Below, in pieces: positions 1 to 64,000 of a stretch of 64,000 nt of DNA. A program made the translations under genes and the position numbers. This DNA comes from Octopus vulgaris (Eukaryota). The DNA lies in contig OX597819.1 of the NCBI GenBank assembly GCA_951406725.2, positions 28,644,001-28,708,000 of the forward strand, written 5' to 3'. A model generated the notes under the pieces. The model did no database searches and was not told the origin of the DNA. It was given only the letters and a program-made list of their open reading frames with translations. Each line of letters begins with the position of its first letter. Positions within the stretch are counted from its first letter, which is position 1.

Positions 1-149
1 GATGGTGGCTTCATTAAGATAGAAATGAAAGAAATATATGTGTATGTGTGTCTACATCTACTGTATCTTCTTCAAGAAGTTAAACTTGTGTCAAGCTCAC
101 AATTAACAACTGAAATCTCGAGAAAGATCATTGGTGATGGGGTACTCTA

Positions 150-353
150 ATGATCTGTTACATGGATCATGGGTTAAAGAGTTTACAGGGAAGTAGAGAT
201 CACAAGACAGATGAGCAAAACAGGAGAATGCAGTTGGTAGCTAGTGTGAAAGGAGCGAAGGAAAGAAATAGATACAAAAGAAAAGGTTTAAAAGATTTAG
301 AAAGAATGGAAGTCAATAGGAAGGAGATTAATGGTCAGCCGATAAGACAGTAA
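150..353 (+). pseudogene. Possible highly decayed RTE-type LINE C-terminal fragment
   Basis: DHKTDEQNRRMQLVASVKGAKERNRYKRKGLKDLERMEVN loosely follows the RTE C-terminal pattern GH..R.DE...V.G.R.RGRP...KDL; weak similarity only. Confidence 0.3.
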
Positions 354-427
354 CTTTATTAAAATAAATAACGAAAAACTCACCTCTTATTCTTGTGTGT
401 TATTTGGAAAATTTACCAAAAATGCTA

Positions 428-648
428 TATGAGTGGGTACAGAAAAGTTCCTTGTTTTGGGTAGAAGAAAACACAGGAGGATCAGTTAATCATGATTTTA
501 TTTAACATATTCCCCTCTCAGATTCACACACTTATTGCAGCAGTCCTTAAGTTTTTCTTAGCCTTGTAAAAGAACTGGGAAGGTTGGGCCTCCAATCAAG
601 TCTTTCACAATACCCTTAAAGCCTGGAACTTTTTGGCATCTCCTTGTA
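428..648 (-). mobile_element. Mariner-derived MITE (~220 bp)
   Basis: TA-bounded imperfect TIRs (tgagtgggtacagaaaagttcc / ggaactttttggcatctccttg); reverse-complement homolog of 11257-11477. Confidence 0.75.
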
Positions 649-1249
649 TATCTAGTGTATTATGAATAAATAAAGCTCTGGTTTATTTAAAAAAAAATAT
701 GCTAGTTTTTCATGTCTTTTCATGAACAGTATTGCATATCTTAGGATTCTCTTGCCAATATATCAGAAAGCACTGTGAAATCTATGCTTTATAAAAGAGG
801 TCTAATAAGACCAAAACATATCCAGAGTTGTATCCCATATTTGTTGAAATAGCTATAAAAATATTAGTCATTGGACTAATGTTGTTGTCTTTTCTTCATA
901 ACATAAATATTTTTAATAATATTTTTTATACTCACTGCATTAAATATGTTAACACACATATAGAAGGTGTCTCTCAGTAATTAATAACAGTAGTTTAACT
1001 TTGTAAGATAGGCTCATTCTTTATACCTCCCTAGTTACAATATTGCACATCAATTCAATGATTCAGCAAGTATGACAGCATCTATATTTTTGCTGACTGG
1101 GGAGGTCTAATAACACTGAATCTTGTCTAGATTTTTCTCCCATTATTACTGAAATGATTAAAACATTATTAGTCATTGAGTTATTAATTTTGTCATTACT
1201 TCACCACATGATTATTTTTAATTAACTTATTGATAGTCTCAACATCACC

Positions 1250-1580
1250 CCCTTTTAATGTCCATTCTCCATACTGGAATGGTTTGAACAGTTTGACAAG
1301 AGCTGGCCAGCTGCATAGCTGCCTGGGTACCAGTTGTCTGTTTTGGCATGATTTCTATGGCTGGATGCCCTTCCTAATGACAGCCCCTTTACAGAGTATA
1401 CTGGGTGCTTTTATGTGACACCAGCTCTAGTGCTTTTACATGGAACCCACATGGACACTTTTATGTTGAATCAGCATAGGTTCCTTTATGTGGTACTGGC
1501 ATAGACACTTATACATGGTACCAGCATAAACACTTTTACATGGCACTGTCATAGGTTCTTTTATATGGCACCAGCACCTA
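1250..1580 (-). mobile_element. RTE-related 3' tail/UTR fragment with degenerate ~20-24 bp internal repeats
   Basis: ggctggatgcccttcctaa motif shared with the RTE tails at 5600-5760 and 46540-46770; repeated ttttatgtggcaccagcat units. Confidence 0.65.
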
Positions 1581-1752
1581 CATTGAATATATTTGTCCCT
1601 AACTTAACTATGATTTGTCTATAACTTTTTAGTTTGTGTATAACTTAAACATAATCTATACTCTTCACAGTATCATAATTCTATTTATGATTGTGATGCT
1701 TTTATTTATAACAATTAACATGAAGGTTACAAAAAAAAAAAAGACATGTTAA

Positions 1753-1975
1753 TCCTTTTGTTACCATATCTTTTTGATGAAATACACTGCTCTTGTTTCA
1801 ATTAGTTTTGAAAATAATTAGGAATTAGTAAAATAACTTGATTGTCATTAAGCTGGTGTCTGGAACATAAATTACCATGCAATTTTGGTGGAATATTTTA
1901 ATTTAAATCACTTTAAAACAGGGAGTTTGTATCAGAGAACTTGCTGTGATCTCTAGTGGATTGAAATCAAAAGCG
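1753..1975. mobile_element. Candidate piggyBac-type MITE (degenerate)
   Basis: TTAA on both sides; imperfect TIR ccttttgttacca / tgaaatcaaaagcg. Confidence 0.45.
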
Positions 1976-1989
1976 TTAATGATGATTTG

Positions 1990-2208
1990 TAATATTGGTT
2001 TCAAATTTTGGCATCAGGCCAGCAATTTTGGGAAGGGGTAAGTCGATTGTGTCGATTCCAGTGATAAACTTGTACTTATTTTATCAACCACGAAAGGACG
2101 AAATGCAAAATTGACCCTGGTATAATTTGAACTCAGAATGTAAAGATAGATGACATGCCACTAAGCATTTTCTCCCTTGGGCTAATTGTTCTGCCAGCTT
2201 GCTGCCTT
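1990..2208 (-). mobile_element. tRNA-derived SINE, Nin/Deu-like core family
   Basis: Reverse complement of the family at 60177-60398 (ttctgagttcaaat B box; ttcgtcctttcgtggttgataaaataagtac core). Confidence 0.75.
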
Positions 2209-2234
2209 GATTTGTAATATTGGCACAACAGGGT

Positions 2235-2452
2235 AAGGTGGCAAGCAGGCAGAATCATTAACATGCTGAGTGAAATGTTTAGCAACATTTCATCCATCTT
2301 TATGGTCTAAGATCAAATTCTCTTGAAGTCAACTTTGCTTCCCATCCTTTTGAGGTAAATAAAATAAGTAAAGTTGAACACTGGGGTTGATGTAATCGAC
2401 ATATCCCTACCCACCAAAATTCTTGACCTTGTGTCAAAATTTGAAACCAATA
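2235..2452 (+). mobile_element. tRNA-derived SINE, Nin/Deu-like core family (head-to-head with 1990-2208)
   Basis: aaggtggcaagcaggcagaatc...catccttttgaggtaaataaaataagta...aaatttgaaaccaatatt. Confidence 0.75.
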
Positions 2453-3085
2453 TTGGCACAATAGCACACATCTCCGGTAAATTTGTATAGTTAATTCTAA
2501 CATGTTGAATTGACTATACTGGTCATTAAGAATACATGACTGGTACTTTATTTTATTGGCCCAAGATTGATGAAAGGCAAAGGAACCTTTGGTGGGATTT
2601 GAACTAAGAATGTAAAGAGTCATAACAAAATACTGAATGATATCATGTTTGGTATTGTAACAGCTTTTCCAATTTATCATTCCAGTGCAAGTTAATTGAG
2701 AGGTTACTTAATGGAACTTGTTACTGAAACAACATAGCTCAAACCAATAAAGAATTCCCTATGTGTCCCTCAATCTGCCAGAAATAGCAGGTAATTACTC
2801 TAAAATTACACTTTATCATCATAAAAAAAATGTGATTTTTTTGCATTCTTCTTTGGATTGTTACCATACTTGAGAACATCTTTCAAGGGTTTTAGGTAGG
2901 TGTGTCAATCGCAGTACCTTGTCTGGTATTTATTGCATCAATTTTATGAGATGCAAAGTATAAAGTGGAAATTGGTGTAATGGGAAACAATGAAGGGTAT
3001 TTTCAGGAGCACAATGCAGCTCTGGGGCTCACCAGATCCTGTCAAATTGTCTGATCCCTGCCAGCATGGAAAATAGACATTGATG

Positions 3086-3117
<32 letters not shown>

Positions 3118-3918
3118 GATGATATATGCACCTAATCACAACTAGAACGCCTTTGATCATAGGTCTGCTATGCCAAAGTTGACCTGGGGTTTAACAACAA
3201 CGAGAACACAACAGTGTATCTTATTTGCTTTATTGCCAGTAGTTACATGAATACACTGCAACACTTCAATCAATACTAAAATATAATATCTATTTCTGTT
3301 TTTATTGAAATGTGAAGGAATCAAACAACACGAAGTAGTTTGACTGTAAAGTTTTATGATTATTAATTCACAGACACATTTTATCACTCTTCTCTCTATA
3401 TATATCTTCAGTATACATGTGGGCTTTTTATTTGATTCAAAATTCTATAATATTGAACACATTGTTGATTATCCCAAAAGAAAAAAACATTAATTTTGGG
3501 TTCAATTTTTAAAGCTAAGTACAGACCATCTGGGAGGGTTAGAAGAGTCCTGTGTTATTACAAAACTTCAATGAATGCCATTGATATAGAATATTTGTGG
3601 TACGATAGTAAAAAGTTTTAAGAAAAAATTTAAGTTTTCCTTCATAACTATGATTGGTTCTACTGTCAAGAAACAGCTACTAAATCTCCCTCAAATTACA
3701 TTCTATCATCTCTATATATAAAATCTGTATATAAAAGTAGTATAGATTGCATGAAGCATGTCTGAACTAGATAAATGTTTTTAATTTTTTTTTAAAAGCT
3801 AAAACAATGTGAATTATAAGAAATCATACAAGTTGAGGACTTCCTGAAGAAGGGGCCCTAATTTTGAGATATTGAAATACAAGATAAAAGTAGAAACAAT
3901 CAACTTTCTTATAACATA

Positions 3919-4317
3919 CTAGCAGTATCACCCGGCGTTGCTCAGGTTTGTAAGGGAAATAACTATATAAGCATTTTTAGAGAGTTATAGCCAAAATATA
4001 GCAAAAAAATGCATTAAAAATGGAAAAAAATGATGGTAAATTTTTTTAAAAATCGTTGACTCATCGTAGACATTTTTAGAGAGTTACTTCCCTTATATAA
4101 TAGCGAAAAAAATACATTAAAATGGAAAAAAAATGATGGTAAATTTTTTTTTAAATCGTAGACTCATCGTAGATGTGCGTTAATACCCAGAAGGGCTCGA
4201 TATGAATCACGACTATAAGATACCCGGTTTTGGTTAAACTGCACCGCAAAATGTGGAAGTAGTTAGGAATCTAAATCGTAGGAGACAGACACACAACTTC
4301 ACTTTTATATATAAAGA
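3919..4317 (-). mobile_element. Non-autonomous Helitron
   Basis: On the minus strand: 5' TC(tttatatataaaagtg), 3' hairpin cctgagcaacgccggg followed by tgatactgCTAG, A^T insertion site; internal ~100-bp tandem duplication; close copy at 58751-59144. Confidence 0.85.
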
Positions 4318-4664
4318 TATTGTTTTGACTTTTTAAAAAGAATCAAAAATCAAAAACCTTTATCATTATGTCAATTTACTTTCAGACATTTTTGCTGTAT
4401 ATAATTTCTGCCCAAAGATTTAATTTCACAATGTGCCAAACAACTCTATATTTGCTTGCTTCTTCATTAGTTTCAGATTTGTTGGACAAACACTTAATAT
4501 TGAAATATTATTTTTTACGTTGGTTGCCTTTCCTGTTATTTAAGGAAAAGATTTTTCTTTTTTTATTCTTCTTGTGTTTGACAATTTGTTAAAAGGGAAT
4601 GTTAACATAGTATCACTGTTTTTGCTGAAACAGCTTCCATCAAAGATGTGAAATGTAAGAATTC

Positions 4665-4760
4665 ATGTGTATAAATACATGTATATACATACATATATAC
4701 ATACACACACTCATACATACTTATAAATATATATGCATGTGTGTGTGTGCGTGTGTGTGC

Positions 4761-4809
<49 letters not shown>

Positions 4810-4904
4810 CATACACATATATATACACATATACATATATACATACACACACACACACACAGACATATATATACATATATACATATATATATATATATGT
4901 ATAA

Positions 4905-4940
<36 letters not shown>
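4665..4940. repeat. Compound (TA)n/(TG)n/(CA)n microsatellite
   Basis: Direct inspection; source of several spurious IY/TH/VC ORFs. Confidence 0.95.
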
Positions 4941-4942
<2 letters not shown>

Positions 4943-5756
4943 CATGCTTCGTTGGATATGCAATGTCAGTGTGCATGTATGACAGTGTAAGTATCTTGAG
5001 AGAAAAGTTGGGCATCAGAAGCATCAGATGTGGTGTGTAAGAGAGATGACTGTACTGGTGTGGTCATGTGATGCATATGGAGGAGGACAACTGTGTAAAT
5101 AAGTGCCAATCTCTGACAGTAGAGGGAACCTGTGGACGAGGTAGACCCAGGAGGACATGGGAAGGTGAAGCATGACTTTTGAATACTAGGCCTCACGAAG
5201 GCAATGATTAGTGGCTGAGACCTTTGGCAATATACTGTGCATGAGAAGACCTGTCAAGCCAAGTGAAACCATAGGTGTGGCTGATAGTGATGTCACATAA
5301 CTAGCACTCATGCTGGTGGCATGTAAAAAGCACCTTTTGAACATTTGGCCTCATGGAGGCAAAGTGGCTGTGCCAGTGTTGCATAACTAGCACCTGTACC
5401 AGTGCCACATAAAAAGCCCCTTTCAAGTGCTGGGTCTCATGGAGGCAATGATAAATGACTGAGACCCTTGGCAATATAACATACTTGAGTAGGAGACCCA
5501 TGAAGCCAAGTGAAATCATAGTTGTGGCAGATATTGGTGTCACACAACTGGCACCCATGTCGGTGGCATGTAAAAGCACCCATTACACTCTCAGAGTGGT
5601 TGGCGTTAGGAAGGGCATCCAGCCATAGAAACCATGCCAAATCAGATTGGAGTCTGGTGCATTCCCTCAGCTTACTAGCCTTGATCAACCTGTCCAACCC
5701 ATGCCAGTATAGACAAGAGACATTGAATGATGATGATGATGATGATGAAGATGATA
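4941..5756 (+). mobile_element. RTE-clade LINE 3' remnant (ORF C-terminus, 3'UTR, (GAT)n tail)
   Basis: SMLRWICNV...[14 protein letters not shown]...LYWCGHVMHMEEDNCV...VEGTCGRGRPRRTW with stops and frameshifts; duplicated UTR; ends in (GAT)n. Confidence 0.85.
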
Positions 5757-5791
<35 letters not shown>

Positions 5792-5797
<6 letters not shown>

Positions 5798-5926
5798 TAG
5801 GAAGGGCATCCAGCTGTAGAAACTCTGCCAGATCAAGACTGGAACCTGGTGCAGCCATCTGGTTTGCCAGCCCTCAGTCAAAATCATCCAAGCCATGCTA
5901 GCATGGAAAGCGGACGTTAAACGACA

Positions 5927-5958
<32 letters not shown>
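5792..5958 (+). mobile_element. RTE 3' tail copy with (GAT)n
   Basis: ggcattaggaagggcatccagc...ccatgctagcatggaaagcggacgttaaac(gat)n; further copies near 3030-3123, 13040-13130, 38420-38510(-), 41088-41135, 46540-46770. Confidence 0.8.
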
Positions 5959-5959
<1 letters not shown>

Positions 5960-6799
5960 CACACACATACAGACTGGCTTCCATAGAGTTTCTGTCTACC
6001 AATTCACCAATTTCACAAACAAGGTCCAACATAGTTATAGAAGACCCTTGTGACAAGTACCATATAGTGAAATTGAACTCCAAACCACATGGTCATGAAG
6101 TAAACACTGCATCCACACAGCATGTTTGAATTATATTTTTAATGTCAACTGTTATTGTAAATTTCCACAGAATCTGTTTTACATGGCACTTCTCTTGCAA
6201 CATACAGAAACGTATCCAAAATGATATTAAATGGATAAAGTTTTGAATTATTTGTCTCTATAAAGTGATTTATATTTAAAAGTGTTTCACTTTCCAGAGA
6301 TAGTAACAAAAAGAAAAAAAAGTGGAGACAGCTTGGAAAGTTTGTGCTATGTTATGTGTAATAAAAGAGATTGTGGGAATGAATATTTTAACCAAATTAA
6401 TTTGCAATATTGATCTTTCAGTTTGTTTTGTGAGAGTAACAGAATAATAATGTTAAAAGTCTTAATTTAAACCAGAATATTCTGATGTAAAAAAAAGAAA
6501 ACGAAAATAATGACTTTATAAGGTTTGATATTTTCATCCTGGTAGAGGAAGTTTAAAAGCTATTGAACTATTGACTTAGTTGGTAACAAAAACATTTTCT
6601 CTTTGCCTGAGAGACAGATTGTTTTGAGAGTTTTATGTAAAGTGTGTTAGAAGTCTTAGGCAAAGTATAATATGTATGTATGTATGTACGTATGTATGTA
6701 TTTGTGTATGTATGTATGTATGCATGCATGTATATATATTGTGCTAGGTAGACTGTGTTTGGGACATTAGAAGTACGATGTAGGTTGTGCTAAGCTCGG

Positions 6800-8590
6800 T
6801 GATGACAGGGGCTAATAAAGAAGTAAATCATTAATTAGTTTAAAGCCCAGCTTTTGTATTTTCAAGTGCTAAATACATAAATGAATATACAACAAAAACA
6901 ACAACAAAGTAAACAGTTAAAAGTAAATATTGACAGCTTACAAATTGTTGATTACGTACTTAGCTTTGCCAATCAAATACTAAGTCAATGGAAATGAAAG
7001 CAGTTTAAATTTCACTCCAGTTATTTTGAGTAGTGGTTTGTCATTCCAGTTGTTTTGAATCCTGATTCTTCATTCCAGTTAATTTGAATTTTGAGCCTTC
7101 ATTCCACTTGTTTTAAATCCTGATCTTTCTATTCTTGTTGTTTTAACACTCCTGATCCTTCATTCCAGTCATCTTGAATACTGATCATTCTTTTCACTTG
7201 TTTTGAATCCTTGCACTTAATTTCAATTGTTTGAACCATGATTCTTCATCCCAGTTCTTTTGAATCTCAAATCCTTATTCCAGTAATTTTTAACCGAGAG
7301 CCTTCATTCAAAGTCATTTTAAATCTTGATAATTTATTCCACTTGTTTTGAATCTGAATCTTTCATTCCAGTTGTTTCGAATTTTCACTTTTCATTCAAA
7401 TTATTTTGAATTATGATCCTTTATGCTAACTGTTTTGAGTTCTGATTTTTCATTCAAGTCATTTAAAATCCTGATCCTTTATTTTACTTGTTTTGAATCC
7501 TGGCACTTTATTCCATCTTTGAATACTGATCTGACATTTTGGTTGTTTTGAAGCCATATATTTCATCCCAGTTGTTTTGACTTCTGATCCTTAATCCCAG
7601 TTGTTTTGAATCCCGACCCTTAACTCTAGATGTTTTAAATTCTGATCCTTCAGTCTAGCTGTTTTAAATCTTAATCCATTATTCCAGTTGTTTTAAGTTC
7701 TAATCCTTCATTTCAGTTTTTTTTTTTGAATCCTCACACTTAATTTCAGTTGTTTTGCATTTTGATACTTCATTCCAGTTGTTTTAAATCATGATGCTTT
7801 ATTCCAGTTGTTTTGAATCCTGATCCTTCCCCAGCTGTTTTGAATCCTGATCTTTCATTCTAGTTGTTTTGAATCCTAATCCTCCATTTCAGTCCTTTTG
7901 AATTGTTATGCTTCGTTCCAGGTCTTTTGAATCCTGATTCTTTATTCCAGTTGCTTCGAATCCTAACATTTGATACTAATTGTTCTGAATTCTCAACTTC
8001 ATTCCAGTTGTTTTGAATCCTGATCTTTCATTATAACCATGTTGAGCCCTCACATTTCATTCTAGTTGTTTGAATCTTCATACTTCATTCCAAATATTTT
8101 TAATCTCATTCCTTCATTCTAGTTTGTTTTGAATCTTGATCCTACATTCCACTTATTTTGTATCCTGATCCTTCATCTCAGTTATTTTGAAATCTGATCC
8201 TTCATTCTACATGTTTTGCATCCTAATCCTTCTCTTTAGTTTTTTTACACTCTGATCTTTCAGTCCAGTTGTTTTGAATCCAGATTCTTTATTCCTATTA
8301 TTCTGAATCCTCACACTTCGATCCAGTTGTTTTAAATCACGATCCAGCATTCCGGTTATTCTGAATCTTCCCACTTTATTCCTGTTGTTTTAAATCATGA
8401 TCCATCATTCCAGTTGTTTTGAACCTTCACACTTCATTCCAGTTGTTTTGAATTCTGATCCTTCATTCCAGTTGTTTTGAATCCAGATCTTTCATTCTAG
8501 TTGTTTTAAAACCTTGATCCTTCATTCATCTTGTTTTGAATCCTGGTTCACATTCCAATTGTTTTGAACTCTGGCACTTCATTCTTGCAG
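6800..8590. repeat. ~210-bp leader followed by ~54 degenerate copies of a 29-bp minisatellite
   Basis: Consensus TTCATTCCAGTTGTTTTGAATCCTGATCC over ~7010-8590; leader homologous to 12130-12314. Confidence 0.9.
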
Positions 8591-8599
8591 CTTTCAACA

Positions 8600-9015
8600 T
8601 GTCTCTTTCATCTTTTACTTGTTTCAAACATTCAATTGTGGCCATACTGGGGCATTACCTTGAAAGGCTTTAGTGAAGCAAAAGAATCCCAGTACAGTTT
8701 TAGAGTCTGGTACTTATTATGTTGGTTTCTTTTGCTGAACTGCTAAGTTACAGAGGCGTAAAAAAAAAACAACACTAGTTATTGAACACTGATGGGGATG
8801 ACACACAGACACAAAAACATAGACACATACATACACACATGTACACACACACCTACACACACACACGATAGGATTCCACACAGTTTCCATCTACTAAATT
8901 CACTCTCAAGGCATTAGTCAGTACAGGGCTAAAGTAAAAGTCACTAACCAAAGTGCTGTGCAATGGGGTTGAACTTGAAACCTCATAGTTGCAAAATGAG
9001 AGCCTCTTAACTATG
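8600..9015 (-). mobile_element. tRNA-derived SINE (microsatellite-containing family), diverged
   Basis: Reverse complement of the 20009-20440 family (cttttacttgtttca...cagtttccatctactaaattcactc). Confidence 0.7.
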
Positions 9016-9699
9016 CATGGTGAAAAATCAACAGTTTTGTTAGAAACATTAAGCAGACTGTGATAGATTCTATGGTAATGCAAAATAGTCATGATTGCAA
9101 AGCACTGATATATTGAGCAACAAATGAAATGAGCAGGATTTGATGGATCAGAAATACAAACTTGAAGCTTACTGCCATCTTACAGCAGATGTATTGTTAT
9201 ATTTATGCAGGAGAAGTAATTAAATTGATAAATATCAATGACATATGTTGGTAAAAGAAAGTGGCATAAATGAAATGAGAATAGAGCAAATGTTAGCCAA
9301 ATTAGCTTCAGCAGAACTTAGAATAGTTAGTGTTAACATATCTACTGCATGGAGTATTAAAAGTTCGACTAGAAATAACTAATATTATTATTGGTATTAT
9401 TTTCTTAGTTTGTGTGGGAGACAACTCTGAACATGTTTTGATCATATTCTGACCTTCTCAGTAAAATGAAACCTTCAGAGCACTTGTTACATAATTGATG
9501 AAAGAATTCATAAGTGGAATTATTTAGGATAAAGAGGTAGATATGGCTATGTGCCTAATCTCAGGTTCAGTCTCACTGTATAGTATCTTGAGCAAGTGTC
9601 TTTTTCTATAGCACTGAGTTGACCAAGCCTTGTTAGTGGATTTGGTAGGTGAAAAACTAAAACAAGCCCAGTGTGTGTGAGTGTGCCTATGTACATATA

Positions 9700-10462
9700 C
9701 AGGGGGCTTAAAAGGTAATGAAAACACAATAATTCATCCAAAAATATAAGTGTTTTAAAAAATCAAAAAATATCATCTGGATTGTAGCTGGGAAATAACA
9801 GTTTACATAAAGTAACTACCCTCAGCTCCCACCATATTCTAAAGGTGGCTCCAGAACTTAGCATGTGTAGTCTTCACTGTGTCCCTGGAAGATCTAACAC
9901 CACCTTCATCTTGGCCACCAACTCATCCTTGGTGTTGCAGGCAGTGCAGTTAGTGTCTTTCTTAACCACAACCTATATACAGTAATTCATGGGATTACAA
10001 GTGGAGGAATTAGGAGGCCAGAAATTGGGACTGGTGGAGTCACAAAAATTTTCCGACAACCACTTCCGACTCTTTCCAGACATATAGCAAGAAACTGAAC
10101 CCTGCTGCTCCCCATATGGTCCTCCAGCAACGACCCTCTCCAGCCAGGATTTGACCACAGTCTCCGGCAGCTTCACATAGCTATCTGAACTGAGCGTAAG
10201 ACCCTGTTTATTAATTGCTGGATGAATTCTGGCATGTGGACTCAGTCAGAATGCCTGCCGTGTCCCTTCCTGGTGGCCATGGTTTTGTAGATTCCATTAC
10301 AGCTGTCATGTCTTTCAGCCTTTACAGTGTTCACAAAGCATTGAACAACAGTTATGATGTGGGTGCGGATCATCGTGATACAGGCAACAACTTTAATCCT
10401 TATGCTCTCCAATGCAGTTGGCTTCACCAATGCATCAAGCTGTTGCTGAAAAAAGGAGACAT

Positions 10463-10465
<3 letters not shown>
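9700..10465 (-). mobile_element. maT (DD37D)-type Tc1/mariner transposon relic
   Basis: TA-CAGGGG terminus; ORF 9973-10176 QQGSVSCY..KWLSENF..SPNFWPPNSSTCNPMNY, continuing ..KDTNCTACNTKDELVAK. Confidence 0.8.
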
Positions 10466-10494
<29 letters not shown>

Positions 10495-10496
<2 letters not shown>

Positions 10497-10807
10497 AATT
10501 AAGATAGGGGTTGTAAATGCAACCCTCCATGGGATAACATATATCCAATATACTGCTAGTGAAGTACCCAACAAAGATAATACATAAATGTTAATGATTG
10601 CGATGCAATCAATTCATTTACTGTATTATATGGGCAAAGGTAAAATGATTTACCACAAATTACTAATACAAGATAGGAAAATGGAGAAATACATCTAAAT
10701 CAAATATCAATTACCAGATAATACTCAATCACATACTTTATTAAACCACCACATAAGAGACTGTAGGGTTAAATATAAAAAGCAGAACAAATCAGTGTAC
10801 ATAAAGG

Positions 10808-10810
<3 letters not shown>
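10495..10810. mobile_element. (TA)n-inserted non-coding element with terminal hairpin (probable Penelope-like terminus)
   Basis: Bounded by (TA)n on both sides; ggggttgtaaatgcaaccctc hairpin near one end; same context as the HHR-bearing inserts; no HHR seen. Confidence 0.4.
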
Positions 10811-10847
<37 letters not shown>

Positions 10848-11012
10848 TATATAATATATGTATATAAATTAGAGAAGAACCACCATGTAACAATTCAGCA
10901 ATGATATAATTAAATCATACTATATAGAAAAAATTAAATATACGATAAAACATATACCTATAATTAAGTAAAGTACAAAATAATAAATAAATAGTATATA
11001 ATTATATATTTA

Positions 11013-11087
<75 letters not shown>

Positions 11088-11256
11088 ATATATATATAAC
11101 GACTATTTTGCTCAAAGTAGTGTTTTATACTTGGTTGTGCTTCCTGACACTATCCTTTACTTTCAAAGATGCATGGAATAATAGATCCCTTACTTGTAAA
11201 GTAGTTAAGAATTAGTGATGGGAAGGGAATACAGCCATGAAACAATGGTACAATAA

Positions 11257-11477
11257 TACAAGGGGGTGCTGAAAATTTCCTGGTTCTAAGGGTATCTCAA
11301 AAGGTCTGGTTGAAGGCCCGACCTTCCAAGTTCTTTTACAGGACTTAGAAAAACTGAAGGACTACTGCAATAAGTATGTGAATCTGAGAGAAAAATATGT
11401 TGAATATAATCATAATTAACAGATCCTTCTGTATTTTCTTTTACCCAAAGCCAGGAACTTCTCGGCATCCCCTCATA
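11257..11477 (+). mobile_element. Mariner-derived MITE retaining the transposase C-terminus
   Basis: TIRs tacaagggggtgctgaaaatttcctgg / ccaggaacttctcggcatcccctcata; internal frame FLQDLEKLKDYCNKYVNLREKYVE resembles the mariner end FF..GI.KL..RW.KCV...G.YVE. Confidence 0.8.
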
Positions 11478-12129
11478 TATTTGCCTAACCCATGCTAGCA
11501 TGGAAGAATGAACATAAAATGAACAAACAAATGATTTATGGAGATATGCTGTATGCAGAATTTTTCAAAGCTATTCCATCATGTTCAGAAAAATAGAAAA
11601 TAATAATAAAAAACCAAAACAAACACAAAAACGTTTATCTCAGACATGTTGTTGTTTATGCTTGCTTTGATCATTCTTTACTGCTACCAACTCTTCTCCA
11701 CAGACTCCCATCCTATAATTAGTATTCATATTCTAAAATGTTTTCACATGTTTTGCTGAACAGGATGCATTAATATACATAACATCTATTGGTGATATTC
11801 TTTGTTTAACAGTTATCCCATAATAAATGTCCTAAACATGATTAAACTTATGATGATAGTCAAATAACATAAAAAAAATTAAGCCAAAAAAATATAAAAA
11901 TTCTAATTAGAAGATTACCTGATTTATACAAGCTAAATATAAGAGCAAATAAATGACAAAATTAAAATGAAAAATATGTGTAGTAATTACTGGTTTGTTT
12001 TGTAATGTCAAAAAAAATAATATGAAAAAATGTATAGTATTAGTAGCCATGGACAGCATGTCTAATTAAACAATATCATTAATGAAGTTACAATATACCA
12101 AAGAATGAAACATGACAGAATATTAAGTT

Positions 12130-12735
12130 GATGATAGAGGCAAACGAAGAAGTAACTTAAATTAGTTTAAAATTCTACTTCTGTATTTTCAAGTGCTAAA
12201 AGAAAAAATAAAGCAAACAGCAGGAAATAAATAGGGATTGATAGTTTACAAAATACTAATTACTTTCTTGGCTTTGTCTGTCGAGTACTAAATCACTGGA
12301 AGTGAGAGCAGTTCAATTTACATTGCAGTTGTTTAGAATCCTGACACTTCATTCTAATAGTTTTGAATCCTGATCCTTCATCTCAGTATTTTGAATCTTG
12401 ATCCTTCATGCGAGTTGTTTTGAATCATGACACTTCATTTTATTTGTTTTAAATCCTGATCCTTCAGTCCAGTTGTTTTAAATCCTGACACTCCATTCAA
12501 GTTGTTTTGAGTCCTGATCTTCCATTCCAGTTGTTTTTAATCCTCACACTTCATTTCAGTTTTTTTGAATTCTAATCCTTCATCCCAATTATTTTGAATT
12601 TTAATACTTCATTTTTCATTGTTTTGAATCTTGATACTTCATCCAGTTGGTTTGAATTTTGATCCTCCATTCTACTTGTTTTGAATCCTGATTTTTCATT
12701 TCACTTATTTTAAGTGTGCGTATTTCATTTTAGTA
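12130..12735. repeat. Second copy of the leader + 29-bp minisatellite (~14 units)
   Basis: gatgatagaggc...ttctgtattttcaagtgctaaa...ggaagtgagagcagttc, then ttcattccagttgttttgaatcctgatcc units. Confidence 0.85.
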
Positions 12736-13354
12736 GATATCTATTGATACTTGACCTGTTACTTTTAGAATCCAGTGAATAATTTGAGAAAAACGATTGG
12801 GCAAATGGGAATTTTACAAATTAGTTTAAAGTCCTAGACTATATAAAATTACAATTTGATGATTTTTAAAAGGAATAGTTAGACCCCACTTTTTTTTTCT
12901 CACATATAATGGCACAAAGTCTTTGCAGTTCTAGTATAATGTATGTTATGGTATCAAATTTATATTAATGCACACAATATCCTGATGACGGACATTTAAG
13001 TATGTCATATGGAGCACATTGATTTGTGTATGACTATGTCAGATCAGACTGGAGCCTGGTGCAGGTCGAACCGTCCAACCCGTGCTAGCACGGAAAACGG
13101 ACGTTAAATGATGATGATGATGATGATGATTGGATCCAGGAAATAACATAAATTCAGCAGTAAGATCGTATCTGTAAACATGTGGCAGTGAAGTGTGCTT
13201 CATAATTAACTACCTCCCACCACCTCACCATGCCTACAATCAAAGTAAAAAAACAAACCAAAAACAACTTATCAATGATGTCAGCAAGGAAGTCAAAAAT
13301 TGATCTGGATTAGGAATAGTAGACTCAGATAGAGGGGAAGGTTACTGTTAGGGA

Positions 13355-13740
13355 GTGGAGGCGCAATGGCCCAGTGGTTAGGGCAGCGGACTCGTGTTCA
13401 TAGGATCGCGGTTTCGATTCCCAGATCGAGCGTTGTGAGTGTTTATTGAGCAAAAACACCTAAAGCTCCACGAGGCTCCGGCAGGGGATGGTGGTGATCC
13501 CTGCTGTACTCTTTCACCACAACTTTCTCTCACTCTTTCTTCCTGTTTCTGTTGTACCTGTATTTCAAAGGGCCGGCCTTGTCACTCTCTGTGTCATGCT
13601 GAATATCCCCGAGAACTACGTTAAGGGTACACATGTCTGTGGAGTGCTCAGCCACTTACACGTTAATTTCACGAGCAGGCTGTTCCATTGATCGGATCAA
13701 CTGGAACCCTTGTCGTCGTAACCGACGGAGTGCTTCCACC
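13355..13740 (+). mobile_element. tRNA-derived SINE (OR-like), full length
   Basis: A box tggcccagtgg, B box ggtttcgattccc; 11-bp TSD actgttaggga; near-identical copies at 44996, 47154 and 35335(-). Confidence 0.9.
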
Positions 13741-14130
13741 ACTGTTAGGGAAAAAAGACTATTTTGGAGAAAACAAAAGTATGGAAATAAGAAGTTGGGA
13801 ATGTTTGCTACTATAGTGAATGTAAAGATTGGGAAGGAAGGCTGTTATAGAGAGAAAAAAACAGAGGTAGAAAAGAAAGACTGTTGTAGAGAGAGAAGAA
13901 AGAGATAGATCAGGACAACCGGCTAAACAACAATAGATTTTCACCACACGCTACATACTCCATACTTACCCCTATTAGTTCTCACTGGAGCAACTATAGA
14001 GTTTATTCTGCATACCACATACTCTATACTCCCTCCGCTAATCCTCACTAGGACAACAACCTTTTAGAAATAATCCTTCATTTACATCTTCTCATCAAAT
14101 TCTAATTTACATTTAATTATAACTAACTCA

Positions 14131-14497
14131 GGAGGCGCAGGAGTGGCTGTGTGGTAAGTAGCTTGCTTACCAACCACATGATTCTGGGTTCAGTCCCACT
14201 GTGTGGCACCTTGGGCAAGTGTCGGGCTGACCAAAACCTTGTGAGTGTATTTGGTAGACGGAAACTGAAAGAAGCCCATTGTATATATGTATATGTGTTT
14301 GTGAGTCTGTGTTTGTCCCCACCAACATCGCTTGACAACCGATGCCGGTGTGTTTATGTCCCCATCACTTAGCAGTTCGGCAAAAGACGTACTAGGCTTA
14401 CAAAAGAATAAGTCCTGGGGTCGATTTGCTTGGCTAAAGGCGGTGCTCCAGCATGGCTGCAGTCAAATGACTGAAACAAATAAAAGAGTAAAAGAGT
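14131..14497 (+). mobile_element. tRNA-derived SINE (internal TA/TG microsatellite, (aaagagt)n tail)
   Basis: A box tggctgtgtgg, B box ggttcagtccc; TSD taactca. Confidence 0.88.
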
Positions 14498-14748
14498 AAC
14501 TCAATTAACTTCTACTTTCAGAAAGATTTAATGGAACCATGCGGCTAAGAATAGCAGAAAATGTTTGGATGTTTTTGTTTTTGCAGGAAATAGACAATAA
14601 GTGTGGTTGTTGTAGTTGCTGTTGTTGTTATTGTTTAGCTCCCATGTCTGTCTTAATCCAGCACATCAACGATCAAGGTATCCCATTCATGACCATCTTT
14701 CCTTTTTCCTGCTAGAATATATCTAAGATACATCATTTAACGTGTTCT

Positions 14749-15061
14749 GTGGAGGCACATGGCCTAGTGGTTAGAGCAGTGGACTCGCGGTCGAGGGATC
14801 GCGGGTTTGAATCTCAGACCGGGTGATGTGTGTTTTTATGAGCGAAAACACCTAAGCTCCATGCAGCTCCGGCAGAAGGTAATGGCAAACTTCTGCTGAC
14901 TCTTTCGCCACAACTTTCTCTCACTCTTTCCTCCTGCATCTTGCAGCTCACATGCGATGGACTGGCAGCTCATCCAGGTGGGGAACCTATGCAACAATGA
15001 AATCGGGAAACCGGCCCTTATGAGCCAGACATGGCTCGAGAAGGAACAAACATATATATAA
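14749..15061 (+). mobile_element. tRNA-derived SINE (OR-like head, alternative 3' half)
   Basis: tggcctagtgg / ggtttgaatctc boxes; 15-bp TSD catttaacgtgttct; copies at 45519-45827(-), 21608-21850 and 59316-59560. Confidence 0.88.
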
Positions 15062-15527
15062 CATTTAACGTGTTCTCCCTATTTTCACTTGGTAGAGTGT
15101 AATTGGAGAGAGATGTAGCTGTTATCTGTAGCAAATCAAATGATCACAGAGTAGCTTCCTCAATGATTCATGGGGAACATAAGTGGATCCGTCAGGAAAA
15201 CTTTGAAATTATGGTGCACAGCTAGCTAGGTCTAGGAGCAGAAACCATCAGAGTTAGAATAAGTGAACTGAGAAAGGAAATAGTGCATCTATGCTCAAGT
15301 GGTTGAAAATATTGGTGAGTAATCTTTGCCAAGTTGGTTATAAAAGGGTTAAGGATACATGTGTCTGTGGAGTGTTCAGCTACTTGCACGGTAATTCCAT
15401 GAGCAGGTTGTTCCAAAAATCAGATCAACTGGAACCCTTGTCGTAGTATCTGATGGAGTGCCTGATATATCTGTCTATCAATCTATCTATCTATCTGTCT
15501 GTCTGTCTGTCTGTATATATATACATG

Positions 15528-15575
<48 letters not shown>

Positions 15576-15578
<3 letters not shown>

Positions 15579-16168
15579 AATGTGAGGATAAAATTCTTTT
15601 CGAAAAAAAAAATATATATATTTTCTCGAAAAAACTTTATCAATGGCCAGCATATTAAAAAATACCTTTAACGGTTAAATTTATAAACAATTCATAAATG
15701 AGGGCAAAGGAAAAAATTTCTAATGCCAAATATGCCGAAAAATTGGACATATTGTCCATTAACCATATAATTTTTTCACAATACGCACGCTACTCAAAAA
15801 AAGGTCAACAGAAATTTCTAAAAAATTCCATTATTACCATATCGGACCGATTTCAGAGTTAGTTACTAAGTCCCGTAAAGGGAATTATACCACTGCTATT
15901 TAGCCCTAGGAAGCATCGATGTATTCAGAAACATGCATGTCTCTAGGTGCTAGCCCTAGCTGGTGGGGTGCTTGCTTCCCCTTCGCAAATATAAGGACAC
16001 AGGAAATGTGTCAAAGCCGACAGGAAGTGTTGATGCTTCCCAGGGCTAAATAGCGGTGGTGTAATTCTCTTTATGGGACTGTCACATTATGTTGACAGTA
16101 TACAATCACTCTATCACTCCACCACCGCTCATGTCTCGCTGAGACATTTAGAAATTCGACATTTCTAA
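15576..16168 (-). mobile_element. (TA)n-inserted element with terminal hairpin and the 3' half of an HHR motif
   Basis: (TA)n on both sides; hairpin gataaaattcttttcga...tcgaaaaaactttatc; minus strand GAAAT-CG-GTC at 15845-15854, no matching CTGANGA found. Confidence 0.45.
15869..16080. mobile_element. 212-bp segment with ~52-bp inverted repeats (candidate MITE)
   Basis: agtcccgtaaagggaattataccactgctatttagccctaggaagcatcgat (15869-15920) vs imperfect reverse complement at 16029-16080. Confidence 0.65.
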
Positions 16169-16419
16169 TATATATATATATACACACATACATACATATG
16201 TATATATCTATATATCTACATGTGTATCTTTGTGTCTGTTTGTTCCCATCCCACCATTGCTTGACAATCGATGTCGATATTTTTATGTCCCTGTAACGAA
16301 CAGTTTAGCAAATGAAACCAATAAAATAAGTACCAGGCTTACAAAGAATAAGTCTTAGACTAAAAGGCAGTGCTCCAGCATGCCCACAGTCAAACGGCTG
16401 AAGCAAATAAAAGAATACG

Positions 16420-16509
<90 letters not shown>

Positions 16510-17131
16510 ACAGGCTTCTTTCAGTTTCCTCCTACCAAATCCACTCACAAGGCTTTGGTTGGTCAGAGGCTATAGTAGAACACATTTGCCCAAAATGCCA
16601 CTCATTGGGACTGAACCTGGAACAATATGGTTTGAAAACAAACTTCTTACCACACAGCTGCACCTTATTATTTTTTATTTTGTATCCAGTGAAAGATGAC
16701 ATGAATGCAGCAGCAGCAGCAGTAGCTATAACATTAGTTGCAACATTCCAAATATATAGATCAAAGGTTTGAAGTGTTCCTCTGATCTCATCACTATATT
16801 TCCCTGTGTTTAAGATACACAACTCCATATTGCACAAAAACTGAATAGTTAAAACTGAATTGTTGTATTATTCAGATAAAAGAGAAAAAAAAAAAAAGCC
16901 ATGATACTTTTGTCTATGACCCTATGGTGTTGCAGCACCTCAGTTAGAAACTAATGATAATTGTACTAGATTTTTGTGGAGGGTCAGAAATGGAACGGTT
17001 AAGAGCTGAAATATCTTCTGACTACTGAGTAAGCAGTCTAGTGTTTAAACAAATTGTAGCATGGAAGACACATGCACAAAGACTGTTAGCTTCACTAAAA
17101 CATTTATTGTTTATAATATGGTGTCAAAATG

Positions 17132-17145
17132 GTTGTCATGGAAAC
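17132..17145. promoter_or_regulatory. Candidate RFX X-box
   Basis: GTTGTCATGGAAAC matches the near-palindromic X-box consensus GTTNCC-AT-GGNAAC with one mismatch; lies in non-repetitive sequence. Confidence 0.45.
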
Positions 17146-17387
17146 TGTGACCTACTCACTGACGATGTAATACTGCATCTAATCTGTAGGGTTGCTAGTT
17201 CTGGGGGTTTGGTTTTTAACTGTTTTTCTTCTTTTTTTTTTTTCTGCATTGGTCAGTCATTCTGGTTGGGTGTTTATAGCTGGTCACTTGACATTGATTT
17301 TTGGTATTTTAATACTTAACAGCAGTCTTTTACTTATTTTTTTATTATTTTCTTATTCTTTCTCTATTCCATTGGCACTCTATTCAG

Positions 17388-17399
17388 AATGAATACGTT
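17388..17399 (+). other. Candidate 12-nt micro-exon or ATG-containing first coding exon
   Basis: Long pyrimidine-rich tract, then tattCAG | AATGAATACGTT | GTAAGT (consensus donor). Confidence 0.35.
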
Positions 17400-17459
17400 G
17401 TAAGTCAGAAGATTGAAGATTTTCGAAGAATGATTCCTCTAAACAGGACAAGATTGAGT

Positions 17460-17462
17460 AAT

Positions 17463-17494
<32 letters not shown>

Positions 17495-17496
17495 AA

Positions 17497-17531
<35 letters not shown>

Positions 17532-17578
17532 TGTAGTGGTTCTCCTAAACAAGGCAAGTTTGAGTAGTGGTATTATTA

Positions 17579-17651
<73 letters not shown>

Positions 17652-17672
17652 CATTATTATTATTATTATTAT
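17460..17672. repeat. (CAG)n/(TAG)n and (ATT)n microsatellites
   Basis: Direct inspection. Confidence 0.95.
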
Positions 17673-18190
17673 TAAGTGAGAGAGCAGTGCATGCCATCAA
17701 AGTGACAGTGGGTTAAAAATATACGAAGCTCAGTATACCCATCATGACTACCTGTCTGATGTCACAACCATATGTGCGTGACATGATGATCTCATATCAA
17801 AATAAACCGCACATGACCTTGCAGGTGGGGCCCAGAATTTTCATCAGGTGGTGTAGCCCATCCCACTCAAAAGGTTCCTGAATAAGGGTTGTTTAAGGAT
17901 GTTGAACGAAACACCTATGTTTCCAGAGGTGAATTATTCAAACCCCAAAGAATTCTTTTCAACACATGGCTATGATGCTCCTCCACTACTTCTGCTCGTG
18001 ATCAGAGATGCACATATCATCAACCACTAAGGGACATGCTCAACTGGTCAAGGTCAAGTAGCTGACAAGCAAATCTGTAGTATTGAGCAGAATATTTGCT
18101 GTAGCCCATCTTTTATACCAAGACAAAACAATGTACATGATATCACTTCCAATCAGTTAAGATCAGAAGCCATGAGAGCCACTTCCTGGT
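17673..18190 (-). mobile_element. Probable non-LTR retroelement 3' end abutting a (TAA)n tract
   Basis: Compositionally distinct ~520-bp block directly adjoining (ATT)n; no clear protein motif seen. Confidence 0.4.
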
Positions 18191-18196
18191 AAAATT

Positions 18197-18463
18197 TGGT
18201 GGTCCAAAGTCTGCCTTTGAGTTCCCTTCATTCTTCCACCTTCCCTTTCTTGGTTTGTAATTTTCTTGCCAGACAATACTTTTGTATCATACGTTTAATG
18301 GGATTCATTTTGATCCATATTCCAGTAACACATTTGCACCACAAGGCTTGGTTATATCTTTCACTCTCTTCTTCCTGTGCATTAGGGATATACACGTTCT
18401 CGTTTCTAGCTGCACTCATTTCTATGCAGATGATACTTCTGTTGTGTAATGAAAGATAACACA
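18197..18463 (+). pseudogene. LINE reverse transcriptase fragment (CR1/L2/Jockey group), RT motifs 4-5
   Basis: Frame not in the ORF track reads FNGIHFDPYSSNTFAPQGLVISFTLFFLCIRDIHVLVSSCTHFYADDTSVV (PQG and YADD motifs). Confidence 0.85.
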
Positions 18464-18654
18464 TTCATTACACAAGTGTTAAACATCTCCTACCACACGT
18501 GCAATCCTTCCATGAACAGAGACTTTAAATATGGTAAACATTCTTTAACAGCAGCATGACAGCTTGGTCTTCTTCAACAGCATCAAGGCAACACCACTGC
18601 ATATAATAAAGAAACAGACTTAACTTACACTCACTCTGTAAATGTTTGTCTTTT

Positions 18655-18925
18655 TAGCAGTGGTTAAAGAAAGCATCAGGCTCACAGTCATGGGGTTGTG
18701 AGTTCAATTCCAGGATGGAGCAGTGAGTTGTGTTCTTGAGCAAGACACTTTATTTCACGTTGCTCCAGTTCACTCAGCTGTAGAAATGAGTTGAGAACAT
18801 TACTGGTGCCAAGCTGTATCAGCTTTTGCATAAGTGACCTTGCCTGGATTTGTATCTCAGAGAGGAACTCTGTAGGTGCAATCCAATGGTTATTCATGAC
18901 CAAAGGAGGTTTTTACCTTTTACTC
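18655..18925 (+). mobile_element. tRNA-derived SINE (family of 50643-50980)
   Basis: gagttcaattcc B box; ttcttgagcaagacactttatttcacgttgctccagttcactcagctgtagaaatgag shared with 50730-50790. Confidence 0.75.
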
Positions 18926-19166
18926 TTTCATTCTATCAAATGTAATGCTTATTTATTCACATTGTTTTAAATTAATCATGCTTTGAGATTTCAATGATGT
19001 GATTGGTTAATTTTACAATGACATTGTAGGATAGGTATGAGAGGCCAGACTTGGCCGGTTTGAACATAAAGCAGGGAGAATATTTGGGTCAAATATGGCT
19101 GGTATGAATGCTAAAGGGCAATACCATTGCATATAATAAAGAAACTGGCTTAACTTACACTTACTC

Positions 19167-19424
19167 TGTGTTATCTTTCATTACACAACAGAAGTATCAT
19201 CTGCATAGAAACGAGTGCAGCTAGAAATGAGAACGTGTATATCCCTAATGCACAGGAAGAAGAGAGTGAAAGATATAACCAAGCCTTGTGGTGCAAATGT
19301 GTTACTGGAATATGGATCAAAATGAATCCCATTAAACGAAAGTATTGTCTGGCAAGAAAATTACAAACCAGGAAAGGGAAGGTGGAAGAATGAAGGGAAC
19401 TCAAAGGCAGACTTTGAACCACTA
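19167..19424 (-). pseudogene. Inverted duplicate of the RT fragment at 18197-18463
   Basis: Near-identical reverse complement with a small deletion. Confidence 0.9.
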
Positions 19425-20008
19425 CTCCTACCACACTTTCACTAAACCACCCACTTTTGTATTCTAAACCAGTCTACTATTTACACTAAGCAACCCATCT
19501 ACCATTGTATACTAAATAACTACCCAATATTATATTTATTCAATATCAACATTGATAAAGAATTGCCATAGAATCTCTCTTCTCTAAAGTCATGTTCTAT
19601 GATTAAATGAACAGGTTATTGCTCACTGCTATGTAGAAGTGCTAGACTTATATCCTATCCCATTCACAAAATATTGGTCATTTTGAGGCTAGGGTAGAAG
19701 ACTAAATTTTCCATGGTTTCTAAATCTTTTCAAAGTTATCTGAAGTTCTTTAGGTTGATCCTGCAATGAAGTCCAGGTGATCATCATGAGTTTCCTATCA
19801 CAAGCAATTTTGAAATTCTGAATGTTTTCTTCAAGAATATGTTAAAAACATTCTGCTGACTCAATAGTCACTCATCTCAAAGCAAATTTCTTTACCCAGT
19901 CTTACTTTTAACACAACCTGAATGCTACCAAAAGCCATTCATTTGGGCTCTGTTCATTTTTTAATTTTTTATTAAATGTGCATTAGCTTCACATTTTTTC
20001 TATTTGTA

Positions 20009-20173
20009 GGCGCAAGAGTAGCTGTGTAGTAAGTAACTTGCTTACCAACCACATGGTTCTGGGTTCATTCCCACTGTGTGGCACCTTGGGCAAGTGTCTT
20101 CTACTATAGCCTCGGGCTGACCAAAGCCTTGTGAGTGGATTTGGTAGACAGAAACTGAAAGAAGCCTGTCGTA

Positions 20174-20218
<45 letters not shown>

Positions 20219-20440
20219 GTGCATATATGTTTGTGTGTCTGTGTTTGTCCCCCCAACATCGCTTGACAACCGATGCTGGTGTATTTACGTCCCCGTAACT
20301 TAGCAGTTCAGCAAAAGAGACCGATAGAATAAGTACTAGGCTTCCAAAGAATAAGTCCTGGGGTCGATTTGCTCGATTAAAATGCGGTGCTCCAGCATGG
20401 CCACAGTCAAATCACTGAAACAGTTAAAAGAGTAAAAGAG
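20009..20440 (+). mobile_element. tRNA-derived SINE (microsatellite-containing family), full length
   Basis: TSD tatttgta; tail gtgctccagcatggccacagtcaaatcactgaaac(aaagagt)n. Confidence 0.9.
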
Positions 20441-22074
20441 TATTTGTATTAGAAATTTTTGTGCTCTGGTGCCAAATCACACCTAGGACATCTTTGCCTT
20501 TCTTACTTTTGGATTTGATAAATAAAATATTAGTCCAGAACAGTGTATTGGTAGAACTGATAGAGTATCACACAGAAAGCTCTGTGAAGCTCCATGAAGC
20601 TCCGTGCTTTCTGTGTTCAAATCCTGTTTTTTTTGGGGTTTTTTTTTTGTGTCACCAGAAAACATGATGAAACTTCTAACAGAAGTTGTGATCAACAGAT
20701 AGTATCAGCAATTGAAAGACTAATGGAAACATAGTTTTCTTGGTTCAGTTGAAAGATTGGCTGTGATGCACTGCAATATGATTAAAACAGCCATTTGTAG
20801 GAACTATTATTAAATTATCCGGTATTGTGAAAGATTAGAGATTGCTCTATTCTTTAATGTCCATTCATTTAAAGTAAAAGATTTGCAGAATCTATTATTT
20901 AGACTTGCTTCTATTCTTTAAAACTCATTCACTTAGCTCACTTCTCAAATCTATCTTTGTTTCTTCACTTATTTCCCTGACATTGTTTACTTCTTAAAAT
21001 CTGCCTCAAACATTAATTGTAATTTTCCTTCTAAAACTGGTTCTTCACAGAACTCCCTACCATTCTTTGTATTCTTGGAACATCTTTATTTTTTCTAGAA
21101 CCATATTAACCATAACAATCTACATGATCTTTCTGTTCTGTCCTTCTGCACTGTGAGAACTGTAGGTGTGTAATTGGACAGAAGCTTGGTATGTAAGATT
21201 TTATCTAAGAATATTCTACAAAATTAACTTTAAGTAATTTAATCCATTTTAAAAAGATTGAGTTTTGTACCATTTAAATGAACTTTTAAGCAAACCTAAA
21301 GAGTCTCTTTGAAATGTCTCTGTAATTCTAATTTAGTGCCATTCCAACACTTCTTAGCCATCTATTAGATGGAGTTGTATTAGTGGAAGATCAAATACAT
21401 TTTCAGATAAAATTTCTAATTTAAGGAATAATCCATTTAATTTTATATTTTATCCTGTCTCTACTTATTTTGACATTGAAATGGTATTTTGGAGATGTCA
21501 GTTAAACTATTTGGACACATATATGTATAAAGTCTGACTGTGTGGTTTAGAAGTTAGTTTCACAGTTATGTGGTTTTCGGTTTGCTCCCATTGCACACCA
21601 ACCTAGGTAGAGGCACATGGCTTAGTGGTTAGGGTGTTGGACTCATGATTGTAAGATTGTAGTTTCAGTTCCTGGACTGGGTGATGCATTATGTCCTTGA
21701 GCAAAACACTTCATTTCACATTACTCCAGTCTACTCATCTAGCAAAAATGAGTAATCCTGGTGTCTCATCCAGGTGGGGACTATATATGCCGTGGAAACT
21801 GGGAAACTGGCCCTTATGAGTCAGTATGGTTCGAGAAGAAAACTTTACTTTGCTTTTTTTTATAGCACCTTGGGCAAGTATCTTCTAACATAGCTTCAGA
21901 TTGACTAAATATTGTAGATAGAAACTGAATAGGAGCCTGTCTAAGGAACATTCTTGTTCGTGGTGAAGAGATAGATTTAATCTATTAACTTGTTTAGCAT
22001 CACCATAAGTCTTGCCCAATCAAATATATGATATGAGGTGATTGATGAAATATTTGAGAGAAAATGGAACGCGT

Positions 22075-22486
22075 AGGCATAGGAGTGGTTGTGTGGTGAG
22101 TAGCTTGCTTACGAACCACATGATTCCAGGTTCAGTCCCACTGTGTGGCACATTGAGCAAGTGTCTTCTACTATAACCTTGGGCTGACCAAAGCCTTGTG
22201 AGTGGATTTGGTAGACAGAAACTGAAAGAAGCCCGTTGTATATATATGTGTGTGTGTATATATATGTATATATATATATATATTTAAGTAATGAGGGAGA
22301 TAAATTGAATATTAATTTAATTAATATCAATTTAAAATCAGTAGCCTAGCATACAAAAATCTGAAAAATCAGAGGAAATTCTAATACATGTGTATAATTA
22401 AAGGGCTAAAAAACCACTATGTGGACAGCCATATGCTAGAGGTAGATCACCTACGATCAAACCACAAAGAAAGAATGTTCTCTAGA

Positions 22487-22552
<66 letters not shown>

Positions 22553-22768
22553 ATATATGTTTGTGCGTCTGTGTTTGTCCCCCCCAACATCGCTTGACAA
22601 CCGATGGTGGTGTGTTTACGTCCCCGTGACTTGGCGGTTCGGCAGGAGAGACCGATAGAATAATAGGCATCCAAAGAATAAGCCCTGGGGTCGATTTGCT
22701 CAATTAAAAGGCAGTGCTCCAGCATGGCCACAGTCAAGTGACTGAAACAAGTAAAATAGTAAAGAGTA
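22075..22768 (+). mobile_element. tRNA-derived SINE interrupted in its (TA)n tract by a ~200-bp insert (22286-22488)
   Basis: Both SINE halves match 20009-20440; the insert has hairpin aaattgaatattaatttaattaatatcaattt and resembles the 33566 element end. Confidence 0.8.
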
Positions 22769-23669
22769 TTCATGGATATGTTACACAAAAATCTTGATGA
22801 GGCATAATGCCCACAACACAAAACAATAGCTGAGGAATCATCACTTATCATCATCAGTGTTTTAATGTTCACTTTGGCCAGATGCTCTTCCTACCACCAA
22901 CTCACATCTGTTTCCAAGCAAAGTAATATTTCCTGTGGCCAGGTTGGTTTTCACAGAATATGAGGAATCAACAACACTGCTTATATGACTGTGGAAATCA
23001 CAACTATTAGTTATGGCAAGACAAGGAGACACAAGCATACTACAAACACACACACACACACACATTCCATCTTTAGTCTCCTTTCTGTCAACTCCTTAAA
23101 CCCTCAAACATAAAATTCTTCCCTGAAGATGGAGGCTGGTATTATCTGATGATAGGATTTGTAAAACTCTTATTCAACTCCTTGAATTTCTATTCTGTGT
23201 ATGTTAGTATTAAATGTATTCAATATTTTTTGCATATCGACTTGCCTAATTTGCTTATCCTTACATTTACTCCTTTACCTGCTCAAGTTTAAATCTCTTG
23301 AGCATAGATATAAATATACACTTATGCGTGTATATGTATATAAGTATACATAAATTTTGTGTCAGGTCAATTGTGAGACATCTCATGAATACTAGTAACA
23401 TGGAATCCTATTGCATGGTTGGGTTATTGGTGATTAAACTAGAACGTCCACTTGGCTTATCTGGTGAAGAGGGTTAATAAAAATTCTGTTGGAAAAAAAA
23501 CAAGACCTCATAAAAGGAAGATGATCTTAGTGTAGCTTCAACAATTATCTAGCAATAGAACTTGTCCTCAGAAATTCTAGGTTGGTGTCTGATGCACTGG
23601 AAGACCACTGGGAGTGAGCACTCCTTGGCTTTTGTTAAAGCATGTCTCTTAACAGAAGGTCATTCTGAT

Positions 23670-24320
23670 ATAGTTAAGTTAAGTTAATTTTTTGGCTCAA
23701 AAAGCAAAAGCAAGGCCATGTAGGGGGACATGGAGTTATGTACAGGGAGGATGTTCATGCAAAGAGAGTCTTTGAACTGAGTGGTCGTCGGCATCTTCAC
23801 TACCTTGTCTGGCATCTTATTCCACGGATCTGCAACCCAGACAGAGAAAGCCCCTCTCCTTCGATTGAGATGAAATCGTCGCAGATAGAGCTTTTCGGAG
23901 AGAAGCTTTTCTGGAGCAAGAGTGAAGAACAACTCTTTCGAGAGGTTACACTTTCCACTTATGATGTTGTGAGCGAGAATGAGATCAGCACGGCGGCGTC
24001 GTTTTTCTAGAGAATAAAGGTCGAGCATCTTCAGCCTTTCTTCATAAGACAAATGCTTGAGACCAAGAACCATGCGGGTAGCCAGCTTCTGGACTCTTTC
24101 GAGATGATGTATGTCTTTGAGGAGATAAGGAGAAGAGGCTTGAATCCCATACTCCAATATGGGTCTCACCAGTGTGACATAGAGCATAAGGAATATGGCT
24201 GCTGTGAGCATTCTGAATGACCGTCGAATCAATAACAGAACTCCACGTGCTTTGTTGGCAGCATGGACGCATTGGGCCGAAGGCGAAAAGGAAGAATCCA
24301 CCAAGATACCCAGATCCTAG
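23670..24320 (-). pseudogene. CR1/L2-group LINE ORF2 C-terminal fragment with (TTAAC)n tail
   Basis: ORF 23684-24304: LYVTLVRPILEYG...LERVQKLATRMVLGLKHLSYEERLKMLDLYSLEKRRRRADLI; short tandem tail; 5' truncated. Confidence 0.92.
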
Positions 24321-24728
24321 ATGGTCAGGGAATGACATTGAACATTTTGGGGATCTTTTGCGTGCACTTGAAATCATGGTGCTCCCACATTTCTGACTCT
24401 GTGAGCCATATTCACAGTGGGTATCTTGCTCTGGCATGTCTTTGGATCATGTCAGTAGGGTGGAGAGGGTGTGTGAAGTGTTGTGCAAACCTTATTGGAC
24501 TCAAAATTTTAGGCTGTGGAATCACTGATGAGGCAACTATCAGATACCCGGTTGAGTAAAAGGGAGGTGTGGCTGTGAACCCAGGTGAAGCTGACTACTG
24601 ATGCAATAACCTCATGCATTGGCATTGCTGGCATTTTGTATGGACAATGGTCCATAATGGTCTTCCTAAGTCATGTGTGGGCAGCCATCATCATCGTACA
24701 TACACATATACACATACATATATATGTA

Positions 24729-24775
<47 letters not shown>

Positions 24776-24957
24776 ACACACACACACACATACATGTGTG
24801 AAATTTGACTGGTGAACTGCTGTTGTTACTGCTGTTGCCATCTGTGTTTGTTTTCAGCTTTTGAGGCAGAGAGAAATAGGATTTGGTAAGAAATTGAAGA
24901 GGGGAATAAAATTATGTATATACATACATATGTGTGTTATGTGTGTATGTGTGTGTA

Positions 24958-24989
<32 letters not shown>

Positions 24990-25773
24990 CACACACACAT
25001 GTGGTTAATGGTTAAGGTGTTGATTCAAGATTGCAAGTTCATGGTTTCAGTTCCCAGACTGGCTTTTTGTTCAAAGGGAATGCTGACCTACCCACCTAGC
25101 TGGTGGGAGTACTATCATTCAAAAGCTACAACAATGTGAGAAAGTGCACTGTGACCAGTGGTGTAAAACAACATCTAATAGTCTGGTCAATTCAGTAATA
25201 CAGTGAGGGGAATGGTGTTATTGTGGGTGCAGATGTAACTGTGTTGGAAGAAGTTTGCTTCCCAACCACATGGTTCAAGGTTCAATCCCACTGTGTGACA
25301 CCTTTGGCAAGTGACTCCTACTATAAACTTGGGTTGAACAAAGCCTTGTGAGTGGATTTGGTAGGTGGAAACTGCAAAAAGCATGTCCTGTACATGTGTA
25401 CAAATGTGCATCTTTGTGTCTGTTTTTGTCTCCCACCACCTTGTGACAACCAGTATTGATGTGTTTACATCCCCCTTAACTTAGTGGTTCAGCAAAAGAG
25501 ACTGACAGTTAATTTCAGGCTTAAAAAAGTACTGGGGTCTATTCATACCCTTGTCTAAGGTGTCATGTTTGCACTTATATGAGTGTGTGTGTTTGTGTAT
25601 ACATGTGTATTATATATATATATGTATATTTTATGTCTATATATATATAATATATTGTTGTATTTCGGAATGGTCATTTTGCCAGTTTAGACAATAAAAA
25701 CACACACACTATATATTTGGCGTTACTTTGCTTCAGTGTTATTTATTTTTTACTTTAAACTTAATCTTATTTC

Positions 25774-25818
25774 GGCCAGAGTTCTTTCGTCACACTCCTG
25801 TGACCTCATCAGTGGTCC
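25774..25818 (-). ncRNA. Type I hammerhead ribozyme motif (copy 1)
   Basis: Minus strand: GGACCA-CUGAUGA-G-GUCACA(GGAG)UGUGAC-GAAA-G(AA)C-UC^UGGCC. Confidence 0.8.
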
Positions 25819-26021
25819 TTTGCTTTCTTCTTTTTTATTTGTGTGTCTCTCCTTACTAACCGTCAGTCATTTTGTATTTCTATTCTATTTTGTATTTCTA
25901 TATTGTTGTATTTCAGAATGGTCATTTTGCCAGTTTAGACAATAAAAACACACACACTATATATTTGGCGTTACTTTGCTTCAGTGTTATTTATTTTTTA
26001 CTTTAAACTTAATCTTATTTT

Positions 26022-26066
26022 GGCCAGAGTTCTTTCGTCACACTCTTGTGACCTCATCAGTGGTCC
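26022..26066 (-). ncRNA. Type I hammerhead ribozyme motif (copy 2)
   Basis: As copy 1, with one change in the stem II loop. Confidence 0.8.
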
Positions 26067-26269
26067 TTTGCTTTCTTCTTTTTTATTTGTGTGTCTCTCC
26101 TTACTAACCGTCAGTCATTTTGTATTTCTATTCTATTTTGTATTTCTATATTGTTGTATTTCGGAATGGTCATTTTGCCAGTTTAGACAATAAAAACACA
26201 CACACTATATATTTGGCGTTACTTTGCTTCAGTGTTATTTATTTTTTACTTTAAACTTAATCTTATTTC

Positions 26270-26314
26270 GGCCAGAGTTCTTTCGTCACACTCCTGTGAC
26301 CTCATCAGTGGTCC
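26270..26314 (-). ncRNA. Type I hammerhead ribozyme motif (copy 3)
   Basis: Same as copy 1. Confidence 0.8.
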
Positions 26315-26786
26315 TTTGCTTTCTTCTTTTTTATTTGTGTGTCTCTCCTTACTAACCGTCAGTCATTTTGTATTTCTATTCTATTTTGTATTTCTATATA
26401 TAATATATATATATATGGACATACATACAGTGTGGCAACTTGCTCAAGTGTCTTCTATTATAGCCTTGGGCTGCCCAAAGTCTTGTGAGTGGATTTGGTA
26501 GAGAAACTGAAAGAAGCCTGTTGTATATATGTGTGTGTGTGTGTGTATAATTGTGTATTTCTGTCTGTGTTTGTCCCCCACTATCACTTGACAACTGATG
26601 TGTGTTTACATTCCTTTAGCTTAGCAGTTCAGTAAAAGAGACTGATAGAATAAGTACCAGGCTTACAAAGAATAAGTCTAAGGGTCGAATTCTTTGAATA
26701 ATAGGTGGTGCTCCAGCATAGCCACAGTCAAAATGACTGAAACAAATAAAAGAACAAAAGAAGATATATATACATACATACATATA

Positions 26787-26832
<46 letters not shown>

Positions 26833-27566
26833 CAAACAATGTATATATATATACATATACATATATACAAATACATAATACATACATACACACACGTGCA
26901 CACGTCCATACACACACACACACACACTCACACATATATTCATACATAGATGTGTATGTACATACAGATATATGTGCGTGTCTGTGTGTGTGTATATACT
27001 CCAGGTTATTTCCTGAAAATAAAACTAGAGAAATTAGAAAGCAAGAAATCTTATCAAATGTAAAGTACATTCCATTTTTGGAAAAATAGTCTTTTGTTTT
27101 TTAAATACTTAAAAAGAAGGTAGTGGTGGTGGTGGTGGGGGGGAGTAGCAATTCATGAAGAATTAGTAATTTGCCGCCATGGGTTATAATAGTAAAGTTT
27201 GGAAACAGATTATCAAAAGCAAATAAAATGGAATTTTCTGATAAAATAAAGTATGATGATAGACCCAGTATAGAAGGTATGTGTAAACCACACGAGCTGT
27301 TAGTCCAAGACTTTAGGTTATTCAATTATTTTTGTTTCCACTTCACACCAAATAATAGAATCTAATTAAGATAGTTTTAAAGGTGACACTTTTCTGTCTA
27401 TTTTTATATCACTAATACAGACAGCTTTCCTGAATTAGAAGCAAAGTTAATCATTAGATAAGCTTTATTAATTTTGCCTTCTCGTCTGTTGGTCATTTGT
27501 TTTGATAAGTCATTCCATGAATATATTAGGTTTGATTTCGTGCAGACAAAGTGGAGATATCTTAAA

Positions 27567-27569
<3 letters not shown>

Positions 27570-27624
<55 letters not shown>

Positions 27625-28180
27625 GATAAAAAAAGAGTGAAATCCTGATTTTAAATCATCATCATCATCATAATCATCATCATCATAATCATCATAATCA
27701 TCATCATCATCATGACGACGACGACGATGATGATGACGACCACCACTACCACATCTGTTACTATCACTGCTTTTGTCATCGTCATCATTTTCATCATAGT
27801 CGGCATCTTCATCACCACCACCACCACCACCACCACCACCACCACCACCACCACCACTACCACCACCACCACCACCCCATCTCCTTCACCACAACCACTG
27901 CCACCATCACTACCATCACGGTCACTGCTGCCACCAACGTCATCCTCATCTGTTACCATTGTCATTGTCAGCGTCATCATTGGCGTCGTTGTCATCCTCC
28001 TCCTTCTCCTCCTCCTCCTCACCATCATCACTGCCGCCACCACCACCACCACCACCGCCAGCAGCAGCAGCAGCAACAGTAGCAGTAACAGCATTTTCGA
28101 GATGCTATAGCCAAACTGCCAACTATTGTGGTAACTTCAACCATCCCATCACTTACTCCCACCTACATCACATCCTCACA

Positions 28181-28220
<40 letters not shown>
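27570..28220. repeat. (AG)n followed by a mosaic (CAT/CAC/CTC/CAG/CTA)n trinucleotide region
   Basis: Direct inspection; explains the poly-T/V/M/S ORFs. Confidence 0.9.
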
Positions 28221-28584
28221 ATAACATCACCCAATCACATTGCTGATCCTTTAAATTGACTTAAGATAATCTAGTATGTATTGTCAGCAGGTAAAGATGT
28301 TCTCTTCCCAGAAGGGAGCAAGTTGAAATATCCAAATACACTGATTTGTAATGGCCTTGGGAAATGATAAAAATGAAAAAAAGGGGCAAAAATCAGATTT
28401 TTTTATAAGTATTTCTTCTAGTGTTGGACAGATCACATACCCTTTTTCTTTCTTTTTTTTCATAGGAATTGTGTGACATGGTTCTATTATTATCTTTCAA
28501 AGCTAATAAAACCTGCCAAGCTGAGTGAAATCATGGCCATCCACACATACAGGCATGTCCTTTTCAGTTGTGCCTTGCTCCACT

Positions 28585-28618
<34 letters not shown>

Positions 28619-28625
28619 ACACACA

Positions 28626-28665
<40 letters not shown>

Positions 28666-30171
28666 TATCTGCCTTCTTTCAAAATTTCCAGCGGACCTTT
28701 CCTTTCCACTCTCCCCCATGTGCCTCACTTCTTGCAGGCCCCTCCACTCTCTCCTGTGTCTATCTGCACACTCTCCAATCCTTCACATATCTTCCTTACC
28801 CCTTTCCAAGACTCTCCAATTTTCCACAACATCACTTGCTACAGTCATGTCTTCCCCATCCCTAAACATATCTCCTCAAACTCTCATGGGACACCCCGTC
28901 TATCCCCTCTGCACTACTTATGTCCCTCCCCACTGTTTCTTATGGGAAGGTCCCAATACATTCTTACACTATCTATTTCACTCTCTCTCTCTTTATGTGT
29001 CACTGGCATGGGTGCCTTTACGTGGCACCGGCATGGGCACTTTTTATGTGGTACTGGCAGGATTGCCAAATAACTTGCAAGACAAAGACCGCTTGGTTAA
29101 GAGAGAGAGAGTAGAATCAAGAGAAGTGGTTGTTGCCAGGCAAGAGGTCAGAAGAGTATAATAGAAGGACAGGGATGGTTTTCTTACAATAGAGGAAATA
29201 CTTAGCTACCCCAGTAGGAAAAGGAAGGAGAAAGAAGGTGGGAGAGTTTGAGAGAAAGACAGAGGGGCAGTCAGAGTTAGAAAGTGAGAGAGAGAGAGAG
29301 TGAAATAGATAGTGTAAATCATAGCGGACAAGAATCATCTGTTATGGGGATGAGAACTGTCAGATCACATGATTTCAGTCTACTGGATTTCCTCAGTGGC
29401 AGGTATCTATCTGATCACTACATACCAGCCAAGTCTCACTGCTAGGCATGTAACATTTCAGTGTCTTTTCAGTCACTGATATCACAAATAGCTAGTAGGC
29501 TTATCAAAAAATAATTATTAGCAATGGAAGCAGTATTAGTACCAAAGGGTAATCTCTATATCCAACTTAATGTGGATGTCCTGTTAGAATGCTGGAAATT
29601 GCAGTATTAGCCTTTAGAGATCCTCTGACATAAGTGCATGGAGCATGAAATCACAGTCATAAATTGTAGTAGATGAGAATTATCTGTTATAGCCATTGTA
29701 ACTGCAGTAACTACCAGATATATTTACTATAACTGCTCAATTTCTCGTCCTTACATTGTTTCCTGTTATAACTGTCCCATTTGCCATCCATGCATCGATG
29801 GCTCCAGATAACAAACGTTTCCTTAATAATTTGTCAACTTTATCATCTAATGATATTTTATGCACCTGACATAGGCACAGGTGTGGCTGTGGGGCAACAA
29901 GTTTGCTTCCCTACCACTGCACGGCACCTTGGGCACTGAGATATTTTTCAGATCTGCACAAGTGCTAATTTTTTTTGAAATCAGGAAAACTCTCCATACT
30001 AGTATATTTCTAGATATTCCTCAGAGTTTGGACAGTTTGATAAGCCTAATTCTTGGTTGTACAATTGATCAGCAAGCCTTCATTCATCAATACATAGGCT
30101 TACTTCTGAATTGTATCTTCTTGCTGTATCATATACACAAATAGTTGCTTTCTGAGAGCACACATACTATA

Positions 30172-30406
30172 CCTATTTCTTTACTACCCACAAGGGGCTA
30201 AACACAGAGAGGACAAACAAGGACAGACAAACGGATTAAGTCGATTATATCGATCCCAGTGCTTAACTGGTACTTATTTAATCGACCCTGAAAGGATGAA
30301 AGGCAATGTCGACCTCGGCAGAATTTGAACTCAGAACATAGTGGTAGATGAAATACCGCTAAGCATTTCATCCGGTGTGCTAACGTTTCTGTCAGCTCAC
30401 CGCCTT
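30172..30406 (-). mobile_element. tRNA-derived SINE, Nin/Deu-like core family
   Basis: Reverse complement of the 60177 family; TSD-like cacacata(c/g)tatac. Confidence 0.85.
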
Positions 30407-30579
30407 CACACATAGTATACCATCCTCATTTTAGTCTTTCTGACTCACCTTTTCACTCTTTATCTGTATTGTATATCATCCCACCAAAATTGGTATTAAA
30501 GATTTTTCATAATCTTTTCCACTCCCAAGAACAGTGATTTGTTAGAAATCCCTCCCTGCCAATGTTATCTCTCTAACTA

Positions 30580-30792
30580 AGGCAGCAAGCTTGCAGAATC
30601 GTCAGAATGCTGGGCAAAATGCTTAGTGGCATTTCATCCATCTATACGTTGAATTCAAAATCTGCCAAGATCAACATTGCCTTTCTTTCTTTTGGGGTTG
30701 ATAAGAAAAGTATCAGTTGAACACGAGTCAATTTAATCAACTTATCCCTTTCCTCAAACCTGCTGGTCTTGTGCCAAAATTTGAAATCAATA
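30580..30792 (+). mobile_element. tRNA-derived SINE, Nin/Deu-like core family (inverted relative to 30172-30406)
   Basis: aggcagcaagcttgcagaatc...ggggttgataag; TSD-like ttatc(t/a)ctctaacta. Confidence 0.75.
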
Positions 30793-31595
30793 TTATCACT
30801 CTAACTATAATATCTGATAGTTTAAATCTGTTAACCAAATTAAACCTGCCAAATAGTTATCCTTACTTTGCTGTGTAAAGAACTAAAGTTATAGGTACTG
30901 CCACTCTTTAGCTGAGATTAAATGTTCAAAACATCTTTCTCATTTGATTTCTGTTAATTATTGTACAACATGGCAGGAAGAATCCATGGTTATGGCTAAC
31001 AATTATCTTCTAACAGATCAGTTAAATTATTTGCAAGCAGAAACAATGGACAGATATAAATTGTTGTAATACTGTATTTATTGATGCTTAACACTTGTAC
31101 AAAGCTTTACATCTGTTGAGGGTATAGTCAATTATATCAACTCATATACTTGACTAGTACTTTATTTTATTAATCCTGGATGGATGAACAGTTTGGTTAC
31201 CCTTAGTTTTTTTCTTTTATATAATTCCAGCCACATTTGAGATGTTGTACTGGAATATTAAACTGATTCATATATTTGACTTGTACCTTATTTTATCAAC
31301 ACTGGAAAGATGGAAGATGAAAAACTAAGTTAACTTTGATTAGATTTGAACTCAGAAAGGCCATAACTAAATACTGCATGATATTTTGTCTAATACTCTA
31401 ATTATTCTACCAACCTACCATCTACTATAATAATACTCTTGTGTTTTCTCCATCGCAACATATGAATGAGAAAGGAAGGGTGGATAGATGAATAAGGAAT
31501 AAGGAAGGAAGGAGTGATGACAAAGTGGAAGTAGGAGTGTTTTGACTCTGTGTGAGTATATGTGTGTGTATGTAAAAGGGAGGTATGTGAATGTT

Positions 31596-31636
<41 letters not shown>

Positions 31637-32468
31637 AATGGAAGTGGGATGTGAACATTCAATGCTGAAAAGAAAAATCAAACAGCGTTTCAACTCTGTG
31701 TGAGTATATGTGTGTATGTGTGTGCGTGTACAAGGGAAGTATGTGGGAACCAGCGTTCTTTCAGTAACAAACAATGATCGATATCACATCTTAAAAGGCA
31801 ACCTCTAAATAACAATGACAAGTGTATTAATTTGATTTACCATCCATATTTGCATATAAAATACTGTAATTAGCTGTCATTTTTGACAGCATGGGGCCAG
31901 CTAGTTCTTAATAATTTCTAACATAAGCACAAGGCCAGCAATTTGGGGAGAGGAGACTGATCTTAGTTCTTGTCCGGTATATATTATTGTATTGACTCCA
32001 AAAGGACAAAAGGCAAAACTGAGCTTGGTGAGACTTGAACTCAGAATATAAAGAGCCAGTACAATAACTGCAAAGTATTTGTCCAACGCCATACTAATCA
32101 GTATTAAGTATTTTGATAGTTTATAGGCTTTACTAGTCTCACTTACTTACCTCAGACACATTGAAAGATAAAGAACTCATGTCCCTGAAACTCTGATATA
32201 CATTATAGAATTCATGCATACACATACACACACAAATATACATGCACATATACATATCTTTAGGTGCCATACTTGTCTGATATTCATAGACTTAGTATAA
32301 GATAGAGTCACTTAGAGACTAAAGTGTTATTTAGATTTAAAGAAGTGAGGTCAATAGTATGTCTGATCTTTACTTACTTTAGTAATAATTCATCTCATAA
32401 ATATAAAGTTAAATCCATGTAACCTATTATTAACACACAAGAAAACCAAAACCGATCAAAGAAAAAAG

Positions 32469-32550
<82 letters not shown>

Positions 32551-32579
32551 CGAGAATGAAGCAACAAGAATGGATAGGT

Positions 32580-32670
32580 TTTTAGTACAATCGTTTCATA
32601 CAAGGACAGGTTTTATTAAAAGTTGCAAAAATTACAGCATATAAACGTGTCCCGTACTCATCAGCTAAAA
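32580..32670 (-). ncRNA. Type I hammerhead ribozyme motif (left arm)
   Basis: Mirror of 33027-33117. Confidence 0.82.
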
Positions 32671-33026
32671 TACATGTGAGTTCTCTAGACATCCTAGTGG
32701 TTGAGGCTATACTCATGAAGTAATGTAGATAATTAAGTAACATAAACAGATTTCAAAAGTTCATTAAAGTTCTTTAAAGATGATGTACAGTCTTATCATA
32801 GAGTATGTAATCCCTCATCATATCTCTGGAAATTCATATGTGCACTATGGATTGGGTCACCTTCTCTGTGATGCTATTAAGACTTTTTTAAAATTCTATG
32901 ATAAGACTGTACATCATCTTTAAAGAACTTTAATGAACTTTTGAAATCTGTTTATGTTACTTAATTATCTACATTACTTCATGAGTATAGCCTCAACCAC
33001 TAGGATGTCTAGAGAACTCACATGTA

Positions 33027-33117
33027 TTTTAGCTGATGAGTACGGGACACGTTTATATGCTGTAATTTTTGCAACTTTTAATAAAACCTGTCCTTGTATG
33101 AAACGATTGTACTAAAA
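33027..33117 (+). ncRNA. Type I hammerhead ribozyme motif (right arm)
   Basis: UUUUAG-CUGAUGA-GUACGGGACA..(~39 nt)..UGUCCUUGUAU-GAAA-C(GAUU)G-UA^CUAAAA; stem I UUUUAG/CUAAAA is perfect. Confidence 0.85.
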
Positions 33118-33260
33118 ACCTATCCATTCTTGTTGCTTCATTCTCGCTTATAATCACCCCACATTACTGTATTGTTAAATCAGTATAGTTTTTTTTGGTG
33201 CATCTAAGTTAGGTACCATATTCAAGTAAATTCATTTAAATTAACTTGAATCTTTATTGC

Positions 33261-33572
<312 letters not shown>

Positions 33573-33847
33573 TTAATAAGGGTGAGAGAATTAGATACTA
33601 ATTTAATAGTATATCTATTCTACACCAAGTGGCCTAGTGCTCCGAGAAACCTGGATTATTATAATATTTTATAATATATTATAATATTTTTACAAAATAA
33701 ATATAAGAGAGTGGTCACTATATGGCTCACTCTAGCACCAGTTAATCCAAAAGGTTTCAACCACAAAAATACATGCTTCCCATGAAAGTCAGTACGATTG
33801 TTAGCTCACACGGACAGGGCAAATAAAAAATAACAAAATACAGATTA

Positions 33848-33929
33848 TTTTGGGACAATTGTTTCGCTATTAATGAATTAAATGTAATTTTACTTACAAT
33901 AAAATCCACTTGTAGCTCTTCGGCCAAAA
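33848..33929 (-). ncRNA. Type I hammerhead ribozyme motif, U4C core variant (copy 1)
   Basis: Minus: UUUUGG-CCGAAGA-GCUA..UAGC-GAAA-C(AAUU)G-UC^CCAAAA. Confidence 0.72.
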
Positions 33930-34382
33930 CTATCTGGATGCAATCCACTCAATCACACGCCAGATTTTACCATAACGATAAATACGCGTGTGGTTCAATT
34001 GATTACATCCGACGTTATAATTCAAATGCCCCAACTAACAGCGCGCCAAACTTTCACGGAAAACAAATACAGCATTTAGAAATAAATGCAGCATAATTAT
34101 AATTAATTAATAAGGGTGAGAGAATTAGATACTAATTTAATAGTATATCTATTCTACACCAAGTGGCCTAGTGCTCCGAGAAACCTGGATTATTATAATA
34201 TTTTATAATATATTATAATATTTTTACAAAATAAATATAAGAGAGTGGTCACTATATGGCTCACTCTAGCACCAGTTAATCCAAAAGGTTTCAACCACAA
34301 AAAATACATGCTTCCCATGAAAGTCAGTACGATTGTTAGCTCACACGGACAGGGCAAATAAAAAATAACAAAATACAGATTA

Positions 34383-34464
34383 TTTTGGGACAATTGTTTC
34401 GCTATTAATGAATTAAATGTAATTTTACTTACAATAAAATCCACTTGTAGCTCTTCGGCCAAAA
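34383..34464 (-). ncRNA. Type I hammerhead ribozyme motif, U4C core variant (copy 2)
   Basis: Same as 33848-33929. Confidence 0.72.
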
Positions 34465-34496
34465 CTATCTGGATGCAATCCACTCAATCACACGCC

Positions 34497-34536
<40 letters not shown>

Positions 34537-35334
34537 CTATATATATATGTATATATATATATACACGCACAAAAGAAGCAGTAAAAAGAAATTCACAATA
34601 GACTGATTTATTTTCTTACTTATATTATTTTCAGATCATTTGTTTTAATGTCTTTTGTCTAATAGAATTATATGAAAGAAAAGTTTATAAAATAAAAATG
34701 AAATTGATGTAACATTTAATTGTTATTAAAAGCTTCGGATGAGGCAATAAGATTGTGTGGTGTTGAAATATTTCTGAAGGGTATTAAGAGATGTGATGAT
34801 GTAAGGACGTTTTGTTAATAATGTAGGTGAGTGACACTTTCTTTTATTGAACTGCGGTCATCTAGTGTAGCAGATTTTCAAGAAATAGACTGAAGGATAT
34901 TTATTTCTTCCCTGTTTAACATGATGAAACTGAAGTTAAGTGATGGTTCTAAAAAAGGCTTTCTTAAAAGGGTTTTTACATTACATGATGTAGACATCAT
35001 GTGGCAAGTAGACGTTTATGTTATGCAACATACAGAAATTTACATGTGGACATAAAGTAACATGTAGATATTATATAATGTAGACTTACATAACATGTAG
35101 ATAGTTACATGTAGGCATTATGCAACTTATATATTTACATTATGCAACATGTAGATCAATGTCATCCATTCATACAGGGTTGTTCTTTACAGGTGCCAGT
35201 GCCACATAAAATGTTCTTGTGTCGGTGCTGTGTAAATGTACCCAGCACACTCTGTAAAGTGGCTGGAGTTAGGAAGAGCATCTAGCCATAGAAAACATGC
35301 CACAACTGGAATCTGGACAGTTCCCTGACAGCTC

Positions 35335-35647
35335 GTTTATTAACGTGTAAGTGGCTGAACACTCCACAGACACGTGTACCCTTAACGTAATTCTTGGAGA
35401 GATTCAGCGTGACACAAAGTGTGACAACCTGGCCCCTTGAAATACAGGTACAACAGAAACAAGAAGAAAGAGTGAGAGAAAGTTGTGGTGAAAGAGTACA
35501 GCAGGGTTCACCCCCACCTGCCGGAGCCTCATGGAGCTTTAGGTGTTTTCGCTCAATAAACACTCACAATGCCCGGTCTGGGAATTGAAACCGCGAACCT
35601 ATGACCGTGAGTCCACTGCTCTAACCACCAGGCCATTGCACCTCCAC
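35335..35647 (-). mobile_element. tRNA-derived SINE (OR-like) inserted in an RTE-tail element
   Basis: Reverse complement of the 13355 family; flanked by duplicated acaactggaatctggacagttccctgac. Confidence 0.85.
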
Positions 35648-37211
35648 GCACAGACACACACACACACATACATACATGCCACAACAGACAACTGGAATCT
35701 GGACAGTTCCCTGACTGGTCAGCTCCATGTCATACAGTCAAACCCATGCCAGCAGAGAAAACAGATGCTAAATGATGACGATGATGATGTAGATGCATAC
35801 AGGTATGGCTGTGTGGTTAAAATGTTAGCTGTGTAGTAAATGGTTTTAGGTTTAATCCTACTGAATAGCTCCTTGGACAAGTAAGTGCCTTGTGAAATGA
35901 GACCCCTATCCAGTTTTGAAACTGATACATTTCCCTAATGCACCCCCCCATTTTTTATGACTTAGAAGGGGAAGGACAATTCCCTTGATTGTTTTTCAAA
36001 ATCTCTGTGACAGGTAGAAGTAAGAGAGCAGTTTAATATTAGACCAGTGACCTCACCTGAATATTTGCAATATTTTGGGCTCTTCTGAAGATTCTTCCCC
36101 CAAGGGCCAGGTGATGGTATCAAAATGACAGAGATTAAGTTCACCCTAAAAAACAGGAACAGTTTCACAATTTTCATTACTCTTTTACTCTTTAACTTGT
36201 TTCAGTCATGTCATTTGACTGTGGCCATGCTGGAGCACAGCCTTTATTGACAAAATTTCAGTCATAGTTTTTGGTTGATCCAAGGGCCATGTTAGAAAAT
36301 ACTTGCCCAACATGCCTTTAGCCTTTTCCTCAGTTGCAAGAATTTTTTTAAAGTCTGGTACTTATTCTATCATTCTCTTTTGTTGATCTACTAGGTTAAA
36401 AGAATGTAAACAAACCGATACTGGTTGTCAAGCAGTGTTGTGGGACAAATGCAAACAGTGAAACTAAGACAAACACACTTAGATAGCCATCCATCCATCC
36501 ATCCATCCATCCATCCGTCTGTCCATCCATCCATCCATCCATCTATCCATCCATCCAGTCAACCAGCCAGCCTGATTATAGCTTGCTCCCATTTTTTCCA
36601 CCAGTCACAAAGTTCATAAAAAAATGTCACAGGCACTGCCTCACCCACTTTTCTTCAGACTAATTTATAGCAAAAAAAAAATTCTTTTACTTTTTACTTG
36701 TTTCAGCCATGCTGGGGGCAGCCTTGAAGGGCTTAGCAAAACAGATCAGCCCTTGTATATTTTTTATCTGTCCTTTTTGCTGAATTGCTAATGTTACAGG
36801 AATGTAAACAAACCAACACTAGCTGTCAAGCAGTGGAGTGGGATAGACACAAGCAGAAAGAGATGGAATAAGTTCAGGTATGGCAGTGTGGTAAGAAGTT
36901 TGCTTAAAAACCATTTGGTCGTGGGTTCAGTCTCACTGCATGACAGCTTGGGCAAGAGTCTTCTACTATAACTCCAACCTGATCAAAGCCTTGTGAGAGT
37001 ATTTGGTAGACGGAAACTGAATGAAGTTCATTGAGTGAGTTTATATCTCTGTGTGTGTATGTGTGTATATATATATATATATATACACACACATATATAT
37101 ATACATATGTATATATACACACATATATATATATACATTTACACACATACATGCATACACATACATATATGTATGTATATATATATATACACACACACAT
37201 ATATGTATACA

Positions 37212-37253
<42 letters not shown>

Positions 37254-37254
<1 letters not shown>

Positions 37255-37763
37255 TAGCAGTAATACCCATTGTTGGTTGGGTAATTACTTTTACTGTTTC
37301 TTGGGCCGAGAAGCTAGAAAAATGGGTATCTTTATATATAAAAGTGAACTTGTCTTCCATGTGTGTATTAAATAAGAGAAAAACGTCCTGTCATGTGTGT
37401 ATCAAATAAGAGAAAAACATGTAATAATTGAAGTAAAAAAAAGATGGATTTGTTATATGAACTTCTGTTTGTTCTTGAAGTTGCAATCCAGCAACTTTTA
37501 GTGTTTGGTCCTGACTTTTATTAATGCTCATGGCAAAAGAAAGTTGGATAGGAAACTGTAAGAGCTTAAATTTGAATGGGACATAAGATGGTATAACTGG
37601 TATGCGAGGAACAAAGATGGTGTCATATTTACCATGAGTGAGAATATTTGCCTCAACGTAGTTTGTCATAGGTTTGTGCACAATTAGTGTTGCCTCCCTT
37701 GAACCATTTACTTTTGCTTTGTGGGACAAACAAACACACAGACAGACTCTCTCTTTTATATAT
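37254..37763 (-). mobile_element. Internally deleted Helitron with a Pif1-family helicase remnant
   Basis: 3' CTAG with acccattgttggttgggt hairpin; ORF 37391-37729 FVPRIPVIPSYVPFKFKLLQFPIQLSFAMSINKSQDQTL matches the Helitron helicase motif QFP..L.FAM.INKSQGQTL. Confidence 0.88.
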
Positions 37764-38315
37764 GCAATTCAGAGAAGCTACACAAAGAAAATCATCTCAA
37801 TACAAAATATCAGCTACTGGAAAAGACTGAAAGTATTAAACCTCTTCTCCCTAGAGTGGAGGCGGGAGAGATATGCGGTGATATACATCTGGAAAATCCT
37901 GGAGGGTCTTGTCCCAAACTTTGGCATTCAAAGTTATCCCAACCGCAGAACGGGGCGCCACTGCATGGTGCCAAAGATTCCAACATCACTATCAAAATAC
38001 AGGTCCAGATACTGCAACAGCTTGGGTTTCAGAGGACCACAGCTCTTTAACATCTTCCCTAAATGCCTGAGAGACTTACATGGTGTGGATGTGGGTTTCT
38101 TTAAAACTAAACTAGATCTCTTCTTGTCGGGAGTCCCAGCTGAACCTACCTCATGACAGGAAACGCAGATGCGGGCAGCAGCATCGAACTCCCTTGTTGA
38201 TCAAGTGCCACGTATCAGAGGTGGATTCATATATTAGTGTAGCTCATTCAGCAGTCGTGCCCCAGCATGGCCGCGGCCTTCGGGCTAAAACATTTTAAAG
38301 GATTTTTTAAGGATT
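37764..38315 (+). pseudogene. CR1/L2-group LINE 3' fragment with 3' stem-loop tail
   Basis: IQRSYTKKI..SYWKRLKVLNLFSLEWRRERYAVIYIWKILEGLVPN...GPQLFNIFPKCLR..FKTKLDLFL..P.EP. Confidence 0.9.
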
Positions 38316-38563
38316 TATATATATATATGTATATATGTATATATGTATATGTATATATGTATATATATATATGTATATATGTATGTGTATATATATATAT
38401 GTATATGTATATATATATCATCATCATCATCATCATCGTTTAACGTCCGTTTTCCACGCTAGCACGGGTTGGACGGTTCGAACGGGGTCTGAGAAGCCAG
38501 AGGCTGCACCATATATATATGTATATATATATGTATGAACATACATACACACACACACACATA

Positions 38564-40165
38564 CAGTTGTGGCCAAAATGTTAAGAACAGCATTGTTTTC
38601 GTCAGAAAAGTAGGTATAATTTTTATCCAAAGTTGTTTTATATTCTATAATTTTCACAGACAATAAATACGATATTATTTGTTATTGTCTGAGATTTTAG
38701 TGTCATTTGAGAGGATAATACAAAAGTTATGGATGACTTAGTGATTTACTGCAAAACCCATGGCGGCCAAAAGGATCAGAACGGTTGCTTTTACTCCGTG
38801 TTTTAGTATATTTAACCGGCGAACTCTAATGTTTTGAATTTGTTTACGTGATGGCTCGTTTACTAAACCTTAGTAAGAATATCTGCAGTATACTTTGTTA
38901 ATATAATGCCACTTACTCCGTTACCAATTTGTCTGCAGATTATTAAGCTTCGAAAGAAAGATAATTTAAGTATTGGGTCTATTGCAAAGATTGTGAACAA
39001 GTCAAAAAGTGTTGTACACGGTATTCTTAAAGTCTACGATGATTGTGGTTCGTGTGAAGCAAGAAAGTCTACAGGCAGGCCAAGGAAAACGACCAAGAGA
39101 GAAGATCGTGCTATGGTAAAGTTGGTTAAAAAGAACAGATTTAAAACTGCAGCTGCTGTTTCTCGGGAAATGAGCATTGTATTGAAGAAAACTTTATCTT
39201 GAAAAACTGTGTCTCGTCGTTTCGTTGAACATGACCTACAAGCAAGAGCACCTGCAGTGAAGCCACTGATCAGCTCCAAGAATAAAAATTGTCGTCTTAC
39301 CTTTGCAACCGAACATGTGTTATGGTCTCAAGAAAAATGGCAAATGGTGCATTTCAGTGATGAATCTAAGTTTATGTTATTTGGCTCAGATGGGAAAAGG
39401 TACATTTGTCGAAAAGTAGGTGAAAAATTGTTGCCTAAATGCCTTAAGACTAGTATTAAATTCGGTGGAGGAAGTGTCATGGTTTGGGAGATGATATCTG
39501 GAGATGGTGTGAGCCCTTTGGTACGATTACATGGAAAGGTAAATGCAGGAGTTTATAAACAACTTATAAAAGATCATGTCTTGCCTGTGCTGAGAAATTC
39601 AACTAAGCGACCACCCATATTCATGCAGGACAATGCCTCATGTCACAAGGCTAAGGTGGTCATGAACTTACTCAAGGTTGAAAAGGTTATTGTTATAGAT
39701 TGGCCTGCGCAAAGCTCAGATCTCAATCCTATTGAAAATGTGTGGAATATTCTAGGAGAACGTTCGAAAGCCAGGAATCCTAAAACAACCGAGCAATTAT
39801 GGAATGCCCTTCAGGAAGAATGGAATAAGATCACCCAGCAAAAAATTGAAAATTTAATTTCCTCATGCAGTCGAAGATGTCACACTAAATATTAAATAAT
39901 TCCAGTATTCTCTGTCATTTTTGATTATTTTGTTATTTTTTCAACTGTTCTGATCATTTTGGCCGCCATGGGTTTTGCAGTAAATCACTAAATCATCCAT
40001 AACTTTTGTATTATCCTCTCAAATTACACCAAAATCTCAGACAATAACAAATAATATCGTATTTATTGTCTGTGAAAATTATAGAATATAAAACAACTTT
40101 GGTAAAAATTTATACCTACTTTTCTGACGAAGACAATGCCAGTCTTAACATTTTGTCCGCAACTG
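38564..40165 (+). mobile_element. Tc1 (DD34E) DNA transposon, near full length, IR/DR type
   Basis: TA TSDs; 224-bp TIRs (38564-38787, 39942-40165) starting CAGTTG, each with outer and inner direct repeats (ggccaaaa.g.t.agaac.g). Confidence 0.97.
38851..39895 (+). pseudogene. Tc1 transposase, disabled
   Basis: HTH + GRPRKTT; HFSDESKF, FMQDNASCH and SSDLNPIENVW with 34 residues between D and E; in-frame TGA at 39200-39202; N-terminal frameshift or decayed short intron; short C-terminal deletion. Confidence 0.93.
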
Positions 40166-40167
40166 TA

Positions 40168-40440
40168 TATATATGTATATATTATAAATGAAGATATTAC
40201 CTTTTTGTTGCTTTTCTTTCTACGAAATGAGAAGATACATTGTGGAACTGTTATTTTAACAAGTTGTATCTATTTATCACCTGATGAGACACATCTGCAC
40301 TGCCAGATGCTCCGGAAACAATCGTCAAGTATCACACCCGTGAGGGATCGATGCTAGATGTATCAAAACATTTGTTTTGATACGTCTAGTTTATTAATAA
40401 TAAATATTCTCATATTCCATCTTTTGTCTTTCATTTACCA
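40168..40440 (+). mobile_element. (TA)n-inserted element with a degenerate HHR (40281-40326) and a 17-bp terminal hairpin (40354-40389)
   Basis: CUGAUGA-..CAUCUG(cacugc)CAGAUG..-GAAAC(AAUC)GUC, but stem I pairs poorly; its end recurs at ~44301-44340. Confidence 0.55.
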
Positions 40441-40456
40441 CACACATATATATATA

Positions 40457-40687
40457 CAGTAATCTCTCACAATAAGTGGTTCACCTATTGTGGTTCACCT
40501 ATCGCGGTTTATTATTCAAGTTTATGTCGATTCCTCCGTGGTGTTGTTTAGCATTTATAATAAAATAAATATATAAAAATTATAAAAAGAAAAAAATATA
40601 CATTACAGTACTGTTTGTACTTTGCAGATTTTCACCTATCACAGGGGATTTTGGAATGTAACACCCGCTATAGTTGAGGGATTACTG
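40457..40687. mobile_element. pogo/Tigger-like MITE
   Basis: TA-cagtaatctctcac ... gttgagggattactg TIRs. Confidence 0.7.
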
Positions 40688-40722
40688 TGTGTATATATAT
40701 ATATATATATATTTATGTGTAT

Positions 40723-41043
40723 ATTGGCAGGGCTGGCCTGCTAGGTAGCCGGCCAAAATGCTAGAAGAAGATCATCAACGATCAAACTACAAGGGAAATT
40801 CTCTAGAGGAAGAATTCAGCGAACACCAGAACCAACTTTGGCGGGCAGGACATATGAAAAATTAAATAAATAACAGACTTAAATGCATACCTCGGTTTCG
40901 GTCTTAACAAAAGAATTACTTGCATAATTCAAGTGTCCATGACTTCTTCAGTACATTCGGTCCTCGTGATGCAAACCGCAAGACTAACCCCAGCTCTCTG
41001 TGTCAAGACAGACACGTGCTTAGTCTTTCTGATTACATCGGGT
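40723..41043 (-). mobile_element. Solo (TA)n-inserted HHR-bearing element (~320 bp)
   Basis: Bounded by (TA)n on both sides; contains the HHR at 40882-40957. Confidence 0.7.
40882..40957 (-). ncRNA. Type I hammerhead ribozyme motif
   Basis: Minus: AAUGUA-CUGAAGA-AGUC..GACC-GAAA-C(CGAG)G-UA^UGCAUU. Confidence 0.78.
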
Positions 41044-41076
<33 letters not shown>

Positions 41077-41132
41077 ATATATATATAACCCATGCTAGCA
41101 TAGAAAGCGGACATTAAATGATGTTGATGATG

Positions 41133-41172
<40 letters not shown>

Positions 41173-42414
41173 TTGACAGCACATGATAGTTGTAAATGAG
41201 TGTCACTGTTATATAAGTAGTCATTCATTTTCAACATTTTGTGGGAAAATGTCTGGTCATGGGGCAAATATTACCTTGCTTGGAAACAGGTGAGTCTTGG
41301 CAACAAGAAGGGCATCTAGCCACAGAAGATCTGATTCAAATAAACATCTTCTGACCCATGAAAGCACGAGAAAGTGAACATCTAATAATGATGATGATGA
41401 TGATGATGACAATAATAATGATGGTGGTGATGATGATGACGATGATGACGACGATATTGATGATGGTGATGGTGATGATGATGATGATGATGATGAATCT
41501 TGTCTGAAGCTTTAATGATGCTTTCATTCCATTCTCTGGACAGGTGCTTTAGTTTATGAAAATCCAAGTTGAATTAGTTAGGATTTGAACTTAGAGCATT
41601 TAAGTCTACCTTTCTGTTCTTGCCAAATCACTGCTGATTATTGATTTTTAGCACAAGAACAAAGTAACAAACTGAAATGGTATGGAAGAGGTGTAGTTGA
41701 TTAGATATACATGTTATTTGACAGGTGTTTATTTTATCCATCCAAGAATTGATAAAAGGCAAAGTAGACTCTGGTGGATCTAATACAGAATGTCAAGGGA
41801 AGCAAATAAATACCACCAGGCATATATCAAGCAATCTATTGAGCCTATGAATCTATCATCACTACCACCCTCTATCCATCCATGCATCCATGCATCCCTC
41901 CACCCATCCATCTATCCATCCATCCATCCATCCATCCATCTGTCTGTCTGTCCATTCATCTATCCATCCATCCATCATCGAAGGTATTACTTATTAAATA
42001 AATAATAATAAAATGAAATGAATTCAATTAGAAAAATTCTAAATAAGAGAAAATTAATTTACTAAAAGAACAAAAAAAAAACCCCGTCTTCCAGGAATGC
42101 AGAACTTTTGTTTACCATTTACACTAATGGAAGTGTGATAGCATAAGAAGAGATTTTTTTTTCAGTTTAAGAAAATAATGTACAACACATTTTTTTTTTA
42201 TTGATATACTTTGAGTAGTTTTGAGTGAAATGTTGTCTGCAACAGAGCTAATGTTAATTCCATGAAGTGATATGATTGCTATAGTATTTTCTAGAAAACT
42301 TTCAGCAGTAATCAAAGTTTTCACTTTGTGAAACAAATATGAAATCATCTAAGTAAATGTGAATGTGTTGTGTATGTAAATGTATTTGTATATAGTAATA
42401 TCCTACATTATGTT

Positions 42415-42734
<320 letters not shown>

Positions 42735-44279
42735 ACAAGGGTTGGCTGAAAAGTTCATAGGCTAACCAAGATACTCTCATAGAATGTGACCAAATGAGGT
42801 TAATTTTTCTACATAGTCCCCCTTGTGGTCCACATACTTTTCCCATTAGTGTTACAGTGCTTGGATTCCATTGATGAAGAAGCTTTCATCCTGTTAATCA
42901 AACAAATCAACAACAACAGATATAATGTCATCATCACTGCAATACTAGTTCTCAGCAAGTGGTTTTCTTTTTATATTGGGGAACAAATGATTGTCAGGTG
43001 GGTCGCAATCAGGAGAAGGAGGACAGTGATCAACCAGTTCAAAGCCACAGCCACACTGCAGCCATTGAAACTAAGGACTTGTGTGCTGGAGCATTGTCCT
43101 GATGAAGCAAGAGTCCATTTGTTAGCTTTTCTGGACACTTGTCTTGATAGCCTTTCGTAGCTGCTTCAGTAAGTTGGCATAGTACTCTTCATTGATGGTG
43201 TGGCTCTTTTGAAGATAGTCAATGAAGACAATGCCTTATGTATCCACCCCACAAAAAAAAAGAACTGAGGCTGTCACCTTCTCTGCAGATGAAATGACTT
43301 GACTTGACAGCATTCACCCTGGGTGGTTTGAGCTGGCTTCATTCATCCTCAATGCTGCATCTCTCACAAATGCCAACCAGGCCTGGCGATTTGAGGCTAA
43401 CAACTGCGTGATCTCTAACCACTCCTTATTCCAGCGACGAACGCCGTAGATATGGGGGCCTAGGTTGGGTTCCAGATCAGCCTTGACTGTCATCAGCCAG
43501 GTTTTTCGTTGTCCACCACATCGCTTTCACCATTGAAATGACTTAAGCCTTCTTTGGAGTAGATGAGGAGGGATGCTTCCACTGCATGGATTATCACTTT
43601 GTCGCTGGTCCAAAGTGATGAACTTTCCACTCATCCTAAATTAAGAAACGTTCAAGGAAACCAGCTGGATCTACCTCAAACAGTGTCAGATTTTCATATG
43701 ATGTGATCAGCCTGGTGTGCTTTGGATGATATGTCAAAAGATGTGGCATCCAAAGAACAGAAATCTTTATCATTCCAAGTGCCTTGTACAGAATATTCTC
43801 AACTTTCTCATGAGATAAGCTAATAGCATTGACTATTTGATTTGTAATCAGTTGCTTGTCATCCATCAGCATGTTGTGAACACAATGTTTTCTTTGGTGG
43901 TGGCAGTTGCAGGACGTCCAGACCTTGGGACATCTTTAACACTCACTCTTCCTCTCCTAAATTCAGCTTCCCACTTTTGTACTGTTGATAAGACTGGGGC
44001 ATCATCCCTTAATGTAGCAACCATGTCAGTATAGATCCTAAACCCTTTTTTTGCAAGTTCTTGATCATACCATAATGCCAAACTTTGTCTATTTTCAAGA
44101 AAACTTGCCACTAGTTACTTTTGAAGTCTTCTTAGAACAGTCAGGTGTCAGTTTACCTGGAAAGAAACAATGCAGTTATTAATGAGTAGAGCTGAAATGA
44201 AATTAATGCATACAAGATTTCACCGCTCTAGTATCACTCCTTCATAGTAAGCCAATGAACTTTTCAGCTCACCCTCATA
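42735..44279 (-). mobile_element. Mariner relic with both TIRs
   Basis: TIRs caagggttggctgaaaagttcataggct / agccaatgaacttttcagctcaccctca; fragments STVQKWEAEFRRGRVSVKDVPRSGRP and ISVLWMPHLLT. Confidence 0.9.
43301..43533 (-). mobile_element. 5'-truncated RTE LINE inserted in the mariner
   Basis: 11-bp TSD tgaaatgactt (43290-43300, 43534-43544); KRCGGQRKTWLMTVKADLEPNLGPHIYGVRRWNKEWL..LASNRQAW; (CAAGT)n tail. Confidence 0.85.
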
Positions 44280-44340
44280 TATATATATATATATGTACGA
44301 TTAATAATAAAAATTCTCATATATTCCATCTTCTGTCCTC

Positions 44341-44390
<50 letters not shown>

Positions 44391-44674
44391 TTATTGGCTA
44401 AACTGGCAAAATAACCATTTCAAAATATAACAATATATATATATATATGAACTTCATGGGAATTTAGAAACTTCGAGAGAACATAAAATTCTTCTTTTTA
44501 TTTTAATGGTAAGACTCAAAGCAGATAAAGCTATGAATGATAGCAAGTGAATACTGATTCAACTTTTTCTATCTAAAGGGGGTTTGAACCCAATATTCAC
44601 TCGCTATTATTTCAAGCTTTATCTGATTTGAATTTCACTGTTCTGAACTATGACATATATGTATGTGTATATAC

Positions 44675-44743
<69 letters not shown>

Positions 44744-44995
44744 TGTGTGTATGTGTGCGTGCATGTGTGCTTGTTTGTATGTGTGTAATTGGTGATTTGC
44801 TGCCACAGGTGCTATTACGTGGCGCTGTCATGGGTGCTATAGCATGGGTACTTTTTGTGTGTGCATTGAGTAACACACTTTATTGCATAACACTACAAAC
44901 CATTTCATTGTTGATTTACCAGTAAAAGTATTCCTGAAGCATCATATAGAATATAACTCAACATATCATGTCATTATTATTATCATTATTTCAGT

Positions 44996-45383
44996 GTGGA
45001 GGCGCAATGGCCCAGTGGTTAGGGTAGCGGACTCGCGGTCATAGGATCGCGGTTTTGATTCCCAGACCAGGCGTTGTGAGTGTTTATTGAGCAAAAACAC
45101 CTAAAGCTCCATGAGGCTCCGGCAGGGGATGGTGGTGATCCCTGCTGTACTCTTTCACCACAACTTTCTCTCACTCTTACTTCCTGTTTCTGTTGTACCT
45201 GTATTTCAAAGGGCTGGCCTTGTCACTCTCTGTGTCACGCTGAATATCCCCGAGAGCTACGTTAAGGGTACACGTGTCTGTGGAGTGCTCAGCCACTTAC
45301 ACGTTAATTTCATGAGCAGGCTGTTCTGTTGATTCAGATCAACCGGAACCCTCGTCCTCGTAACCGACGGAGTGCTTCCCTCC
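44996..45383 (+). mobile_element. tRNA-derived SINE (OR-like), full length
   Basis: Copy of the 13355 family; TSD cattatttcagt. Confidence 0.9.
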
Positions 45384-45518
45384 CATTATTTCAGTGTCAC
45401 TGGTGAATTATGCCTCTTCAGGTGAGCATACACAGTTTGCTAAATCACACTTAGATCTCACTGAATATATATGTGTGTGTGTGTGTGTGTTGAGTGTTGG
45501 GCTGCATGGAGGCAATGT

Positions 45519-45827
45519 CTTTTTGTTTGTTCCTTCTCGAGCCATGCCTGGCTCATAAGGGCCGGTTTCCTGGTTTCTTGGTGTATAGGTTCCCCACCTG
45601 GATGGGACGCCGGTCCATCGCAGGTGAGCTGCAAGATGCAGGAAGAAAGAGCGAGAGAAAGTTGTGGTGAAAGAGTCAGCAGAAGTTTTGCCATTACCTT
45701 CTGCCAGAGCCACGTGGAGCTTAGGTGTTTCGCTCATAAGTACACACATCGCCCGGTCTGAGATTCGAACCCACGATCCCTTGACTGTGAGTCCACTGCT
45801 CTAACCACTAGGTCATGTGCCTCCACA
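45519..45827 (-). mobile_element. tRNA-derived SINE (14749 family)
   Basis: 13-bp TSD atggaggcaatgt. Confidence 0.9.
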
Positions 45828-46098
45828 ATGGAGGCAATGTGGCCAATGCTGGTGTCATATAACTGGCACCAGTGCTGGTGACATATAAAAATCACCTTTT
45901 GAGCCTCACAAAGGCAATGACAAATGACCGAGACCTTTGGCAATATGCTGTGCTTGAGAAGAAGACTCATCAAACCAAGTGAAATTAACTTACTGCTACC
46001 AACATGTTTCACAGGAACATGTTTGTCTTCCAAATATTTCATTGTTCAACCTGCTTTAACTCCTAGGAATAATCAGATAAAGAACATAAATTTTGGTT

Positions 46099-46508
46099 AG
46101 GAGTGGCTGTGTGGTAAGTAGCTTGCTAACCAACCACATGGTTCCGGGTTCAGTCCCACTGCGTGGCATCTTGGGCAAGTGTCTTCTGCTATAGTCCCGG
46201 GCCGACCAATGCCTTGTGAGTGGATTTGGTAGACGGAAACTGAAAGAAGCCTGTCGTATATATGTATATATATATATATAAGTGTGTGTGTATATGTTTG
46301 TGTGTCTGTGTTTGTCCCCCTAGCATTGCTTGACAACCGATGCTGGTGAGTTTATGTCCCTGTTACTTAGTGGTTCGGCAAAAGAGACCAATAGAAAAAG
46401 TACTGGGCTTACAAAGAATAAGTCCCGGGGTCGATTTGCTCGACTAAAGGCGGTGCTCCAGCATGGCCGCAGTCAAATGACTGAAACAAGTAAAAGAGTA
46501 AAAGAGTA
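46099..46508 (+). mobile_element. tRNA-derived SINE (microsatellite-containing family), young copy
   Basis: CpG-rich copy of the 20009 family; tail ggcggtgctccagcatggccgcagtcaaatgactgaaac. Confidence 0.9.
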
Positions 46509-46766
46509 TCAAGTGTTAATTGTAGTAGTTAAGTAACTAGGTTTGTGGCAGATACTGGTGTCACAAAACTGGCATGTAAAAGCATCCATCATGCTCTCAG
46601 AGTGGTTGGCATTAAGAAGGGCATCCAGCTGTAGAAACTTTGCCAGATCAGACTGGAGCCTGGTGCAGCCCTTCAGCTTACCAGCTCTGGCCAAACTGTC
46701 CAACCCATGCCAGCATGGACAACAGACGTTAAATGATGGTGATGATGTTGATGATGATGATGATGA

Positions 46767-46806
<40 letters not shown>

Positions 46807-47153
46807 TCCAATAGTATTATTATCATCCAACAGTATAATTTACAATCAAAGAAAAAAAAACAATAACACCTGAATCATTTTAACATAAATCATCTGGCAG
46901 GAATTTTAGGTAAAAGCTATAATATGAAAAAAATTTCTGTAGATATCCTGTACAATAAATAAGAAGAATAAACAGGCAAGATTTCCTCTTTCAACCCCTT
47001 TGATGTCAGAAAAACTACTGGTTATCTTTTCCATATAAAAGCATGATACATTTTCCTCTACTTATGAATGTCTTGTTGCTGACTTAATTTATGACACACC
47101 AGGCACGTCCAGTACTTGTGTGTGTGTGTGTGTATATACATACATATATCTAT

Positions 47154-47540
47154 GTGGAGGCGCAATGGCCCAGTAGTTAGGGCAGTGGACTTGCGGTCGT
47201 AGGAGCGCGGTTTCGATTCCCAGACCGGGCGTTGTTAGTGTTTATTGAGCGAAAACACCTAAAGCTCCACGAGGCTCCGGCAGGGATGGTGGTGATCCCT
47301 GCTGTACTCTTTCACCACAACTTTCTCTCACTCTTACTTCCTGTTTCTGTTGTACCTGTATTTCAAAGGGTTGGCCTTGTCACTCTCTGTGTCACGCTGA
47401 ATATCCCCGAAAATTACGTTATGGGAACACATGTCTGTGGAGTGCTCAGCCACTTACACGTTAATTTCACGAGCAGGCTGTTCCATTGATCGGATCAACC
47501 GGAACCCTCGTCGTCGTAACCGACGGAGTGCTTCCATCCC
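47154..47540 (+). mobile_element. tRNA-derived SINE (OR-like), full length
   Basis: TSD acatatatctat. Confidence 0.9.
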
Positions 47541-47555
47541 ACATATATCTATATA

Positions 47556-48250
47556 CAGGGTGCAGTGAATAAACTGTCTAAATTACGCAAAAGTGAAAAT
47601 AACACTGACATCACATTTTAACAGATATATTTACCAAAATTATATAAAAATATCTTGAAATATACTAAAGAGTAAATTTATTTAATAAAAGAGCTATTGG
47701 CTTCAAACAGGGCCTCCAGACGACTTTGGAATCTCCAACAATTCTTCCAGATGGTCTCCTTGTTTAAGTTGGTGAATGCTGCCACAATCCTTACCTTCAG
47801 TTCATATTTAGTGTTACAAGGAGTTTTGTTGGTCCCTTACTCATATAATAATCAAGGAGGTTGCAGTCTGGGAAGTTAAGCAGCCAGATGTTAGGGGTTA
47901 CATGGTCACAGAAATTGTCTGACAGCCTTAGCTGGGTTCTCCTGCTTGTGTAGCATGCTGCTGAGTCCTGTTGCTGACATAGGGGTCTACCAGTAACCAC
48001 CCTCTTGACTCAGTGCAGTACTATCTCCTCCAGGCACTTGATGTAGGCCTCTGTGTTGTGTCTGGGGCCACGTGGGAAGATGAAGTGAGGCATAACATCA
48101 CCATCACAAATGATCACACCAAACATCATGATGAATGTTTGCTTTTTACCACTCTCTATACATGTCCTCGGATTGACACCCAAGCACTCTGAAATGTTTT
48201 TATTGGAGCTTCCGGCATGAATACCCAGCAGTACAGCATGTTGTTTCCAA
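47556..48250 (-). mobile_element. maT (DD37D) transposon relic
   Basis: TA-CAGGGTG terminus; QQDSAACY...IWLLNFPDCNLLDYY with 37 residues between the two D. Confidence 0.85.
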
Positions 48251-48674
48251 AGATATATATATATATTTCGCCACCATCAGCCTAACCCACATACCCCACC
48301 TCTGCTCCCACCCTCAGCCTAACCCACACACCACCCTTGCTTCCTCCACTCTCGTCTCCCCCACATCCCAACACCACCGCACCATACACCATCATACCAC
48401 GCAACACCACATCACATCACACTACCATGCACACACTAGCACTGACCACTTCCCAGCCCCACACCATCATCCACACACCTACACATACACACATGCACAT
48501 GTCAAGGTCACCAGCCCTCTTCTACATGCACATAACTATTCTCTTATACACACATACATGCACCTTCGTTTTGGGATCACCGCTACTTTATTATCTCCCC
48601 TTCTTCCTAGCTCTCCTGTGTGATCCCTCTGTCCAGCATTCACCATGATAGATTTTTACCCACTACACAATCTT

Positions 48675-48835
48675 TATTTTCTCTCCTTGTTTCTTTCTGT
48701 GTTCGTTTCTGTGGAAGAGTGTACGCTTGAAACGTTAAAGACTTTTTCACTTGCTGGGCATTAAAATAATACATCTGTTTGTTGTCTACACTACCTGTCT
48801 TCGTCTTTTGTTTTTTTTTGTGAATTCTCTCTCTC
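48675..48835 (+). mobile_element. Solo copy of the 54983-55361 family with a degenerate HHR-like motif (48701-48742)
   Basis: ttctgtggaagagtgtacgcttgaaacgttaaagac and a shared 3' end before (CA)/(TA)n. Confidence 0.65.
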
Positions 48836-48853
48836 TACACACACATATATATG

Positions 48854-48913
<60 letters not shown>

Positions 48914-49500
48914 TACTGGCTTAAAAGCCACACTCTGTGTAGACTTTTATGTTAGCTCCTGCAGAGGGATAATTTGGCCTGTGGCTCAAAACTAAAGAGA
49001 GCTAAATAGCATGATTACAATACATCTATAATGACTGTATGGCCCAGTCTGTTTGATCAGAGGTTAAAGATAGAAGAGAATTAATTCTGTAATGCAATCA
49101 TTCTATTTTTCCAGTCCCAAGTTGAATTCCAACTGTTGGTCAATTTATCCCAAAGTTCTTATCTCGATGTAAAACTAATGAAGCAAATGTCATTTATTTT
49201 TCCCTTGATCTCTGATGTCATCTGACAAATGCCAACCAAGTTGGCATGAATCAGCCAAGCTTTACCTCTTAGAGTTAACAACCCAAATGCTTTTAAATCA
49301 GCTCCCAATGCTGGATGTTCAAGAACCAAATGGATGGCAGATTTTCAATACTGGGATTAACCTGATTCCAAAAAGGTATAATATACGCCTATGTGGAGCA
49401 AATGTAGACTGCGAAACAGGCGTCCTAGATGGACAGACAGAATTTCGCTTTTATTATTATAGATAATATATGCATATGCATATACATAAACATGCGTACG

Positions 49501-49536
<36 letters not shown>

Positions 49537-49739
49537 CATACACATATATATATATACATATATATATACATATATATATATATATACATCTATATATATA
49601 TACATATATATATACATATATATATATACATATATATATATACATATATATATATGTATATATACATACACATACATATACATATATATATATACACATA
49701 CATACATACATACATACATACATACATACATACATACAA

Positions 49740-50200
49740 AGGTGTGGAGTGGAGTAAAAGGATTTGAGGGGGCCAGAATAACGCAAGTAAGACTCAGAAG
49801 AAATCTAAGAATGTAAGGATTGAGAAGGTGAATGACAATGACCTTTTTGTGTGCACAGTCTGTGACAGACCATACCTGTCTTTGGCTGGCCTCAAAACTC
49901 ATCTGCGAATGCATGGAAAACGAACCTCCACCAACCATTCTGCCTATATGTCTGTACACACCTTTGAATGCAGTGTATACCAGAAGGTTTCCAAATCCAA
50001 CGGAGGCCTCAAAAGACATGTTTAGATCCACGAAGAGCAGAACTTATCTGCAGGTATTGGTGGTCCAAATCAGAGGTGCAATCTATGTGGGTGTCTTTTC
50101 AGAACATTGTCTAGTTTAAAAGCCACATCTGACGCCATGATGGTGCTAAGGTGTAGTTACAGGGGGTGGTCAAACTCTGTTTCAGGAGTAGACAACCACC
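49740..50200 (+). pseudogene. RTE(BovB-like) LINE 3' end with three decayed C2H2 zinc fingers
   Basis: [23 protein letters not shown], then FVCTVCDRPYLSLAGLKTHLRMH, FECSVYQKVSKSNGGLKRHV*IH and RCNLCGCLFRTLSSLK/SHI*RH; stops and frameshifts; inserted in a microsatellite. Confidence 0.75.
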
Positions 50201-50237
50201 ATATGTGTATATACATATACATATTTATATATATATA

Positions 50238-50620
50238 CTAGAAGTATCGCCCGGCATTGCTCGGGTTTGTTTCGACCCTTTAGAATTGGAATTTTTGAAA
50301 AGTAAAAATTTTGCATTATGTAGCTCTTTAAGGGAACATTTTTCTGGTTGAAATACACCGAAAAATGGCAACACAGCAGTCAAAAAATCGTAAAAAATAG
50401 GGATTTTCATAGAAAAAAAGCACCTTTCTGATGTAAATAATTTTTGGTGTTAACATGATCCGATTTGAATTTTTTCTTCTACAGAAGGAAGAGCAAGCCT
50501 TCTTCTATCACACTTTCAATTTTGGTCAACTTGTGCTGCAGGGTCTCGGATGAGATAGTGTTAGTTGAAGGCTACCAAACCTGCCATACACAGACAACTT
50601 CAGCTTTATATATAGAGAGA
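50238..50620 (-). mobile_element. Non-autonomous Helitron (second family)
   Basis: Minus 5' TC(tctctatatataaagc); 3' cccgagcaatgccggg hairpin + gatacttCTAG; other Helitron-type 5' ends near 49463 and 51382. Confidence 0.85.
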
Positions 50621-50642
50621 TATATAATATATATATATATAT

Positions 50643-50980
50643 GTGAAGGCGCATGGCTCAATGTTTAGAGCATCGAGCTTACGATCGTGAGGTTGTGAGC
50701 TCGAATCCTGGACCGGGCTGCGTGTTGTGTTCTTGAGCAAGACACTTTATTTCACGTTGCTCCAGTTCACTCAGCTGTAGAAATGAGTTGCGACATCACT
50801 GGTGCCAAGCTGTATCGACCTTTGTATTTCCCTTGGATAACACTGGCGGCGTGGAGAGGGGAGACTGGTATGCATGGGCGACTGCTGGTCTTCCATAAAC
50901 AACCTCGCTCAGACTTGTGTCTAGGAGGGTAACTTTCTAGGTGCAATCCCATGGTCTGTGTCGTGACCGAAGGGGTCTCC
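50643..50980 (+). mobile_element. tRNA-derived SINE (third OR-like variant)
   Basis: tggctcaatg / gagctcgaatcc boxes; inserted in (TA)n. Confidence 0.8.
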
Positions 50981-50983
50981 GAA

Positions 50984-51019
<36 letters not shown>

Positions 51020-51613
51020 CGAGCAAATCGCCCCCCCCCACCGTCCAATAGACAGTGCTGAGTTGTCAAACATTTAAACTAAATTTTCTCAAAACAACTT
51101 GTCCGACCGTCCTGTAGGCCCCGCCCTTTGAGAAACACTGATTTAACCTAAATTTGAGACACCAGTAAAAGAAGAAATAAAGATAGAATCTTTTTCTATT
51201 CCAAAGAATGCTTTATCGATCGCATTCTCTCCTGGAATCAATTTTTGTAATTTTTTCAAGACTTATACATGCCCTAAAACTGTTGGTATCTACATATCAA
51301 ATTTGAGCACAATGGGATGGAAGATGCCCGAGATCCTAGAAGACACACACACAGACAGACAGAACGGATTTTATATAATAGATATACTCACACATATGAT
51401 GGACGGACTCCCCAGTAGAAGATTATGAATGAGTGTTCAGCTATTTTGCTGAATGATCTTCACAAATGATTTGTTAATAGTGATCAAACGTATGTGCTGT
51501 ACATTAGCTCACTCTCTTTATGAAATCGATGTTACCTGAACAGGTGCTCGATGTGACACACATCGGGTGTCAAAGTGATTGCAGAGCAATGTGAGATGAA
51601 GTGCTTTGTTTAA

Positions 51614-51833
51614 CCCTTTAGTGTTCAGATTACTCTGTTAAATGTAATAATTCTTTACTTAAATTGTTTTTAACTAATCATGCATTATCTTATAGCTTTG
51701 AGGTTTCAATGACGTGATTGTTCATTTTTAGAATGTCAATGTAGGTTAGGTGTGAAAGGCCTGATCTGGTCAGTTTAAACATAAAATAGGTAGAAAACTT
51801 CGGCCGGATATGGCCAGTTTAAACACTAAAGGG
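51614..51833. mobile_element. piggyBac-type MITE (220 bp) inserted in a SINE
   Basis: TTAA TSDs; TIRs ccctttagtgtt / aacactaaaggg; partial copy at ~18930-19118. Confidence 0.85.
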
Positions 51834-51973
51834 TTAAGAACACAACGTACCACTCGTTGGGATTGAAACAACAATCTAGAGATCACGAGTGCAATGCCCT
51901 AGCCATAATACATGTATATACATTTATATACATAAGCATAAGTATTAACTAATTTGCTCTGTGTATGTGTGTG

Positions 51974-52034
<61 letters not shown>

Positions 52035-52215
52035 CACACATGTATATATATGTACCAAATGAATTAATATTCTTGCAAGCAGATGTTTATATCTTTATTG
52101 ATTTCTATTTTAGTAACAAATAATATAAAGACAATTTTAGTAACCATTAATCTTCTTTTGGTTTTTATATTTTAGGAAAATATTTATCATTATTATTGTT
52201 GTTTTGTTGTTGTTG

Positions 52216-52305
<90 letters not shown>

Positions 52306-52789
52306 TTGTGTGCAATCCTTAGGGCTAACAAACAATTGTATTGATATTATTTAAGAATACTCAAAACATCATATCAATACTATATCTTTAGGTTCACTGA
52401 ATTGGCAGAGAAAATGAGATTAAAATTTACTGTCAGAAGAGAGGGGAAATATGGAAAGATGTAAAGATGAAGTCTGAATGTCATAATGAGATGTGTTGAA
52501 AATAAAAGTATATAAAAGGATTTTATTTTAAATGGTTCACTTGTCAAATATCTATCATCGTCTTTAAAAATAGTACTTCAAAACAAAGTAACATCTCATT
52601 TGACTTTGTTTCAAGAGGATTTTGAAGTTACATTGAATATTATTTGACTTAGTAATAGTGTTTGATGATTATGCTGTTTGGTTTTTCCTCTCTCTCTTTT
52701 TTTTGAAAGATGGTTAAATTGTAAACAAGTAATTTTAAAAATTCAATAAATTAAATTTAATAATAACTGGATATCAATCACATAAATAT

Positions 52790-52990
52790 ACACATATATG
52801 CACAAACACATACATGCACAAACACATATGCACAAACACATACATGCACAAACACATATATGCACAAACACATTTTTTTTTTCTAGTTTCAGCTCAGAGC
52901 TGCGGCCATGCTGATGCACCGCCGTTATATGCACAAACACATATATGCACAAACACATGTATGCACAAACACATATATGCACACATACAT
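52790..52990. repeat. (atgcacaaacacat) minisatellite interrupted by a short LINE/SINE 3' tail (52873-52925, minus)
   Basis: Insert reverse complement ggcggtgcatcagcatggccgcagctctgagctgaaactag(a)n. Confidence 0.75.
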
Positions 52991-53185
52991 AAATGTTTGC
53001 ATGCATGTACACACACATATATATCTATTTATATATAAATGTGCACGTTATTATTTGTACACACACACATACACACATTGACAAATATGCATATACTTGT
53101 GTACGCATGTGTGAATGTAAATATGTATATATGTATACATATATTTATGTATGCATGCATATACATATATATGTGTATATATATA

Positions 53186-53228
<43 letters not shown>

Positions 53229-53466
53229 GTATATGCATTATATATATATATAGGTATGTATATGTATATATAGACATATACATATATATTTATATATATA
53301 TATTATATATATATTTGAATATGTATGTATATGCATTATGTATATGTATATGTGTATGTATATATATGTATGTGTGTGCACATGAATAAATGTGTGTGTG
53401 TATATATATATGAATATATATGTATATGCATTATGTATATATATACATATATGTATATATCCGTTC

Positions 53467-53554
<88 letters not shown>

Positions 53555-53902
53555 CTAAATGTATGTGTTGCATGTGCATGTGTGTCTGTCTGTGTGTCTG
53601 TGTGTCGGTGTTTAAAGGTATACCTGCAAAAATACAAAGAACGTTTTCAAGTTTTCTTATTCTATATGAGGAATCTGTCTTTAATTTTCTTTTGGCTGTT
53701 CTAACATCTTCATCAATATTGTGTTTATGGTTGACTGCACTCTTGTGTGTCGATTTTGTCGATAAGTTATCACCACACAGTAATATCACTTTATTGCATT
53801 GATAACTTCATCTTTTCTCTTTCTATTGACAGTATGCTTTCTTTGCTCTGCTCTTTGGCTCAATTCATGTGCAATATATCTATGCACACCCATACATGCA
53901 CG

Positions 53903-53953
<51 letters not shown>

Positions 53954-54042
53954 TTACATACATACATACTTGTACACTGGCAAATAAATATTGAAATAGA
54001 ACCTGCTCAGGTACATATATGAACACCCCCTCTCAATTGTGT

Positions 54043-54092
<50 letters not shown>

Positions 54093-54169
54093 TTGGTAGT
54101 AGCCTGGCTGTGTGGTTAAGAAGCTAGTTTTCAAACCATGTGGTCTTGGGTTCAGTCCCACTGCTCAGC

Positions 54170-54196
54170 ACAATCATCACCATCATCATCGTTGTC

Positions 54197-54227
<31 letters not shown>

Positions 54228-54477
54228 CCACCACCATCATTATCATCATCATCACCACCACCATCATCACCACAATCATCACCATCATCACCATCATCAT
54301 CATCACCACCACCATCATCACCATCATCACCACCACCATCATCACCACCACCATCATCACCATCATCATCATCACCACCACCATCATCACCATCATCATC
54401 GTTGTCACCACCACCACCATCACCATCATCATCATCATCATCATCACCACCACCATCATCACCATCATCATCATTGT

Positions 54478-54509
<32 letters not shown>

Positions 54510-54563
54510 TCATCATCACCGCCACCATCATTATCATCATCATCACCACCACCACCACCATCA
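54170..54563. repeat. (CAT/CAC)n trinucleotide array with higher-order repetition
   Basis: Direct inspection; explains the poly-H, poly-S/P and poly-I/T ORFs. Confidence 0.95.
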
Positions 54564-54982
54564 TTTTGCATTCACTTCTCCATGCACATGTGTTCACCCT
54601 TGTCTTGACATTACGTGGTAGTTACAGGATGAGCATCACCATCATGCAATTAATATTGCTCATTTCCAGTCTTCCTTGGGGAAACATGTCTGACTATTGG
54701 AAATATTTCCTTGCCTGGAAACAGATAAGGGTTGACAGGAGGAAGGCCATTCAGCTGAAGGAAATCTGCTACAATAGAGTCTGTGTGTCCCATGCAAACA
54801 TAGAAAAGTGGACATTAGATAATGATGATGATGTTCACACACACACACACATATGGGTCAAAACAGTTTGATTCAAATTCATTGGTACTCCGAGATTTTC
54901 AAGTGTGATGCCATTTCAATTTCAAAATGCCTGAAGATTAGTATCACACTTGAAACTCATTCACCATATATATATAAATATA

Positions 54983-55361
54983 TTCTCTCCTTGTTTTTTT
55001 CTGCGTCCCTTTCTGTAGAAGAGCGTAGGCTCGAAACATAAAAGACTTTTTCTATTCCTATGATAGATTGTTAGCCACTACACACATTTTTTCTCTCCTT
55101 GTTTTTTCTGTGTCCCTTTCTGTAGAAGAGTGTAGGCTTGAAACGTAAAAGACTTTTACTATTCCTATGATAGATCATTAGCCACTACACACATTTTTTT
55201 CTCTCCTTGTTTCTCTCCTTGTTTTTTCTGTGTCCCTTTCTGTAGAAGAGCGTAGGCTCGAAATGAAAAAGATTTTTTCTATTCCTGAGCGTTATACTAA
55301 TACATCTGTTTGTTTTGTACACCACCTGTCTTCGTCTTTTGTTTTTTTCGTAAACTCTCCC
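54983..55361 (+). repeat. Three tandem ~107-120 bp units with minimal HHR-like motifs, in (TA)n
   Basis: Motifs at 55005-55046, 55112-55153 and 55232-55273; consensus GUCCCUUU-CUGUAGA-A-GAGC(GUAG)GCUC-GAAACGUA^AAAGAC. Confidence 0.75.
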
Positions 55362-58300
55362 TATATATATATATATACATACATATACTCAATGATAATA
55401 ACATGCAGATGGAAATTCATAGACTTTTTTTGTAATCTCCCATGGAAACATACCCAGAATGGGGAAAATTATTCCTTTCTTTGGAAATGGGGTGTGGAGG
55501 TAGACAGAAAGACGAGCATCTCATAGGAAATCTGCTTCAATGAATTTTGTTTGACCTATGAAAACATAAGTGCTGGGGTTTGGTAAAAGAGCCTGATAGA
55601 ATAAGTAGTATACCTAAGAATAAGTACTGGGGTTGATTTGTTCAACCAGACCCTTTGACAGAGTGCTCCTGCAAGGTGCGGTAACAATTGACATAATAAA
55701 TTTTACTTATAGCAGTAATTATGTTATGCATGATAAAACTAGTAATGGTTATTAAAATAAAATGAGAGATACATATATATTGTGGCTAAAGATATGTTTG
55801 AACTAGAAAAATTAAGTTTTAATGTTATATTTATATCTTGAAAAATACTTTTTGGGGGTGTGCAGTCTTACTTGTTTTCTTCATCTATGATGTCCATTTA
55901 AGTAATATTTATATATTACCATTCATGTTAAGTTATTTTAGTCATGATACTTCACTTGTCACTTAGGCATTAGAACTACTTAAGGAGGGGAGCTACGAAA
56001 AAAAAAGTTAAGAACCAGTGATCAAAAAGGGAAGTCCATGAATCTGGGCTCATATAGTTTAGCATCAATGTCAGAATGCAATGATTCAGAACAGGTACCA
56101 CAAAGTACCTATAACAGATCCATCAATCAAACACCCTGGATGGGTGCTTTTTTTTTTTTTTTAATAGACTTTGAAAGAATGAAAAGTAGAGTAGCAGAAC
56201 TGAAGTCAGTGGGATTTGAACTCAGGATGCAGGGAGTGAGAACAAAATACCTCTGAGACATTTTAACCATACTGAGATGCAAAGTAATTAAGTGGTTTGG
56301 CTGTAAATTACAGAGAGTGAAACTGCAGGCTACTGCTGACAATTGAGTCACAAAAGTAATGTGTGAACTGTTGTCTGAAAACTTTTAAATGTAATATCTA
56401 GTTTTAGGGAACCGTTTTGTACAAAGACTTCAAGATGTGGTCAAATGCAAAGACAGGCAAACGAAGAAAAAATATTACTAAGAAGAAATACAAAGTGTTA
56501 GAGATGCCAAATTAAGTCAGCCATATAAAACTGGCAAGATTTCAAGATTGTAGCCAGAAAGCTGCAGCTTTCAATTTCCTGTAGTTTCTTCAGACTGCTA
56601 GGCAGAAAGACAAATCACTCCATAATCAGCCTTTGTTATTGGCTAAAAGAATCATTTGATTGTTTTTGAAGTGTTAGATCTCCTTGTGGGAGAACAAACA
56701 TTACTTTGGGAAGTGTTAAAAACAAATTAGATCACATGAAGCTGAACTGATTTTGTATCGATCAACTTACAAGTAGAAACCTCGAATAAGGGAAACATTT
56801 TAGTATATTATTACTTACAGTAATGGCTATTATGGTAGGAAGCTTTATGTTAAAATAATACTTTAGAACTGCTTCTTGGTATTGTTACTTAATAATTAAG
56901 CCCAATGCTATCACAAACTTTCAGCAGCAAGCAAAACCAACCTATATAATCTCAAAAATTCCAGATCTTTGAATGCTAGAATATGCTAGAATATATCTTT
57001 AATATACTCCAACCACTGTGTCTTATTTTCAAGATTTCATCTTTATGTGTACCCTATTTTTTGCTAAGTAATATTCAATGTATTATAAGTAAAGTGTTTT
57101 ATTTTTTGAGCTCTGATTCTTAAACATAATTATAGTTTCTGTTTAATATTTTTCCTGATGAAACATGTATAATATTTCTAACAATTTTTATATAAAATAT
57201 ATGTAGTACTCTTGATTAAATCAGCTACATATTAGTAATAGCAGTTTAGCTATAATGTAGCCTACTTTGTTCCTGCAGATTATATTACATACACCAAATC
57301 ATTAAAAACGACGATCTTGTTTTGCTTAACTTAATTTTCCTGTCATCAAATTATATCATCTTCCAATTCATTGAGTTAACTTTTGAGTTTTATTATAACA
57401 ATGATCTTATATCAAAGAAAAATAAATTATCATGCTTCGTTTTATGTCAACATTTAACTCTTTGTCTGTGATACACAAGCCATATTTCCCTGGCGTTTAT
57501 GCATCATATGTAATATACATTGCCAATTTTTTTTCTCTAGTCACCAGAATAATTCAGAACTTAAGAAAGAAAAACTTTATATTACTCAGAATGCATAAAA
57601 CAAGGGCTAACTAAGAGTCTGCAAACAAACATGGATGCTTAGGACAAACTTATGAAAAAAGCTTTGGACAAGCAATGGGTTAACCAAATCCCTTTAATCA
57701 AAATATTCGGCATAATATTCTTTGTAGGTTTGCATGGTAAAATGCCATTTCCATAGCTGAGGTTGCATCTAAGAGATTATGCTTATTTTATGTTGATAAA
57801 AAGATGCAGGCAGGCAGGCAACTAAGATTGTATATCTTCAATTGTCAAACTACATGAAAATATTGAATAAAACTTACTTTCTCTGCCTGTTTGTCATAGT
57901 TATGGTCTCAAGATAATTTTCTGTTGCATTTAGTTTTCAAAGGTTTCTCAAGTAAAAAAAAACTTTCCATCTCTACAGAACATTTATATTTCAATGAAGT
58001 AGAATGAAATATATCAAGGAACTATGTACTTTGAAATATGTTGAGTGAAGTATATACTAAGAAATATGTTATGTAAGTACTATGAAATATGTCAAGTGAA
58101 ATATTGTAATATATGTTGAGGGAAAACATTGTGAAGTATATACTGGTATATATATGGTAAGTATGTATTGTAAAATACATCAAGTGAAATGCCTTCTCAG
58201 ATGTAAAAATATTGCCAACTGCTGACATTGATCACATAAATTTTACATCTTATAATGATCATTATGTGGCGATATGTACATATGTGACCAAAGCCTCCAC

Positions 58301-58750
58301 TTCTATTATCTTTCATCAGTAAAAATTTCAAGAATAAAAGCAAAATCTTATTAACGTGCCAAAATCTTGGACAGAACCTAGAAAATTTAGATTTCCAGCC
58401 TAACACACACTCAGTGGATTTGTTTTATTTGGGAATGGTGTTAGGCATGGCTATGGGGTTAAGAAGCTTGTTTTACACTCACATGGCTTTGGGTTCAGCT
58501 CCACAAAACAGCACCTTGAGTCTTCTACAATAGCCCAGCCCTGGACCGACCAATGCCTTGTGAGTGAATTTGGTAGACAGAAACTGTGTGGAAGCCCATT
58601 GTGTGTATGTGTGAGTGTGTGTGTGTATATAAAAATATAATCACGGTGACCCAAAAGTCACATAGATGTTAATAATTCATTTATGCTGTTTTAAATTTAT
58701 GATAACTTAGCACCACATACAGTGTATATATATATATATATATATATATA

Positions 58751-59144
58751 CTAGCAGTATCGCCCGGCGTTGCTCGGATTTGTAAGGAAATAACTATATA
58801 AGCATTTTTAGAGATGTAAAGTATAATAGCCATCTCAATATGGCTAACCACAAAGGGGGGGTGTTACTGTAGCTTTTTACGTTCTGAGATTTAATAATAA
58901 ATTTTTAGAGAGTTACTTCCCTTATATAATAGCAAAAAAATGCATTAAAAATAGGAAAAAATTATGGTAAATTTTTTTTAAATCGTAGACTCATCGTAGA
59001 CGTGCACTAATACCCAGAAGGGCTCGATATGAATCACGACTATAAGATACCCGCTTTTGGTTACACTGCACCGCAAAATGTGGGAGTAGTTAGAAATCTA
59101 AATCGTAGGAGACAGACACACAACTTCACTTTTATATATAAAGA
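58751..59144 (-). mobile_element. Non-autonomous Helitron (3919-4317 family)
   Basis: 5' TC, 3' hairpin + CTAG; inserted in (TA)n. Confidence 0.87.
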
Positions 59145-59561
59145 TATATATATATACACATACAGGAAATATATGTACATTAGGAGTGAAGAGTCACATT
59201 TTGGGTATTACAAATAAAAAAAATGTAATTAAAACAAATTCATTAAACTGTTAGACCCATCTGTGTCTTTTGGACTACCCTGTATATATGTGCATGTGTG
59301 TGTGTGCGTGCATGTGTGGAAGCATGTGACTTAGTAGTGAGGGTATTGGGCTCATATTAGCAAGATTGTGGTTTTGATTCCTGGACCAGGTGGCTCGTTG
59401 TGTTCTTGAGCAAAACACATCATTTCATGTTGCTCCCACCCAGCAGACAAAAATGAGTAATCCCACAATGGACTGGCATCCTATCCAGGTGGAGAATCGA
59501 TATGCCATGGAAAATGGGAAACCAGCCTTTATGAGTTGGTATAACTCAAGAAGGAGCTTTA

Positions 59562-59592
<31 letters not shown>

Positions 59593-59812
59593 ATAAAATA
59601 TTAGGGAATAAATCCAAACTTACAGGGAAAAATCAGATTTAGGATTGAATCCAATTTTATAGTAAAATATTATATTATATTAAATTAGAGATAAAACCAC
59701 TATTAGGCAAATCAAACAATGAAAAACTTAAGCCAATACATAAAATTAATTAATTTATATTATTTTAAATATATATCAAAATTATTAAAAGTTTAATAAA
59801 AGATAATGAGTA

Positions 59813-59887
59813 AAACACTACGATCGTTTCATGGCTGTCCAATTCTTAATAATTCGAGTTATGGTTACAGTCAATCTTCAGGTGATT
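59813..59887 (-). ncRNA. Type I hammerhead ribozyme motif (left arm)
   Basis: Mirror of 59945-60019. Confidence 0.75.
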
Positions 59888-59944
59888 GAAATATTTATCT
59901 TAGCGAGGTTTGTCATTGATAAACCTCGCTAAGATAAATATTTC

Positions 59945-60019
59945 AATCACCTGAAGATTGACTGTAACCATAACTCGAATTATTAAGAATTGGACAGCCA
60001 TGAAACGATCGTAGTGTTT
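59945..60019 (+). ncRNA. Type I hammerhead ribozyme motif (right arm)
   Basis: AAUCAC-CUGAAGA-UUGACUGU..ACAGCCAU-GAAA-C(GAUC)G-UA^GUGUUU; palindromic stem III ACGAUCGU. Confidence 0.78.
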
Positions 60020-60176
60020 TACTCATTATCTTTTATTAAACTTTTAATAATTTTGATATATATTTAAAATAATATAAATTAATTAATTTTATGTATTGGC
60101 TTAAGTTTTTCATTGTTTGATTTGCCTAATAGTGGTTTTATCTTTAATTTAATATAATATAATATATATATATATA

Positions 60177-60398
60177 AAGGTGGTGAGCTGACAGAAACAT
60201 TAGCGTGCTGGGCGAAATGCTTAGCGGTATTTCGTCTGCCGTTACGTTCTGAGTTCAAGTTCCACCGAGGTCGGCTTTGCCTTTCACCCTTTCGGGGTTG
60301 ATAAATAAAGTACCAGTTACGCACTGGGGGCGATGTAATCGACTTAATCCCTTTGTCCCTTTGTCTATGTTTAGCTCCTTGTGGGCAATAAAGAAATA
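60177..60398 (+). mobile_element. tRNA-derived SINE with Nin/Deu-like core
   Basis: aaggtggtgagctgacagaaac...ctgagttcaagttcc...gcctttcaccctttcggggttgataaataaagtacc. Confidence 0.85.
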
Positions 60399-61002
60399 TA
60401 TATATATATAAGTATAACCTTAGGCATTGTGATATCAAGAACCTTGTGTACAACTCAACATAAATATGTTTCTGAATGAAGTGTCAGTCAAGTACAGAGT
60501 AGTAGTAAGAAAAATAAAATAGGTGGGGCAGTTGCTGATGATATGAGTAATGTTTTCTATATTATTATGGCATAATCAACACTTTCTATTGCAGTATGCA
60601 TGCATGCATATATTTATGTATCTCCTTATACATATGTATATCCTTATCACAATGACAAACAGAAAATGACCAGTTGATTCTGCTACTCTTAACAACTCAG
60701 TTACAAACCACTTAAATTTTTGTGTATATCATATAACTTAGAAATTTGAGAGTAGTTTTACTTTATTTTTGCTTTTCTTTTGCTTTTCAGTTATTAACTT
60801 TAAGTCTGGATACTTTAGCTAAGGTGAAGGTAATTAAAGAGAAATATCTTACCATTAATTTGTTCTGGTTTCCAGAAAAAATAACAAGACCATAGCCTAA
60901 GGAAGAAACCTCAGGTGAGTTATATGCAGACTAAATGCACATATGAAAGGCTAACTTTGTCTTTCATCCTTTTGGGGTATATAAAATATGTATCAATCCA
61001 AG

Positions 61003-61331
61003 GTAATAGATTAGTGGAACTGTAAGAATGCCAAACAGGTGATATGCAATATTTGTTTTAGCTCTTTGCATTCTGAGTTCAAATTCCACCATGGCCTTCT
61101 TGGCTGTTAGTCACTAGTGTAGCTAGATTGTGCTGCCCCCAAGCCCTCGCAAACATTACATATTACCTACAGCAGACCCAAAAGTGGTACTGCCTCTGTA
61201 AAAGTGCTGACCAGAGTGGACAGCCCTCTCCACCCACCTCTAGCTATGCTAGTGCTGGTAGTCTTAATCCATCATCTGATTTAACACCCCTACCTGATAT
61301 CTTGGGTACCTTTAGTAGAGTCTACTCTTTT
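61003..61331 (+). repeat. Local segmental duplicate of 63235-63547
   Basis: Shared gtggaact.taagaatgcca.acaggtgatatgcaatatttg...ccatcatctgatttaacacccc..cctgatatcttgggtacctttag. Confidence 0.85.
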
Positions 61332-61771
61332 GCAAGTATTCAGAATGGGTCTTCACTTTGAATATACTTTCCTTCCTCTTTCCCACTAGTCCACAAAGGG
61401 CTTTTGCAAAGCGACATGTGGTGGTGGGTGCAAACATAAAGAGTTATGAGCATTGCCACTTCTCTTGACTAAAGGACAAAATGGCTAAAAAACAAAACCA
61501 AAAAATAAAAAGAGAAACTTATTTATTCTATATGTGTCTTTTATTTGCTTTAGTTGCTGGACTGTGGCTATGGTGGTATACTGCTTTGAAGGGTTTAGTT
61601 AAACAAACCAAACTTCAGTATTTATTTTTAAGCCTAGTACTTATCCAGTTGTCTCTTTTGTCAGACCGCTAAGTTACAGGAACATAAAGAAACCAACACT
61701 GTTTGTGAAGTAATGGTGGAAAGCAAAAAAGGACACACACATACATGTGCACAAATACACACACACATATA

Positions 61772-63050
61772 TTAGGTCATCCCATAAGTTCTGTCTGAAT
61801 TTTGAATAAAGAAAACAAGTGATCAAATGTTATATTTAATTGAAATTTAATCATCAATGTACTCTCCCTGATTATCTTTGACTTTCATCTATTTACAAGC
61901 TTTTTAATCCCATCAATGTAAAACTCTTTTGGTTTCAAAACGAAAAACTCTGAAATGTCAGTTTCGACCTCCTGGCTTGCAAAAGTTATGTCCCCCAAAT
62001 GATTCTGTAAACTAAAAAACAAATGGTAGTCTGAAGGAGCAAGTTTGGGAGAATAAGGTGGATGAGGAAATTTTTCTCAACTGAGCTCTTTGATCTTCTG
62101 TGATATGATATTTGCAGTGTGGGGTCATGCATTGTCCTGATGAAACATCACTCCTTTTTGATTCACTAAAGTGGATCTTTTTTTCTTCAAAGCTTGCTTC
62201 AAATGCTCTAATTGCTGACAGTAGACTTGAGCATTAATTGTTGCATTAGGTGGTAACAATTCAAAGTGAATTACTCCTTTGCAATCCCACCAGATAGAGG
62301 GAAGAACCTTTTTCCATGAAGTGCCCTTCTCGGTTGTGGTTGAGCTTTTTCTCTTTTACCAAGCCACTGTTTATGATGTTTAACATTTTGATAGAAGATC
62401 CATTTTTCGCCACCAGTCACAAGTCTATCCAAAAAGGGGGAAATGAGTTTGCGAGAATGGAGAGAAGAGTAGCTATCAACTCAGGATTTGTGGCAATTCA
62501 CGAGGCACCCATTTTCCAAGTTTAGGAGCCTTTCCAAGTTGTTGAAGATGACGATGAACAGTTGTATGGTTTTAACTAAGCTTTATTGCCAATCCTTCAA
62601 CTGATAATGCAGGATTTTCTTCAAGTAATGCCTCAAGGAGCTTATCATCAAACTCGACTGGATATCCTGTTTGATCTTCATCTTCAAAGCTGAAATCTCC
62701 ACTTCTGAATTTTGCAAACCATCTTCTGCAAGTTCTTTCATTCAAGCATTCTTTCCCATAAACTGAGTGTATGTTTTGAGTTGCTTTTGAGTCGCTTCAG
62801 CAGCAGAGTTTCCTTTTTTGTACTCATAAAGCATTATGTGCCTTAAATGCTCTTTGGATACTTCCATGTTAGAAAGGGTTTTGATCAAAGAAATTTTAAT
62901 TCTATTATTCTGTAAAATAATATTTAATTATTTTAAATGTACACAAAGGCATAAAAATAATTTTTAATTCCATTAGACATTCTAAAATACTATTAAATTT
63001 CATTCAATTTTAAAAAAGGTAAAATCGGACAGAACTTATGGGAGACCTGA
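61772..63050 (-). mobile_element. Full-length (1279 bp) mariner (DD34D) transposon, decayed
   Basis: TA TSDs; TIRs ttaggtcatcccataagttctgtctgaattt / aaaatcggacagaacttatgggagacctga; splits a SINE. Confidence 0.93.
61847..62867 (-). pseudogene. Mariner transposase pseudogene
   Basis: MEVSKEHLRHIMLYEYKKGNSAAEAT..., LGKWVPRE, HQDNA*PHTA, PHPPYSPNLAPSDYHLF, ..EYIDD*; stops and frameshifts. Confidence 0.9.
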
Positions 63051-64000
63051 TACATGCACACAAATACACACACACATGATGGATTTCTACATAGTTTGTA
63101 GCTTCCAAATTCACTCACAAGTCATTGATCAGCCCAGGGCTATAGTAAAAGACACTTGTTCAAAGTGTTGTACAGTGGGACTGAACCTGAAACCACATGA
63201 TTGCAAAGCAAGCTTCTTAACCACACAGCCATGTGTAATGGATTGGTGGAACTATAAGAATGCCAGACAGGTGATATGCAATATTTGTTTTAGCTCTTTG
63301 CAATCTAAGTTCAAATTCCATCATGGTCTCTTGGCTGGAAGTCACTAGCATAGCTGGAGTGTGTGCTGCCCCTGGGCCCCAACAAAAAATACATATTGCC
63401 TACAGCAGTGCTGCCCCAATAAATGTGTTACCTGGAATGGACTGCATCCCCACCTCTAGCTACACTAGTGCTGGTAATCTTAGCCCATCATCTGATTTAA
63501 CACCCCTTCCTGATATCTTGGGTACCTTTAGCAGCATCTGCTCTATGTTGGCATGGTTGACAGGTTGTCAAGTGATGGTAGAGAACAAAAAGAAAAGGAC
63601 ACATATATATGTACCGAAATACACACACACATACATGTGCACAAATACACACACACACATACATGATGGGCTTCTACACAGTTTCCAGCTGCCAAATTTA
63701 CTCACAAGACATTGATCAACCCAGGGTTATAATAAAAGACACTTGCCCAAAGTGCTGCAGAATGGGACTGAACCTGAAGTGACATGATTGCAAAGCAAGC
63801 TTCTTAACCATGCAGCTATGGCTGTACCTATAAGAAAATAATTGAAATAACTTTTCACTTGTTTCTGAATCAACCTTGTACTTTACAATGCACAGTTTCT
63901 ATGACTCCATCTTATCTTCATTTTCTTCCATAATGATATTCTCTCATACAGATGCATCGCCATCCTTCTAATCTTCACAATTTCCTTTTATGATATCAAC

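Follow-up and report, generated by a model that had tools for sequence, protein, structure and literature searches.

The window analyzed here, a stretch of 64,000 nucleotides of Octopus vulgaris DNA, carries three head-to-tail copies of a 248-bp unit, each with a hammerhead ribozyme motif on the minus strand. The array raises two questions: whether it is a retrozyme, and how a tandem of ribozyme-bearing units came to stand at this site.

Architecture of the array

A repeat scan found the tandem at window positions 25651-26399 (period 248, 3.0 copies, 98% matches), which confirmed its presence in the assembly; the copy number is that of the assembly alone. The initial annotation had described an exact 3 x 248-bp repeat. 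The tandem and its three copies held, and the exactness did not: unit 1 (25651-25898, minus strand) and unit 3 (26147-26394, minus strand) are the same in sequence, and unit 2 (25899-26146, minus strand) deviates from them at 3 of 248 sites. Each of the three is a C>T or G>A change; CpG sites account for two, and one is in loop II of the hammerhead. The 248-nt unit is AT-rich (32% GC). A 5-bp TATAT overlap is common to both array ends and both internal junctions, giving three 253-nt copies at a spacing of 248. TA-rich tracts, listed without strand, adjoin the array at the 3' end of the element (25607-25655, the insertion target) and at its 5' end (26395-26417, beginning with the TATAT overlap).

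Two related repeats flank the array at 25290-25510 and 26427-26650; they are 80-93% alike in three blocks, are spaced by ~1,140, and resemble what we take to be a common octopus SINE. Elsewhere in the window, two diverged arrays of the same 29-bp minisatellite were found at 7012-8568 (~54 copies) and 12321-12711 (~13 copies). By eye, the ORF pieces at 23684-24316, 37662-38156 and 39203-39895 resemble the C-terminal parts of LINEs in two cases and a Tc1/mariner transposase in one. A host exon was rejected as the identity of the unit, as all 15 window ORFs of at least 150 aa look like pieces of repeats or transposons.

Minimal type I hammerhead motifs

Minimal type I hammerhead motifs lie on the minus strand at 25774-25818 in unit 1, 26022-26066 in unit 2 and 26270-26314 in unit 3, with predicted cuts after the C at 25779, after 26027 and after 26275, respectively. 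Each reads CUGAUGA, one extra G, a 6-bp helix II, GAAA and CUC^UGGCC, with a helix III of 2 bp closed by an AA loop and a helix I of 5 bp with one bulge. The core CUGANGA / GAAA / NUH, the extra base after position 9 and the G10.1-C11.1 pair are present in all three units, and the core is canonical (A9, CUC). The intact core, 6-bp stem II, minus-strand CUC site and 2-nt stem III loop that had been annotated from the letters were recovered in every unit; the GGAG loop II reported for all was found in units 1 and 3, with AGAG in unit 2. G15.2 pairs with C16.2 and the AA loop 3 is non-palindromic. The two central A-A mismatches foreseen for a dimer proved right, with a helix III 6-mer duplex at +1.4 kcal/mol, and the motif is supported as the dimer-dependent kind that the annotation had supposed.

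Searched with a loose core pattern, the window gave 12 matches, with 3.2 expected by chance; three of the 12 are the array units. Rfam gave no hammerhead match over the window at gathering thresholds, and around the array at E<=5 it returned only microsatellite-like miRNA matches and no hammerhead. The 57-nt motif folds no better than shuffled sequences (z about -1). Since Rfam is silent and the fold unexceptional, the hammerhead call is based on the core letters, the helices and the position in a Penelope pseudo-LTR.

The motif shares with the minimal hammerheads described from metazoan Penelope-like pseudo-LTRs (Cervera and De la Pena 2014, PMC4209133) the long helix II (6 bp), the short helix I (5 bp), the single extra base between positions 9 and 10.1, the G10.1-C11.1 pair, the tiny helix III and the pseudo-LTR location. 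As there, most copies in the octopus are single and truncated, and opposite-strand pairs occur nearby. Unlike the motifs of that description, the array has a non-palindromic loop 3 (AA) and three copies head to tail at 248 nt, and most octopus family copies have C at position 9.

The parent Penelope-like element

Each unit comes from an octopus Penelope-like element, of which it is the 5'-truncated 3' end: a pseudo-LTR with a hammerhead of the minimal type I form. The initial annotation had not recognized the unit as one end of such an element, which is autonomous and abundant. The 2.8-Gb genome (227 contigs) contains 1,674 candidate places matched by the unit, of which 40 were scored. Exact hammerhead 20-mers number 757 with A9 and 3,450 with C9, so more than 4,000 motif copies are present genome-wide. 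At the 27 other best-matching loci, the first ~238 bases form one end of a longer element, and the other end is variable and often inverted. None of these 27 is a 248-nt tandem; most begin at the same end, many continue into shared sequence, and several are paired with an inverted copy.

The coding part of the element was recovered from 10 long loci, taken from 150 protein matches and chosen for long ORFs or clustering. Four of the 10 have ORFs of 1,245-1,312 codons on the hammerhead strand, and elsewhere in the genome there are intact ORFs of 1,310 aa with reverse transcriptase (RT) and GIY-YIG. In four loci (L079, L081, L085 and L087) the ORF is flanked on either side by the unit, as partial tandem pseudo-LTRs. 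RT and C-terminal GIY-YIG endonuclease motifs were found in the L079 ORF, and the Atlas grouped the protein with RVT_1, GIY-YIG and HTH_animal clusters (0.96-0.97). No significant Pfam match was obtained for the RT-endonuclease fragment or for two full ORFs, and a PDB scan of the element protein gave one chance match and none that was significant. The protein is 98-99% identical to two Octopus vulgaris proteins, and none of its matches bore the name of a Penelope clade. Counted from the first Met, the L079 ORF (L079:2794-6714) encodes 1,307 aa; ahead of the RT it includes a low-complexity block of ~250 residues that is rich in Asn and Ser.

One hammerhead of L079 lies ~135 nt before the first ATG and the second 4,546 nt further on; from this spacing, the natural ribozyme-to-ribozyme unit of the family is the whole 4.5-kb element. 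The 248-bp unit of the array is the last ~234 nt of the element plus a 14-nt junction. In unit 1 the element part includes the first 26 nt of the ORF (25652-25677, minus strand; first ATG at 25677, corresponding in position to the first Met of the L079 ORF), which run up to the tail-less 3' end usual in the family. The private 5'-truncation junction (25885-25898, minus strand) re-copies 12 nt of the adjoining element. Both features recur in each unit.

A sample of 80 loci, drawn by position from a single contig, gave 63 in which a pattern recognized the 3' end: 34 are tail-less and end where the array ends, and 29 have a tail of ~50 nt from the ORF start, a signature explained for such Penelope ends in PMC11167929. 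Of these recognized ends, 47 run into TA or TAA repeats. By arrangement, 37 of the 80 loci are solo, 41 have an inverted partner and two have a direct neighbor.

The element protein has a CX4CX2C linker and CCHH, which agree with the CX2-5CxxC/CCHH criterion for Neptune or Nematis. Judged by the features examined, the array is a truncated copy of a canonical EN+ Penelope-like element of Neptune or Nematis type. Like the canonical EN+ elements described by Craig et al. (2021, PMC8557442), the octopus element has the RT followed by a C-terminal GIY-YIG, the CX4CX2C linker, CCHH, partial tandems, an inverted 5'-truncated partner, an optional tail and TA targets; its tail is ~50 nt long, versus 30-40 in theirs. 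The octopus rows given there belong to the Naiad and Hydra families, which differ in domain order or are without CCHH. Naiad was rejected for the present element because its endonuclease is C-terminal, Hydra because CCHH is present, and a stand-alone ribozyme device because the unit is a retroelement end.

No description of this octopus family's ribozyme was found in the literature searched, a search that lay outside Repbase and the supplement of PMC7229834, which may list cephalopod examples. The octopus repeat annotation (PMC13282606) reports active Penelope families, and ribozymes are absent from its main text.

Other parts of the family are also locally repeated. A 5.77-kb tandem of inverted element pairs with at least three periods (L082-L083, C19:47744000-47763000) is another local amplification, and several near-equal truncated copies occur on the small contigs C35, C36 and C44 (L069, L071-L077, L084), which perhaps belong to a larger repeated block. 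ORFs of ~347 codons occur on C35 and C36, and LINE-like RT pieces stand beside the copies in L084.

Ribozyme core changes in younger subfamilies

A9 is a near-invariant base of the hammerhead core. Three groups of copies were compared, sampled by position, with 23 of 30 A9, 23 of 25 C9/CUC and 23 of 25 C9/CUU copies used; a longer exact pattern served to select the C9 groups, and inverted partners of one insertion were counted apart. With the ribozyme columns excluded, divergence from the group majority was 4.7% for A9, 2.6% for C9/CUC and 0.3% for C9/CUU. Exact 34-mers occur 1,597 times genome-wide for C9/CUC and 1,374 times for C9/CUU, and the 10 long loci show 22 motifs, every one with C9 and with U at the cleavage position (U17). 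A midpoint-rooted tree of 71 sequences and 234 columns forms a ladder from A9 to C9/CUC to C9/CUU, with low support at many nodes. The array stands among the younger A9 copies, on a long shared branch. Exceptions to the ladder are L054 (A9), which groups with the youngest copies, and L117/L118 (C9), which fall among the old ones.

These comparisons suggest that successively younger subfamilies changed the core from A9 to C and then the cleavage triplet from CUC to CUU. Core changes usually cut activity sharply, and some are tolerated (PMC3088659). No paper testing A9C was found in our literature search, and the text of PMC3088659 (section 8) names no A9 variant. Going by sequence, the C9 core is likely to entail a loss of activity; the additional G that follows position 9 might compensate in part for A9. 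The element may therefore be one that spreads without a canonical ribozyme, and we lean slightly towards the view that the youngest, ORF-intact subfamily spreads with a ribozyme that is dead or much slower.

In this youngest subfamily, GTAAGT stands ~20 nt before the hammerhead core (L079:2634-2639 and 7180-7185), where the array has AATAAA. The GTAAGT of L079 looks like a splice donor; Penelope is described as having a 5'-UTR intron next to its ribozyme (PMC4209133).

Origin of the tandem

The array is unique in the genome by its junctions and its ribozyme spacing. Its head-to-tail junction 26-mer occurs twice and its private 5'-junction 30-mer three times, all within the array, and it is the only place where exact motifs form same-strand hammerhead pairs 231-261 nt apart. 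The genome-wide pair search covered these spacings only, and other short tandems of the family may exist. No short direct pair was listed in 129 loci; a laxer cut-off then gave one site, L115/L116, the sole direct-neighbor site among the 80 sampled loci. Two insertions are stacked there, the older one diverged and separated by a TA tract from the younger. The older pseudo-LTR relative (L115:1683-1832), in which a CUGAAGA-like core remains, stands before the younger copy across this tract.

The three units share seven substitutions, each of them present in at most 6 of 68 other copies and six of them in at most two. The comparison set consisted of 69 other copies, after removal of 11 of the 80 in which coverage was below 200 of 234 columns. 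Had the units arisen at insertion and decayed by the 3.5% of their subfamily (from the 10 copies of nearest type), three or fewer inter-unit differences would have p about 6e-8. Because seven rare substitutions are shared and three sites separate the units, triplication most likely followed insertion and took place by DNA-level copying, not by rolling reverse transcription. We consider it probable, with good though not full confidence, that the array is a truncated Penelope-like 3' end that inserted into a TA tract and was triplicated in place, by DNA-level copying and well after insertion, and we predict that it is a dead-end, retrozyme-like minisatellite.

Under this in-place reading, target-primed reverse transcription would have halted after ~234 nt and re-primed once, leaving the private 14-nt junction. 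The single inserted copy would then have decayed neutrally, until slippage or unequal exchange through the TATAT overlap gave a dimer and then a trimer. In its simplest form the timeline would be one insertion, ~3.4% decay and a duplication ~0.4% ago; with the octopus rate of 0.0036 per million years (PMC13282606), very rough dates would be ~9 million years ago for the insertion and ~1 million years ago for the duplication. Against this stands the A-B-A order of the units, with all three changes in the middle one. Chance would give this order in 1 case in 9 if the changes are independent; otherwise, two unlike dimer alleles must have exchanged sequence. Units made at insertion could also have been homogenized by gene conversion, which would hide an older origin.

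The same A-B-A order would arise if the copy number were an assembly artefact, for example two alleles merged over a real locus of one or two units. Units 1 and 3 are identical, every difference is in unit 2, and the junction is known from the assembly alone. We nevertheless regard an artefact as unlikely: the differences are C>T and G>A transitions, two of them at CpG, as in real decay and not like indel-type errors, and in an assembly of 227 contigs for 2.8 Gb a 744-bp array should have been spanned by long reads. Still less probable is that the array was inserted as a multimer, through rolling reverse transcription of a 248-nt circle, as initially annotated, or through repeated template jumps, from a source locus that had already decayed. 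The unit length is within the 170-400 nt of metazoan retrozymes (PMC7229834), all three have an intact core and a true Penelope 3' end as their starting point, and a rolling model for Penelope tandems was proposed in PMC4209133. However, no source locus with the array junction was found in the genome, the junction being confined to this site, and the unit lacks a part of the ORF that was required in the anole element, the only one tested (PMC11167929). Both array ends also coincide with the junction. At the 5' end the match is exact, and a rolling copy would have been free to stop at any position there, unless TATAT is where the endonuclease resolves. The seven shared against three separating substitutions speak for a later triplication.

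Retrozyme status and predicted activity

With at least two tandem units that each carry a complete type I hammerhead, the array falls within what Li, Clavereau and Pollet (2026, 10.64898/2026.07.22.740005) use as a working definition of non-LTR retrozymes. No spread as a tandem family was seen: the junction and the 231-261-nt spacing occur at one locus only, other spacings being judged in the sampled loci. The predicted 248-nt circle is not highly self-paired (31% paired; z = 0.09 against 60 shuffles). The array is thus a retrozyme in the working sense only.

Like the metazoan non-LTR retrozymes described by Cervera and de la Pena (2020, PMC7229834) and Li et al. (2026), the array has short AT-rich tandem units with one type I hammerhead each and derives from a Penelope pseudo-LTR. 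Unlike them, its motif matches in anatomy the minimal form and not the canonical one, and the tandem is found at one locus only. The circles of PMC7229834 are highly self-paired, whereas the octopus circle is predicted to be poorly paired, and the octopus array, in contrast to known retrozymes, is known from DNA sequence alone.

If the motif behaves like other Penelope hammerheads, it would cleave weakly and depend on a dimer or on protein. A 248-nt RNA would also, by analogy with the anole element, lack the ORF stretch that the element protein needs for copying: in the anole the first 172 nt of the ORF are required in the RNA (PMC11167929), and the array unit has 26 nt, although the anole element is of the Poseidon clade and the requirement may not carry over. 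On these models, the array is unlikely to function as a retrozyme.

The alternative is that the array arose in place and is now a newborn retrozyme, transcribed, cleaving as a dimer and giving a 248-nt linear or circular RNA. Its agreement with the working definition of Li et al. (2026) speaks for this, as does the route proposed in their discussion for vertebrates, in which a Penelope end is locally amplified into a tandem. The canonical core (A9, CUC) is also in favor, and in predictions on the full transcript helix II pairs at 0.36-0.75, units 1 and 3 having 0.74. The same predictions give helix I a pairing of no more than 0.2-0.4, and the non-palindromic AA loop 3, with its unfavorable dimer helix III, argues against cleavage as a dimer. 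Minimal hammerheads are reported to cleave weakly even as dimers and trimers (PMC4209133), one of nine Xenopus dimers cleaved (Li et al. 2026), and the anole ribozyme requires the element's protein, hammerhead mutants of that element still inserting in vitro (PMC11167929). A newborn retrozyme at this locus is accordingly quite improbable in our judgment, and we retain the dead-end minisatellite as the preferred reading.

Significance for the family

The array locus is ordinary: both the ribozyme motif and the retroelement that carries it are of established kinds, the duplication was local, and hammerheads of this kind and their link to retrozymes are already published. It provides a clean, roughly datable example of a Penelope end-piece turned into a retrozyme-like tandem, from a mollusc whose genome also contains the parent element. 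It is very doubtful that a retrozyme has been caught here at birth, the triplicated end-piece still cleaving and making a 248-nt circular RNA while the parent lineage went on spreading despite the loss of its canonical core (A9 to C, then CUC to CUU); if true, this would mean that the fates of ribozyme and transposon separate within one genome.

For insertion in vitro, the hammerhead was dispensable (PMC11167929), and Craig et al. consider that the ribozymes may be parasites of the element (PMC8557442). The octopus family has three natural ribozyme versions of decreasing age (A9/CUC, C9/CUC and C9/CUU) and an element with intact ORFs, so that the need of Penelope elements for the hammerhead in vivo becomes directly testable.
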